Shown here piece by piece: positions 1-64,000 of a DNA stretch of 64,000 nucleotides. The notes below the pieces were generated by a model. That model did not search any database, had not been told where the DNA came from, and worked only from the letters and a program-made list of their open reading frames with translations. Each line of letters opens with the position of its first letter. Within the stretch, counting starts at the first letter, position 1. Both the position numbers and the translations under genes were made by a program. The DNA comes from an uncultured Rivularia sp. (GTDB taxonomy: Bacteria; Cyanobacteriota; Cyanobacteriia; Cyanobacteriales; Nostocaceae): assembly GCA_963665115.1 (NCBI GenBank), contig OY762007.1, forward strand, positions 384,001 through 448,000, in the 5' to 3' direction.

Positions 1-675
1 GCGTCCGATACCCACAGCGTAAATTTATTACCTGGCACTGTAGATTATAATGATGCAGACTTTGGTTATAAACTGGCAATTGCCAGCAATCCCGATGTCA
101 TTCTAGTCAAACGCATCACCGCAATAAACGGCGATCGCGATAAAAACCCCAACGACAATACTCCCTTAAATACCTTTGTCGATGATACAGTTTCTGCTCG
201 TAAAGATGATGATAACAATCCCAACTGGCTAGATAATTACCTTATTGGTGCCATTGATGCAGGTAAAGTAAAACCCGGTGACGAAATTGAATATACGGTT
301 TACTTCCTCAATGCTGGAAGTAGCGATGGAGAAAACCTGCGAATATGCGACAGAATTACTCCCGACCAAGATTTTAAATTAAATGCTTACGGTACTGGTA
401 ACGACTTGCAATTAAAATTAGACAGCAAGGCTGTAATTAATTTAACCAGTGCTTCCGATACTAATGACCGCGCTCAATTAATTCCAACAACTGGTAGTGT
501 TCCAGCTAACTGTAACCTCAAAGCCACCAACGATAACGGCACATTACAAATTGACATTACAGGTACAGGAAATACCACCCAATCTGATTTAACAACCGTA
601 CCCGGTTCCACAGGAAAAGGAACACCCGATAATTCCTACGGATTCTTCAGATTTACAACCACCGTCAAACCCTAA
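1..675 (+). CDS. 3' part (5' end outside window) of a secreted DUF11-like surface protein (array gene A)
   Basis: Frame +1 is open from base 1: ASDTHSVNLLPGTVDYNDADFGYK...VILVKRIT...IEYTVYFLN...RICDRITP...NSYGFFRFTTTVKP*. It shares the C-terminal motifs of the neighbouring paralogues; the 406 start in the ORF track is only an internal TTG. Confidence 0.85.
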   Translation, partial: ASDTHSVNLLPGTVDYNDADFGYKLAIASNPDVILVKRITAINGDRDKNPNDNTPLNTFVDDTVSARKDDDNNPNWLDNYLIGAIDAGKVKPGDEIEYTVYFLNAGSSDGENLRICDRITPDQDFKLNAYGTGNDLQLKLDSKAVINLTSASDTNDRAQLIPTTGSVPANCNLKATNDNGTLQIDITGTGNTTQSDLTTVPGSTGKGTPDNSYGFFRFTTTVKP

Positions 676-687
676 CCCACAACTAAT

Positions 688-833
688 GTAGAGACGGGGC
701 GCAATGCGCCCCGTCTCCCCGCAATGCGAACACAACACAAACAACCCCAGTACCCCAGCCACCCAAACAACCTCAGCCGATAGATCCTAATCACAACCCT
801 ATATACGGAGACGTAGCAGTGCTACATCTCTAC
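688..833. repeat. Two GTAG-type REP-like palindromes (688-719 GTAGAGACGGGGCGCAATGCGCCCCGTCTC; 808-833)
   Basis: Hairpins seen directly; the AGACGTAGCAnTGCTACGTCTCTAC family recurs across the window. Confidence 0.75.
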
Positions 834-867
834 AAAAAAATTATTTTAAATATTAAACAAAACACCT

Positions 868-3800
868 ATGCTAAATCCTAAATTTAAACCTAACCTACAG
901 CGCAAGAAACGTATTTACGATTATCGTCCTTTGCTGATGACGTTTTTACTTACAGGTAGTAACTGGTTGTCAGCATTGCCATTGTTAGCCGCTAATTCGA
1001 CACCTGGAACCGTAATTGATAACCAAGCTACTGGTAGTTTCACTGACCCAAACGATAGTAATAACGAAGTACAAATTGAATCAAACGTAGTTCAAGTAGA
1101 AGTTGCTGAAGTTGCGGGTATCACTATTTCCCAATCAGCAATCCCAGAAGAAGCCCCCAGCGGTGTCACTGATGCGGGAGCTAATCAAGGCAATGGTGAT
1201 ATTAATCCCGATGACGTTATTTACTTTACATATAAAATTACTAACGTCGGTAACGACCCTACACAATTCTTTATTCCCGATGCTCCTTCTTCAGTTAATA
1301 ACGGTAGTTTAAACGGAAATATTCAAATTATTGAATATGACCCCGATGGTGCTTCAGCAGTAGATTTAACTAGTGATAATATTACTGTTCCCAGCAACGG
1401 TGATACTACTGGAAGTTTATTAAATGGAGTTGCTAATACTAATGATGGTTCTGTTCCTGTGGGGGGTAGTATTACTATTCGCGTTCCCATTAAAGCTGAT
1501 TCCAACTTAAGTGATGGGGATACGGTAACTGTAATCATGGGTGATACGGGAAGCAATGATAATTCCGCAGCAACGCAAAACCAAGTTTACGCTGTGGGTA
1601 CTAATGATGTTTACACAGAAGATAATCCAAACGGGACAACGGGGGAAACTGATGGGACTCCAATAAATGGAGACGCTACGAATAATCGTCAGGAAGCTAG
1701 TTTCAGTCAGGATGTGACGGTGAGTGCTATTAACACAAACCCATTTTCCTGTGCCAGAGCGTTTTATCAAGTTATTGACAACCAACTCAAAAAACTAGAT
1801 CCACTCACAGGTAATTATCTCAATATAGGTAGTCCGGCACCCGGTCACTACAATGCCGCAGCATATAACTCAATTGACAATTTCATCTACGGCTATGGTC
1901 GTGAGGGTTCGATTGCAGGTCACTTGGTCAAAATTAGCCAAGATGGTGCCTTACAAGACTTGGGAGCGCCGACAAAAATTAAAGGGGTTGGCTCTCTCGA
2001 GAGTGCCCATTCGGGCGATTTTGATAATAGCGGCAATTTGTGGCTGCGTTCGAGTGCTTCGGGAGCGTTTATTTATCGCCTCAATGTCCAAACTAATGAG
2101 TATGAAGGGTTTGCGTTCAGCCAAGATATTGGAAACGTAGCCGACCTTGTGTATATTAACGGCAAGCTATACGGTGCCCAATCTAACAAGCTTTACATTA
2201 TTGACATTACTAATCCGGTTTCTGGCACCACGCTATCAGTGACAACCGCAACTGTTTCTGGATTACCTGCAAGTACTGGTAATCCTAGTTTCTATGGTGC
2301 TGCCTACACAGATATCGCAGACAATTTATATGTTTCTCGTAACACCAACGGCGCGGGCAGTGGAGAACTGTATCAAGTTATTGGCTACGATACGGGAACG
2401 CCCAAGGCGGTCAAACTGGTGGATACTCAGACGACTAACAAAAACGATGGCATGAGCTGCCCGAATGCACTACCACCACTTGACTTGGACTTAGGCGATG
2501 CGCCAGATTCCGGTGCAGGTACAGGAAGCAACAACTACAATACACTTGCGATTGATGAGGGTCCTTTACATATTATTAATAGCAATATTTACTTAGGTAG
2601 TGCTGTGACTGCTGATACTGATGGATTTGGTGACGGCACTGATAATAACGGCGATGCTAGCGATGATGCCAATGATGATGGCGTGCAGTTGAGCAGTGCT
2701 TCCCTGCAAGGTCAGAGTTTGACCGCAGGTCAAACAGTAAACCTAGATATTACAACCGCAGGAAGTGGTAAACTAAGCGTCTGGTTTGACTGGAACCAAG
2801 ACGGTGATTTCGACGATGCTGACGAGAAAGTAGCTACGGATATTGCACCAAGTAGCAATGCAATTTCTCTACCCGTAAACGTACCAGCAACAGCTACCGA
2901 AGGAACTACTTACGCTCGCTTCCGTTATAGTTCGCAAGATGGACTTACACCGACAGGTACAGCCAGCGATGGGGAAGTGGAAGATTATCAAGTTGAAATT
3001 GCAGCAGCACCAACAGTCTTTGACTACGGTGACGCACCGAATGATTTATCTTCAATTGACGGTGATTTAAGTTCCGCTTACCCCACCCTAGATGCGGAAA
3101 ATGGAGCCAAGCATACAATTGACGGTAGTACTTTCCTCGGCTCAGGTGTCAATAACGAAAGCGACGGACAACCCACTTTAAATGCTGACGGTGATACCGA
3201 TGATGGTGTTACCTTCCCCACTCTTGGTAGTAATACCGCATTAGTAGTTGGTCAAAACAACACTATTACTGTGGAAGCTTCCAAAACTGGCGTACTCAAT
3301 GCTTGGGTTGACTGGAACCAAGATGGTGACTGGGACGATCCAGGAGAACAAATCGCTACCAACGAGGCTCTTAGTGCTGGCTCAAATACACTTAACGTTA
3401 ATCCAGGCACAACTACTCCTCATGGTGCTACTTACGCCCGCTTCCGGTTTAGCAGCCAATCTAATTTATCGCCAACGGGAGCAGCCAGCGACGGTGAAGT
3501 GGAAGACTATAAAGTGAACGTTGTTATCCCAGAAATTACTGCTTGTTTAGCACCATTACTGAATGGTGGTTTCGAGTCACCCGCAGTTAATGGCTCAACA
3601 CCAACTCCATTAGAAGTTTTTCAATCAGGACGAATTGTTGCTTATCGAGAATCAGAAGTTGATGCTTGGGCTTATATTTCCAGCAATCCTAATAGTTCAA
3701 AATCAGATCGTTCACCAACTGGTTTTGAACAACGTAACGCCATTGAATTGTGGAGAACTGGCAACTTATTGAATGTACCACCTCACGAAGGTAATCAGTT

Positions 3801-5148
3801 TGCAGAAATTAATGCTTATATTCTTGGTAACTTGCATCAAGATATTATCACCACACCAGGCGTTGTCATGCGATGGCAGTTTGCTCACCGTGGACGCACA
3901 GGTAATGATACTATCCGAATTAAAATCGGAGCACCAGGAGCAACGGTTAACCAAGGAGAATTTACTACAGGCAACACTGAGTGGAAAGTTTATAGTGGTA
4001 CCTATACCGTTCCCGTCGGTCAAACAATTACACGTTTTGAGTTTGAAGCCGTTAGTACAGCCAATGGTGATGCTAGTACAGGTAACTTTATTGATGATAT
4101 CCGTTTCGGCGTAGACTGTAACAACAGCATTAACGGTACGGTTTTCCAAGATTACGGAACAACCACCGATAGCAATACCGGAAATGATGTCCTAGATGTA
4201 GATGAAAGCGGTATCCAAGATGTTGGTATTAGCCTTTATCAAGATGGTGGTGACGGTGTCTTTGGTGATGGAAACGGCAATCCAGGGGGCGATGATACAG
4301 TTGTCGGTAGCCCAGTAGATACCGATAGCGACGGTAACTACAACTTTACAGGACTTATAGCTGGCAACTACTGGGTTGATGTAGATACAGATGATGAGGA
4401 CTTAAAGGGTCGTGCTTATGGTGGTGGTGATGCAGATGCAACTCAGACCGATCCACGTTTGGTTACAATAGTCCCAGGTAACGACCAAACCGTAAACTTC
4501 CCTTTCAATGCCAACAACCCTAATGTTTTATTAATCAAACGCATTACCAAAATCAACGACGGTACCACTACCAACGACGGTGATAACCTCTCAGTTTACA
4601 ACCAAGATAGCTCCAATCCTTACGACGATAATGAATTAGACAATCCCGCACCCGACCCAATCGACACTGACAAATGGCTTGATACCACCTCAGACACAAG
4701 CAGTACCTTCCTCATCGGCGGAATTAACGGTGGTACAGTAAAACCCGATGACGAACTAGAATACACAATTTACTACCTCTCAGCAGGTGACACCGAAGCA
4801 GAAAACGTATTATTTTGCGATCGCGTTCCTGAAAATGTTTCTTTTATCCCCACCAGCTTTAACGGTGAAGCAAATAAAGCAACGGGAGGATTACAAAACG
4901 CGGATAGGGGTATTCAATGGTTAAAAGACGGTAATACAGAATCTTTAACCAATGTCCAAGATGGAGACGTAGCTCAATACTTCCCCCCTGGTGTTGAACC
5001 TTCTACGCTTTATCCAAAAATCAAGTGTGATGGTACAAATACGAATGGTGCGGTTGTCGTGAATTTAGGTAACTTACCTAATGCTACCGCTCCAGGTACG
5101 CCAAATACTTCTTATGGATTTGTTCGTTTCCGAGGAAAGGTGAAGTAG
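868..5148 (+). CDS. Large secreted surface protein, 1426 aa (array gene B): signal peptide, N-terminal NQAT strand, Ig-like domain, beta-propeller-like region, 2x GEVED, carbohydrate-binding-like domain, SdrD-B-like domain, C-terminal truncated DUF11-like domain
   Basis: Motifs: DLGDAPD...WFDWNQDGDF...TYARFR...DGEVEDY (twice), NGGFESP...EGNQFAEIN, SINGTVFQD...TDSDGNYNF, LLIKRIT...LEYTIYY...FCDRVP...SYGFVRFRGKVK. D/N/T/G-rich composition. Confidence 0.85.
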   Translation: MLNPKFKPNLQRKKRIYDYRPLLMTFLLTGSNWLSALPLLAANSTPGTVIDNQATGSFTDPNDSNNEVQIESNVVQVEVAEVAGITISQSAIPEEAPSGVTDAGANQGNGDINPDDVIYFTYKITNVGNDPTQFFIPDAPSSVNNGSLNGNIQIIEYDPDGASAVDLTSDNITVPSNGDTTGSLLNGVANTNDGSVPVGGSITIRVPIKADSNLSDGDTVTVIMGDTGSNDNSAATQNQVYAVGTNDVYTEDNPNGTTGETDGTPINGDATNNRQEASFSQDVTVSAINTNPFSCARAFYQVIDNQLKKLDPLTGNYLNIGSPAPGHYNAAAYNSIDNFIYGYGREGSIAGHLVKISQDGALQDLGAPTKIKGVGSLESAHSGDFDNSGNLWLRSSASGAFIYRLNVQTNEYEGFAFSQDIGNVADLVYINGKLYGAQSNKLYIIDITNPVSGTTLSVTTATVSGLPASTGNPSFYGAAYTDIADNLYVSRNTNGAGSGELYQVIGYDTGTPKAVKLVDTQTTNKNDGMSCPNALPPLDLDLGDAPDSGAGTGSNNYNTLAIDEGPLHIINSNIYLGSAVTADTDGFGDGTDNNGDASDDANDDGVQLSSASLQGQSLTAGQTVNLDITTAGSGKLSVWFDWNQDGDFDDADEKVATDIAPSSNAISLPVNVPATATEGTTYARFRYSSQDGLTPTGTASDGEVEDYQVEIAAAPTVFDYGDAPNDLSSIDGDLSSAYPTLDAENGAKHTIDGSTFLGSGVNNESDGQPTLNADGDTDDGVTFPTLGSNTALVVGQNNTITVEASKTGVLNAWVDWNQDGDWDDPGEQIATNEALSAGSNTLNVNPGTTTPHGATYARFRFSSQSNLSPTGAASDGEVEDYKVNVVIPEITACLAPLLNGGFESPAVNGSTPTPLEVFQSGRIVAYRESEVDAWAYISSNPNSSKSDRSPTGFEQRNAIELWRTGNLLNVPPHEGNQFAEINAYILGNLHQDIITTPGVVMRWQFAHRGRTGNDTIRIKIGAPGATVNQGEFTTGNTEWKVYSGTYTVPVGQTITRFEFEAVSTANGDASTGNFIDDIRFGVDCNNSINGTVFQDYGTTTDSNTGNDVLDVDESGIQDVGISLYQDGGDGVFGDGNGNPGGDDTVVGSPVDTDSDGNYNFTGLIAGNYWVDVDTDDEDLKGRAYGGGDADATQTDPRLVTIVPGNDQTVNFPFNANNPNVLLIKRITKINDGTTTNDGDNLSVYNQDSSNPYDDNELDNPAPDPIDTDKWLDTTSDTSSTFLIGGINGGTVKPDDELEYTIYYLSAGDTEAENVLFCDRVPENVSFIPTSFNGEANKATGGLQNADRGIQWLKDGNTESLTNVQDGDVAQYFPPGVEPSTLYPKIKCDGTNTNGAVVVNLGNLPNATAPGTPNTSYGFVRFRGKVK

Positions 5149-5181
5149 ACAATGCTGCAACGTGTTTTATCCTATTACCCA

Positions 5182-5206
5182 AGACGTAGCATTGCTACGT
5201 CTCTAC
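5182..5206. repeat. REP-like palindrome AGACGTAGCATTGCTACGTCTCTAC
   Basis: Perfect hairpin directly after the gene B stop; same family at 808, 8021, 24370, 24927, 46182, 57687, 61951. Confidence 0.8.
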
Positions 5207-5359
5207 ACTGTTTTTCGATTTACCCTCGAAGATAAAAATAACTGTTCCCTATTCCCTTTTGCTAATTAGAATTTTTAACGCTAATCTACTTATGATTTAT
5301 ATTTAATGGTTTTCAGGGGTTGCTACCAAAATCAAACCATTTTATAGTCAATCATCAAA

Positions 5360-7992
5360 GTGAAAAATCTTTACCAACAAATTAAATCGAATCATATTCG
5401 ATACCAGAAAAAGACTCGTAATTTCACTTCTCTTACTTATCACTTAAAAGTATTTCTAGCTCTGGCAATATTCACAACCAGTCCTTTTTATTGGCTGTTA
5501 CCCACCCTTGCCAATACTGCACCGGGAACCACAATTAATAACACTGCTACAGGTTCCTTTGAAGATTCAAACAACCCTGGTACTGTAACAAGCATTGAAT
5601 CTAATACGGTTTCGGTCACAGTTGCCGAAGTTGCGGGTATTACTATTACTCAATCTGCAATCCCAGAAGAAGCCCCCAGCGGTGTCACTGATGCGGGAGC
5701 TAATCAAGATAATGGTGAAATAAACCCAGACGATATTATTTACTTTACTTATAAAATTACTAACGTCGGTAACGACCCCCACACAATTTTTTATTCCTGA
5801 CGCACCTAGTAATATTACCAACGGTAGCTTAAGCGGAGATATTCAAATTATTGAATATGACCCCGATGGTGCTTCGGCAGTAGATTTAACTAGTAATAAT
5901 ATTACAGTTCCTAATAATGGAGCTACCACGGGAACCTTATTAAATGGGGTTGCTAATAGTAATGATGGTTCTGTTCCGGTTGGGGGTAGTATTACAATTC
6001 GCGTTCCCGTTAAAGCTGATTCAAATTCAGCTGATGGGGATAATGTAACTGTAATCATGGGTGATACGGGAAGTAATGATAATTCCGCAGCAACGCAAAA
6101 CCAAGTTTACGCTGTGGGTACTAATGATGTTTATACCCAAGATAATTCAGATGGGACAACGGGGGAAACCAATGGTAATCCAGTTAATGGGGATGCAACC
6201 AATCATCGACAGGAAGCGAGTTTTAGTCAAGAAGTGACAATCGTGGCAAATCCTAGCGGTCCCGTTGTTACTACAAACTTTTGCTCCAGTGCTTACAACA
6301 TGATTTACTCGGGGCATTTCCCTAATAGGATCGATGCGATTCACGTTGATAGCGGTGCTTCTGTGCCGTTGACAACATCAAATATTGCTGCTAACACTAA
6401 CAGTCTCGCTAGCGACCATATTAATAACTTAGTTTACTATGCAGAAAACCAGTCTATTTATGCCTGGAGTCCAATTACTAATACACATACTGTGATTACA
6501 AGTAATATAAAAGGCTTCGCTGGCACTAGCAATATTAGCAGTCTTAGTAGTGGTGGTGCAGCTTTTTATAATGGCTCGCTCTACCTGGGTATTGATGAAA
6601 ATCAACATACTGGTGGTGCTGAAGTTTACAAAGTTGATTTTGTACCTGGTTCCAATGGTCAGACAGTTCAAAGCGTGACTTCGCTTAATATCGCTAGTTT
6701 GATTCCACCTAGCGATTGGGGGGATCTTAGTATTGATAATAATGGTGTAATATTAAGTGCTACCCCCGATGGCTTTTGGACTTATAACCTAAACAACGGT
6801 ACATACACCTCTCTTTCGAGTAACCTTCCAGGAGGTCAGCACCAACTAGCTAAAGATGGCCAAGGTCGCCTATGGGCTGTAGTTTACACGCCGACTAAAT
6901 TCATCTTTCAAGTTCAGGTTGTTGGTAATAGCATTCAACAAGTAGGTCAAACTATTTCTGTAGATCCTCATGACACTAATGATGCTGCTGAATGTGTAAT
7001 TGGTGAGTCTAGTATAGGCGACCGTGTTTGGAATGATGCTAATGAAAATGGCGTGCAAGATGCTGGAGAAGATGGTATTGAGAATGTCACAGTTGACTTG
7101 TACTGGGACATTAACGGCAATGGTCAAATTGATAATGGTGACGATCCTGTATTAGCAACCCAAACCACAGGTACTGATGGTAATTATGATTTTCCTGACC
7201 TAATTTTTGGTAATTATATTGTTAAAGTTTCCGATACCAATGGAGTGCTTACAAACGCTTCATTGACTAGTGCGTCCGATACCCACAGCGTAAATTTATT
7301 ACCTGGCACTGTAGATTATAATGATGCAGACTTTGGTTATAAACTGGCAATTGCCAGCAATCCCGATGTCATTCTAGTCAAACGCATCACCAAGATTAAC
7401 GATAGTACTACTACTAATAATGGTGATAACCTCTTAATTTACAATCAAGAAGAATCTAACCCCTACGACGATAATAAATTAGACAATCCCGCACCCGACC
7501 CCAATCGACACTGACAAATGGCTTGATACCACCTCAGACACAAGCAGTACCTTCCTCATCGGCGGAATTAACGGTGGTACAGTAAAACCCGATGACGAAC
7601 TAGAATATACTATTTACTACCTCTCAGCAGGTGACACCGAAGCAGAAAACGTATTATTTTGCGATCGCGTTCCTGAAAATGTTTCTTTTATCCCCACCAG
7701 CTTTAACGGTGAAGCAAATAAAGCAACGGGAGGATTACAAAACGCGGATAGGGGTATTCAATGGTTAAAAGACGGTAATACAGAATCTTTAACCAATGTC
7801 CAAGATGGAGACGTAGCTCAATACTTCCCCCCTGGTGTTGAACCTTCTACGCTTTATCCCAAAATCAAGTGTGATGGTACAAATACGAATGGTGCGGTTG
7901 TCGTGAATTTAGGTAACTTACCTAATGCTACCGCTCCAGGTACACCAAATACTTCTTATGGATTTGTTCGTTTCCGAGGAAGAGTAAAGTAG
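5360..7992 (+). CDS. Secreted surface protein paralogue (array gene C), split by two +1 frameshifts (C5 at 5776-5780, C4 at 7499-7502)
   Basis: ORFs 5360-5800 and 6057-7514 plus the unlisted frame to TAG 7990-7992 join into one protein once one C is removed at each site (compare gene B GACCCTACA and GACCCAATC). It has a signal peptide, INNTATGSF strand, propeller-like region, SdrD-B (SIGDRVWND) and a C-terminus ending SYGFVRFRGRVK. Confidence 0.8.
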
Positions 7993-8020
7993 TTTGTGAA
8001 AACTTAAGAAACATAATATA

Positions 8021-8170
8021 AAGACGTAGCAATAGTCCGCCACATTAATTATGAGGGGTAACACATTCGTAGTGGGAGCGTCTCGCTCCCTCGTGACAAG
8101 CAGCGAGCTTTCCGGCTCGCACTCCCGAAACCCCGTAGAATTATCGTGGTTGGGTAATGCTACGTCTTTA
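8021..8170. mobile_element. REP palindrome interrupted by a 122-bp MITE-like insert (8034-8155) flanked by AAT/AAT
   Basis: AAGACGTAGC-AAT[insert]AAT-GCTACGTCTT. A related insert lies on the minus strand at ~61841-61920. Confidence 0.65.
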
Positions 8171-8293
8171 CTTTGTCAGAATCTACGCAATTGTCACAAT
8201 AACCTACTGGTGCGTGACACTAAAAACCTGATTACTAGATTAAAAATTAGTCAAAGTGTTACAGCAAAGGCAATAAATGGGGATATTATCTAC

Positions 8294-8401
8294 ACCCGGA
8301 CACTTGCTACAAGTCGGGGAACCCCTCCGGGTTCAACACTTTGCTTATGTCGGGGAAGCCGTCCACCGCAACTGTGTCACCGCCCAACGCAGTGTCCTCC
8401 C
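8294..8401. repeat. Self-nested small dispersed repeat (GCT..AAGTCGGGGAA.CCG.CCA.CGCA unit inserted within a copy of itself)
   Basis: GCTACAAGTCGGGGAACCC[...GCTTATGTCGGGGAAGCCGTCCACCGCA...]GCCCAACGCAGTGTCC. Confidence 0.55.
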
Positions 8402-9145
8402 TTTTTGCCTCCTCTATAAGAAAAATGTCAAGTTGCGTAAGTTCTATTTGTTTTGGGCAAATGTATCACTATTTCCATGTCTAAGCATTCTATGTATCAA
8501 AAAAAAATATACAACTATACAAAATAGTAATGTTATTTTTGCTGAAATATGGAGCGCATTGATTATAGGAAGTACATCATTTCAAGTATTCAATAAAGGC
8601 TACAAAGCTTTTAATAAAAGTATTTCAGAGGGTATGCTATTTGTCTGATCTTGCTGTAAAATTGTTACATATACAAGTTTTGATAAACTTTATTACTTAC
8701 GTATAAACACTGTAGTAATACTAAAAAAATACAGGTATTCTTAATAAAGAGGCTTGATAATTGCTTGATACTTAACAGTCAGTAGCTTAATGATTTAGGT
8801 ACTAAAACCGCGTGTCACAAAGCTGAAATATTTTTTGGTTCGACTTTCTGGGTTATCTTCCCTGATTGTGAGGAGGCGCATTCCTCACTTAGAGTCAAGA
8901 AATTTTGCTAATTGCGGTAAGTCTGAATTGATTGAGTTTTTTGCTTGCTATGCTATCAGTGATTGATTTAGCAGGAAATGGTTAGACTAACTCTTTTCTG
9001 ACGGCTATTTGAGTTCTATTTTGTTCCCTATTTTTTCGTTCCCTATTCGCATCAATTTAATAATAAAACAATCCTATGAAGTAGGATTTGAACGCTGATT
9101 TCTTGGAGAAAAATATCTGAAAAATTATCTAAAGTTGCTTGGTTA

Positions 9146-9248
9146 AGCTGATGTGCAGCTAAATTATATAATGCGTTAGCGCAGCGTGTCCGCGAGGACA
9201 TGCATCTTGCAAGAAGGGTATTATACAAATTAAGTGCGTAACGGCTTA
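9146..9248. repeat. MITE-like element with imperfect terminal inverted repeats (AAGCTGATGTGCA...TGCGTAACGGCTT)
   Basis: Ends resemble the element at 19464-19566; it carries the 26-nt double-hairpin insert at 9176-9201. Confidence 0.5.
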
Positions 9249-9473
9249 GTATGGGAATCCTCGGCAGAATTTTGTTCGTGCAGCGTGCCTGGAGGACATA
9301 AAATATACAGGCTGCTGTTAGCGAAGCATAACGTTATGTAGCATTCATTCTTTGGTGCGGTTCACCACAACCTTGTGATGCTTATTTATATTCGGTGACT
9401 TGTATTGTAATTCAAACTCGATTACCCTAATATCTATCCTCTCGAAGCTGTTTTGGAACGTTAAATATTAAGT

Positions 9474-10037
9474 GTGAATTTATCAAAGAATAACAATTTA
9501 TTTCATGCAGTACGATATTGCAAACGGTGCTGTAGTTATAATTCCTGTATTCAAGATATAAATCAACCTAATCTTGTCTACATAATTAGATTATTATTGA
9601 TAGTCATAGCAATTTTGCTGATGCGCTCGACTATGGCGAATTGGTCAATTTTTGTGATGTCGATAATACTAACTTTAGAAATTTTAAACAAGCTGTTATA
9701 CAGAAGATTACCTCGCAGAATTGATTTAAATCGGATTGAGTATTACTTAGTAAAATTTACAAATATTACCCAAGTTATTAGTCTTGAACTGTATTATGTT
9801 ACGCCCAAAATCAAAATCCTTCACGTTGGCTTAAAGGTTGCTATAGAGGATATAGAAGCAGGGGAATGCCTAAGAAAACAAATTAAATCCGATCTATGGC
9901 AAAAGTTTGGTGTAACTGAAACTTTAATTGATATGACAGAATTTATTTTAGGTAAACCATACAATCTAGATTCTATACAGCTAGAATTCCAAACACAGTT
10001 AAATTTCAAAAGACAAGCATCGATTGACCGGAATTGA
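9474..10037 (+). CDS. Truncated cation-diffusion-facilitator-like protein (Cys-rich N-terminus, ~2 TM helices, CDF C-terminal dimerisation-like domain)
   Basis: CKRCC N-terminus; hydrophobic segments; PRRIDLNRIE...LHVGLKV...QIKSDLWQKFGVTETLIDM resembles the CDF cytosolic domain (recognised from memory, not searched). Confidence 0.45.
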   Translation: MNLSKNNNLFHAVRYCKRCCSYNSCIQDINQPNLVYIIRLLLIVIAILLMRSTMANWSIFVMSIILTLEILNKLLYRRLPRRIDLNRIEYYLVKFTNITQVISLELYYVTPKIKILHVGLKVAIEDIEAGECLRKQIKSDLWQKFGVTETLIDMTEFILGKPYNLDSIQLEFQTQLNFKRQASIDRN

Positions 10038-10287
10038 ATAAGTATTTAGGCAACATTAATTGTCTATTTGTCATTGTGGGTGAAACGAAGCATTCAACGT
10101 TCACCGGAGGTGCGGCTCATCTCTTATATTTAATTACCCCCCGCCTACTACCTACTTATTACTGGTAATGCTGGTACCGGAGAACCAAATCTAACAAGCT
10201 TACCCGGTTCCACCGGAGAAGGTTTTGTAACAGTAATTAATATATTAACTAATGCTCACTAAAGCTAATATATGATAAAATTTATGT

Positions 10288-10884
10288 ATGAGTAAATATA
10301 TCCCGCTAAGAAAAGCGGTTGAACGGTTGGGATTGCATCCAAACACTTTAAGAAGATATGCGGATAATGGAGAAATCGAGAGTATCAAAAATAAAGCAGG
10401 GCAAAGATTGTACAACGTCGATTCCTACATCAACGGTGCAGCTAGAGCTACTACCATTTGTTACTGTCGAGTCAGTTCCAAAAAGCAAAAAGACGACCTT
10501 CAAAGACAAATCGAATATATGCAATCCCAATACCCGAGTGCAGAAATCATCTTTGATATCGGTTCCGGACTCAACTTTAAAAGAAAAGGATTGCGTTCCA
10601 TACTGGACAGATTATTGCTTGGAGATAAGCTCCAGATTATTGTTGCCTGTAGGGATAGATTATGCCGATTTGGATTTGAGCTTATACAGTATTTGGTCGA
10701 ACAAAACGGTGGACAAATCTTGGTTCTCGACAAAAATGTTCACTGTCCACAAACTGAACTCACAGCCGATATTCTCTCAATTATCCACGTCTTCTCTTGT
10801 AGAATGCACGGACTCAGAAAATATAGTCAAAAAATCAAAGAAGATAAAGATATTCCTGAATCGGCAGCAGAAAGCAATAATTAA
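10288..10884 (+). CDS. tnpA: IS607-family serine recombinase transposase (N-terminal HTH plus resolvase domain)
   Basis: AVERLGLHPNTLRRYAD HTH; catalytic YCRVSSKKQKDDL; DIGSGLNFKRKGL; RDRLCRFGFEL. Confidence 0.92.
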   Translation: MSKYIPLRKAVERLGLHPNTLRRYADNGEIESIKNKAGQRLYNVDSYINGAARATTICYCRVSSKKQKDDLQRQIEYMQSQYPSAEIIFDIGSGLNFKRKGLRSILDRLLLGDKLQIIVACRDRLCRFGFELIQYLVEQNGGQILVLDKNVHCPQTELTADILSIIHVFSCRMHGLRKYSQKIKEDKDIPESAAESNN

Positions 10885-11936
10885 AAAGTGGTTCGGAGTA
10901 AGTCGGTTTGTTTATAATCAAACTATTGAATATTTGAAGGAACCCGAGAATAAAGCAAATTGGAAGGCGATTAAAACAGGAATTTTAAATAGTTTACCAG
11001 ACTGGTGTTCATGTGTTCCTTATCAAATTAAGTCAATCGCTATTAAAGACGCTTGTCAAGCTGTTAGTAAAGCTAAAAAGGATTATAAGAAGACAGGTAA
11101 ATTTAATAATTGCAGATTTAGGTCAAGAAAAGCGATTATTCAAAGTTGTTATATCCCTAAAAGCGCGATAAATGAAAAAGGAATCTATTACACTAAGTTA
11201 GGACATCTAGAATATGGTGAATCTTTGCCAGAAAATATTTTAGATAGTAGATTAGTATGTGCTTATGGGGATTACTATGTGACTATCCCTATCAATGATA
11301 AGCAGTATAAATCCGATAACCAAGGAAGAGTAGTTGCTTTAGATCCAGGTATTAGAACTTTTCAAACTTTCTTTTCTGAAACTAGTTTTGGTGAAATTGG
11401 TAATGGTGCTAATTTAAAAGTACAGAAATTATGCTTTAAATTAGATGCGCTAGTATCAAAAATAAGTCAAGCTAAATGTAAACAAAAAAGAAGATTAAAA
11501 AAAGCTGCGAATAGACTTCGTTGCAAAATAAAGTCCCTCATTGATGAATTACATAAAAAGACTGCTAAATTTTTGGTAGATAGTTTCGACTTCATCTTAC
11601 TTCCGACATTTGAAACATCACAAATGTCTAAAAAAGCTAAGCGCAGAATTCGTTCTAAATCTGTCCGGCAAATGCTAACTTTGAGCCATTACAAATTCAA
11701 ACAATTTTTAAAACATAAAGCATTTGAATATGGTAAAAAAGTTTTTGATGTTAATGAAGCATACACATCAAAAACCGTAAGTTGGACAGGTGAGATTCTA
11801 CAAAAACTTAGTGGTTCTAAAGTTGTAACTTCTAAAATAGATGGACGTTTCTATGCCTAGAGATTTAAATGGTGCGCGAGGAATTTTTCTTCGTGCATTG
11901 GTTGATACGCCATCTCTTAGAGATTGTATTTGTTAA
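10358..11936 (+). CDS. tnpB: RNA-guided endonuclease TnpB of pro-Fanzor/Fanzor2-like type; +1 frameshift at TTT 11848-11850 hides RuvC-III
   Basis: KWFGVSRFVYN; RuvC-I VVALDPGIRTF; ILLPTFETSQM; VNEAYTSKT. Removing one T gives ...GRSMPRDLNGARGIFLRALVDTPSLRDCIC* (stop 11934-11936). The true start is uncertain. Confidence 0.85.
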
Positions 11937-12042
11937 CGAATGTTAGCAAAAAAGTATCGGTACCCCGAATAATTCTTACGGATTATTTCGGTTTACACTC
12001 AAAGTAAAACGTTAATTTTCAATTCTGCTTTTTTAAACCTGT

Positions 12043-12076
12043 ATTTTCCCGGATGTTAGGTAATATCCGGGAAAAT
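12043..12076 (+). terminator. Hairpin downstream of the surface-gene remnant (probable former terminator)
   Basis: ATTTTCCCGGAT...ATCCGGGAAAAT 12-bp stem. Confidence 0.5.
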
Positions 12077-12485
12077 TTCTGCTATTTATTGTAATTTCAA
12101 TAGTTTTACGTAGATACAAATCATGATTTTATATGCAATATATGAAGTAAGAGAAAAATCTCATTTGGTTTAGTTGTTTTAATCTATGTCACTTGTGTTT
12201 TTGCATCCTGAAAAACATATTTCTTTTTTTAGAATATGCAATCTTGAAGTAAAGATAATGGTTCTACTATGATTAATAACAAAAAAACTTGATTGGAAAA
12301 TATTTTATGGGATTTGCTTGATTCTCCTGTAGGTAAGGAATGCGCCTCCTTGCTTAAATATATAAACATCCCATAACTTTGGCTGAATTGTGTGAATAAT
12401 TCAGGTTTTTTAATGTCATATGCTGCGTTGAAAAAGCATATGCCAAATTTATAAAGTTCGGTTCTAATTGTGACACGCGGCTTGA

Positions 12486-15285
12486 GTGAGTGCATCAATG
12501 AAATATATGTTAAAAGGGTTGTATCTTAGTAAATCTAAATTTACTAACGTTAAAATAAATATAAATATACAGCTGTTTAGGAGTTTATTTTTTACATTAT
12601 TTATTTTGAATCTGTGGACGTTAACAGCAAAAGCTGAAGGTTCAAAAGACTTAGTTGAAAAAGGCGGAGATAGACCTTATACAGAATGGGCTACAGCTAC
12701 ATCTGCAAATATTGAACGTAAAACCAGGCTCAAGGTTTTTGTTAAGAATGGAGAAATCGTAAATCTTGGCTCCAGCGTACATAATAGTTCTGATGGTAAA
12801 GATATAGTCTTTCGCAGTCCTTCTGGTGTTGAGCAAGTTTGTGATGTTCTGACATCTGGTGAAGGCTTTATAGATACCGTAGCTAAAGAAACTGCTGGTC
12901 CTTTACCCAATACTGGGGGTTATACACCATGTACCTTTACAGCTACAGAGACAGGAATTTACGATGTAGAATTTCATTCCCCTAAAACCAGTGGAGATCC
13001 ACCTGTTAGGTCGGTAACGCAACAATTCCCTACAGGTAATACACAAGGGCAAGCTGTAGCTGCTTGGGATATTACAGTTCGAGATGGTGCAAATACTAAG
13101 ATGGGACGGGTATTTACCAACTATGTTGCGATGAACATGGGAGCTAGCGGTCAATCTCTCAACTCAGAATTTTTTATTCAAACAAAAGATGGTTTTTTAT
13201 ATAAAACCGTAATGAATGGGGTAGACCCTTTCGGGTTTATTTTCTTTGGTAACAGCAGGGGATTTATTGACAAAACTGATAATAGTACCCTCTATCATTC
13301 TGCTAAAGCCAATAATAATCAATTATCTCCATTTCTAGGAAACGTTCAAGTACAGCGTCCCGATGTTGCGGATACTCCAACCGATATTACTCATTTAACA
13401 TTTTTCAATACTCCCGACCCGGAGACTCTAGATGAATTAGGGATTCCCCGTACACCAGCAATTCCAGCAACACCAACGAACTTTGAATTTACTGGTGGTA
13501 CTGGTGGAAGCGGAAACCAAACTTTTGTAGGTGTTGGGGGAAATTTCAGTTTTGATTCTACAAGCGCAGGTAGTTACGAAATTATTATTGACACGGATGA
13601 AGATGGTGTATTTGACCCCAGTCAAGATAGAGTCTTACAGAATATAGCTAATCTCGGTAGTAACGTCGTATCTTGGGATGGTCAAGATGCTGACGGTAAT
13701 AATGTGGGTCCTCGCGTTAATAACGACCCCTACAATGCCAGAATTAGACTGCGAACTGGAGAATATCACTTTCCCATGTTGGATGCGGAAAACAATCCTA
13801 ATGGATTTGTGATTGAAATGCAAAATCCACCGACTGCATTTCCCAATGGATTTAACGAATTTACTGTCTACTACGATGATGACGATTACACGACTAGTGA
13901 CGGTACACCTGTAAGCTTGGACGATAGCGGTGCGAGTAATCCCCGCAATGCTGCGACTGGAACTGATAGTTCTACTGGAGCGCACAGGTTTACTGGGGAT
14001 TACGGTGATTTTAAAGGAATCGATACTTGGTCTTATTTTCCTAGTGAAGGAACATCAACCAATCTGATTATCACCAACGATAAATCTGCAAATGTACGCG
14101 GTACTAAATCGGTACAGTTCTTTGAAGACAAAGATAGTAGCGGTACCGTGACTGTGGGAGATACCGTTGAATACACTATTACATACAGCAATAATGCTCC
14201 TGAAGCTACCACAGACGCAAATAATTTTACGATCCAAGATGATTTACCACCACAATTAACTTACAATTCATCTCAAATCGTTTCGCAAACAACTGGTAAT
14301 AATATTCAGCTAAATTCTTCCTATAACGGTTCTGGTGCATTAACTAATTCTGGTACTTTGAGAATTGATGATGAAATTACTATCAAAATAATCGCTACTA
14401 TTGATGATAGAAATAATGGAGACTCAATTAGCAACCAAGCTAACGCAACTTTCACTACACCCGATAACCCAGCAGCAACTGGAAGCGCTTTAACCGATGC
14501 TGATTCTGCGGGAGTTACCCAAGATAATCCACCAACTGTAGGGAGTGCTTTCAAACAAATTGATGATGATAGTCAAAATACCGGAAACGACCCCTTCAGA
14601 TACAGCAGATGACGAACCGACTCTTATCAATGTAGAAGAATCACCTGTGGTAAGCGGTTCTCCTAAGATTATTTTAGTGAAGAGAATTACAGCACTTAAT
14701 GGGGTTGATTTTAACGACTTTGTTGATGACCCCAATAGTGCTGACGATAATAACTCGAATTGGCCAGACTCCGATCCTTCAGATACAAATAGAAATGATT
14801 TTTTACGTGGAATTATTAGCGGTGCTTTGGTTCTTCCTGGTGATGAGTTGGAATACACAATCTACTTTCTTTCAATGGGTGAAACAGATGCCAGCAAATT
14901 AAGAATCTGCGACTTAATACCAACTTATACAACTTTTCTTCCTACAGCTTTTAATGGTTCAACACCTAGAGATGGTGGATTGCTCAATGCAAATTTAGGT
15001 ATCGCAATTTCTCTAGATAATACTAATTTTTCTAGCACTCCAACGGCTTTTATAACTAATATTGCTGATGGTGATAGAGGAGAGTTTTTCGATGCTGGAA
15101 AAAAACCATCTATGGATTGTTCTCGTAGCAATAATGGTGTGAATGACAATGGCGCTGTTGTTGTGAACATGGTCAATAAAGATAATGCTAACCAAGATAT
15201 TATACCTACCGCAAATGTTGACCAGACACAACCCAAACCAACTAGTTCCTATGGTTTTATCAGATTTAAAGTCAAAATTAATTGA
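12486..15285 (+). CDS. Secreted surface protein (array gene D) with one complete internal DUF11 and a C-terminal truncated DUF11; +1 frameshift at C4 14591-14594
   Basis: Signal peptide ending TAKA-EG; internal GTKSV...VEYTITYSN...QDDLP...ISNQANATF. Removing one C joins 12486-14612 to 14545-15285 (NDPSDTADDEPT...ILVKRIT...ICDLIP...SYGFIRFKVKIN*). Start may be ATG 12498 or 12507. Confidence 0.82.
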
Positions 15286-15349
15286 TAGTTAGAATCGGGC
15301 GGGTATTTCTGCCCGTACCGCAATAATTTTTTATTTTTTTCGATTAAAT

Positions 15350-16228
15350 CTATATTTTCTCAATTTCTTCAATATTTAACCCCGTAGTCTCCACAATTAA
15401 ATTAATATCAATTCCTCTGGCTTTCAAAGATTTAGCGATTTTGATCTGTGCTATTTTTTCCCCTTCTTTCATTCCTTCTTTCCTCCCCCGCAATTCTCCC
15501 GTTACTTCCGCACTTTCTATAATGCTAATTTCATATCTTCTATCTTCGAGATATTTTTGATATGCAGTTCTTTCCGCTGGCGATAAATTTTCAATCTTTA
15601 AATTATCTTTTGCTTGAGCCAATCCTCTGGCTTGAAATTCGTCTTTGATTTCACTATTTTTCAAGAAATATATCCACTCATCTAAACTATCTTTCGCTAC
15701 GTCGTTAAAGTTATTAACTCTTAAAACGTAATATTCTGGAAATATTTCGTAAACTTCTTCAATCTTAAATACCTCTTTCTGTAATTCTGAAGGTTCTAAT
15801 TTATCATTGATGTGAATTCCACAAAAATCTACTTTACCTTGATAAATATAATCCCTTCCTTGTCCCAGAGAAAAATAAACGATATTAATCGAATAAACTT
15901 TTTTTACTTTACCGTAAGCTTCCCCTTTACCAAGATATTCGCTAATTAATGCCGAAACTCCATACAGCATCCGATGAAAATAATCATTTTCTGGGCTGTT
16001 TTGAACTTCAATTAATAAAAATTCATCTTTAGTATTTTTAGCTAAAATATCAACTCTGTTAAGCTTGCTTTCTTCAGTTATTCGATTGCTTTCGCTTTCT
16101 AAAATCGACTCAATAAAGATATCTTCTTTTAATAACTCGCTGATAAAACCTTCTAGAACTACGTAATTAGCTTTATCGCGCAATAGTTTTTTGATTGCCC
16201 AGTCGAAGCGGATATGTGTTCCTGCCAT
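15350..16228 (-). CDS. Rpn-family recombination-promoting nuclease / PD-(D/E)XK protein, copy 2
   Basis: RFDWAIKKLL; RVDILAK...LIEVQ nuclease motif; RMLYG; C-terminal EGxxEG repeats followed by an IAKSLK...TGL HTH tail. Confidence 0.88.
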   Translation of the reverse strand: MAGTHIRFDWAIKKLLRDKANYVVLEGFISELLKEDIFIESILESESNRITEESKLNRVDILAKNTKDEFLLIEVQNSPENDYFHRMLYGVSALISEYLGKGEAYGKVKKVYSINIVYFSLGQGRDYIYQGKVDFCGIHINDKLEPSELQKEVFKIEEVYEIFPEYYVLRVNNFNDVAKDSLDEWIYFLKNSEIKDEFQARGLAQAKDNLKIENLSPAERTAYQKYLEDRRYEISIIESAEVTGELRGRKEGMKEGEKIAQIKIAKSLKARGIDINLIVETTGLNIEEIEKI

Positions 16229-16244
16229 GATAATTTTTGTTTAT

Positions 16245-17147
16245 TTATAATTTGTCAATTTCTTCAACACTTAATCCTGTAGCTTTGACAATCAAATTAA
16301 TATCAGTTCCTTCTGCTTTCAACGATTTAGCAATTTTAATTTGGGTTTGCTTCTCTCCTTCTTTTATCCCTTCTTTCTTTCCTTCCTCTCTTCCTTCTTT
16401 CCTCCCCCGCAATTCTCCCGTTACTTCCGCACTTTCAATAATGCTAATTTCATATCTTCTATCTTCGAGATATTTTTGATATGCAGTTCTTTCCGCTGGC
16501 GATAAATTCTCAACTTTTAAATTATCTTTTGCTTGAGCCAATCCTCTGGCTTGAAATTCGTCTTTAATTTCACTATTTTTCAAGAAATAGATCCACTCAT
16601 CTAAACTATCTTTCGCTACATCGTTAAAGTTATTAACTCTTAAAACGTAATATTCTGGAAATATTTCGTAAACTTCTTCAATTTTAAATACCTCTTTCTG
16701 TAATTCTGAAGGTTCTAATTTATCATTAATGTGAATTCCACAAAAATCTACTTTACCTTGATAAATATAATCCCTTCCTTGTCCGAGAGAAAAATAAACA
16801 ATATTAATCGAATAAACTTTTTTTACTTTACCGTAAGCTTCCCCTTTACCAAGATATTCGCTAATTAATGCCGAAACTCCATACAGCATCCGATGAAAAT
16901 AATCATTTTCTGGGCTGTTTTGAACTTCAATTAATAAAAATTCATCTTTCGTATTTTTAGCTAAAATATCAACTCTGTTAAGCTTGCTTTCTTCAGTTAT
17001 TCGATTGCTTTCACTTTCTAAAATCGACTCAATAAAGATATCTTCTTTTAATAATTCGCTGACAAAACCTTCTAAAACTACGTAATTAGCTTTATCGCGC
17101 AATAGTTTTTTGATTGCCCAGTCGAAGCGAATATGTGTTCCTGCCAT
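16245..17147 (-). CDS. Rpn-family recombination-promoting nuclease / PD-(D/E)XK protein, copy 1
   Basis: Near-identical to the adjacent copy up to ELRGRKEG; the tail is divergent. Confidence 0.88.
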   Translation of the reverse strand: MAGTHIRFDWAIKKLLRDKANYVVLEGFVSELLKEDIFIESILESESNRITEESKLNRVDILAKNTKDEFLLIEVQNSPENDYFHRMLYGVSALISEYLGKGEAYGKVKKVYSINIVYFSLGQGRDYIYQGKVDFCGIHINDKLEPSELQKEVFKIEEVYEIFPEYYVLRVNNFNDVAKDSLDEWIYFLKNSEIKDEFQARGLAQAKDNLKVENLSPAERTAYQKYLEDRRYEISIIESAEVTGELRGRKEGREEGKKEGIKEGEKQTQIKIAKSLKAEGTDINLIVKATGLSVEEIDKL

Positions 17148-17254
17148 GATTGTTTTTGCGATTGAAAGCGATCTGGGTTATTTTAAATTTTATTGTAGAA
17201 GAAATTAGACGGGCAGGGATGCCCACCCCACAAGAAATTTTTTTTTAATCATTA

Positions 17255-17344
17255 AAGATTTACGCAAAGCCCCCCTTTTTAAGGGGGTTGGGGGGATCTA
17301 AACGGCGCTAATAGTTATTTTATCGTTGCGGTTGCGTAAGTCTT
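17255..17344. repeat. MITE-like element with 13-bp imperfect TIR (AAGATTTACGCAA...TTGCGTAAGTCTT) and CCCCCCTTTTTAAGGGGG core
   Basis: 12/13 inverted match at the ends; internal hairpin. Confidence 0.55.
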
Positions 17345-17367
17345 GTGATTATTTAAAGCATAATCAA

Positions 17368-17625
17368 TTATCCCCCGCTAACGGGTGGAATTAATACAAC
17401 TTCATCTCCATCATTTAAAGGAGTATCTGGTTCGACAAAATCTAAATTTACGCCAAATCTGGTTACATCTCGCCACTGTTCGAGTTCGGGATGTTCTGCG
17501 ATTAAATGTTCTCTTACTTGGGATACTGGCGTATTTTCGGGAAATTCTAATGTTAGTTCTGGTTCGTCGTATGCTTCTTGATAAGCCGCAAATAGTTTAA
17601 CGGTAATTTTTATTGAATTGGGCAT
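17368..17625 (-). CDS. moaD: MoaD/ThiS family sulfur carrier protein
   Basis: ITVKLFAAYQE...LNDGDEVVLIPPVSGG with C-terminal GG. Confidence 0.9.
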   Translation of the reverse strand: MPNSIKITVKLFAAYQEAYDEPELTLEFPENTPVSQVREHLIAEHPELEQWRDVTRFGVNLDFVEPDTPLNDGDEVVLIPPVSGG

Positions 17626-17792
17626 GAGGAATTGGGGATAGGGGATTGGGCATGGGGCATTGTCTCCCTAATAATTATTATTATCGAAAAGAGTAAGGGC
17701 AGTAGTTTAGTATTTCATTCTTAAGATAGTGTGTTATCTCAAAAGCATCTTCTAAGCTGATAAGCTAAGTCACATAGCAAAAAGACAACAAT

Positions 17793-17982
17793 ATGAGCGA
17801 AGATACAGCAAAAAATCAAGCTGAAAAAAACAATCCCAAAGAAGAAGCACCAGAATTAAGTCCGGAAATGCTCGACAAAATTAAGCATCCCCCATCAATT
17901 AACAACACACTCCAGAAACCAATCCCCCGAAGAGCTAAAAGGCAACCCCGCAGTATCACCCGAAATGCTCGACGACAGGTAA
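17793..17982 (+). CDS. Small hypothetical protein with duplicated SPEMLD motif; probable +1 frameshift near 17919
   Basis: Removing one base gives ...QKQSPEELKGNPAVSPEMLDDR*, repeating the N-terminal SPEMLDK. Confidence 0.45.
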
Positions 17983-18052
17983 GCAGTTAGGAGTGAGGGG
18001 TTAGGAGTATCAAGTAGTGAGTAGTAAGTAGTAAGTAACGAGTACTACAAAT

Positions 18053-18180
18053 GTAGTGGGAGCGTCTCGCTCCCTAGAAAAAATCTCACTCCCCATCTCC
18101 CCATCTCCCCATCTCCCCATCTCCCCATCTTCCCATCTTCCCATCTTCCCATCCCCAATGCCCAATCCCCCATGCCCAAT
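18053..18180. repeat. REP half (GTAGTGGGAGCGTCTCGCTCCC) plus STRR-type tandem repeats (CTCCCCAT)n / (CCCAATC/G)n
   Basis: Directly visible tandem octamers and heptamers. Confidence 0.8.
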
Positions 18181-19101
18181 TCCACGTTCCCCATAATCTA
18201 CTCGGACGAATTTCTCGAACACCTTACCGGAAGAGGACATCCGGAAAAGCCAGAGCGTTTAAGTGCTGTTGTTTCGGCTTTGAAAGAAGTTGCTTTTTCT
18301 CAACAAATTGAATGGCGATCGCCAACTTCCGTAAACCAAAATTCGCCGCTTGCTTTGATTGAGGAAATCCATTCACCGCGCTATATCCGTAAAGTTAAGG
18401 AAATCGCTACCGATGGCGGTGGCTTTTTGGATACGGATACTTATGTTTCCCCACGCAGCTATGATGTGGCGTTGTTAGCGGTGAATGCTTGGCTCGATGG
18501 GGTAGATATTGTTCTAAAAACTGGTAAACCTGCTTTTGTGTTGGCACGCCCACCGGGGCACCATGCGGAAATCGATTATGGTATGGGGTTCTGTTTATTT
18601 TCTAATGCGGCTATTTCTGCTTTCCATGCTTTAAAAAAAACAGAAGTTAACCGTGTCGCGATTTTGGATTGGGATGTGCATCACGGTAACGGTACTCAAG
18701 CAATCGTAGAAAACAATCCCGATATTGCTTACTGCTCGCTGCATCAATATCCCTGTTATCCCGGAACTGGTAAAACTTCGGAACGGGGTATTAATAATAA
18801 TGTATTAAATTTGCCCATACCTCCCGACAGCGATATTAGTACTTATCAACCGGCATTCGAGAAAGAAGTACTGCCGTTTTTATCAAACTTTCAGCCAGAT
18901 TTACTCTTAGTCAGCGCTGGTTACGATGCCAATCTCGACGATCCATTAGCGCGAATGAATTTGCAACCACAAGATTACGGTTTATTTACGCAATATTGCT
19001 TAAAAGTCACTCCTAAAATAGTATTCGGTTTAGAAGGCGGTTACGATTTACCAACACTTTCTCAATCAGTAATAGCAACCGTTGAAAGTTGTTTGGATTG
19101 A
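18172..19101 (+). CDS. Histone deacetylase family (Zn-dependent) protein
   Basis: HPEKPERL, RPPGHHA, GFCLFSN, DWDVHHGNGTQ, SAGYDA, LEGGY. Confidence 0.93.
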   Translation: MPNSTFPIIYSDEFLEHLTGRGHPEKPERLSAVVSALKEVAFSQQIEWRSPTSVNQNSPLALIEEIHSPRYIRKVKEIATDGGGFLDTDTYVSPRSYDVALLAVNAWLDGVDIVLKTGKPAFVLARPPGHHAEIDYGMGFCLFSNAAISAFHALKKTEVNRVAILDWDVHHGNGTQAIVENNPDIAYCSLHQYPCYPGTGKTSERGINNNVLNLPIPPDSDISTYQPAFEKEVLPFLSNFQPDLLLVSAGYDANLDDPLARMNLQPQDYGLFTQYCLKVTPKIVFGLEGGYDLPTLSQSVIATVESCLD

Positions 19102-19200
19102 GAATTGAGAATTGGGCATTGGGCATTGGTAATTGGTAATTGGTAATTGGTAATTGGTAATTGGTAATTGGTAATTGGTAATTGGTAATTGGGCATGGGG
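19098..19200. repeat. STRR heptamer array (ATTGGTA)n / (ATTGGGC)n
   Basis: About 9-10 perfect ATTGGTA units visible. Confidence 0.9.
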
Positions 19201-19566
19201 AGCATCTTGCTCGCTTGCGATAAGGGCATAAAAAAATCTTAGTTCTTTAAAAATAGTAGTGCGAGCATCTTGCTCGCTTGCCTGTTCTAGCCAACAAGAT
19301 GCATATCCTTACGGACACGCTGCGCTAACGCACTACTTAAATTTCACGATTTTCTAACGAGCAAGATGCATATCCTTACGGACACGCTGCGCTAACGCAC
19401 TACTTATAATTTCACGAAGCATTAAAGATTGTTCTAACTCCTAACTCCTAACTGTTAATTGATAAGCTGTTGTGCATTTAATTTGTATATTGCAAGCGGG
19501 CAGGATGCCCGCACTACAATAACTCTAACTGTGTCCCTTATTCAATCTAGCTACACATCAGCTTAA
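19197..19566. repeat. Cluster of GTAGTGCGAGCATCTTGCTCGC-family REP/REPIN elements with a ~67-bp tandem duplication and nested 26-nt inserts
   Basis: Units at 19256-19336 and 19358-19403; 19295-19349 is repeated at 19362-19417. Confidence 0.7.
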
Positions 19567-19598
19567 TTGTTAATTGATAATTGTTCACTGCTCACTGC

Positions 19599-21533
19599 TC
19601 ACTCCTCCCTACTCACTGCCAGCTGTTCGCTGTTAACGGTTTCTTCAAAAATTTCTAAGTCAAACCAAAATGTCGTTCCAATTCCTACTTCACTTACTAA
19701 ACATACTTGAGTGTGATGTTTGTCTTCAAGAATGTTTCTGACGATTGATAATCCTAAACCAGTTCCTTCCAGGGTATGGACGCGGTTTTCAACGCGGAAA
19801 AAGCGGTCGAAAATAGCTTGCTGATCTTCATGAGGAATACCAATTCCTGTATCGCCAATTTCTACGCGCACGCGAGATATTGAGAGATTTAAAAGTGGCT
19901 GGGGTTGGAGTTCGTATGCCCGGAGTGCTACTTTTCCACCGGCTTTACTAAACTTGAGTGCATTACCAATTAAGTTTGCTAATACTTGCAGCAATAAATC
20001 GTAATGTCCTCTTACTAAAGGCAAGTTTGGACCTATATCTTGAATTAATTCAATACCTTTATCTCTAGCATTTAATTGATAAGTACGTAGAGTTTGTTCG
20101 ATGGCTTGACTTAAATCAACTCCATCCATGCTGTAGCTGCGTCCGGATTCCAATTTTGATAAATCTAATACATCGTTAACTAAACGTGCAAGTCTATCTG
20201 TTTCATTATTAACTGTTTGTAAAAACTCCTTTCGCTGTTCTATATCCAATTCTTCGCCGAATTCGTGTAGGGTTTCAATAAAAGATTTGATATTAAATAA
20301 AGGCGTTCGTAATTCGTGGGAAACGTTACTAATAAATTGACTTTTCGCTTCATTAAGTTCTACTTCGCGAGTAATATCTTGGATGGTTATTGCAATGCCC
20401 TTGATACTTTCTCGCTGCTGATTTATAACTGTAGTTAAAAGAATGCGGATAGTTCTTTTAATCGGTTCATTGATAGTAATGCGGAACTCGGCGCGTTCTA
20501 AGTCTCCGGCCGTCATTTTGTGCAAATAACGATTAATTTCTATCTGCATCTGTGAAGGTAAATAGTTCAATACGCTATTACCAACTACCTCAGCTTCTTC
20601 CCAACCAAAAATTGCTTTCGCGGTCGGGTTGGCTAATATTACCTGCATTTCGTTGTCAATCAACACCGCACCATCAGCAATAGTGGAAACCAAAGTTTCT
20701 AACTTAGCTTTTTCTGCTGTTAATTCCTCTATATTTTGTTCTTCATAACCTTCTAAGCGCTCGCCCATTTCATTGAAGCTAGAAATTAATTCTTTGAGTT
20801 CTCCGGAAAACTCTAGCTCGATTCGCTGCTTAAAATTCCCCGCAGCAATTTGTTTGACTCCTGCCAACAACTCTTTTATGGGCTTAGTAATAGTCAAAGC
20901 ATTAATTACTCCTCCCAAAATTACCATTACCCAAATCGAGATAAACACCGCAATTGTCACATCGCGGGTAAAGTTGGTAGAAATAACAGCGGTTTGATTG
21001 GGGTTAATACCAACCGCTAAAATGCCCAAATCTTTACCATTCGCTCTCAAAGGGACAAAAACGTCGGTAACTTCCCCATCCGGTGAAGAATGGTGACGCA
21101 CCATAGGTTTTTCCACATTAGCGGCATAATCTTCTGGAAGCTGAATCTTGCGTTCGATAGTCAGTGAATTTTCGACTTCTGGTTCCCAGAAAGGAATACC
21201 AAAAAATATTTTTCCAGTTTCATCAGCATAAAGCATATAGCGAACGCTAGAAGTTGTGCTATAAAAGCGTTGAGAAAACTGTGCTATCTCAGTGTAATTA
21301 TTCTCAGCCAAAAACGGAGAAACATTCGCAGCCAGCAGCAAACCTAAATCTCGTCCAAAACGAGTGTCGTTTACACGTGCATCCTGCTGAATAGTATTTA
21401 CCGCCCAAAACGTCAAACCGCTCATCACCAAAGATACAACCAAAGTGACAGCCGCCAACAGCCTTGTTTGAAGATTAAAATCTGACCACCAATGGGCGAT
21501 CGCTTCTCTAATTGTTTTAAAAATAGCTCGCAT
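19599..21533 (-). CDS. nblS: Sensor histidine kinase NblS/Hik33 (TM, HAMP, PAS, HisKA, HATPase)
   Basis: LTFWAVNTIQQDARVNDTRFGRDLGLLL; SHELRTPLFNIKSFIETL; RVENRVHTLEGTGLGL; adjacent to purD. Confidence 0.93.
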   Translation of the reverse strand: MRAIFKTIREAIAHWWSDFNLQTRLLAAVTLVVSLVMSGLTFWAVNTIQQDARVNDTRFGRDLGLLLAANVSPFLAENNYTEIAQFSQRFYSTTSSVRYMLYADETGKIFFGIPFWEPEVENSLTIERKIQLPEDYAANVEKPMVRHHSSPDGEVTDVFVPLRANGKDLGILAVGINPNQTAVISTNFTRDVTIAVFISIWVMVILGGVINALTITKPIKELLAGVKQIAAGNFKQRIELEFSGELKELISSFNEMGERLEGYEEQNIEELTAEKAKLETLVSTIADGAVLIDNEMQVILANPTAKAIFGWEEAEVVGNSVLNYLPSQMQIEINRYLHKMTAGDLERAEFRITINEPIKRTIRILLTTVINQQRESIKGIAITIQDITREVELNEAKSQFISNVSHELRTPLFNIKSFIETLHEFGEELDIEQRKEFLQTVNNETDRLARLVNDVLDLSKLESGRSYSMDGVDLSQAIEQTLRTYQLNARDKGIELIQDIGPNLPLVRGHYDLLLQVLANLIGNALKFSKAGGKVALRAYELQPQPLLNLSISRVRVEIGDTGIGIPHEDQQAIFDRFFRVENRVHTLEGTGLGLSIVRNILEDKHHTQVCLVSEVGIGTTFWFDLEIFEETVNSEQLAVSREE

Positions 21534-21619
21534 CTCAAATACAAGTTGTTAGTAGTTTTTATGAAGACAGCCCCAACAACTAAAAGTTAACAGCTAAGTT
21601 GACAAACAGTGAAGAAAGT

Positions 21620-21750
21620 TGGGAATTGGGGATTGGGAATTGGGGATTGGGAATTGGGGATTGGGAATTGGGAGACAAGGGGACAAGGGGAAGAATTCTT
21701 AATTTACTACTCACTACTCGCTACTCGCTACTTACTACTCTCTCCTAACT
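21620..21750. repeat. STRR heptamer arrays (GGGAATT/GGGGATT)n and (CTACTCG/A)n
   Basis: Directly visible tandem repeats. Confidence 0.85.
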
Positions 21751-23016
21751 CCTGACTCGATACCCAATATCCCTTCGATAGTACATTTGATCGAAGTTGA
21801 TTTTTTCAATACCACCGTATGCTAATCGTAATGCTTGCTCGAAGTTTTCTCCGACTCCTGTTACGTTTAAAACCCTACCTCCATCTGTAATTAACTGTTG
21901 ATTTAACTGCGTTCCGGCGTGAAATACGGTTGCTCCTGCGGCTTCGGCTTCGGCAATGCCTGTAATAACTTTACCTTTTTCATAAGCTCGGGGATATCCC
22001 CCAGAAGCAGCAACTACTGTCGCGGCGGCTCCTTGTTTCCATTTTATGGGTGGCATTTGCTCTAGACGCTGCTCGATGCAGGCAAGCATTAATTCTTCTA
22101 AAGGCGTTTCTAATAATGGTAATATTACTTGGGTTTCTGGGTCGCCAAAACGACAGTTAAATTCTAAAACTTTGAATTCACCTGTTGAAGTGACCATTAA
22201 TCCGGCATAAAGTACGCCTCGATAATCAATTTTCTTTGCTTTTAAAACATTTATAGTTCGATCTAAAACTTGTTTTTGAACTCGTTCCATTAAATTAACG
22301 GTAGCTATGGGTGTTGGTGCATAGGCTCCCATTCCGCCTGTATTCTCTCCCGTATCTCCTTCACCAATGCGTTTGTGATCTTGGGCTGGCAATAAAGGTC
22401 TTATAGTTAAACCATCCGTCAAAGCTAAAACGGATACTTCCTGCCCGGTTAAACATTCTTCAACAACTACAAATTCCCCAGCGTTACCAAACTGACCGTC
22501 AAAGATTGCTTCAACTGCCTCTACGGCTTGGTTTAAGCTGGTTGCAACGGTGACACCCTTACCGGCGGCCAAACCGTCAGCTTTGATGACAATTGGCACC
22601 CCGTGTTCTTTGATATAGCTTTTCGCGGGTGCTGCTTTATTGAATACCACACTATTAGCTGTGGGAATATTCGCTTCTTGCATGATACTTTTTGCCCATG
22701 CTTTGCTAGCTTCGATCTGCGCTCCCGCTTTGGTTGGGCCAAAAACTGTTAAACCAATTGAATGCAGATAATCGGTAATTCCTTTTGCTAAAGGTACTTC
22801 TGGCCCTATAACCACAAGGTTGATTTGTGCTTTTAAAGCAAAATTACTGATGCCTTCAAAGTCATCAACTTTCAAAGAAACATTTTCACAGTTGTCCAAA
22901 CTAGCCGTACCGCCATTTCCCGGCACGCAGACAACCTGCTCAACTTGACTTGATTGAAGAAACTTCCAAGCCAGAGCGTGTTCTCTTCCTCCACTACCTA
23001 CAACTAAAATTTTCAC
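21745..23016 (-). CDS. purD: Phosphoribosylamine-glycine ligase
   Basis: [57 protein letters not shown]. Confidence 0.97.
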
Positions 23017-23396
23017 TGATTATCCTCGAATTCACCTTGATGATGCGCTTTATTTTTTCACCAATTTTAATACTTATCCTGACTTAACGATAGGAATTAA
23101 CAGTTATCAGTTACCAGTAATCAATTAATATTCTTCCTTCTCTCCAATTTACTGTTGGGTTTTGGTTAAAAAAACATCAGAATTTATACTGTATTCTTCT
23201 CATAAGTTAACTCTGAATATTCGTATAATTATGGATAGAAAACTAATTTTTATTAGATATAAATACGGAACTTTTAAAAATATTTGTGGATCGGTTAGAA
23301 TGTGCTTAAAAAAGTTTGAAAACTAGTGGCAACTACCTGTCTATACGGATTAACCTGTGAATATTGAGTTAAGAAAATATCTAAATATCTAGAGAC

Positions 23397-24344
23397 ATGA
23401 CTAAAAATATCGTTACTGGCGCGGCAGGTTTTATAGGTTCGCATTTAGCAGAAACATTGTTAAAAAAAGGAGAAGAAGTAATTGGCATAGATGAATTCAA
23501 TGACTATTACGATCCTTTCTTTAAAAATAAAAATGTTACATTCTTAAAAAGCTATGACAACTTTAAGTTAATTGAAGCAGATATTCAGTTTTTAGACTGG
23601 AACTCTTTGTTACAGGATGTTGACGTAGTTTACCATCAGGCAGCGCAAGCAGGGGTAAGGGCTAGCTGGGGGCAAGGTTTCCGTTTTTATACGGAGCGCA
23701 ATATTAGCGCAACTCAAGTTTTGTTGGAAGCAGCAAAAGATGCGAAAAATTTAAAAAGGTTGGTTTATGCTTCCACATCAAGCGTTTATGGTGATGCGGA
23801 AACTTTACCTACCAGCGAATTAGTTTGTCCCAAACCAGTTTCACCCTATGGAATTACTAAGTTAGCTGCGGAAAGATTGTGCGGGCTTTATCACAAAAAC
23901 TTTGGCGTACCTTTCGTAGCCTTACGTTATTTTACAGTTTATGGGCCTCGTCAGCGTCCCGATATGGCTTTTCACAAATTTTATAAGGCTGTAATTGAAG
24001 ATGAAGCGATTCCCGTTTATGGTGATGGATTGCAAACCAGAGATTTTACCTTTGTCAGCGATGCGGTTGCGGCGAATTTAGCTGCTGCGACTGTAGATGA
24101 TGCAGTTGGAGAAATTTTTAATATTGGTGGTGGTAGCAGAGTCGTTTTAAAAGAAGTCTTGGAAACAATCGAAGAAATTGTTGGTAAACCCATCAAGAGA
24201 AACCATATTGAAAAAGCGATGGGAGATGCTCGTCACACTGCTGCGGATGTGAGTAAAGCTAAAAAGATTTTGGGTTATCAGCCACAGGTTAGTTTAAAAG
24301 AAGGTTTAACTAGAGAATGGGAATGGGTGAAAGGGATGTATTAA
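23397..24344 (+). CDS. NAD-dependent epimerase/dehydratase (UDP-glucuronate 4-epimerase-like)
   Basis: TGAAGFIGS; AAQAGVR; YGITK; RYFTVYGPRQRPDMAF. Confidence 0.9.
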   Translation: MTKNIVTGAAGFIGSHLAETLLKKGEEVIGIDEFNDYYDPFFKNKNVTFLKSYDNFKLIEADIQFLDWNSLLQDVDVVYHQAAQAGVRASWGQGFRFYTERNISATQVLLEAAKDAKNLKRLVYASTSSVYGDAETLPTSELVCPKPVSPYGITKLAAERLCGLYHKNFGVPFVALRYFTVYGPRQRPDMAFHKFYKAVIEDEAIPVYGDGLQTRDFTFVSDAVAANLAAATVDDAVGEIFNIGGGSRVVLKEVLETIEEIVGKPIKRNHIEKAMGDARHTAADVSKAKKILGYQPQVSLKEGLTREWEWVKGMY

Positions 24345-24369
24345 ATTTCTTTTACCTTTAAATAAAAAT

Positions 24370-24396
24370 GTAAAGACGTAGCAATGCTACGTCTTT
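24370..24396. repeat. REP-like palindrome
   Basis: AAAGACGTAGCAATGCTACGTCTTT. Confidence 0.8.
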
Positions 24397-24484
24397 TTGT
24401 ATTTTGGGTTTTAACGATAATCATACTACCGCGTTATGCTCGCACGCTTTGCGCGAATGCAAGGTTTTGTAAACATACAAATAG

Positions 24485-24766
24485 CTATGTAAATTCGGGA
24501 AGTTCACCATCATATTCCAACTCTATAATAAATGTAATAAAATCACCATTCCCTAACTGAGTAGTTAACTCGAAAGAAGTAGTCTTCGTCGCTTGTAGTT
24601 CATCAGATTCATTCCCAAATAGCTCATTATCTGATATGCAAAAATTCGCTTCCAAATTTTCAATTCCATTGATAGTATTTATATGACCTATCCGATTTAT
24701 TTCAATAGATTCAAAAATAGTTTTTTGTTCTATAATTTTTTTCAGAAACTCTTGATTGGAAGTCAT
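24485..24766 (-). CDS. Hypothetical acidic protein (93 aa)
   Basis: ATG preceded by GGAG on the minus strand; no recognisable motif. Confidence 0.5.
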   Translation of the reverse strand: MTSNQEFLKKIIEQKTIFESIEINRIGHINTINGIENLEANFCISDNELFGNESDELQATKTTSFELTTQLGNGDFITFIIELEYDGELPEFT

Positions 24767-24926
24767 TGCAATAATTCTCCAATATTTTATTTTTTGCTAT
24801 CCTTATTACAGTTATGGGTAGTAAGTAAATATAATTATGCAAAAAACAATATTATTTAGAAAAAAATAACTTCTCCTGTCTATGTGGTTAAGATAAATTC
24901 GGCCGATCTTCCTTCCATAAATTCAA

Positions 24927-24951
24927 AGACGTAGCACTGCTACGTCTCTAC
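24927..24951. repeat. REP-like palindrome
   Basis: AGACGTAGCACTGCTACGTCTCTAC. Confidence 0.8.
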
Positions 24952-24966
24952 ACAATAGTCATAAAT

Positions 24967-27807
24967 TTAATTTGTATTATCCCCATTCACAACTTGCTTC
25001 AATGTCTGCAATAGTTCATGCTCGTTGTAAGGTTTGGTTAAATACACTGCTGCTCCTAACTGTATGGCTAGCTGACGATATTTCTCGGTGGTGCGCGAGC
25101 TTAGCATGACAACCGGAATATTTTGCAGATTCTCTTGAGATTTAAGACGAATCAGGAAGTTGTAACCGTCGAGACGCGGCATTTCGATGTCACAAATTAT
25201 GCTTTCTACCTGTAAGCCGCTTTGTAGTTGGAAAAGTGCGTCTTGTCCGTCTTTTGCTTGTTCTACAAAGTATCCGGCTCTTTCTAAGGTAAGTGCTAAA
25301 AAGCGGCGCACGTTTACCGAATCATCTACTATTAGTATACAATTTTTCCGGCTTTTTGGTGATAGGAATGAGGTAGAAGATAAAGGTTGGGAAGTTAGAT
25401 TTAAGGTATCTTTTTTAGCAATTAAATTTAATATTTGTGCCGGACTGACCAAGGGAACTATGCGACCGTTATCTAAAACAGTACAGTTATTAAAGCCTTC
25501 TGGTAAAGGAATTTTGCCTTCTACCCTACGGATTGCTACTTCTTGTTCGTCCCAACAGCGGTCTGCTTTGATTGCTATTGATTTATTGCCTGTACTAATA
25601 ATTAATACAATTTTATCTTCTATTCTCGGTGGAACTTCTTGGACTGATGAAATGGAACGTATATTGTTGAAATGTAAGTAGTTACTAATATTAATTAACT
25701 CTACTAATGAACCTTGCCAGTTAATTAATTCGCCATTTTGTCCTGGTAAAATCTGCTGATTTTCTAATAAGCATATTTCTTGAATTGCGTCGGTGGGAAA
25801 TGCTAATGGTATGCCGTTGCTTTCTGCTAAAACGATTCTTGCTACCGAGAGGGTAAAAGGTACCGAGAGGGTAAAAGTAGTTCCTTTGCCAGGGATGGAA
25901 TCAACTGCTATTTCTCCGTTGATTAATTCGAGATTGTTACGTACCACATCCATACCCACACCACGCCCGGATAATGTGGTGACTTGTTCGGAGGTACTAA
26001 ATCCAGGTTCAAAAATCAGAGTTAATAAATCATCATCGCTAGCAGTGGCTAACATTTGAGCATCCAAACCCATTTCTTCGGCACGGGTGCGAATTTTTTC
26101 TACAGGTATTCCGTTGCCGTCGTCGCTGATGGTAATAATAGTGCGATCGCCTTTATGAACGGTTTTGATTTTGATTAGCCCCTGCTCTGATTTACCTGCT
26201 GCAATTCTGGTTTGATTGTCTTCGATTCCATGTGCGAAAGCGTTTCTCACAAGATGCATCAAGGGTTCGTTTAAGGCTTCTAATATACCTCGTTCCATCA
26301 AGCTATCTGCACCTTCGATTTCTAAGCGAACGTTTTTACCGTATTCTGCATTTAAATTCTGCAAAGCTCTGGGTAGACGCTCTAATATTTCGGAAAGCGG
26401 ACGCATCCTGACTTTTGTTAAAGAGTTTTGCAGTTTTCTTGATGTTCTATTAAGTAAGTGATTTACTTGTTCTGTATCTTCTAAATTAAGAGTAATGTCA
26501 CCTGTAATTTCTTGAATTTTAACTATATTTTCCATCACTGTTTGAGACAGTGTATGCAGTTCGCTATAGCGTTCTAATTCTAAAGCATCAAATTTATTAT
26601 TACTGCTTGAAATGTTTTCGGTGGGGTGCCATTCCCAGTTTTTTTGTACTTGATAATATTTTGGTTTTAAGGTAGACAACTGTAAAGAAAATTTTTCGTA
26701 AGACAAGCGTAATTCGTGGTTTTCGCGTTCGAGAGTTTTTAATCGGATCGAAAGATTACGAATTAATTTACTGATTCTTTCTAACTGCAATCTCACGGTA
26801 TTGCGTCCGATTGTTAATTCCCCAAATAAATCGTTGATTTGTTCGAGTTGTTTGCTGGGAACTCTTACGTATGGTTCTCTATTTTCTCTTTTACTTGCTG
26901 GAGTAAATTCTGGTGTTGTTTGGATAATTTCTTCTACATTTGGAGCAAAATTATTTACTAAATTCAACTCCGGATCGATGACTAGTTTTTGACAATCTTG
27001 ATTTTTTTTATTGTTGATTGTCGTGGGTAAATTATCTTGTTGATTTGCAAGCAGTAAAGTCTGGGTATTTCGCCACGATTGCAATCCTAATTCCGCAATT
27101 TCTTCAACTTCCGCATCAGAAACCGCAGTCGATAAACGTTGAATTATCGATTCGCAAAGTTGAACAAAAGCGGGTATTTGCAGCATTTCCCCCAAACCAC
27201 CCAACTGAGAAGACATCATGATAATTTCTTCCCGTAAAACAGAAGATTCTTTTTGTTTTAATAAAGACTCTAAACGTTGTAAATAGCCTTCGACTTCAGT
27301 TTTAAATAATAAAGATATAATTTCTTGGGGATTTTCTTCTGTAGCAAGAATACTCATCGCGTCTTCAGGAGCGGGTTCTCCTAAAATGGTGCGTAATTCT
27401 TCAAATACTGGATAGCAAAAAGTAGTTATCCATTGTTCATCAACATCATGACCTATTGAAATAGATTCTACAATTTGACGCAACCAGTCAATTGCAGATA
27501 GCAGTAAACTTTGTAACGAACTATCAACTTCTAAAGGCTTTTTACCAGTTTTTAAAACCTTGAAAGAATCTTCGAGCAGATGAGATAAATCGCTTAAAGG
27601 ATGAAACCCCATAATTGCCGCACCGCCTTTGATAGAATGAGCGGCTCTTAATGCAGCATTAATTCTTTGTAGATCGATTTTACGATTATTTTTAGCTTCA
27701 ACAATCACATTTTCTAGAGTATTAATATGCTCGGTAGCTTCCTCTAGAAACTGCATTTTTATCTCTAATTCTTTTTGTGAGGACATAGGGTGAGGCGGAT
27801 TGGACAT
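24967..27807 (-). CDS. cheA: CheA-like hybrid histidine kinase (Hpt, degenerate Hpt, HATPase, CheW, REC); PixL/TaxAY type
   Basis: RAAHSIKGGA; HLVRNAFAHGIE; SGRGVGMDVV; C-terminal LIVDDS...CDIEMPRLDG. Start may be 27786. Confidence 0.9.
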   Translation of the reverse strand: MSNPPHPMSSQKELEIKMQFLEEATEHINTLENVIVEAKNNRKIDLQRINAALRAAHSIKGGAAIMGFHPLSDLSHLLEDSFKVLKTGKKPLEVDSSLQSLLLSAIDWLRQIVESISIGHDVDEQWITTFCYPVFEELRTILGEPAPEDAMSILATEENPQEIISLLFKTEVEGYLQRLESLLKQKESSVLREEIIMMSSQLGGLGEMLQIPAFVQLCESIIQRLSTAVSDAEVEEIAELGLQSWRNTQTLLLANQQDNLPTTINNKKNQDCQKLVIDPELNLVNNFAPNVEEIIQTTPEFTPASKRENREPYVRVPSKQLEQINDLFGELTIGRNTVRLQLERISKLIRNLSIRLKTLERENHELRLSYEKFSLQLSTLKPKYYQVQKNWEWHPTENISSSNNKFDALELERYSELHTLSQTVMENIVKIQEITGDITLNLEDTEQVNHLLNRTSRKLQNSLTKVRMRPLSEILERLPRALQNLNAEYGKNVRLEIEGADSLMERGILEALNEPLMHLVRNAFAHGIEDNQTRIAAGKSEQGLIKIKTVHKGDRTIITISDDGNGIPVEKIRTRAEEMGLDAQMLATASDDDLLTLIFEPGFSTSEQVTTLSGRGVGMDVVRNNLELINGEIAVDSIPGKGTTFTLSVPFTLSVARIVLAESNGIPLAFPTDAIQEICLLENQQILPGQNGELINWQGSLVELINISNYLHFNNIRSISSVQEVPPRIEDKIVLIISTGNKSIAIKADRCWDEQEVAIRRVEGKIPLPEGFNNCTVLDNGRIVPLVSPAQILNLIAKKDTLNLTSQPLSSTSFLSPKSRKNCILIVDDSVNVRRFLALTLERAGYFVEQAKDGQDALFQLQSGLQVESIICDIEMPRLDGYNFLIRLKSQENLQNIPVVMLSSRTTEKYRQLAIQLGAAVYLTKPYNEHELLQTLKQVVNGDNTN

Positions 27808-28005
27808 TGGGCATGGGGGGTGGGGAGATGGGGTAGATGGGGAGATGGGGAGATGGGGAGAGGGGGGAGAGGGGGGAGAGGGGGTAGAGGGGGTAGATGG
27901 GGTAGATAATAATTAAGAACTTACTACTCCCTATTCACTACTCACTACTCCCTACTCCCTACTCACTACTCCCTACTCCCTACTCCCTACTTATTACTCC
28001 TAACT
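27808..28005. repeat. STRR-type arrays (GGGGAGAT/GGGGGAGAG)n and (CTACTCC)n
   Basis: Directly visible. Confidence 0.85.
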
Positions 28006-28013
28006 GTTCACTG

Positions 28014-30569
28014 TTAACTGACTTTAAAAGCGTCTACACTTGCGGCTAATTTATGGGAAATATCTACAGTTTTTTGTAATGATAGAGATATTTCTTGGGA
28101 GGAATTTTCGGTGTTTTCTGATATCTGGGCTATTTCTTTCATTAAACTGGTTACTTGTTTTGAAGTTTTTACTTGAATGACTGTGGCGGCGGAAATTGAT
28201 TCGATTAATCCATCAATTTGATGGCTAACATCCAAGATTTCGTTAAAGTTTTGTTTGGTATTTTCAATTAAACCAGTTTCTTCTACTACCTGGGTGATTC
28301 CTAATTCCATTGCTTTAACTACTTGGCTGGTTTCTCGCTGAATTCCGGCAACGATGTCTTCAATCTCTGCGGTTGCATCGCTGCTACGATTAGCTAAAGC
28401 TGCTACTTCTTCGGCTACTACTGCAAAACCTTGTCCTTGCTCTCCGGCTCGGGTGGCTTCGATTCCGGCGTTGATAGCAAGTAGGTTGGTTTGCATGGCG
28501 ATCTGATTTATCAATGACACTACGTGAGAAATTTTCTGCGAAGATTCCCCGAGTTGCTTGACTTTTTTTGCTGTATCGCCGATGGTTTCACGTAGATAAT
28601 GAATGTTTTCTACAGTTAAATCCATCGCTGCACTTCCTGATTCGGCGGTACGGAAGGCTTGACTGGCAACAGTTGCAGCTTTTCTGACACCCTTGGCTAT
28701 GGACTTAATCGAACTTCTCATCTCCTGTACTGAGTCTAATGTGCGATTTATTTCCAAAGCTTGCTCTTTAGCGTTAATGCTCAGTTTATTAACTGCACTT
28801 TCGTCATTTGCGATCGCGCTGTTAACTTCGGTAACTGTCAGCTTGACTTGAGTAACGATTTCGCCCAAGTTTTCGATGATGGAATTGAAAAAATCGGCTA
28901 CCGTACCAATTTCCCCGGAAGTAAATTCGGCACGTACAGTTAAGTCACCGCTATTTACCGCTTCAATATTTGCAATTAACTGAGCAATTTGCTGTTGCAA
29001 TACTTCTTTTTTATCAAGTTGCCCTTGAGAAAGCTGTTGGAGTTCAAAAACATTATTGACTCGTTGCAAAGCTTCTCGTACAATTCCAGCCGATTCATCA
29101 AATAACTGTATTTCCGATTGCTGCCAAAGATAATGCGAACAATGACAAGCGATTAAATAACCAAATAATTTATCGTCTTGTTTCAGAGGTACAATTAAAG
29201 TTGCTTTAATATTTAATGCTTCTAATTGTTTGACAACAGATTTTGGTAAACCTACTCTATTGATATCATTAATGGCAATAACACCGTCAACCTGTAATTC
29301 AGAAAAATCAAACTTTTTATCTAAAACTGAAGGTAAACCAATATTACCCGATTCCGCAATGAAGCTTCCCGTTTCAGTTGAATCAAATTTATAAATCAGC
29401 GCTTTTTCTACTTTCAAAGATTTGCGGATATTTTCAACCGCTAGATTACAAATCTCTTGATGGTTGATGGAATCAGATAAATTAATTGCCAGTTGTTGAA
29501 TAGCTGCCCGTTTTTCTGAAGTCGTTAACTGTTCTAAAGTTAATCCTAGTTGAATTGCTAGCTGTTTTAACAAATGGATTTCAAAGGCTTGCCAAAGATG
29601 TGGGTTCCAGCAGTGATGCGCTATCAGAAAACCGAATATTTTGTTATTTATGAAAATAGGTGTTAGTAAAATTGCTTTAATTTTCAAGCGCTTCATTAAT
29701 TCCAAATGTTCGCTGCTGAGTCCAGCTTCATCGATATTATTGATAGCTAAAACTTCAGATTGTTTGTAAAGTTCTGTAAGTTCTTTCGCCAAAGAAATAT
29801 CTTCTATCGTCTCTCCAAAAGTGATCGGTAAACCCGGAGCAATTTCTTCTGCGATAACTTGACCTTCACCATCCGAGTTACAATGATAAATAACTACTCG
29901 GTGCGCTCCTAAAGTTTGCCGGACTTCTTTTACAGTTCTATTGAACAAATCTTCACTATTCAGAGACTGAGAAATTGAAATAATCGTATCCGAAAGTAAT
30001 TTCGCTTGTTCGCTTTCAACTCTTTCTTGAAATAGTAATTCTTGTAATTGTTCGACAATTAAATTAACATTGCGACTCAAAATAGCAAACTCATCTTTAC
30101 CTTTGATGGGAATGCGGCTATTAAGATTACCATTCGCTAACTTTTTCACTGCTAAATTAGCAGCAGTAATTGGTAAAACCAAACGACGAGCAAGTGTTGC
30201 AGCGCTGATACCCGCAAGCAATGCAGCAGCTAAAGTACCCATTTGCAACATTAGTAATAACTGCTTCTGAGATGCTTCTACCTGCTGTGGTGTTTTAACA
30301 TCCGTGTCGCTAACTTCTGGGGTAATAATTTGATTGCCTAAATGATAAGATAATGCTGTAATACCTGCTGTGGGTAAACAGCACAAAGCAAGAGATAGCA
30401 TTACCGCTTTACCGCTTAAGTTGATGTTTCTCAACCGATTCATTCGTTTAATAAAAGCAGAATGCGATTGTCTTGGTTGATTTTTAATATTTTTAGGAAA
30501 ATTCGAGAATTCAGACTGCGAATGTCTGTTTTTTGTTTGGGTTTGATTTTTTTTCAAGTTATTCATCAT
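28014..30569 (-). CDS. Methyl-accepting chemotaxis protein with 2 TM, HAMP, two GAF domains, HAMP and MA domain (PixJ-like architecture)
   Basis: IAMQTNLLAINAGIEATRAGEQGQGFAVVAEEV; GAF motifs HRVVIY...GFLIAHHC...W and GYLIACHC...W. Confidence 0.9.
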   Translation of the reverse strand: MMNNLKKNQTQTKNRHSQSEFSNFPKNIKNQPRQSHSAFIKRMNRLRNINLSGKAVMLSLALCCLPTAGITALSYHLGNQIITPEVSDTDVKTPQQVEASQKQLLLMLQMGTLAAALLAGISAATLARRLVLPITAANLAVKKLANGNLNSRIPIKGKDEFAILSRNVNLIVEQLQELLFQERVESEQAKLLSDTIISISQSLNSEDLFNRTVKEVRQTLGAHRVVIYHCNSDGEGQVIAEEIAPGLPITFGETIEDISLAKELTELYKQSEVLAINNIDEAGLSSEHLELMKRLKIKAILLTPIFINNKIFGFLIAHHCWNPHLWQAFEIHLLKQLAIQLGLTLEQLTTSEKRAAIQQLAINLSDSINHQEICNLAVENIRKSLKVEKALIYKFDSTETGSFIAESGNIGLPSVLDKKFDFSELQVDGVIAINDINRVGLPKSVVKQLEALNIKATLIVPLKQDDKLFGYLIACHCSHYLWQQSEIQLFDESAGIVREALQRVNNVFELQQLSQGQLDKKEVLQQQIAQLIANIEAVNSGDLTVRAEFTSGEIGTVADFFNSIIENLGEIVTQVKLTVTEVNSAIANDESAVNKLSINAKEQALEINRTLDSVQEMRSSIKSIAKGVRKAATVASQAFRTAESGSAAMDLTVENIHYLRETIGDTAKKVKQLGESSQKISHVVSLINQIAMQTNLLAINAGIEATRAGEQGQGFAVVAEEVAALANRSSDATAEIEDIVAGIQRETSQVVKAMELGITQVVEETGLIENTKQNFNEILDVSHQIDGLIESISAATVIQVKTSKQVTSLMKEIAQISENTENSSQEISLSLQKTVDISHKLAASVDAFKVS

Positions 30570-30846
30570 TCAGCTATTCTCAAATCTTTTTGCGTGCTTG
30601 TATCTTATTCAGTTGTAAATATTGATGGAAATAGGGAACGGGGAATGGGGAACGGAATTAATAAACCTTTTAGTTATCGCCGTATATAGTATGCTAAAGA
30701 TATAGATCAAATTGTATTCCTTAGTATACAAAAATCGGATTTTGGATTTTATATTAACGGTTACTCCTCTCAACGTTTTAAGATTACCGATATAATTTCT
30801 TTTTTTTATACTTCCTACTCCCCGTTCCCCGTTCTCTTTTTTAAGC

Positions 30847-31335
30847 TTACTTATTGTAAAGAAACGAAGATTTGAGAATAGCCTGTATATTTAATACCAA
30901 ATTTAATTCATCTTCGTCAGCAATACATCCATTTAGATAAGGAATTATATCACTTGCTTGATTTTGAGCCGATTGAATAGTGCCGGAATCAAATCTGACT
31001 GTACCTTTGATTTCTGGAACCATTAAACCGATGGTTTCCGCTTCATGACGAATTACAATAATATTGCATTGTCGCATTTGAGATTGTGACTCCAAACCCA
31101 ATATTTTTGGTAAGTCAACAACCCAGATAATTCGATTGCGCCAATTCATTAATCCCAGAATTAACTCAGACGTATTTGGGATTGAAGTTATTGCTGCTAA
31201 AGGTAATACAACTACTTCTTCAGTAAAATTTACCAGTAAAACAGCAGTAGTACTTCGATTTAGCTTGAATTGAAGATAGCCCTCACCTAAATTTGTCTGT
31301 GGCTGGGTTAATAGCTTCATATTAGATGCATTCAT
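30847..31335 (-). CDS. cheW: CheW-like coupling protein
   Basis: ITSIPN...LGLMNWRNRIIWVVDL...IGLMV. Confidence 0.88.
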   Translation of the reverse strand: MNASNMKLLTQPQTNLGEGYLQFKLNRSTTAVLLVNFTEEVVVLPLAAITSIPNTSELILGLMNWRNRIIWVVDLPKILGLESQSQMRQCNIIVIRHEAETIGLMVPEIKGTVRFDSGTIQSAQNQASDIIPYLNGCIADEDELNLVLNIQAILKSSFLYNK

Positions 31336-31582
31336 ATTTAATAAAGTCTGATTTCCAATGTCGTCAACTTATGCAAAAACCGATTGAATTGTATTAAGTA
31401 GTTATTCGCAGTTATAAAGCTTATTTAGCTCCCGTAGACTTAACAATTTTGTAATCACCATTATCAAGATAATGACTCATTAGCTCCAATTCACTTAGAG
31501 AGTCTTCAACAATTAATACAGTAATGAAAGAACAACCAATCAAATTAAATAGGACTTATTGGTAATTGTTCACTGCTCGCTG

Positions 31583-32659
31583 TTATAGTAAATGATGGAA
31601 AATCATCTTCAATAGCTCACTTTGATCGAAAGGCTTAGTTAAATAACCGCTAGCTCTAACCATTTTTGCCTTGGCTCGATCGATAAAACCTTTTCTTCCA
31701 GTCACCATAATTACGGGTACATCTTTGAAATACGAATGTTTCCGCAACAGCGAACATAATTCATAACCATCCAAATTCGGCATTTCTATATCCAGTAAAA
31801 TTAAATCTGGATTCGTGCTTAGAATTTGCATCAAAGCTTTTAAAGGTTCGTTGAAACCAACAACGCTAAAAATTTCTTCGTCTAAAAAAGATTGAATTGC
31901 AGTTAACACTGTAGGGCTATCGTCAATACAGACTATGGTGTAAACCTTTTTTCGATAATTCTGTCTGTAAACGCGCTGAGGGCTGTTGGGATAATTCGCA
32001 GTTTGAGCCGGAGCTTGACTAATCCCTGCTTTTGGCAAAGGTTGCTGAATCGGTATTTTATTCGATGAGATTTGCTCTACATTTTTAGATGGTGGATTTA
32101 CGATTACTGGCGACGGAGTATTTTCTAGATTCCGTGACTTTTGCTGAGTGTTTTCGATTAATAAATTCATATCTAGCTTGCAAAACTTAGGCATATCCTC
32201 CATAAAACTTTCCGTAGCAAATTCATAACTTCCTTGTTTTATAGCAAGAAATGAACTCAAAACATCAAATGCTAACTCCTTGATTAAGATTTTTGCTTGT
32301 GCTGGTGTAATCAGCTTTTGATTAACTAACCAGCAAATAGCTAAATAATCCGGATTAACTATCGCTTGATTATCAATACCTTTTTGAAAAATGATTCGTA
32401 ACTGCTGATATACCTTTTTTTGAGCAAGTGCAGGAATTTGCTTACCGTATTGTTGCAATTTTCTATAAAGCAAATCGAACATTTTATCCGTACAAGAAGC
32501 ATAAATTAGCTTGCTATCCTCGAAATAAAATGACCAGGAATCTGATGTACTAAAAACTTGTAAACACCCAGTAACAGGTTTATCAGTAATTTTTTTTAGC
32601 AGCACAGTCGGCTGAATTCGTTGAAAAAATCTGTATCTATTTATAGGAAGGATTTTCAT
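31583..32659 (-). CDS. PatA-family response regulator (PATAN plus REC)
   Basis: TGCLQV...W..YFEDSKLIYA; PDYLAICWL; C-terminal REC IVCIDDS...LLDIEMPNLDGYELCSLLRKH. Confidence 0.88.
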   Translation of the reverse strand: MKILPINRYRFFQRIQPTVLLKKITDKPVTGCLQVFSTSDSWSFYFEDSKLIYASCTDKMFDLLYRKLQQYGKQIPALAQKKVYQQLRIIFQKGIDNQAIVNPDYLAICWLVNQKLITPAQAKILIKELAFDVLSSFLAIKQGSYEFATESFMEDMPKFCKLDMNLLIENTQQKSRNLENTPSPVIVNPPSKNVEQISSNKIPIQQPLPKAGISQAPAQTANYPNSPQRVYRQNYRKKVYTIVCIDDSPTVLTAIQSFLDEEIFSVVGFNEPLKALMQILSTNPDLILLDIEMPNLDGYELCSLLRKHSYFKDVPVIMVTGRKGFIDRAKAKMVRASGYLTKPFDQSELLKMIFHHLL

Positions 32660-33347
32660 GTTCTGTGGCTTTTAATTTACTACAGAGATACCGCAATGCT
32701 AAGAACTTTTGTCATAGCGAAAATAAGCCGCATACGAGTTTACAGGTAATGTTTGTTCAAAATTGTTCGTCTATAGAACATTGAAACGTGTTGTTTCTAT
32801 CTTTCGCTAACCCTGTATATGCGACGGGTAGAAATTTACATAAACACAAGCAAACTAAAAGAGAAGTTTTACAGCGATACTATGCAGCGATTAGCGATTC
32901 ACAAAAAAGTCATTCTTCTATAAGAAACGTCATTCTGCATATTTTCAATTTAGAAGAAGCACCAACTGACAGCATAACCAGTAAAGAGAGCGTCAGTTAG
33001 GTGGTAGATGACAAGCAACTAACTTACTAACTTTTAGATTACTCTAATGTACCAGAAAAAGTAAAAGATGTATGAAAGTTTTTGTTGACAAGTAAAGCTC
33101 ATATTAAAACCAAATATTGTGAATGGCAAATGTTTTTTTATAAATAGTTAATTATCGTTTTTGGGTTCTTATACTTAAAGAATTCTTTCTGTAGAAGCGA
33201 TTACAGTTTCCTTGTATCTTTGAATATTAATAATTTAGGTGCGGCTATTCTGCTTTTTTTCCGGATGTTTATATAATAAGATATTTGTTAGCGATTGAGT
33301 GAGTAATGATAATGTTTTTGTTTTTCAGTTATTAGTTATTAATTAAT

Positions 33348-33631
33348 CTGGCAGTTGAAACTAATATATGTCCTGCTGAATCGGTATCCCGTTCTATTTC
33401 CGGGAAAGTAGCCACAAAAATAGTTTTAGAAACAAAAGTCCAAAGACAGTCAAAATCTACTGGCTTAACTACTTGGGTAAAAGAGTATTCTACCGGCAGC
33501 TAAACCCAAAAGCAGGTTATACATAATCAACTTATGTTACTCATCCTTGGCTTATTACAGATGCTTCAGATAACTGTTTAGGCGTTTATTATCCTGATGG
33601 ACAAACTCAGGTTGTAAGAATTAAACGATAA
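33348..33631 (+). pseudogene. Disrupted VHL beta-domain-like gene (frameshift at T4 33424-33427, in-frame TAA 33524-33526)
   Basis: Reconstructs to CPAESVSRSISGKVATKIVFRNKSPKTVKIYWLNYLGKRVFYRQLNPKAGYT*STYVTHPWLITDASDNCLGVYYPDGQTQVVRIKR*, which fits the VHL-beta pattern F.N.S...V..YW.NY.G....Y..L.P......TY..HPW. Confidence 0.7.
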
Positions 33632-33756
33632 GGGGGGAAACCAAAAATATAGTGAATGCAACCGAATGCCTCGTCGCAATTACAAGACATAATTATAATT
33701 TATTCACGCCTACCCGCCTATCATTTGTATTCTTTTCAAATAAAAACACTCCATAA

Positions 33757-33813
33757 CCTAGCCCACGCAGGTGGGCTTCGCAATTGTAGCCCCACCCTTC
33801 GAGGGTGAGGGCT
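33757..33813. repeat. Double-hairpin dispersed repeat
   Basis: AGCCCACGCAGGTGGGCT and GCCCCACCCTTCGAGGGTGAGGGC hairpins between convergent ORFs. Confidence 0.6.
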
Positions 33814-33847
33814 TATTTTAATCTAAAACCTAAAATCCAAAGTTCAA

Positions 33848-34492
33848 CTATCCCCTCTGCCTTTCCCTCTGCAAAGAATTCAAAGAATCATTAATCGATT
33901 TAACCGCTTGCGGGGAAACATCATACTCCGACTCTCCCATAACTTCCAAAGTCTTTTCCAAATCCTTAATTACTTGATTCAATTCCTTGTCAGATAATCT
34001 ACGTGCCTTTGCTTGCATATTCAGCGCAACGTTGCTCAATGCAAAAGCAGCATCCTGACGAATCCATTTCGATTCATTTTGCAATGCTTCTTGTAACAAA
34101 GGTAAAGCAACTTTGGTATCTCCACCTAGATTCGCAAGAGCAGTCGCAGCAGTGTAGCGTACCTCTGATTCGCTATCGTTTAGCGCTACCATCAAAGCTG
34201 GCTCGGCTATTTTCGCGCTTATGCCCATTCCACCCAATGCACGCGCAGCATTAACTCTGGCTTCTATATTTTCACTTCGCAATACTTGAATTAAAGTAGA
34301 TACTGCACCCCTGATGCTTGCTGTGGCATTTTCGGTTGTCTGTGCCGATGCTGTGGCGATCTGAAATAATGGTGAGGAGAAACATATCAATGTTAGAGAG
34401 ATGGTAGAAGCAAAGCTGTAACTAACAAATTTTGCAAAATCTTTCACCGAGCAGTTTAGGTAGATGCTTTTCATAATCGCTTTGTATAACAT
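33848..34492 (-). CDS. HEAT-repeat protein with possible N-terminal signal/TM segment
   Basis: RVNAARALG, VRYTAATALANLG, IRQDAAFALSN repeats. Confidence 0.8.
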   Translation of the reverse strand: MLYKAIMKSIYLNCSVKDFAKFVSYSFASTISLTLICFSSPLFQIATASAQTTENATASIRGAVSTLIQVLRSENIEARVNAARALGGMGISAKIAEPALMVALNDSESEVRYTAATALANLGGDTKVALPLLQEALQNESKWIRQDAAFALSNVALNMQAKARRLSDKELNQVIKDLEKTLEVMGESEYDVSPQAVKSINDSLNSLQRERQRG

Positions 34493-34606
34493 TATCAGTA
34501 CTGTTATACACTTAACACTTATGCAACTGCACGACCGTAATAATACTGAATCATACTTCAGTTCTGCTCTATTTTGATTTTTCAGTTTTATTGTTCGTGT
34601 CTTTCA

Positions 34607-35386
34607 TCAAACAATATATTTAAAGATTACTTTGAGTAAATCCTTTTTCCCGAAAGGTTTAGTAATGTAATCTGATGCTTTAACCATTTTGGCTTTTACC
34701 CGATTGATAATTCCTTTTTTCCCCGTTACCATAATTATCGGTGTTTCTTTCAAAGCAGAATGTTTCCGCAATAAAGAACATAATTCATATCCATCTAATG
34801 TTGGCATGGTTATGTCTAATAAAATTAAATCTGGCTTTAAGCGAATAACTTGCATTAAAGCTTTTAATGGATCGTTTATACCAACTACAGAAAAAAGGTT
34901 ATCATCTAAGTACATTTTGATAGCATTTACCACCGCTTTACTGTCATCAATACAGACAATGTTGTAAGTTTTAATATTCTCTTCCTGCTGGTAATCACCG
35001 TAACGATGACTTTGAGTTTCTAAAGCATTCCTTTGTGAAACTGCTATCTCAGATTTTCTAATAAAGTTGAGATAATGGATTTCATCTTCTTCTTGGTAAG
35101 AATCATCCTCATTTTCATAGTCTGAATAATTAATTGTCGTACTTAAGAAGCTATCTCCATTATCGTATAAATTATTCTCAGAATGTGAATTTATGTAAGG
35201 TTGGGATAATTTTAAATTCTCATTTTCTTCGTTTAATTCCGCATAACTTTGATTAAAATAATCATCATTATCGTTCAAATTTTCAAATAAGTCCCTATCT
35301 TCTGTATCTCGATAATCTTCTGTTTGATATCGATCGTTGAAGCCGTGCCAAAGATAGTTATGTAAAGATGATTGATTATTTTGCAT
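34607..35386 (-). CDS. Response regulator with acidic low-complexity N-terminus and PatA-like REC domain
   Basis: IVCIDDS...LLDITMPTLDGYELCSLLRKH...TKPF; D/E/N/Y-rich N-terminal ~135 aa. Confidence 0.82.
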   Translation of the reverse strand: MQNNQSSLHNYLWHGFNDRYQTEDYRDTEDRDLFENLNDNDDYFNQSYAELNEENENLKLSQPYINSHSENNLYDNGDSFLSTTINYSDYENEDDSYQEEDEIHYLNFIRKSEIAVSQRNALETQSHRYGDYQQEENIKTYNIVCIDDSKAVVNAIKMYLDDNLFSVVGINDPLKALMQVIRLKPDLILLDITMPTLDGYELCSLLRKHSALKETPIIMVTGKKGIINRVKAKMVKASDYITKPFGKKDLLKVIFKYIV

Positions 35387-35829
35387 ATTGAATGGACTCG
35401 GTTTAAAGTTAAGATTGAGAGTACTTTCGCTAAATAAAAAAAGCTAGAAATGTCTAATAAACAATCAACTCAATTCTTCAGATAGCTGCTAGCACAAATT
35501 AAAGGTTCCTTACAGTAATCCTATTTTAAATCTTAGAACACTTTCTCAGACACTTTGAGCCGAATCACTTAGGGAAATTTAAAATTGCAGAATTTATGTT
35601 AAATTCTGAAGCAATCTAGTCAGGACTGATTGCATATTGCCTAATAATATCATCAAAGTCTTAAATAGAATATTTACATACTGATTTTTTAGCTCAAAAT
35701 GTTTGAATACACTAATAATAATAATTTCAGTATTTAGCTCTTCACTTCCGGAAGTATTGCCCGATACAGACAAATAAAGTTTTGAGCTTAAGCAGCTATC
35801 TGGAGAACTTGGTAAATACTTTGTTAAGA

Positions 35830-35936
35830 TATAGCGATTCTAAATAGAAACCGATTGATTTGTAGTGCGAGCATCTTGCTCGCTCGGTACTAGCGAGCAA
35901 GATGCTCGCACTACGGAAATTAATTGGAATGACTAT
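35830..35936. mobile_element. REPIN/MITE-like element: perfect 23-bp inverted repeat (35862-35884 / 35892-35914) inside imperfect TATAG..ATTC termini
   Basis: GTAGTGCGAGCATCTTGCTCGCT-7nt-AGCGAGCAAGATGCTCGCACTAC. Confidence 0.7.
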
Positions 35937-36478
35937 ATTGGCTTCGATGCAGTAGCAGCTATCAACTAGCCTGAGAAGAAAATTAAATAATTATGACCGC
36001 TTTTTAGTGTAGTTCAGTTAAGAATCAGCTTTCTATTCAATCGACGACTATCGGATTGTGGCTAATGTATCATTAGTAACTTATTAACTCAGTTTCAAGC
36101 TGTTAATTCTTACCAGTAACAATAATCAGCTATTAAAATAGTCGTAAAAATTACACTTTATTAAGTCTAGATTAACTATGAGTAGGAAATTAGTTTTATG
36201 TAAAAATATAGTATTGTTCCTGTAGAGGATTAATTGCAAAGTTTTTAAATATTCTTGTTTTTATTGAAAATTCGCGTTGGTTTTTTTGTCGATCGCACAA
36301 CAGAATAATACTATTTTCATAAAAATAAACCGGGTTTATTAGGGCTTAACGAAAATAGTGCAAGATATGACTTATATCTAAAAAATATATAAAATTACGA
36401 TCGGAAAATAGTATTATTTATAATTACGACAATATTGCTTGTTTTCCGTTCCCTATTCTTGATTAACTAAAAACTAAA

Positions 36479-37409
36479 ATGATCTCAAATCAATCAATAT
36501 CTTTAGAAGTTGAACAAAACAGTTCGCGTTTAGATAGTTACCTTTCTCAAAAAAGCCCAGATTTATCACGTTCGAGAATTCAACAATTAATTGAAAAAGG
36601 GTCACGTCCAAGTTAATGGTGAAATTTGTAATTCTAAAAAAATAGCTCTTAAACAAGGAGATTTTATTGTTTTAGAAATACCGCAAGCCGAACCTTTAGA
36701 ATTACAGGCAGAAGATATTCCTTTAGATATTTTGTACGAAGACGAACAAATTCTTATTTTAAATAAACCTGCTGGTTTAGTCGTTCATCCTGCACCAGGG
36801 CATCCCAATGGAACTTTAGTTAATGCAGTTTTAGCTCATTGTCCTAATTTGCCAGGAATCGGTGGAGTACAACGTCCGGGAATCGTTCACCGACTTGATA
36901 AAGATACCACCGGAGCCATCGCGATCGCCAAAACTGAAGTTGCCCATCACAGCTTGCAAGCGCAACTGAAAGCCAAAACGGCGCGTAGAGAATATCTCGG
37001 TGTAGTGTACGGTGTAACCAAGCAAGAATCCGGTTCCATAAATTTACCTATAGGTCGTCATCCTAAAGAACGAAAAAAAATGGCGGTTGTTCCCGTAGAA
37101 AAAGGTGGGCGTGAAGCTGTTACCCATTGGCAAATAAAGGAACGTTTGGGGAACTATACATTAATGCACTTTCAGTTAGAAACAGGACGTACCCATCAAA
37201 TTCGCGTTCACAGCGCTCAAATTGGTCATCCAATTGTAGGAGATTCTGTTTATAGTTCGGGTCATTCGGTAGGAGTAAATTTACCAGGACAAGCTTTACA
37301 CGCTTGGAAACTTCAGTTAAAACATCCTCTAACTAACAATTTAGTTGAAGTTGTAGCACCTCTTCCTCAAGTATTTTCGACTTTATTACAAGTTTTAAGG
37401 CGACGTTAA
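36479..37409 (+). CDS. rluD: RluA/RluD-family 23S rRNA pseudouridine synthase; +1 frameshift at 36594-36601
   Basis: ATG 36479 gives MISNQSISLEVEQNSSRLDSYLSQKSPDLSRSRIQQLIEK (S4 domain), continuing into GHVQVNG; NKPAGLVVHP; GIVHRLDKDTTG; TGRTHQIRVH. Confidence 0.9.
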
Positions 37410-38150
37410 GCGAATTTATTAAAAATAGAAAATACTAATTACATTTATAAGTTTTTGAATTCATCTTTACATAAATAAATTATTGCTGAAACATTGTATT
37501 GATTGAAAATTGAAGCAATACTTCCGGTGATAGTAAGATTTTCGCTGGATATTTGCATAATCGAACGTTAACCATATATTTTGACCTCTTCTACGTAATA
37601 TATATGTAAGTTATAATACTATATTTATTATATGAATTACATTAAGCACAAATCTAGTTGAGCCGCATTAATTTCGCCATTTAAAACATTTTTAGTGCGA
37701 GCATCTTGCTCCGATTTCAATATTATTATACCTGTATTTACTTAGACAACCTTTTTATAATACATCTTTTTTACATCTAATAATATAGAAAAAACCAATT
37801 GTAACTCTGGATGAAGAAAAGTATCCGAACGTAAAGCATATCTTGCAATTAGAGGTTTAAAAAGCTTATACATAGAGACTTTGACTTGATTAGACATACA
37901 TTTACTTTCCGTTAATAAACTTAACCAAAAAAAAGTTCAACCGATATATACAATACGAACAAGGTTTTAAAAGCAATTACAAATCAAGCAAAAAATTAAG
38001 TCTTTTTGGACTACTTATTTGCATAGGGCAACGCTGATGCCTAGTAGCTAGAGATGCAAAAGTTACCATAATTTGGCTGAATTTATGCTGAAAAATTGAA
38101 CTGCTGCAAACCAATTAAGAGCTAAATAAACTTGATGGAGACAATAAAAA

Positions 38151-38669
38151 ATGCTTGATGCTTTTTCTAAAGTTGTTGAACAAGCTGATAAGAAAGGTGC
38201 TTACCTCGGAGAAGACGAAATCAATGGGTTGTCAGCAATGGTTGCTGATAGCAATAAGCGTTTAGATATAGTTAACAGACTCAGCAGCAACTCTTCTTCG
38301 ATTGTGGCAAACGCTTATCGTGCTTTAGTTGCCGAACGTCCGCAAGTCTTTAATGCTGGTGGTGCTTGCTTCCATAATCGCAATCAAGCTGCTTGCATTC
38401 GTGATATGGGATTTATCCTACGGTACGTTACCTATTCCGTACTTTCCGGAGATACAAGCGCAATGGATGACCGTTGTTTAAACGGTTTAAGGGAAACCTA
38501 TCAAGCTTTAGGTACTCCTGGCGATGCTGTGGCTTCTGGAATTCAAAAAATGAAAGATGCTGCGATGCAAATTGCCAATGATTCCAACAATATAACCAAG
38601 GGTGATTGCAGCCAGTTAATGTCGGAAGTGGGAAGCTATTTTGACCGCGCTGCCTCTGCTGTAGTCTAA
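38151..38669 (+). CDS. pecB: Phycoerythrocyanin beta subunit
   Basis: [43 protein letters not shown]. Confidence 0.96.
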
Positions 38670-38804
38670 TAGACTTTCTCTGAATCGCACTTTTTGTGAG
38701 AGTAGTTTTTTGTCATCTGTAACTGCTATCGTTTGCAGCCTGCAATCAGATGACGCAGCAATTGTTTTAACAAACCGTACCCAAATAAAGGAATATCGAA
38801 AATT

Positions 38805-39293
38805 ATGAAAACACCTTTGACTGAAGCAATATCAACCGCAGACGTTCGCGGTTCCTACTTAAGCAACACCGAAATGCAAGGTGTTTTCGGTCGCTTTAAC
38901 CGCGCTAAAGCAGGTTTAGAAGCAGCCAAAGCATTTTCCCAAAATGGTCAAAAATGGGCAGAAGCAGCAGCAAATCACGTGTATAAAAAGTTTCCCTACA
39001 CCACACAAATGGAGGGACCACAATATGCATCTACCAATGAAGGCAAAAATAAATGCGTGCGCGACATTGACCATTACTTACGCACTATTAGCTACTGCTG
39101 TGTAGTTGGTGGCACAGGTCCTTTAGATGAATATGTCGTTGCTGGATTAAGCGAACTAAATGCCGCTTTAGGTTTATCTCCTAGCTGGTATGTAGCTGCT
39201 TTAGAATTCGTCCGCGACAATCATGGTTTGAGTGGAGATGTAGCCGGAGAAGCTAATATTTACCTTAACTATGCAATCAATGCATTGAGTTAG
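38805..39293 (+). CDS. pecA: Phycoerythrocyanin alpha subunit
   Basis: [38 protein letters not shown] with the PEC-specific CC. Confidence 0.96.
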
Positions 39294-39360
39294 AAGTAAT
39301 AAAGTATTTAGTTAAAACAGTACCGCTTATTTATTCCTGAATTGCTTGTGAAGCGTTAAT

Positions 39361-39422
39361 AACCTGGTTTCTTTGAGAGTAAAAAGGCGGATATTGCTCG
39401 ATTATTCCCAAGAAACCAGGTT
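39361..39422 (+). terminator. Stem-loop between pecA and pecC (attenuator/stabiliser)
   Basis: AACCTGGTTTCTT...AAGAAACCAGGTT 13-bp stem. Confidence 0.65.
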
Positions 39423-39529
39423 TATTTGCATTTTTTCAGTGGAAAATTAAACCCTTTCGAGCAAAATCCGATCGGTGCAAAACATGAATCTAATTAATAA
39501 ACCTGTAAGAAAAAGGAGAAATTGTAAAT

Positions 39530-40365
39530 ATGAATAGTTCAGTTGCAGAAAGATTAGCAATTAGAGATGCAGTTGAGAATAAAGTAGAACTGCGTCAAAA
39601 TTGGAACGAAGACAATTTGCAGTTGGTATTTAAAGCTGCTTACACCCATATTTTTGGTCGTCAAGGAATATATGCCAACGAAAAATTTACTAGTGCCGAG
39701 TCTTTATTGCGTAACGGTAAAATTGATGTACAGCAATTTGTTGAAACCTTAGCAAAATCTGATTTTTACAAAGAATGCTTTTTTCAAAGTAATTCCCAAG
39801 TGCGGTTTATTGAATTAAACTACAAGCATTTACTCGGACGTGCGCCCTACGATCAATCAGAAATCGCCTATCATACAGATATCTACGCCGCGAATGGCTA
39901 TGATGCAGATATTGAATCCTATATCTACAGTTCCGAATACGAAAGCGCTTTTGGTAATTATACCGTTCCCTATTACCGTGGATTTAGTACAATTCCCGGC
40001 ATGAAAACCGTCGGATATAACCGGATATTTGCATTACACAAAGGCTTTGGTAACAGCGATAACGCTCAATATGGCGGTAAAAATTCACGCTTGCGGGGAC
40101 AGATTTCCAAAAACCAAGCAAACATGATTGTACCGCCAACCTCACCTGCTTCAAGCTTTGCATCGACAGCACCAACATTGATTAGTTCCGCACCAAGGGG
40201 AGACAATCGAATGTTTATCATTGAATCTATCGCAGGTGGAATTAATAGTAAAGTAGCCCTGCGTCGCAGCAGACAAGTTTACACCGTACCCTACAGCCGT
40301 CTCTCAGACACATATCAAGAAATTCACAACGCGGCGGTAAGATAACCAAAATTACACCAGCTTAG
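39530..40365 (+). CDS. pecC: PEC-associated rod linker; -1 frameshift at 40328-40329
   Basis: [32 protein letters not shown]. Adding one A restores the CpcD-like ending [15 protein letters not shown]. Confidence 0.92.
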
Positions 40366-40521
40366 GAAAGATGGGGGGACAAGGGGACAAGGAGATAGGG
40401 AGGCATTCTTAAAGTAGCGAGTAGTAGTTATGGTAGTTTACTTGTTACTTGCTACTTGTTACTTATAACTCCTCACTTCTAACTATTCCCCATGCCCCAT
40501 GCCCAATCCCCAATTTTTTTT

Positions 40522-41277
40522 ATGAACGAACCAATATTTACTGCGGAAGCTGCGGAAACTGCTTTACAAAGTGAAGATAATCAAATCCGCTACTATGCTG
40601 CTTGGTGGTTGGGAAAGCATCAGGTGCAAGAAAGCTGTGCGGCTTTGTGTGAAGCTTTGTTTGATGAACGTTATCGCATCCCGTCGGGGGGATATCCTCT
40701 GCGTCGTCAAGCTGCACGCGCATTGGGGCAATTAAAAAATCGATCTGCTGTGGAAGCATTAATTAAAGCTTGCGAATGCGATGATTTTCGTTTACGAGAA
40801 GCAGTAATTCAAGCTTTAGCTGCTATTGGCGATCGCAAAGCCATAAATCCTTTATTAAAAATGATGCGGTGCGATGAAGAGCAGCCATACGAAGCTTTGA
40901 TTGAAGCTCTTGCAACTTTCAAAGTTGATTCAGCCCGTTCTTTAATTGAACCTTTCTTGAATAATTCATCCGAAAGAATCCAATGTGCCGCAGCACGATA
41001 TTTTTATCTTGTAACTCAACAACCGCAATATCTTGAAAGCATTCTTAAATACCTCAACCATGAAAATATGTACGTGCGTTGGGCGGCGGTTTTCGACTTA
41101 GGCGCGGTGGCACATCATCAAGCAGTAGAAGCCATTCTCACGGCTACAGTTCCTAATAGTTTGAAGCTGCTAAATTTGAAGCGAATTTTAGAAACCATAT
41201 TAGATAGCGATACTCCTGAAAAAGAAACATCCCAATCAATTTTTCACGCAATTGATGATTTATTGATTCAGGTTTGA
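40522..41277 (+). CDS. pecE: Phycoviolobilin lyase-isomerase subunit PecE
   Basis: IRYYAAWWLGKH; GGYPLRRQAARALG; operon position. The start at 40492 lies in an STRR repeat, so ATG 40522 is preferred. Confidence 0.92.
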   Translation: MNEPIFTAEAAETALQSEDNQIRYYAAWWLGKHQVQESCAALCEALFDERYRIPSGGYPLRRQAARALGQLKNRSAVEALIKACECDDFRLREAVIQALAAIGDRKAINPLLKMMRCDEEQPYEALIEALATFKVDSARSLIEPFLNNSSERIQCAAARYFYLVTQQPQYLESILKYLNHENMYVRWAAVFDLGAVAHHQAVEAILTATVPNSLKLLNLKRILETILDSDTPEKETSQSIFHAIDDLLIQV

Positions 41278-41460
41278 AGGGAATTGGGAATTGGGCATGG
41301 GGCATTGCGGATGGGGCATTGGGCATTGGGGGAAATTTTTAGAGTCGTGAGTAAAAAGTTTAATTTACCAGCTATCAACAACTCATAACTCTCTACTTAC
41401 TACTCGCTACTCGCTACTCACTACTCACTACTCGCTACTCACTACTCATTCTTAACTCCT

Positions 41461-41994
41461 ATGAACGTCTTAGATTCTCTAGATATTTCTGCGATAAATA
41501 CTTTCGTGGAATCTTTAAAACAGCATAATCCTCAGATTGGTGCTGCTGCGGTTGAGGCTTTGATTAAGTTTGCACCTGTAACGGTACAACCATTGATTGA
41601 TGCTTTCTATGATTCTACCGACCAAAGCATACAAGTTTATATGGTTCAGGCTTTGGCTCTAATTGGAAACCCTGAAGCCGTTGATTTGTTAGCTGAAGTT
41701 GTGGGTACAGAAGTTGCTAATCATTGCCAAGGAAATGTCCGTCGCATTGCAGCAAGGGGACTTGGGCGCATTGCCAGCACTTCAAATAATACGGAAATCG
41801 TTCATCGAGCTTCGGAAAAACTGATTTGGGCGTTGTTTACTCCTCAAGATTGGGGTTTACGTTATGCTGCTGCGGTTTCTTTACAGGAAATTGCTACCCC
41901 CAGAGCCAATATTGCTTTACAACAAGCACTAACACTAGAACAAGACAAAGTTGTACTGGCCCGAATTGCAACAGCCTTAGACAGTCAACAGTGA
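41461..41994 (+). CDS. pecF: Phycoviolobilin lyase-isomerase subunit PecF
   Basis: NHCQGNVRR isomerase motif; DWGLRYAAAVSL. Confidence 0.92.
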   Translation: MNVLDSLDISAINTFVESLKQHNPQIGAAAVEALIKFAPVTVQPLIDAFYDSTDQSIQVYMVQALALIGNPEAVDLLAEVVGTEVANHCQGNVRRIAARGLGRIASTSNNTEIVHRASEKLIWALFTPQDWGLRYAAAVSLQEIATPRANIALQQALTLEQDKVVLARIATALDSQQ

Positions 41995-42707
41995 GCAGTT
42001 ATCAAATAGTTAGTTAGGAATTAGAAGTTTAAATTTCTCCTCGTCCCCATCTCCCCATCTCCCAGTGGTAACTGATAACTGTTCGCTGGGAACTTTTTCT
42101 TCTATCCCGCTAACTGAAAGCTTTTCGGGTTTTTCTTAATTTCGTTGCCATCAAAATATTTTCAAAAATTTACATTAAGAGAATGGTCTGACTTTGTTAA
42201 CAACTATTAAGGGGTCAATAGTAAGCTGAAATTGTATCATAGTACTCAAATGCTTGCTGTAGCTAGGGTTGTTAGATAGTTAAAAAAATCTAAAAACGAA
42301 AGAAATTAATGTCTTTGAGGTATTTGATGAAGTTATGTAACGAATAAAATCGACTTTTTTAAGGCAAATCTCTTATATGTAAAGGATTTGAGGTTTTTCT
42401 TATTGCACTATCGCATTTATTCATATTTTGTAACAAAATCTGTCCTTGTGGCGGTGTATAAACATAATCTGGAGGGGTTAAATAACAGGCAAAATTTAAA
42501 AGGGACAATCAATTTGTAAAGGTTGTCTGTTTCTCATAAAATAAGCCAAGATTCTCATATTTCTTATTCGCTCAACCTCGAATTAGAATGACGAGGCAAA
42601 TAATTTGGCAGTTAAAACAACATCTGTTATATCCCATCCTTTGACGAAAGGCTGCCATTTTTAATCAAGGCAATACTTAAAAACTAAGCAATCAGGAGAA
42701 AAAGTCG

Positions 42708-43226
42708 ATGTTAGATGCATTCGCAAAAGTTGTTTCTCAAGCTGACTCTAGAGGTGAATTCTTGAGCGGGGAGCAGTTAGATGCTCTAAGCAACATGATT
42801 AAAGACGGAAACAAGCGCTTGGATGCTGTTAACCGCATCACCAGTAGTGCTTCTCAAATCGTTACTGATGCTGCTCGTGCATTGTTTGAAGAAGAGCCTC
42901 AGTTGATTGCTCCTGGTGGTAACGCTTACACCAACCGTCGCATGGCTGCTTGCTTGCGCGACATGGAAATCATCTTGCGCTATGTTACCTATTCCATGAT
43001 TGCTGGTGACGCTAGCGTGTTAGATGACCGTTGCTTGAATGGTTTGCGCGAAACTTACCAAGCTTTAGGAACTCCCGGTTCTTCAGTAGCTAAGGGCGTT
43101 CAGAAGATGAAAGATACTGCTATCAAGATGGCTAACGACCCCAACGGTATCACAAAGGGCGATTGCAGCCAGTTGATGTCTGAATTGGGTGGCTATTTTG
43201 ACCGTGCTGCTGCTGCGGTTGCTTAA
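42708..43226 (+). CDS. cpcB: C-phycocyanin beta subunit
   Basis: [20 protein letters not shown]. Confidence 0.97.
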
Positions 43227-43319
43227 GAGCAAAATACTGTTTAAACGCAATTAAGGAAACCCAGAACCGAAAAATCGGTATCTAGGCAAAAAAACAAAGA
43301 ATAAAGGAGATTGTAAGAC

Positions 43320-43808
43320 ATGAAAACACCAATTACCGAAGCAATTGCATCTGCTGATACCCAAGGTCGTTTCTTAAGCAACACCGAATTGCAAGCTGTT
43401 AACGGTCGTTTTGACCGCGCTGCCGCTAGCATGGAAGCTGCTCGTAGCTTGACTTCTCAAGCTCAGAAGTTAATTGATGGCGCAGCTCAAGCTGTGTATC
43501 AGAAATTTCCTTACACCACTCAGATGCAGGGACCTCAGTTTGCTGCTGATTCTCGTGGTAAGTCCAAGTGCGCTCGCGATGTCGGTCACTACCTACGCAT
43601 GGTAACTTATTGCCTAGTAGCTGGTGGAACAGGTCCTATGGACGAGTATTTGATTGCAGGTTTGGATGAAATCAACCGTTCTTTTGAATTGTCTCCTAGC
43701 TGGTATGTAGAAGCTTTGAAGAACATCAAAGGAAACCACGGTTTGAGCGGCCAAGCTGCTAACGAAGCTAACACCTACATCGACTATGCAATCAACGCTT
43801 TAAGCTAG
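43320..43808 (+). CDS. cpcA: C-phycocyanin alpha subunit
   Basis: [28 protein letters not shown]. Confidence 0.97.
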
Positions 43809-43817
43809 TAAGCGTTC

Positions 43818-43883
43818 TGCCCGGAGAGTGATGCGAGTGCTGGATGGGTTTTATCACCTAGCAGTTGTATTGGTCTCCGGGCA
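43818..43883 (+). terminator. Stem-loop after cpcA
   Basis: TGCCCGGAGA...TCTCCGGGCA stem. Confidence 0.7.
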
Positions 43884-43969
43884 TTGTTTTAAGCTTTTTT
43901 CAAGCAAATAAAAAAATTTATCAAAAATCGCTTCATCGGTAAGCGTAAAAATAAAGGGAATAAATAGTA

Positions 43970-44830
43970 ATGGCAATTACATCAGCAGCATCTAGGCTGG
44001 GAACAGAAGCCTTTGATGACTTACCAAAAGTTGAATTACGCTCTAACGCTACGAAGGATGATATAGAAGCTGTAATTCGTGCGGTATATCGGCAGCTTTT
44101 GGGAAATGATTATTTAATGGCTGTGGAACGACTCAAAAGTGCGGAGTCACTTTTGCGCGATGGTAACATGACCGTCCGCGAGTTTGTTCGTGCAGTAGCT
44201 AAGTCGGAATTGTATAAGAATAAGTTTTTCTACAACAATTTCCAAACTCGATTTATCGAACTAAATTACAAGCATTTATTAGGTCGCGCTCCTTACGATG
44301 AGTCAGAAGTGAGCTACCACAACGATTTGTATCATAACGAAGGGTACGACGTTGACATAGACTCTTATATTGACTCTATGGAGTACACCGAAAATTTTGG
44401 TGATAATATAGTACCATTTTATCGCGGATTTGCAACTCAATCGGGACAGAAAACTGTCGGTTTTAATCGAATGTTCCGTTTATACCGGGGTTATGCAAAT
44501 AGCGATAACGCTCAGGTAGAAGGAAACAAGTCCCGTTTGGCAAGGGAATTAGGAACCAATAGTTCATCTTCAATTGTGGGACCATCAGGTAGTAACAGTA
44601 ACTGGAACTACCGTGCAACTAACGATGTATCTCCTAGAAGAAATGTAGGTAATGCAGTAGGAGTAGGCGATCGTTCATATCGCATCGAAGTAACAGGTCA
44701 GCTTTTCCCCAAATATCCTAAAACAAGACGCAGCAGTTACGCCATCGTCGTACCTTACGAACGGCTATCAGATAAGATGCAGCAAATTGTTCGTCAAGGC
44801 GGGAAGATTGTTAGCGTAACGCCAGCTTAG
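43970..44830 (+). CDS. cpcC: Phycocyanin rod linker
   Basis: [41 protein letters not shown]. Confidence 0.96.
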
Positions 44831-45006
44831 GAAGAGGTAGGGAGATGGGGGGACAAGGAGACAGGGAGACAAGGAAATTTTTTTGACGGGGTAGAAAGGG
44901 TAGAGGGGATAGAAATAAAAATCCTAACTCCTAACTCTTTACTCCTCACTCCTAACTCTTTGAATCCAAAATCTAAAATCTAAAATCCTAATGAGGGAGT
45001 AATTCA

Positions 45007-45291
45007 ATGTACGGACAGACAACAGTTGGCACTAATGGAATTTCTAGTGCTAAAAGCCGGATGTTTCGTTATGAAGTTGTAGGTTTACGTCAGAACGAAC
45101 AGACAGATAAAAATAATTATCAAATTCGCCGCAGCGGTAGCGTATTCGTGACGGTACCATACAATCGGATGAACGAGGAAATGCAGCGAATTACCCGTAT
45201 GGGTGGCAAGATTGTCAATATTGAGCAAGTTACTGCTGAATCTGCACTTAAGCCTGATAGCGAATCTAACGTTAAGAAAAAGAAAAAATAG
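45007..45291 (+). CDS. cpcD: Rod-capping linker
   Basis: SRMFRYEVVGLRQ...VPYNRMNEEMQRITRMGGKIV. Confidence 0.95.
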   Translation: MYGQTTVGTNGISSAKSRMFRYEVVGLRQNEQTDKNNYQIRRSGSVFVTVPYNRMNEEMQRITRMGGKIVNIEQVTAESALKPDSESNVKKKKK

Positions 45292-45299
45292 TATTGGCG

Positions 45300-46148
45300 A
45301 TGATTAGTGAACCGAGCGCAGAAGAACATTCGGCAGAGAATGCAGCACCGCTAACAAAGCAGCAAGCAATTGTTAATCTGCAATGTTCGGATTTAAGTCT
45401 TCGCTATTATGCTGCTTGGTGGTTGGGTAAGTTTCGCGTCAATAGTCCGGAAGTCGTTGATGCCTTGATTGCAGCCTTAGAAGATAAAGCCGATCGCACT
45501 GAATTGGGAGGCTACCCTCTAAGACGTAATGCTGCAAGAGCGTTAGGTAAATTAAGCGATAACCGAGCCGTACCGGGTTTAATTAAATGCTTGGAATGCT
45601 CGGATTTTTACGTGCGTGAGGCAGCAGCCCAATCTTTAGAAATGCTTGGCGATGCAAGGGCTATTCCTGCGCTATTACAGCTATTAGATGGGGGTGTTGC
45701 AGCAGCCGTAAAAGTACCCGGAAGACCTCACTTAATCCAGCCTTACGAAGCAGTATTAGAAGCTTTAGGAGCAATCGGTGCTACTGTTGACCAAAATACT
45801 ATTGAACTCATTGAACTCATTGAGCCATTTCTCGAACACTCGGTAATTAAAGTGCAGTGCGCCGCCGCTAGAGCAATGTATCAATTAACAAGCAAACCAG
45901 AATATGGAGAGCGTTTGGTACAAGTATTGCAAAACAGCGATTTGAAATTGCGTCGCATGGCATTAAGCGATTTGGGTGCTGTAGGGTATATGGAAGCAGC
46001 AGATAAAATTGCTCGCGCCTCTGTTGAAAACAGCTTTAAGCTTATAGCTCTTAAAGGTTTGCTTGAACATCAACTTCAAGGCGGAGATGTAAACACCCTC
46101 AACGACAACACCATCAAATTAATGCAAATAATGGATTCGCTTTTATAA
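45300..46148 (+). CDS. cpcE: Phycocyanin alpha-subunit PCB lyase subunit
   Basis: LRYYAAWWLGKF; DRTELGGYPLRRNAARALG. Confidence 0.95.
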   Translation: MISEPSAEEHSAENAAPLTKQQAIVNLQCSDLSLRYYAAWWLGKFRVNSPEVVDALIAALEDKADRTELGGYPLRRNAARALGKLSDNRAVPGLIKCLECSDFYVREAAAQSLEMLGDARAIPALLQLLDGGVAAAVKVPGRPHLIQPYEAVLEALGAIGATVDQNTIELIELIEPFLEHSVIKVQCAAARAMYQLTSKPEYGERLVQVLQNSDLKLRRMALSDLGAVGYMEAADKIARASVENSFKLIALKGLLEHQLQGGDVNTLNDNTIKLMQIMDSLL

Positions 46149-46181
46149 GTATTAATTGTTAGTGGATAATGGTTAATGAGT

Positions 46182-46206
46182 GTAGAGACGTAGCAATGCT
46201 ACGTCT
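46182..46206. repeat. REP-like palindrome
   Basis: GTAGAGACGTAGCAATGCTACGTCT. Confidence 0.8.
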
Positions 46207-46415
46207 TATCCACATTTATTGAAATAACAAAAATTAAAGACGAACAGGGATGCTTATTCCACAAGAAGTAACCCAAAGAAACCCAATTTCTTTTTGTGAA
46301 AACATGAATATTCATTCCCTTGTGCAATCAACAAAAAATCAGGTTTCTAACACTAACTCCTAACTTCCAATTCTTAACAAAAAAAATTTAATCTAAAATC
46401 CAAAATCTAAAATCC

Positions 46416-47036
46416 ATGAACTCCGACACCCAAAACTTAATTCGCGCGATCGCCGATGCTGATTCGTCAGAGGGAATGGTGTCGGCAGTACAGAACCTAG
46501 TTGCCGTAAAAGATGCAGCAGCAATACCTAATTTAATCGCTGTATTTGGATACAACAATCCCGCAGCAGCAGCGATCGCCGTTAAAGGATTGATAGAGTT
46601 AGGAGAAACAGCAGTACCGCAACTGCTCGAACAAATTGATGAATATAACTATGGCGCGAGAGCTTATTCAATTCGCTCCTTAGCAGCAATTGCTCACCCC
46701 GATGCCTTAGAGTTATTGTTAGAAGCTGCTGAAACAGACTTTGCTCCTAGCGTGCGCCGCGCTGCTGCTAAGGGCTTGGGCTGCTTGCAATGGCACAAGC
46801 TGGATGATTCAGAACAGGCTACCGCCACTAGAAAAGCACTTTCTACCCTGCTCTCAATTACTCAAGATGCAGACTGGGCTATTCGTTACGCTGCTGTTGT
46901 TGGTTTACAGGAATTAGCAAAAATTCCTAGTTTACACTCAGAAATTGAAGAGAGATTTTCCCTAATGCGTGCAAACGATGCTGAAGCAGCCGTTCGCGCT
47001 CGCGTAGCGCTAGCTCATCAAACACTTGCCAGTTAA
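46416..47036 (+). CDS. cpcF: Phycocyanin alpha-subunit PCB lyase subunit
   Basis: FGYNNPAAA; YNYGARAYSIRSLA; DFAPSVRRAAAKGLG. Confidence 0.95.
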   Translation: MNSDTQNLIRAIADADSSEGMVSAVQNLVAVKDAAAIPNLIAVFGYNNPAAAAIAVKGLIELGETAVPQLLEQIDEYNYGARAYSIRSLAAIAHPDALELLLEAAETDFAPSVRRAAAKGLGCLQWHKLDDSEQATATRKALSTLLSITQDADWAIRYAAVVGLQELAKIPSLHSEIEERFSLMRANDAEAAVRARVALAHQTLAS

Positions 47037-47148
47037 TAAAAAGCGCCTTTTTTTGGAAATTGGGGAGATTCCGAGGCTTAAAATACTATATTTTTTCATT
47101 AAGAAACACGTAATTATTACAAATGTTCAACTACATAAAATAACACTT

Positions 47149-47991
47149 ATGTCAATACCCGTACTTGAATATAGACCCAGTTCTCAAAACCAGCGTGTCG
47201 AAGGCTACGAAGTGCCTAGCGAAGACACGCCAGTAATGTATAGATTGCGTGACGCTACTTCAGATCAAGACATCGATCAAATTATCTGGGCGGGCTATCG
47301 TCAAATCTTCAGCGAACATTTGATATTGGAAACATATCGGCAACCTTACTTAGAATCGCAAATGCGAAATCGGGCGATTAACGTCAGCGATTTTATCCGA
47401 GGCTTAGGAAAAACCAGTGTTTACTGGGAAGAAGTGGCAGAAACAAATTCTAACTATCGCTTAGTTGATATCAGCTTCAAGCGATTTTTAGGGCGTGCTA
47501 CCTATAACAAAAAAGAGCAAATCGCTTGGTCAATTATTATTGCCACCAAAGGCTTGCATGGATTTATTGACGCTTTGATAGACAGCGACGAATACCGTGA
47601 GAACTTCGGTAACGACATCGTACCCTACCAACGCCGTCGCTACGAAGGCAGACCTTTCAACTTAGTAAATCCCCGTTACGGTGCAGACTTCCGCAACCGT
47701 TTGTCCATGCGGAATTACGGAGGTGCTTCTTACTATACCGCGCGTACTTCTGGAGGATACGCAACCGGAGACGAAATTCGCAAAGTCATTCCCAGCAACT
47801 TTATGGCAATGGCTGGTAGCGTAGCAACCGACGAACGGAACTATCAAAGAACAATTGCCACAGTAACTTCTCAAGTGAGAAACATGGAGATTCCCGACAT
47901 GACACGCGAATCTACCACACCTCAAGTCAGCATCAAGCCTGTAGAAGTTGCTTTACCTTATCGCTACGTACCTGGAAGGAAGACTACGTAA
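47149..47991 (+). CDS. cpcG1: Rod-core linker (CpcG1-like, 280 aa)
   Basis: MSIPVLEYRPSSQNQRVEGYEV; C-terminal VALPYRYVP. ATG 47149 is preferred over the TTG at 47026. Confidence 0.9.
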   Translation: MSIPVLEYRPSSQNQRVEGYEVPSEDTPVMYRLRDATSDQDIDQIIWAGYRQIFSEHLILETYRQPYLESQMRNRAINVSDFIRGLGKTSVYWEEVAETNSNYRLVDISFKRFLGRATYNKKEQIAWSIIIATKGLHGFIDALIDSDEYRENFGNDIVPYQRRRYEGRPFNLVNPRYGADFRNRLSMRNYGGASYYTARTSGGYATGDEIRKVIPSNFMAMAGSVATDERNYQRTIATVTSQVRNMEIPDMTRESTTPQVSIKPVEVALPYRYVPGRKTT

Positions 47992-48144
47992 GAGAGATGG
48001 GGAGAAATTTTTAGAGTAGTGAGTAAAGAGTAGTGAGTAAAAAGTTTAATTTACCAGCTACTTGCAACTCATAACTCATAACTCTCTACTCATTCTTAAC
48101 TCCTAACTCCTAACCTTTGACCTTTAACCTATTCTTAGATAATC

Positions 48145-48885
48145 ATGTCAATCCCACTATTGCAATACAAACCCAGTTCTCAAAACCAGCGCGTTGATGG
48201 TTATGAGGTTTCGGGCGAGGATACACCAAAAATTTATCGGTTGGAAGATTCTCCTACCTATAGCGATATTCAGCAATTAATTTGGGCGGGATATCGTCAA
48301 GTATTCAGCGAACACGAAATACTCAAGTTCTACCGCCAAGAAAATCTCGAATCTCAGTTGAAAAATCGGGCGATTACCACACGCGATTTTATTAGAGGTT
48401 TGGCAAAATCTGAACCATTTCGACGCTTGGTAGTTGAGACAAATAATAACTATCGCGTTGTCGAAATCTGTCTCAAACGTCTTTTAGGACGTGCCCCTTA
48501 TAATAAAGAGGAAGAAATTGCTTGGTCAATTAAGATTGCTACTTTAGGTTGGGGCAACTTTGTTGATGCTTTGATTGATTCGGAAGAATATTTGACTAAT
48601 TTTGGAGAAAATACGATTCCCTATCAACGTCGCCGTTACAAAGGTAGACCATTTAACCTAGTAACTCCTCGCTACGCCGACTATTGGCGGGATAAACAAG
48701 AAGAAAGTCGCTACAAATGGGGAGATATCAATAATTTCATGGATATGGCAAGTTCGGCTTCTATTAAAACAGTTAAGCCTCAGTCAATTAGCACCGCCAA
48801 TATCGAAATTCCCGACATGACAAAAGAAAGCAAACCAGAAGGAATTCCGGTTTCTATCAGTACTACGGCGAGTTTTCCCTTGTAA
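48145..48885 (+). CDS. cpcG2: Rod-core linker (CpcG2-like)
   Basis: [34 protein letters not shown]; ends ASFPL. Confidence 0.9.
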   Translation: MSIPLLQYKPSSQNQRVDGYEVSGEDTPKIYRLEDSPTYSDIQQLIWAGYRQVFSEHEILKFYRQENLESQLKNRAITTRDFIRGLAKSEPFRRLVVETNNNYRVVEICLKRLLGRAPYNKEEEIAWSIKIATLGWGNFVDALIDSEEYLTNFGENTIPYQRRRYKGRPFNLVTPRYADYWRDKQEESRYKWGDINNFMDMASSASIKTVKPQSISTANIEIPDMTKESKPEGIPVSISTTASFPL

Positions 48886-48970
48886 TAATTACTTAATTGT
48901 GACCTGAATAAGGGAAAATAAGTAATAAGACTTGATTCGATCGTTTAATAAAATTAGAGGATAATTGCAG

Positions 48971-49729
48971 ATGGCATTGCCATTACTTCAATACAAACCC
49001 ACAACTCAAAACCAAAGAGTTGAAAGCTTTGGTAAAGCTGACAGAAGCGAAGATACACCGTATATCTATCGTTTAGAAGACGTAGGTTCCTACACCGATA
49101 TTCAAAACATCATTTGGGCTGGATATCGTCAAGTTTTCAGCGAACATGAAATTCTCAGCTTTAACCGACAAAAGAATTTGGAATCTCAGTTGAAAAACGG
49201 TTCCATTACAGTACGCGACTTTATTCGTGGTTTAGCCCAGTCTGAAGCTTTTTACCGCATAGTTGTCGAAGTTAACAACAACTATCGCTTAGTAGATATC
49301 TGTCTCAGACGTTTGTTAGGTCGTAAAGCTTATAACAAAGACGAACAAATTGCTTGGTCAATCAAAATTGCGACTCTAGGCTTTAGCGGTTTTGTTAATG
49401 CCTTGGTGGATAGTGAAGAGTACACTGATAATTTCGGCGATACCATCGTACCTTACCAGCGCAAACGCATGGAAGGTCGTCCTTTCAACTTGGTAACTCC
49501 TCGTTACGACGAAGACTTCCGAGAAACCGCTGGAACCGTCAAAACCGACTGGCGCTTTACCTTGGATAAATTCTACTCCGAGAAAGCTAAAAACCAGCGA
49601 CTATCCGAAGGCGACCCTCGTAAATATGCTGACATGGCAGCCACTGTTAGCAATAAAGGTAACTACGCTCAAACCATTAAGGCTTCCAGCTTAGATTACT
49701 TAAACTTAGTACCTTCTCGTACTCGTTAA
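48971..49729 (+). CDS. cpcG4: Rod-core linker (CpcG4-like)
   Basis: [35 protein letters not shown]; hydrophilic C-terminus. Confidence 0.85.
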
Positions 49730-49986
49730 GACAACAAAGGCTTCTGAGTTTTCAATTTTCAAAAATAAATAACACCTTTATACTGGGTTTAATTTTTGTT
49801 TTAATACAGCAGTTATTTAGTAATTTTTTGTTAAATAGCTGTTGCATTAAGTAGAAATTAAGCCCAGTAGTTTTTTCAATGAACAATTATCAATTATCAA
49901 TAATTTTAGGGTGTGCTACGGCACAACTATTTTTATTTGAGGTAATAATATTTGTGTCGTAACGCATCATAACGCTGTGTAGATAA

Positions 49987-50304
49987 TCAAAGTTTTTCTG
50001 GATAAAAAATAAAAAGAGTGCAGCCTGTTTTTGACTGAGGAACATGACTCGAACCTATCGGGTGATGAATAAATGTGCCTTCCGAGTAATCACGAATGCC
50101 ATCATTGAATACTCCATTCATTACAAAGACTTCTTCTGAGTTGTCTTGATGAAAATCAACTCCTTCCCACTGAGCGCCAGGTTCAATTTCAACGATAACT
50201 GCCTGCGCTCCCGCTTTACCCTGCCAGAGTTGACGCACGCGAATCCCCTTAAAAACTTCTTGAGCGGGACTATCTTTCCTATTTGACCAAACAATTGCGT
50301 TCAT
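49987..50304 (-). CDS. ChrR-like cupin domain protein
   Basis: EEVFVMNGVFNDG..YSEGTFIHHPIGSSHVPQS..GCTLFI; divergent from LysR. Confidence 0.82.
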   Translation of the reverse strand: MNAIVWSNRKDSPAQEVFKGIRVRQLWQGKAGAQAVIVEIEPGAQWEGVDFHQDNSEEVFVMNGVFNDGIRDYSEGTFIHHPIGSSHVPQSKTGCTLFIFYPEKL

Positions 50305-50331
50305 TAAAATACTTTCCTATCGGCTTTTATT

Positions 50332-50460
50332 TAAGTAGGTGAACAAAAATATTTACCGTCATTATTCGCTGCGCGAAGTAATCCCAACCCTTGCGATTGC
50401 TTCGTTTCACTCCGTTCAACTCGCAATGACAATGTGTAATTAATTTTGTTTAATTACTTA
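50332..50460. repeat. MITE-like element (TAAGTAGGTGAACAAAA...TTTTGTTTAATTACTTA) with GTCATT...GAAGTAATC/GATTGCTTC...GCAATGAC core
   Basis: Imperfect terminal inverted repeats and an internal palindrome in the cupin-LysR intergenic region. Confidence 0.55.
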
Positions 50461-50541
50461 TTTAGAGCTTAAGCTGCTACCATTTATTTGTCAAAATGAA
50501 TTAACTGAATCCTTTATTCATTTTTACTGATAACATCAATT

Positions 50542-51444
50542 ATGGAATTCCGTCACCTGCAAACATTTCAAGCGATTATCAAAGAGGGTAGCTTTTTGAA
50601 AGCTGCCGAGAAACTTCAGTACGCACAATCCACAATTACACTGCATATTCAACAGCTAGAAGCGGAGTTAGGAGTGAAACTGTTCTCTCGTCATGGAAAA
50701 CGTATAGACTTAACTGTTGCTGGTAGAACACTTCAGGTAAACGCCGATCAATTACTTTATCGAGCGGCTAAGTTGCAACAGACTATGGCTGAGCTAGTAT
50801 CGGGTGAAGCTGGATATTTAAGAATTGGATCGATTGAACCTGTTGCGAGCGTGTATTTGCCTTCGATATTGGTACAGTTTTGTCGCGAGTATCCTAAAGT
50901 TCGTCTGACATTAGAAGTAGGTGTTACTCAAGTTGTTAGTCAACGTGTAGCTAGTGGAGTTCTTGATTTAGCAATTTGTTCTCCTCCATCTGCGAATTTA
51001 GGCTTACCTTTTGAATTACTATTTCAAGATCCGATTGCATTATTAATTCCAGAAAACCATCCACTTGCTGCTAGCAAGAATATTTCACTATCTTCTTTAG
51101 CTCAAGAGCGGTTAATTCTTACTGAGGAACACTGTCCTTATCGCAACATTTTAGAGAAAGCCTTGCTTCCTCATGGGATTAATCCCTTTTCAGGCATTGA
51201 AATCGTCAGCTTGGAAGCACTCAAACAAATGGTAATATATGGACTAGGAATTGGCGTAATGCCTGCTGCCGCAATTTCTCCAACTCCATCAGGTACAATT
51301 ACTCAGACAATTTCAGGACTAGACTTAAAATTACCAGTTGGCATTGTGATTCATCCAGAGAATAGATTACCTGGTTCGGTTCTACATTCGCTCTTCTCGG
51401 CTTTAATCAATGGATTGAAAGAACCTTACTTGAATAAGACTTAA
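50542..51444 (+). CDS. LysR-family transcriptional regulator
   Basis: GSFLKAAEKLQYAQSTITLHIQQLEAELGVKLFSR. Confidence 0.95.
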   Translation: MEFRHLQTFQAIIKEGSFLKAAEKLQYAQSTITLHIQQLEAELGVKLFSRHGKRIDLTVAGRTLQVNADQLLYRAAKLQQTMAELVSGEAGYLRIGSIEPVASVYLPSILVQFCREYPKVRLTLEVGVTQVVSQRVASGVLDLAICSPPSANLGLPFELLFQDPIALLIPENHPLAASKNISLSSLAQERLILTEEHCPYRNILEKALLPHGINPFSGIEIVSLEALKQMVIYGLGIGVMPAAAISPTPSGTITQTISGLDLKLPVGIVIHPENRLPGSVLHSLFSALINGLKEPYLNKT

Positions 51445-51531
51445 GAATAGTCTTCAAATTACTGTATCTAGCAACACGTCTAATTTGATTTAATTACAGC
51501 TATTCAAACTAACCTAATATTATTCAATAAA

Positions 51532-52149
51532 ATGTCTACCATCGAAATCACTCGTTTAAATACGAAAGATACAGAAAATGTTGTTGAAATCTTTTTAACT
51601 ACCTTTGAGAATTACCCACTTATGGAATTTTTCTTTGGCGATAAATATAAGCAATCGATGAAATATCTGATAGAATCGATGTGCGATGAAACATCTATAG
51701 CTGACAACTTTCTTTTGGGTGGTTTTGTGGAAGGAAAATTACAAGGGGTTGCTTTTATAACACCTCCACAAAAGCCGAAGAATAATCAAGAGATGGAAAG
51801 CATAACATCAGATTCAGAAGAAGAATTCGCAAAAGCAATTGGAGAAGAAGCTCTGATGCGAATAGAAGCATACTCTAATCTTAAAAAGGCAAATAAACCA
51901 TCTTCTCCTCATTTCTACATCAATGCTCTCGGTGTACATCCGCAAAGTCAAGGAAAAGGGATTGGTAAAGCAATTCTTTCACAAGTGCATGAGATGTCAG
52001 AGCAAGATTATGATTCTCAAGGGGTTGCTCTCGATACTCAAACACTAGAAAATGTAGGCTATTACCAACGTTTTGGTTATGATGTTTCTACCACAGCAGA
52101 ATTAGAAAACGTAAAAAATTGGTTTATGCTTAGACGCAATTTGAAATGA
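51532..52149 (+). CDS. GNAT-family N-acetyltransferase
   Basis: YINALGVHPQSQGKGIGKAIL; NVGYYQRFGY. Confidence 0.9.
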   Translation: MSTIEITRLNTKDTENVVEIFLTTFENYPLMEFFFGDKYKQSMKYLIESMCDETSIADNFLLGGFVEGKLQGVAFITPPQKPKNNQEMESITSDSEEEFAKAIGEEALMRIEAYSNLKKANKPSSPHFYINALGVHPQSQGKGIGKAILSQVHEMSEQDYDSQGVALDTQTLENVGYYQRFGYDVSTTAELENVKNWFMLRRNLK

Positions 52150-52252
52150 TTAATAAATTCATGTTAGCAGGTTTCTAGTAGCGCTTCAGCCCCTCCGATA
52201 AGATGCGCTGAAGCGCTACTACGAACCATCATTTATATATATAAAGTCATAT

Positions 52253-52963
52253 ATGTCCAACTCATACCAAATTACAGACAAATTATTTCAGAATTGGCAT
52301 GAATTACTGCAAAATTTCGATATTAATCAAACTGCTGCGGAAAAAACTTTTACTCAAATAGTTGCAGCTTACTCTACTCCAAATCGCTACTATCACAATT
52401 TAGAACACATTCATCAGGTTTTAGAAGTAATTCAAACCTTAGCATCTCAAAATGAAGATTTGGAAACCAAAACCGTTCAACTTGCTGCTTGGTTTCATGA
52501 CATAGTTTACGACAGCAAAGCAAAAGATAACGAAGAAAAGAGCGCTGAATATGCTGATGAAGTTCTTTTATCGCTATCAATTCCGTCTGGCGTTATTAAC
52601 AACGTTAAAAGTCTAATTTTAACCACTAAAAATCATCAACCTTTAAAAGGCGTTAAGCGAATCTCTACCGCAGGCGATCGCCGAAACCCCATCCTTACGG
52701 ATGAACGCCATTCCCAAATATTACTTGATGCAGATTTAGCAATTCTGAGCAGCAACCCGAATGAATACAGTAATTATACTCATGCAATTCGTCAAGAATA
52801 TATTTGGGTACCGGAAGTAGAATATATTGCAGCTAGAAAACAAATATTACAAAATTTTTTACAGCGGGAAAATATTTACTTTACCGAATTAATGCAGCAG
52901 ACGAAAGAGGAAATTGCTCGAACTAATTTGGAATCAGAAATAAGGTTAAATGTTAAAGGTTAA
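52253..52963 (+). CDS. HD-superfamily metal-dependent phosphohydrolase
   Basis: RYYHNLEHI; AAWFHDIVYD; DNEEKSA; LLDADLAIL; IRQEY. Confidence 0.88.
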   Translation: MSNSYQITDKLFQNWHELLQNFDINQTAAEKTFTQIVAAYSTPNRYYHNLEHIHQVLEVIQTLASQNEDLETKTVQLAAWFHDIVYDSKAKDNEEKSAEYADEVLLSLSIPSGVINNVKSLILTTKNHQPLKGVKRISTAGDRRNPILTDERHSQILLDADLAILSSNPNEYSNYTHAIRQEYIWVPEVEYIAARKQILQNFLQRENIYFTELMQQTKEEIARTNLESEIRLNVKG

Positions 52964-52977
52964 AGGTTAAATAACTC

Positions 52978-53595
52978 CTAACTCCTAATTCCTAACAATA
53001 AATCTGTCAAAGTATCTGTGATGCGATGACTTTCCATTGGCAAAATATCCGCACCGTGCATCATTTTTTGAGTCATTACGAAGTGAACTAATGAACCAAC
53101 AATAATTCTTGCCGTTGCTTCTGGATCTGATATATCAAGCTCGGTACGAGATGCTAAGTAATGGTGAAGAGTATCTACAGCAGGTTTGACTAAACTTGCA
53201 ACGAAAAATTGACCTATTTCGGGAAAACGCCCGGATTCTCCAATTAATACCCGCATAAACGCTATATATTCATCATCTTGGAGCATCTCGTTCAATACTT
53301 TGACTGCTAACTCATGCAGTACTTTTTTTGGCTCTCCAACTAAATTCTCCGTTCCAAAAACCGATTGAAATCTTTCTTTTGCTAATCTTTCTACTAATGC
53401 CTTGAAAAGCCCTTGTTTATCTTGAAAGTAACTGTAAACAGTTGCTTTAGAAACACCTCCCGACGCTGCAACTCTATCCATGCTCGTACCAGCATAGCCA
53501 TGCACCAAAAATTCCTGCATCGCTCCTTGCAGGATTTGCTCTACTTTGTCTTTTGAATTTTCGGTTTGAGTTTCGCCGAGTTTTAATAGTTTCAT
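52978..53595 (-). CDS. TetR/AcrR-family regulator
   Basis: GYAGTSMDRVAASGGVSKATVYSYFQDKQGLF. Confidence 0.95.
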   Translation of the reverse strand: MKLLKLGETQTENSKDKVEQILQGAMQEFLVHGYAGTSMDRVAASGGVSKATVYSYFQDKQGLFKALVERLAKERFQSVFGTENLVGEPKKVLHELAVKVLNEMLQDDEYIAFMRVLIGESGRFPEIGQFFVASLVKPAVDTLHHYLASRTELDISDPEATARIIVGSLVHFVMTQKMMHGADILPMESHRITDTLTDLLLGIRS

Positions 53596-53828
53596 GTTGA
53601 CGTTGACTTATTTTTAGTTTTAATTGAGCAATTTTATCGAGATGAAGTAAAACACGTGAAAAACCATACAAATGGGGATACTCTTATCTCAGACATTTTC
53701 CCGATTTCTTTACTCTATTTACTAAAAATAAGTGTATTTTCCGAGTAAAATTGGATTATTTTTGCAGCAAAAACCGAGGAATCTGTCAATATAGCTCAGT
53801 CGTGCATCCGTAAAATCTACAATCGGCA

Positions 53829-53852
53829 AAACTAAACTAGTCGGTTTAGTTT
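53829..53852. promoter_or_regulatory. Candidate TetR operator AAACTAAAC-N6-GTTTAGTTT
   Basis: Perfect 9-bp inverted repeat between divergent tetR and devB-like genes, just upstream of a TATTAT -10-like hexamer. Confidence 0.65.
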
Positions 53853-53903
53853 AATTGTATTATAAGTAAGAAATAATAAAAATTCAGTATTTCTTGGGAT
53901 GCC

Positions 53904-55322
53904 ATGCAAGACAACCTTAGACTAGAAAATTCACCGTCTCCCGAACTTTCCCGCCCGTCGCGATTAGCGGTGACGGTGGCAGCTTTTGCTATGGGTGGAG
54001 CTAGTATTTACACGCTGCAAAAGTTTATCGGTGGTGAAGTAGCGCAAAAACCACAAGCACCAATCCCAGCAATTCCAAAGATAGAAACGGTAACTGCGTT
54101 AGGAAGACTCGAACCCAAGGGAGAAGTTGTTCAGCTTTCTGCACCAGCAATGGGAGCAGAAGGAAGTCGAGTTGAGCAGTTACTTGTAAGGCAGGGAGAT
54201 AAGGTACAAACCGATCAAGTAATAGCGATTTTAGATAGTCGAGATCGGCTTATGGCTGCTTTTAAAGAAGCAAAGGAAGCTGTAAGAGTTGCTCAAGCTA
54301 ACCTTGCTTTGGTTAAAGCAGGTGCAAAACAAGGAGACATCAACGCCCAGAAAGCTGGTATTGCTCGCTTGCAGGCTGAAAAAACTACAGAAATCAAAGC
54401 ACAACAAGCAGCAATTAATAGATTGCAAGTTGAACAAACTACCGAAGCTAGAGCGCAACAAGCAACTATTAATCGATTGCAAGCTGAAAGAGTTAGAGAA
54501 ATAGAAGCGCAAAGAGCAACTATTGCTCGAAAAGAGGCAGAGTTAGAAAATGCTCGATTAGAATACCAGCGTTATCAAAGCTTGTACAAAGCAGGAGCGA
54601 TCGCCACATCTTTAAGAGACAGCAAGCGTTTGGTTGTACAAATAACAACAGAGCAATTAGCAGAAGCTAGAGCAAATCTACAACGGATCAAATCCTCCAA
54701 AGAGCAGCAATTAGCAGAAGCGCGAGCTAATTTAGAACGTATCCAATCATCCCGACAGCAGCAAGTTGCCCAAGAAAAAGCCAATTTAGAACGCATTCAA
54801 TCATCTTTAGAACAACAAATAAATCAAAGTAAAGCAACTTTAGAAAGTATCGCAGAAGTTCGAGCGGTAGATGTGGTAGTTGCTCAAGCAGAAATTAACC
54901 GAGCTGTCGCAGCAATGAATCGAGCAGAAGCAGATTTAAAGCAAGCTTACGTGCGTTCCCCTCAAAGTGGTCAAATATTTGACGTTCATACTCGCCCTGG
55001 GGAAAAAGTATCAAACGAAGGAATAGTTGAAATTGGTCAAACTAGTACTATGTACGCGATAGTCGAAGTTTACCAAAGCGACATTAATAAGATACGTTTG
55101 GGACAAGAAGTAGAACTTTTAGCTGATGCAGTACCGGGTAAATTAACCGGGATTGTAGATCGAATTGGCTTGCAGGTACTGCGGCAAAATGTAGTTAATA
55201 GCGATCCATCAACAAATATTGATTCCCGAATCATCGAAATTCACGTGCGTTTAAACGAAGAATCTAGCGAAAAAGCTGCCAGATTTACGAATTTACAAGT
55301 AAAAGCAGTTGTTGAAATTTAA
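53904..55322 (+). CDS. DevB-family ABC exporter membrane fusion protein
   Basis: VTALGRLEPKGEV; long coiled coil; AIVEVYQSDI; FTNLQVKAVV. Probably a paralogue rather than heterocyst devB itself. Confidence 0.9.
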   Translation: MQDNLRLENSPSPELSRPSRLAVTVAAFAMGGASIYTLQKFIGGEVAQKPQAPIPAIPKIETVTALGRLEPKGEVVQLSAPAMGAEGSRVEQLLVRQGDKVQTDQVIAILDSRDRLMAAFKEAKEAVRVAQANLALVKAGAKQGDINAQKAGIARLQAEKTTEIKAQQAAINRLQVEQTTEARAQQATINRLQAERVREIEAQRATIARKEAELENARLEYQRYQSLYKAGAIATSLRDSKRLVVQITTEQLAEARANLQRIKSSKEQQLAEARANLERIQSSRQQQVAQEKANLERIQSSLEQQINQSKATLESIAEVRAVDVVVAQAEINRAVAAMNRAEADLKQAYVRSPQSGQIFDVHTRPGEKVSNEGIVEIGQTSTMYAIVEVYQSDINKIRLGQEVELLADAVPGKLTGIVDRIGLQVLRQNVVNSDPSTNIDSRIIEIHVRLNEESSEKAARFTNLQVKAVVEI

Positions 55323-55589
55323 AAGAATTGGTAATTGGGAATAGGGCATTGGGAATAGGTAAGAAAAATAATGCTTGTTGAGTAACTTATTGATTGAGAA
55401 GTAGAAAAATTTAGTACATAAGGTACCGAATAAAAGTTATTGATTCACCCATTTAGACAAATTTTAAAAGCATATTAAAGGTTGACAGCTAAGAATTCAG
55501 AATTAATAAAATAATCTACCCCTAAGCCTCTTATTCCTATACCCATTACCAATTACCAATTACCAATTACCAATTACCCTAAAATTAAT

Positions 55590-56771
55590 ATGATTGGATT
55601 TATCCAACAGTTACAAAGAAGAACTCCTTTAGGCTGGTTGCAATTAACTCGTCAAAAAGGACGTTTAGCAGTGGCACTATCGGGTGTTGCTTTTGCGGAT
55701 TTGCTGATGTTGATGCAGCTTGGTTTCCGAAGTGCTTTGTTTAATAGCGCGACTATATTACATGAGAGCTTAAAGGCAGATATCGTCTTGTTAAGTCCGC
55801 AAGCGCTTAATTTGCAAGATTTATCTACTTTTACTCGCAGACGACTTTATCAAGCAATGGACGTGCCGGGAGTCGCAAACGCAGAGCCAATTTACAACAG
55901 TCTTGTAACTTGGAAAAACCCCCAAACTGGTCTGAAGACACAGGTAATGATTATTGGGTTTAATCCCAATAAACCGGCGTTTGATTTGCCAGAGGTGAAT
56001 AACAATATTAATTCAATTAAACTGCCAGATACTATTTTATTTGATGAAGCAACTAGAGGCGAATATGGCGAAGTAATTGCTCAAATAAAACAAGGTAAAA
56101 CCGTAACAACAGAAATAAAAGGAAGAACTGTAACAATAGATAACTTGTTTAAAGTTGGGGCATCCTTTGCCGCCGATGGAACTTTAATGACTAGCGACCA
56201 AAACTTTTTAAGATTGTTTTCTAACCAAGACTCGGGAAGCGTTAATTTAGGTTTGATTAGTTTAAAACCTGGTTATGAAGCTGAAGAAGTAGCGGAAAAG
56301 TTAAAGTATCATCTCAGAAATGCCGATGATATCAAAATATTAACAAAAGAAGAATTTATTGAATTTGAAAAAGCCTACTGGCAAACCAATACCCCTATCG
56401 GATTTATTTTCGCTTTGGGTACAATGATGGGTTTTATTGTAGGAGTAATTATTGTTTATCAAGTACTTTCTACAGATGTTAACGCTCATATTAAAGAATA
56501 CGCGACTTTCAAAGCGATGGGCTATAAAAACTTCTTTTTACTAAGCGTAGTTTTTGAAGAAGCGATAATTCTAGCTATATTAGGTTTTCTTCCAGGGGCT
56601 GCGATTTCAACGGGACTATATGCACTTACCCGCAATGCAACCAATTTACCGCTTTACATGACCGTAGCAAGAGCAGTTCAAGTACAGGTTATGACCATTA
56701 TTATGTGCATGATTTCCGGTGCCGTAGCTACTCGTAAAGTCCAATCGGCAGATCCAGCAGATATGTTTTAA
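55590..56771 (+). CDS. DevC-family ABC transporter permease
   Basis: PLGWLQL...MQLGF; VYQVLSTDV..H..EYATFKAMGY; ADPADMF. Confidence 0.92.
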   Translation: MIGFIQQLQRRTPLGWLQLTRQKGRLAVALSGVAFADLLMLMQLGFRSALFNSATILHESLKADIVLLSPQALNLQDLSTFTRRRLYQAMDVPGVANAEPIYNSLVTWKNPQTGLKTQVMIIGFNPNKPAFDLPEVNNNINSIKLPDTILFDEATRGEYGEVIAQIKQGKTVTTEIKGRTVTIDNLFKVGASFAADGTLMTSDQNFLRLFSNQDSGSVNLGLISLKPGYEAEEVAEKLKYHLRNADDIKILTKEEFIEFEKAYWQTNTPIGFIFALGTMMGFIVGVIIVYQVLSTDVNAHIKEYATFKAMGYKNFFLLSVVFEEAIILAILGFLPGAAISTGLYALTRNATNLPLYMTVARAVQVQVMTIIMCMISGAVATRKVQSADPADMF

Positions 56772-56832
56772 CGGTGAGCAGTTACCAATTACCAATTACC
56801 AATTACCAATTACCAGTTAGCTTACTTTATTT

Positions 56833-57549
56833 ATGAATTCTGTTATTTCGGTTCGCAATCTGAATCATTTTTTTGGGAAGGGGCAACTCCGCAAGCAGGT
56901 GTTGTTTGATATCAATTTGGATATTGGGGCTGGTGAAATTATTATTATGACTGGCCCTTCTGGTTCTGGTAAAACTACTCTGCTTACTTTGATTGGTGGG
57001 TTGCGTTCGGCTCAGGAGGGGAGTATGAAGGTTTTAAATAAAGAAATGTGTGGCGCTAAACCCAAACAATTAGTGCGAGCGCGACGTGATAATGGCTATA
57101 TATTTCAGGCTCATAATTTACACGAAAGTTTAACGGCTGTGCAAAATGTTCGCATGGGTTTGGAAGTACATGGAAATATTTCACCCAAAGATATGCATAC
57201 CCGTTCTGTTGAGATGTTGGATTTAGTTGGTTTGGGGAATCGTGTTAATTATTATCCGGATGATTTGTCTGGAGGGCAAAAGCAGAGAGTGGCGATCGCC
57301 AGAGCTTTGGTAGCTCGTCCTAAAATTGTCTTGGCGGATGAACCAACTGCTGCGCTTGATAAAAAATCTGGTCGAGATGTGGTGAATTTAATGCAGTCTT
57401 TAGCGAAAGAACAAGGCTGTACGATTCTTTTGGTAACTCACGATAATCGTATTTTAGATATAGCCGACCGCATTGTATATATGGAAGATGGCAAGCTGGC
57501 TAAAAATCCTGTGGAAGCTGAGGTTCCTACTGCTGTTGTGGGGGAATAG
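56833..57549 (+). CDS. DevA-family ABC transporter ATP-binding protein
   Basis: GPSGSGKTT; LSGGQKQRVAIARA; LADEPTAALD. Confidence 0.93.
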   Translation: MNSVISVRNLNHFFGKGQLRKQVLFDINLDIGAGEIIIMTGPSGSGKTTLLTLIGGLRSAQEGSMKVLNKEMCGAKPKQLVRARRDNGYIFQAHNLHESLTAVQNVRMGLEVHGNISPKDMHTRSVEMLDLVGLGNRVNYYPDDLSGGQKQRVAIARALVARPKIVLADEPTAALDKKSGRDVVNLMQSLAKEQGCTILLVTHDNRILDIADRIVYMEDGKLAKNPVEAEVPTAVVGE

Positions 57550-57686
57550 GTAATAGGTAATTGGTAATTGGTAATTGGTAATTAGGAATGGGGAACGGGG
57601 AACAGTAATATAATTTAAACTCTTGTGGTACAGTCATCCTGCCCGTTCTAATTTCATGAAAAACTAATTTTATAAATACATTAAAA

Positions 57687-57711
57687 AGACGTAGCACTGC
57701 TACGTCTCTAC
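57687..57711. repeat. REP-like palindrome
   Basis: AGACGTAGCACTGCTACGTCTCTAC. Confidence 0.8.
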
Positions 57712-57742
57712 ATTAATTTCTATTTTTTATTACAGACAGCTA

Positions 57743-57946
57743 TTAGTATCCAACGATGTGAAGTAAATCGCGAACTACGCTGTAACCAGCTAAATCCCAT
57801 GCTAGGTAAGCTACGAAACCAATCATTGCTAAACGTCCGTTCCATAGTTCAGCTTGAGGATTGAAGCCGAAAAGAAAAGAGTTGCGGTCTTTGCCGTTAT
57901 ACGCTGGTGCTACTGGTGGTAAATCGGTTTTTGTTGGAGATTGCAT
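57743..57946 (-). CDS. High-light-inducible / chlorophyll a/b-binding one-helix protein
   Basis: GFNPQAELWNGRLAMIGF. Confidence 0.92.
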   Translation of the reverse strand: MQSPTKTDLPPVAPAYNGKDRNSFLFGFNPQAELWNGRLAMIGFVAYLAWDLAGYSVVRDLLHIVGY

Positions 57947-58468
57947 AATTAATTATTGCGGTTAAATTTATCTGTATGTTTCTAATGTAACGATTGATTA
58001 AAAAACTTGTTTCTGTCTAAAGACACAAGTTCGTTACATTTCTTCATGCTGATAAATCTACCTATAGGAGGTGAAAAATTTTATATTCATAAACATATGT
58101 TAAGGAAAGATGACATAATGCTATGTGAGTGATATGTGATTTGTCATTTTAAAATTGTTATTAATTAAGTAAAAATAAGTTATAGCAGTACTTTCAGGGA
58201 TCTATAATTTGATTTATTTAAGTAATTGAGGATGCAGCGAGTGCAGAATTAATTACAAGTAATAGACTTAAGCAAAAAAACTTCTATCTAATGCCCTATG
58301 GCTTTGGGCAATTTTTCTCACTTACGAGAGATGTTTAAAAGGGCTATATTGCTGGATTCTTAAGCTTAACAACTGGGTATTGCATGAATAAACAAAATTG
58401 ATTTTGCCGTCTTTTACACCGTTTTTGTTTTCCCCACACCAAAAGTTAACTTAGAGGAAGTTATTAGG

Positions 58469-61400
58469 ATGATTGAAAGTACGCATATAATACCTTTGCT
58501 ACCCAATATGACTTGGATAGCGCAGTTTTCCGATCCAGTCGAACCTTTAGCCCCATCTACAGCTTCCGTTGTTTTTGACGGGCCAAGGTTTTTTATTGCT
58601 TTGATTGCCGGTATTATCCTAGCTTTCGCCGCTCAGTTAGTATTAACAAATGCAGCAGTGGCTGCTGGCCTTTCATTTTTAGGTGGTTCATCTGATTCGG
58701 ACTCGAACTCAAATAATGATGGTCAAAGCGAAAGTTTAGGTAGCACTATTGGTAAGATAGGTACCGCTGTTGGTTTAGGTACGTTACTTTCGGTAACTGC
58801 TTCACTTTTCTTTGCCTGTCTCTTAGGGGTGAGACTCAGTGGATTGTCTATAGACGTAGCTTTAGGGGCAATTCTGGGGTTAGTAATTTGGGCCGCGTAC
58901 TTTTGTCTTCTGGTGTGGGTTAGTTCGACTGCGGTGGGTTCTTTAGTTGGTAACGTCGTTAATTCGGCAACTTCTGGACTTCAAGCAATCGCAGGAACTG
59001 CTACCGCCGCATTGGGAGCAAAAGCTGTAAACAAGCAGGTTGTCGCTACCGCAGAAGCAGCAGCCTCAGCGGTTCGTCACGAAATCGGTAATGCGATCGA
59101 CCCCGAAAGCATCAAGGAAAATTTAGAAGATTACTTGGATACGGTACGTCCCAAAGAGTTGGACGTACAATCAATACGTAAAGAATTTGAAAATCTACTT
59201 TCAGATGCATCACTTAACTCGCTAGCAGGTGCTGCGGAACTGCGTAATATTGATAAACAAAAGTTTGTAGAATTGGTTAGCAGTCGTACCGATCTTTCCA
59301 AAAAAGAAGTTAGACGGATTGCCGATACTTTATATGATGTTTGGAAGCAGACGGTAGGCTCTCAACAAGCTAGTTTGCCTAGTGCTGGAAACGGTTTGAG
59401 CGAACTGGTTGACTATCTCAAAACTGTTGCACCGGGACAAAGTAAAACTGATGAACTTGATGCTAAGTTAGATAGAGTTATTAGTGAAATGCGTTCCCAG
59501 AATCAAGGTAGTGGCAGTCAAGGACAGTCGTCAAGCCAGCAATCCGGGGGTGTATTGCAGATGGCCATACCACAAGCTTTAACAACCCTCAGTAGCGTGG
59601 TAATGGGAAGAACTGACCTATCCGATTTGGATGTAGAAAAGATTCTTGGTCAAATTACCCAAGCTAAAGATAAAGCTACCGTTCAAGCAGATAAGATGGG
59701 ACTTCCTACACCATCCCAGCCTTACAGCACCATTCGCGCTGATGTTGAAAATTATCTGCACAATACTTTTGCTTGGCAGTTTAGCGATGAAAAAGTTCGG
59801 CAGGAATTTCGCGACGTACTTTACGATCCAGCAGCAGATCCAGGTACGGTACGCCAGGAGTTGGAAAAGCTCGATCGCAGCGATTTTGTTAGCATTCTCA
59901 AACAGCGTGGTTTGTTAACTCAAACTGAGATCGTGCAAATTGCCAACCAGTTGGAAGCAGTTCGTAAAGGTGTGCTGGTACAGGTAAGGGCTGAGGAAGA
60001 AAAAGAAATAGTCTTAGATTTGCAGCGTCAGGTAGAAAGCTATTTGCTAGTAACTTCAAAGTCAGAATTAGATGCTGAAGGAATCAAGCAAAATTTCAAA
60101 CCAATTATAGAAGATTCGGATGCTGATTACGAGACATTAGCCATGCGCTTGTCTCGATTTGACCGGGGACAAATGCGTGGGATACTCGCACAGCGTAACG
60201 ATATTACTTCTGGGGAAATCGACCCAATTCTTGATGAATTGGAGCAACAGCGCGATCAAGCTTTGATTGAATCCAAAGGACTTGCAGATCAAGCGAAGTA
60301 TCAAGCAGAAAGCCTGTGGTTAAATTTAGAATCATACCTGCGTAATACAGGTAAAGAACAACTCAACCCCGATGCAATTCGCGGTGAGTTGAAAACTGCA
60401 CTACAAGATCCCCAAGCGGGAATGACAGCAATTCAGGCGCGATTAGCGCGTTTTGACCGCGACACTTTGGTACAATTGCTCAATCAACGTCAAGATTTGA
60501 GCGAAGACCAAATCAATGAAACCATTGATACTGTAGAACAGTCTTGGAGTAGCGTTCGTCATGCTCCTGGAAAGGTGGTAGATAAAGCCAAAGCTCAGTA
60601 CGACGACGTAACCACTACAATTGCAGACTATCTACGCAACACTGGTAAATCGGAACTTAACCCCGAAGGGATTCAGCGAGACTTTAATAAACTGTTTGAA
60701 AATCCCCAAGAAGGTGCCCTTTCTCTACGCCGCAGATTGTCGCAAGTTGATAGAGACACCTTAGTAAAACTACTGAGTCAGCGACAAGATATGAGCGAAG
60801 ATGAAGTTAACCAAACAATAGATTCGGTACAATCTTCAATTCGCGATATCATCCGTGCGCCAAAACGTATGGCTAGCCGTACCCAACAAAGAGTACAAGA
60901 CTTCCAAGCATATTTAGAAGAGTACCTGCGTCAAACCGGCAAGCAAGAACTTAACCCAGAAGGTATTAAACGCGACCTCAATCTGTTGTTAAACGATCCG
61001 CGAGTGGGAATGGATAGTTTAGGCGATCGCCTTTCTAAATTTGACCGTTCCACCATAGTTGCTTTGCTAAAAATTCGTGGAGACATGAGCAACCAGGAAG
61101 CCGAGCAAATTGCCGATAACATCATGTCAGTACGCGAGCAATTTGTAGCTCAGGTAAGAGGAATTCAGCGCCAGATTCAAGATACAATAGATGGAGTATT
61201 CGACCGAATTCGCTATTACCTCAACTCCTTGGAACGTCCCGAACTAAATTACGATGGCATCAAGCGCGATGTTCGCCAATTGTTCTACGATCCACAAGCG
61301 GGATTTGATGCCTTACGCGGTAGGTTATCATCATTCAACCGAGACACCTATGTAGCGCTAATGAGTTCTCGCGATGACATTTCCGAAACAGATGCCAACA

Positions 61401-61636
61401 AAGTCATCGATCAAATCGAGAATGCACGCAACAGCGTATTAAGAAGAGCAGAAAGAATCCAAGAAGAAGCACAGCGACGCTTGGAAGAAGTTAAGTACCA
61501 AGCCCAGAAGCAAGCCGAAGAAACCCGTAAAGCAGCAGCATCAGCAGCTACCTGGTTACTTGCAACAGCGGTTGTATCTGGTATTGCTTCGGCAGGTGCT
61601 GGAGCTTTAGCTGTATATTTTAATGCACCAGGCTAA
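58469..61636 (+). CDS. Large membrane-anchored helical-repeat protein of unknown function
   Basis: N-terminal TM helices and a C-terminal TM; repeated ~95-100 aa module YLRNTGK.ELNPEGI..D...L..DP..G...L..RL..FDRDTLV.LL.QR.D.SE. Confidence 0.8.
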   Translation: MIESTHIIPLLPNMTWIAQFSDPVEPLAPSTASVVFDGPRFFIALIAGIILAFAAQLVLTNAAVAAGLSFLGGSSDSDSNSNNDGQSESLGSTIGKIGTAVGLGTLLSVTASLFFACLLGVRLSGLSIDVALGAILGLVIWAAYFCLLVWVSSTAVGSLVGNVVNSATSGLQAIAGTATAALGAKAVNKQVVATAEAAASAVRHEIGNAIDPESIKENLEDYLDTVRPKELDVQSIRKEFENLLSDASLNSLAGAAELRNIDKQKFVELVSSRTDLSKKEVRRIADTLYDVWKQTVGSQQASLPSAGNGLSELVDYLKTVAPGQSKTDELDAKLDRVISEMRSQNQGSGSQGQSSSQQSGGVLQMAIPQALTTLSSVVMGRTDLSDLDVEKILGQITQAKDKATVQADKMGLPTPSQPYSTIRADVENYLHNTFAWQFSDEKVRQEFRDVLYDPAADPGTVRQELEKLDRSDFVSILKQRGLLTQTEIVQIANQLEAVRKGVLVQVRAEEEKEIVLDLQRQVESYLLVTSKSELDAEGIKQNFKPIIEDSDADYETLAMRLSRFDRGQMRGILAQRNDITSGEIDPILDELEQQRDQALIESKGLADQAKYQAESLWLNLESYLRNTGKEQLNPDAIRGELKTALQDPQAGMTAIQARLARFDRDTLVQLLNQRQDLSEDQINETIDTVEQSWSSVRHAPGKVVDKAKAQYDDVTTTIADYLRNTGKSELNPEGIQRDFNKLFENPQEGALSLRRRLSQVDRDTLVKLLSQRQDMSEDEVNQTIDSVQSSIRDIIRAPKRMASRTQQRVQDFQAYLEEYLRQTGKQELNPEGIKRDLNLLLNDPRVGMDSLGDRLSKFDRSTIVALLKIRGDMSNQEAEQIADNIMSVREQFVAQVRGIQRQIQDTIDGVFDRIRYYLNSLERPELNYDGIKRDVRQLFYDPQAGFDALRGRLSSFNRDTYVALMSSRDDISETDANKVIDQIENARNSVLRRAERIQEEAQRRLEEVKYQAQKQAEETRKAAASAATWLLATAVVSGIASAGAGALAVYFNAPG

Positions 61637-61684
61637 TTTAAGTTAATTTCAAATTAATTCAAATTGTCTTCGCTAAATTCCACC

Positions 61685-61712
61685 AGTCTCTCGTTATGAG
61701 GGGCTTTTTTTT
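61685..61712 (+). terminator. Probable rho-independent terminator
   Basis: AGTCTCTC...GAGGGGCT stem followed by a T-tract. Confidence 0.6.
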
Positions 61713-61754
61713 GCAGTTAACAGCGAGCAGTTACCAGTAATGAGTATTTCTTTT

Positions 61755-62093
61755 TAGCGACTTCCAAATTAAAAAATAGAAATATCCTGCTTTAGATCGC
61801 GTAGTGCGTTAACGAAGTGTGTCCGCAAGGACATACTTCTAGCTCGCTGGTTGTAACGAGGGAGCGAGACGCTCCCACTACAAGTAATTTACCCAGCTTT
61901 CATTAATGTGGTGGAGTATTAGTAGTTGATTGCATAAATTCTGAAGGGTTGTAGAGACGTTATACATAACGTCTCCCGAAGGTTACGGGAAAACGAACCT
62001 GTCAAATTTAATGCAATCGACTACTAGAGACACATAGCGAGCAAGATGCTCGCACTACCGTCGCAGGATGAATTATTTTTTGGAAATCCCTTA
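61755..62093. repeat. Nested cluster of MITE/REP elements
   Basis: Outer ends GACTTCCAAA...TTTGGAAATC; inner element AGTAGTTGATTGCAT...ATGCAATCGACTACT (61921-62025) containing a REP at 61951-61975; REP halves at 61801 and 62037-62058. Confidence 0.6.
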
Positions 62094-62106
62094 TATTATC
62101 CGAAAT

Positions 62107-62566
62107 TCACAAAATACTAAGATAAGTTTGCTCCGAATTCATTGGTAAAACTCTCAGCTTACGGTTTCTTAAATCGGGTTTCTAAACCTAAAACTGACCT
62201 TGGAGTTACACCTAATAAAGCGAATGTTACTTCTGTAAGCTCTAAACAATCAAAAGTACCTTGACGGTTTTCCACGCATAAATCAACATCACGAAAAATT
62301 CTTCCCTTCTGAACCCCGGCGCTGGTTTCTACCCTTGCTTCTCCACCTTGAACTAAACCTAATTGAGCGATTACAGCAGAAGGTAAACACAGTAAAGTTG
62401 CTCCTGTATCCACTAAAACATCAGTCAAAGTAGTTTTTCGTACTTCTTCTGCGGGAATAAAACCTCTTTCAGCTAAAACCTGGTCAATTCTGTTTGTAAC
62501 GGTGAGAGTAGCAATTACTTGCCCCATCTGTTTTCCCTGAAGATTTGGCATTTTTAGTTTACCCAT
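62107..62566 (-). CDS. Clan AA (retroviral-like) aspartyl protease; +1 frameshift at 62179-62181
   Basis: VLVDTGATLLCLP; ALLGV. Removing one base gives ...GLEPDLRNRKLRVLPMNSEQTYLSIL*. Confidence 0.85.
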
Positions 62567-62867
62567 TACCCACCTTTAACTAATTTTTCGACTTGAGAAA
62601 CCGATAAACTTGTTAATTTAGCTATCTCTTCTACCGCCATTCCTTGCTGTAACAAATTCATTGCAACCTGTTTTAATTGTGATTCTGCAAGTTCAGCACG
62701 CTGTCTTTGTTGTTCTGCGATATCATCAGAAGTTCGTAATAATTCACCTTTGATAGTTACCCAAGTTTATGCCGTTGAGTTTCCATTGGTACACCATCAT
62801 CACAGGGAAGTTCGTATTGCGTTGGGGGTAGTGTTACGTTAGTTTCAGATACAGTAATTTCTGACAT
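62566..62867 (-). pseudogene. Uma2/DUF820-family endonuclease remnant with internal deletion
   Basis: MSEITVSETNVTLPPTQYELPCDDGVPMETQRHKL joined out of frame to WVTIKGELLRTSDDIAEQQRQRAELAESQLKQVAMNLLQQGMAVEEIAKLTSLSVSQVEKLVKGG*. Confidence 0.72.
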
Positions 62868-63263
62868 GGCTGCAAGCAAGGAAGCTAATTCATCACCCCT
62901 TTATTCTATTTCATAGAAGGAAGCGGCAATTTCTCAATCAAAATCATCGCACCAGCAACCCGATACTCTTTACGGGCGATCGCCTACTTTTCTCTAATTT
63001 TCACAGAGGATGCAATTTGGCTAAACAAATATTTTTTTATTTATATGTTACGGGAGAAAAATGTCCCCTATGTGAGATAATTAAAAATATAAAAACAAAG
63101 CTAACTTTTTATAATGGCAATCTGTCTCAAATTTTTAACGAAGTTTATATTCCCATTATAAAAAATACCTTATATATCTAATTGTATCAGACAAGCGATT
63201 GCCAAGAAACATTTTTTGAGCAGTATTTGAAGAAAATCGAACGGTGAAGCTTTTTAGACATAA

Positions 63264-63968
63264 TCAAAGCTTCATTATCACCATCCAAGCGACACCGATG
63301 AGCAAACCCGCACCTTGGGCTAAATAACCCGCACCAATTGGATTGACACCGCCGGGAACATTTAAACTACCAATGCCGTAAAATAACTGTTGCACAAACC
63401 ACCAAAAACAATAGAAAAAAGCCGGTAGTTCGACGGGAATATACAAAATTACCAGCGGTAAAATAGAATCAATTTTAACTTTGGGGAACTTATAAATATA
63501 TGCTCCCAAAACAGATGCAACTGCACCGTTAGCACCTACTAAAGGGACAGCTAAACTAGGTTGGGCAATAATTTGTACTATCCCAGTCAAAAAACCGCAA
63601 AATAGATAGAATAATAAAAAACGTCTGCTACCAAGAATTTTCTCTAAAGTATTGCCGAAAACCCATAAAAATATTAAATTACCAATGATTTGGCTGTAGC
63701 TACCATGAATAAACATTCCTGAAAATATTGTTAACGAACGCCAAAATACGATTAATCCAGCAGCCGGATTTCCATTTATGGCACTACCAAAAGCAGTACT
63801 AAATTGTTCCGGAATCAAACCCCAATTATTGAAAAATGTAGCCAGTTCACCATTTATTTCTAATTTTATTTCCCATAAAAACAAAGCAACATTGATACCA
63901 ATTAAAAACCAAACCGCTAACGGCTTTTTATTAGTCAAAAGAAAAATTTTATCGCCTATAGGAATCAT
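63264..63968 (-). CDS. Rhomboid-family membrane protein lacking catalytic residues
   Basis: MFIHGSYSQIIGNLIFLWVFGNTLE; LVGANGAVASVLGAY; YLAQGAGLLIG. Confidence 0.85.
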   Translation of the reverse strand: MIPIGDKIFLLTNKKPLAVWFLIGINVALFLWEIKLEINGELATFFNNWGLIPEQFSTAFGSAINGNPAAGLIVFWRSLTIFSGMFIHGSYSQIIGNLIFLWVFGNTLEKILGSRRFLLFYLFCGFLTGIVQIIAQPSLAVPLVGANGAVASVLGAYIYKFPKVKIDSILPLVILYIPVELPAFFYCFWWFVQQLFYGIGSLNVPGGVNPIGAGYLAQGAGLLIGVAWMVIMKL

Positions 63969-64000
63969 ATAATTTTGGATTTTAGATTTTGGATTTTGGA

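Follow-up and report, generated by a model that had tools for sequence, protein, structure and literature searches.

The stretch of DNA analysed here (the window) comprises 64,000 nt of contig OY762007.1 from an uncultured Rivularia sp., positions 384,001 to 448,000 of the forward strand. It holds the 3' part of a conserved operon; the likely shaft gene M, the small partner S, the adaptor, and the outer-membrane barrel lie 2-18 kb upstream. The features are listed below in contig coordinates where they lie upstream and in window coordinates otherwise.

Contig 365686-368226, upstream of the window: M, likely shaft gene
Contig 368453-369026, upstream of the window: S, small partner
Contig 369477-371051, upstream of the window: adaptor
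Contig 371036-376027, upstream of the window: putative outer-membrane barrel, 1663 aa
Contig 376096-378309, upstream of the window: beta-helix/OmpA protein
Contig 380082-381935, upstream of the window: A', acceptor-only tip
1..675 (+): 3' end of gene A, whose 907-codon frame opens 2 kb before the window; donor hairpin, cargo, and acceptor domain (K at 109, D at 349)
868..5148 (+): gene B, 1426 aa; signal peptide (judged by eye), donor hairpin, complete Ig domain 1, DUF6923 repeat, two GEVED domains, CBM-like and SdrD-B-like domains, acceptor domain
1003..1104 (+): donor hairpin of B, aa 46-79, with Asn52 at 1021
4510..5148 (+): acceptor domain of B, aa 1215-1426, without an Asn strand; Lys1224 (4537), Cys1317 (4816), Asp1318 (4819), Cys1387 (5026)
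5360..7992 (+): gene C; hairpin at 5522-5623 (Asn at 5540), domain 1, A-type head, SdrD-B, B-type acceptor (K 7380, D 7663)
10146..12015 (+): remnant of an acceptor gene, its domain end in two pieces, about 10160-10230 and 11959-12015
10288..11860 (+): IS607-type element with a resolvase/MerR-HTH gene and TnpB
12486..15285 (+): gene D, without a hairpin; variable head, complete DUF11 domain, acceptor domain (K 14680, D 14911, Cys 15118)
14085..14510 (+): complete DUF11/CLIPPER domain of D (K 14106, D 14238, N 14433), which serves as the undivided reference

Beyond the conserved operon, the three genes A, B, and C are a local extra that likely encodes in-line cargo subunits, and D is likely a tip. 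Gene C combines parts of A/A' and B as a mosaic. The idea of active cassette switching was not taken up, since ordinary recombination fits the mosaic and a contig joint in one run (1547 to 6096) is explained by paralogue A. The IS607-type element is outside the fibre system and is flanked by the two pieces of the remnant, which had been described as keeping only the terminal strand; a second piece lies before the element. A scan for promoters and terminators gave chance-level counts (47 vs 46.5 and 12 vs 10.8).

Gene C carries two single-base insertions in the assembly, at 5776 and 7499, and both extra bases are missing from the contigs of all three runs; the frameshifts are assembly errors and the gene is likely intact. 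The single-base insertion in gene D, at 14591, is missing from two of three runs, and the frameshifts in M, S, and D alike are absent from two runs and present in one (X1). Counts of C runs across the genome gave no clean error motif.

The preliminary description had proposed that the C-terminal domains of genes A-D lack a strand supplied by the N-terminus of another subunit, and the residues that it named in B (N52, K1224, C1317/D1318, C1387) and in the complete domain of D (K541 at 14106, QDDLP, N650 at 14433) were all located, the conserved Asp of QDDLP being the first one, at 14238. Lys, Asp, and Asn occur in one chain in the internal domain of D, whereas in A-D the terminal domain contains Lys and Asp and stops short of the Asn strand, 5-6 residues past the last conserved Phe in 115/115 aligned homologues. 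Against PF01345 (cut-off 24.6), the internal domain of D scores 41.5 bits and the adaptor domain 34.9 bits; the acceptor domains match the first half alone, below the cut-off (A: 15.2 bits, profile positions 9-57), and also hit TIGR01451. Complete CLIPPER/DUF11 or DUF7925 copies are present in D, the adaptor, and M. In the AlphaFold2 model of B 1215-1426 (pLDDT 91.6), the last strand spans 202-211 and none follows. The top fold matches of the acceptor are CnaA-type pilin and adhesin domains with Z of 5-7.2, all matches being under Z 8, including 9IFR (Z 5.8, rmsd 2.2, 89/123 aligned); the match to RrgA Jo-In stops at residue 683, short of Asn695. Sequence searches of the PDB gave no match for the M profile at E up to 1, chance hits only for S, and none for the DUF11 domain of D.

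The missing element does lie behind the signal peptide in B and C, as a two-strand hairpin rather than the single strand first described, and gene A has the hairpin too, upstream of the window. The hairpin profile aligns with the Asn strand of the complete domain of D with an hhalign probability of 85.8 (E 5e-6), Asn on Asn, and none of ten same-length windows of the next domain of B exceeded 32. By hhalign the hairpin had no match to the internal domains of M, and comparison of whole alignments found the acceptor core alone. In the model of B 42-295 (pTM 0.88), the hairpin has pLDDT 86-96 and is held rigidly on its neighbour, which would also be compatible with the hairpin simply packing on domain 1. 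Models with the N-terminal strands folded into the adjacent domain and the C-terminal domain complete by itself had been named as evidence against the proposal; the acceptor does fold alone and the hairpin is held on domain 1, yet the final two strands of domain 1 are its own and the acceptor has none after its last. A reading in which the hairpin is part of domain 1, and the barrel recognises a last domain that is complete by itself and serves for sorting, is scarcely credible: both pieces fold alone with high confidence in the models and insertions in the acceptor could hide its open edge, but domain 1 is missing beside the hairpin in adaptors and in two genes of G003/G007-type arrays, Lys and acid stay invariant with no Asn strand in cis, and the two ends are absent together from a locus with fused head and adaptor (L216).

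The named residues are kept nearly throughout among homologues, the opposite of what had been set down as refuting the proposal. In M proteins the split triad is found as Asn46 in 375/376, Lys701 in 376/376, and acid 763 in 376/376, and the internal DUF7925 triad is less kept (354, 364, and 365 of 376). Lys and Asp are present in 115/115 tip-type acceptors and the adaptor Asn in 80/80; an invariant Asn1391 inside the tip-type acceptors is a point against. S has Gln in place of the catalytic acid in 80/80. This conservation, together with analogy to known domains, is what bears on the Lys-Asn bond that had been proposed, and it makes a covalent lock quite likely. A non-covalent plug-in as in chaperone-usher pili, with Lys, acid, and Asn kept for folding or binding, is unlikely. 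Some DUF11 domains lack the bond, according to the part of PMC12617251 consulted, and BsaA N35A oligomers are SDS-resistant when unheated, as given in the excerpt of PMC11580942; however, the split triad is better conserved than the internal one, the split CnaA domain Jo-In bonds in trans, and S, alone among acceptor-shaped members in that it would need release, is the one without the acid. In Thermus and Deinococcus loci, S lacks both Lys and acid.

Covariation in M is modest: for the Asn strand, the top-scoring 7-residue ladder pairs Asn46 with Lys701 in antiparallel fashion with z of 2.45-2.55, compared with 1.34-1.68 for the best in domains 1 and 2 and 0.78-1.25 in 22 permutations, and this measure is blind to the difference between same-chain and between-chain contacts. 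Its geometry is also that of the internal control, Asn409-Lys259. Taken singly, pairs between hairpin and acceptor come at ranks 63-77 of 119,433, where noise is probable, and the second hairpin strand gave no clear ladder. A ring in which each protein with both ends (A, B, C, and M) completes itself as a cyclised monomer would produce the same covariation and is very improbable, with a spacer between the ends of about 530 to 1380 residues of differing domains. Most acceptor proteins lack a hairpin, adaptors lack an acceptor, and pairing in trans is required for both because each has one end. The suggestion of a cyclised protein is thus unlikely to hold as a general rule. A hairpin is present in only 9 of the 120 best homologues of the last domain of B.

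The ends of the proteins fall into four types: acceptor only (A', D, most tips), donor and acceptor (M, A, B, C), donor only (adaptor), and the acceptor-like S with its substituted acid. Across 401 genomes, M occurs in 116 and S in 118, with 113 shared, and the barrel in 161. Gene order is M-S-adaptor-barrel in 72/77 loci, the other five being cut by contig ends, and Thermus and Deinococcus plasmids have the same five-gene logic; in Thermus thermophilus HB8 the genes lie on pTT27 (TTH_RS10905-10925). Barrel loci from genomes without M or S have a donor-only adaptor in 13/14, the remaining one being L216; 12 of these 13 have acceptor-only tips behind the barrel and one is cut by a contig end. 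Two mini-operons in the same genome also have a donor-only adaptor. A long polymer is not required because such shaft-less adaptor-barrel-tip operons are common. Short covalent hetero-oligomers on the barrel (adaptor-tip, or adaptor, a few subunits, and tip), forming a modular adhesin with M as spacer, are nevertheless rather improbable: M has both ends, leads the operon, has a dedicated partner in S, and shows in its sequence no limit on self-polymerisation.

We put at roughly 70% the probability that genes A-D encode tip and in-line cargo subunits of a surface fibre, joined by insertion of each N-terminal hairpin into the truncated DUF11-type domain that ends the neighbouring protein, with a predicted, self-forming Lys-Asn bond as the lock of the joint. 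The products would plug head to tail because the last domain lacks two strands found at partner N-termini. Gene logic, conservation, profile and fold comparison, and covariation agree with the early claim in this respect, and complementation between chains is very likely. The polymer that had been envisaged is supported as head-to-tail completion; with the genes for the likely shaft subunit, the adaptor, and the barrel all upstream, A-C look more like minor in-line components, and D more like a tip, than like the main polymer. From tip to cell the order would be tip, optional cargo A/B/C, many M, adaptor, and outer-membrane barrel. The OmpA protein would be an optional tether to the wall. Subunits would be exported by Sec, S would cover the hairpin of M without bonding and would therefore prevent polymerisation in the periplasm, and the barrel would be exit and anchor. 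A long fibre through the barrel is likely; for S as a cap the odds are about even. The function may be adhesion, with heads swapped by recombination among tandem copies.

Donor-strand-and-lock chemistry is already known from BsaA, as described in the available part of PMC11580942, and a comparable fibre in two-membrane bacteria was not found in the literature searched. It is an evenly balanced proposition that these are undescribed, widespread, covalently locked pili, with a split CLIPPER tag-and-catcher, S as an inverse chaperone that is unable to form the bond and hides the donor, a giant barrel unrelated to ushers that builds and anchors the chain, and, in this lineage, tandem donor+cargo+acceptor genes that splice adhesive modules into the shaft. 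If so, they would represent a diderm route of pilus assembly without usher or sortase in about 29% of the sampled cyanobacterial genomes (116/401) plus Thermus and Deinococcus. A function would then be at hand for DUF7925 proteins, the barrel, and S, none of them characterised so far, and filamentous cyanobacteria would have a candidate means of attaching and of building mats. Both a natural pair of 35-residue tag and 150-210-residue catcher and shaft subunits with >1000 residues of cargo would lend themselves to ligating and displaying proteins.

In chaperone-usher pili, a head forms the tip and the incomplete C-terminal Ig domain of a subunit is combined with N-terminal extensions that complete the distal neighbour. 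The present system resembles those pili in a terminal domain that is predicted to be completed by a neighbour, and in an operon with a small, putatively periplasmic partner and a large outer-membrane protein (type 1 and P pili are treated in the parts consulted of PMC9715654 and PMC11821415). Here, however, the donor is a hairpin, the joint is likely covalent, the small partner is acceptor-shaped rather than a strand donor, and cargo domains lie inside shaft-type subunits. Pfam and NCBIfam scans of the barrel protein gave no usher match, and its look-alikes in the Atlas are unnamed or loosely named outer-membrane clusters; All3289 of Anabaena PCC 7120, a 1289-aa outer-membrane protein in the excerpt of PMC9705863, is at best a candidate counterpart. 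S matched no PapD-type chaperone, hits DUF11-type models only, and ends at the last strand of the acceptor. The same scans found no sortase among the frames of the operon, and there is no LPXTG sorting signal with hydrophobic tail at the C-terminus, most proteins ending 3-6 residues past the last strand.

The archaeal thread Saci_0406, as far as the consulted part of PMC9715654 describes it, is a donor-strand filament for which an isopeptide bond between subunits has been proposed, and it has a cap gene that carries the donor only. The head-to-tail arrangement is shared, being predicted here; unlike the present system, the thread is archaeal, has no barrel, and bonds its N-terminal Asp24 to Asn57 of subunit n+2 instead of linking Lys to Asn within a CnaA core; the set conserved in the present proteins comprises Asn, which is internal, with Lys and acid. 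Jo-In, the engineered split of RrgA D2 (PDB 5MKC; excerpt of PMC5333627), is a two-chain CnaA-type domain with Lys-Asn and a catalytic Asp, as is predicted here, but it is artificial and cut elsewhere, with acid and Asn on one piece. CLIPPER/DUF11 (PF01345, PDB 9IFR) and DUF7925 are intramolecular isopeptide domains that have the Lys/Asp/Asn order and probably the fold family in common with the present system; the part of PMC12617251 consulted describes them as intramolecular stalk domains only ("donor" has 0 occurrences in the text), whereas here the domain is predicted to be split between two chains. Other DUF11 papers concern Synechococcus signal peptides (PMC13297417), Litorilinea grappling hooks (10.1101/2025.08.19.671072), and tafi (PMC11821415).

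The fibres of BsaA, a TasA-family protein of Clostridium perfringens, form by donor-strand exchange and lock (the following features being those in the accessible part of PMC11580942). As in BsaA (N35, K74, E56), the N-terminal donor holds the Asn and the acceptor holds the Lys and catalytic acid, and the bond, self-catalysed without sortase there, is predicted to be so here. Family scans of the locus proteins found no TasA/camelysin member, and no SipW or peptidase gene is among the frames of the operon. BsaA has a TasA fold, a monoderm host, the SipW peptidase, and a small single-domain subunit, whereas the system described here has a probable DUF11/CLIPPER fold, a two-strand donor, multi-domain subunits of 570-1400 aa, and its own outer-membrane barrel.

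Every residue and motif named in the preliminary description of the surface-fibre genes was found at its position. As described there, the terminal domains of A to D have a Lys strand, a YTI strand, and a Cys-Asp motif and are truncated, ending at the FRFxxKV strand; among aligned homologues, the last Phe lies five residues from the protein end in 113 of 115 and six in the other two. The missing element had been placed after the signal peptide in B and C; it is present there (signal peptides were assigned by eye), but takes the form of a two-strand hairpin and also occurs in A, upstream of the window. Compared by hhalign with the complete DUF11 domain of D, the hairpin profile falls on the Asn strand and pairs the two Asn residues (probability 85.8, E 5e-6); control windows of equal length from the domain after the hairpin, ten in all, score no higher than 32, on other strands.

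Modelled alone, the acceptor of B (1215-1426) has a pLDDT of 91.6. The structures most similar to it are isopeptide domains of the CnaA type, from pilins and adhesins (Z 5-7.2), with none among 48,161 chains at Z of at least 8. The match to CLIPPER 9IFR has Z 5.8 and rmsd 2.2, with 89 of 123 aligned, and the stretch aligned to RrgA Jo-In stops at 683, short of Asn695. Folding of the N-terminal strands into the adjacent domain had been named as evidence against complementation. In the model of B 42-295 (pLDDT 93.9, pTM 0.88) the hairpin (8-18/26-37) precedes a domain with its own final two strands (178-183, 234-243). The hairpin is rigidly placed in the model, a placement that fits a stalk jutting from domain 1 and also a hairpin packing onto it, and that counts partly against complementation.

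The start of the window falls within a larger gene cluster, the upstream members of which are:
M, about 850 aa: N-terminal hairpin, DUF7925, C-terminal acceptor
S, about 190 aa
Adaptor, 524 aa: hairpin, complete DUF11, and SdrD-B, without acceptor
Barrel, 1663 aa: Ig domains and a long series of amphipathic strands (heuristic)
Beta-helix/OmpA protein
A': acceptor-only gene

The order M-S-adaptor-barrel is found in 72 of 77 loci fetched from the best 80 of 517 matches, and the remaining five reach contig edges. Among the matches listed, those with names are heterocyst-forming and other cyanobacteria. Across 401 genomes of the class, DUF7925 occurs in 116, S in 118 (113 common to both), and the barrel in 161; barrel look-alikes in the Atlas at 0.98 are outer-membrane clusters, unnamed or loosely named. 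Barrel matches include 32 plasmid records, from other phyla as well as cyanobacteria, and two of three plasmids inspected, Thermus pTT27 and Deinococcus pDFI1, share the five genes, split ends included. The barrel homologue of a Sinorhizobium plasmid (locus L101) is preceded by a single DUF11 gene of >3300 codons, which suggests that Proteobacteria may have a simpler two-gene form. Short forms of M (567-613 aa; proteins P0148, P0174, P0175, P0179, P0204, P0215, P0233, and P0267, and locus L218) keep both ends and lack a middle section; DUF7925 had no match at L218.

Donor and acceptor would pair between chains, a trans complementation with an estimated probability of about 0.9. The hairpin Asn is present in 80 of 80 adaptors, all without acceptor, and no hairpin was seen by eye in 43 tip genes adjoining the operon. 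Fourteen barrel loci were hand-picked from ~45 genomes without M and S. A donor-only adaptor is present in 13 of them (recognised by profile in 10 and by eye in 3), and acceptor-only tips follow 12 of these, one locus ending at a contig edge. Where such adaptors and tips occur together, the sole donor and the sole acceptor are separate proteins. At the fourteenth locus, L216 (G322:C22), the adaptor is fused to an adhesin head, and both hairpin and acceptor are absent from this unsplit form beside the barrel. Two further operons of the adaptor-barrel-(OmpA)-tip kind, lacking M and S, are present in this genome (G000:C1, the same contig in its own coordinates, ~3276569-3283938 and 959599-971461); several of their frames are also frameshifted. 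The hairpin occurs in nine, B included, of the best 120 of 502 homologues of B's acceptor, some of the other 111 being 5'-partial gene calls.

Conservation was examined in 376 distinct M proteins, a set limited to those in which the middle domain and the two ends could all be aligned. Of these, 375 have Asn46, 376 Lys701, and 376 Glu/Asp763, and the internal DUF7925 triad is kept in 354, 364, and 365; a 135-row set gives the same picture. The Lys and Asp originally proposed are likewise kept among homologues (each 115/115 tip-type acceptors), and by hhalign M's Glu and the tips' Asp both align to the Asp of DDLP. The first acceptor Cys is found in 115/115 and the second in 111/115, and a disulfide between them is plausible; M lacks both. 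S has the Lys in 79/80 and Gln at the acid position in 80/80. Mean-field covariation over the 376 M sequences (~211 effective) ranks expected intra-domain contacts highest. The best of 3720 seven-residue ladders tested for the Asn strand is antiparallel from Asn46-Lys701, a contact for which covariation cannot tell cis from trans, and the internal control strand gives a ladder of identical geometry (Asn409-Lys259). The former scores 2.45-2.55 across three pseudocounts; domains 1 and 2 give 1.34-1.68, and 22 permutations, which do not preserve relatedness of the sequences, give 0.78-1.25. Single hairpin-acceptor pairs are weak (ranks 63-77), and the second hairpin strand shows no clear ladder in the M sequences.

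Features of the array and its neighbours, including extra bases, are as follows:
Window 5776 and 7499: extra bases in gene C, in C or T runs
Window 8011-8544 and 9079-9612: repeats after gene C and before the IS element, multi-copy by their very high contig depth
Window 9474-10037: frame of 187 aa that includes a hydrophobic segment and matches nothing in Pfam
Window 10288-11860: IS607-type element carrying resolvase and TnpB; it interrupts the final strands of what was once an acceptor gene, whose upstream portion is gone
Window 11848: extra base in TnpB, in a C or T run
Window 14591: extra base in D, in a C or T run
Window 15350-17147, minus strand: two tandem near-identical PD-(D/E)XK nuclease-family genes, also found after the tip gene in several relatives
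L001 (fetched locus) 846 and 3927, upstream of the window: a single extra base in each of M and S, within C or T runs
G000:C1 378313-379926, 381937-382071, and 384664-384834: ~117-bp repeats, which flank the small frame listed next and also separate A', A, and B
G000:C1 378753-379478: small repeat-flanked frame between the OmpA gene and first tip, likewise in four relatives; presumably transposase-like

Arrays elsewhere in the genus (twelve regions, ten genomes) have 2-7 acceptor-ended genes, 0-2 of them hairpin-bearing; the array in this genome has three hairpin-bearing genes. Gene C combines a B-like first domain (87% nt), an A/A' head (91-98%), and the B acceptor (94%), and this mosaic of A/A' and B parts indicates that modules were reshuffled by recombination; the ~117-bp repeats could be seeds of duplication. 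All six single-base insertions, within 35 kb, are in homopolymer runs. Gene C is likely intact because contigs from 3/3 public runs (X1-X3; one study, at most three samples) lack its two extra bases. X1 carries the other four insertions (D, TnpB, M, S), which X2 and X3 lack; D, M, and S are therefore probably intact, though given X1 the isolate itself may carry breaks. Relatives' versions of these genes are unbroken, and caution is advised with other broken genes of this assembly.

Complementary ends, a conserved split triad, operon order, and co-occurrence are established by sequence. Subunits would be exported, and a self-formed Lys-Asn bond quite probably locks donor to acceptor; a long fibre passing through the barrel is only slightly less probable. 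Chances are even that S reversibly caps M's hairpin. A-C would slot between tip and shaft, or anywhere along the shaft, and the fibre may serve in adhesion.

BsaA fibres are reported to use donor-strand exchange together with a Lys-Asn lock that forms by itself (PMC11580942), thread filaments have donor strands combined with a different bond (PMC9715654), DUF11 is described as intramolecular (PMC12617251), an engineered split CnaA domain forms its bond in trans (PMC5333627), and the WxL-protein donor-strand pilus of Gram-positives is a separate system (10.64898/2026.10.17.759780). Searches of the open-access literature listed no paper on a fibre that joins through split DUF11 domains and has a barrel of its own. 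The predicted chemistry resembles that of BsaA and the predicted architecture that of the chaperone-usher pilus, and the system belongs to neither family. It is possibly a new pilus class.
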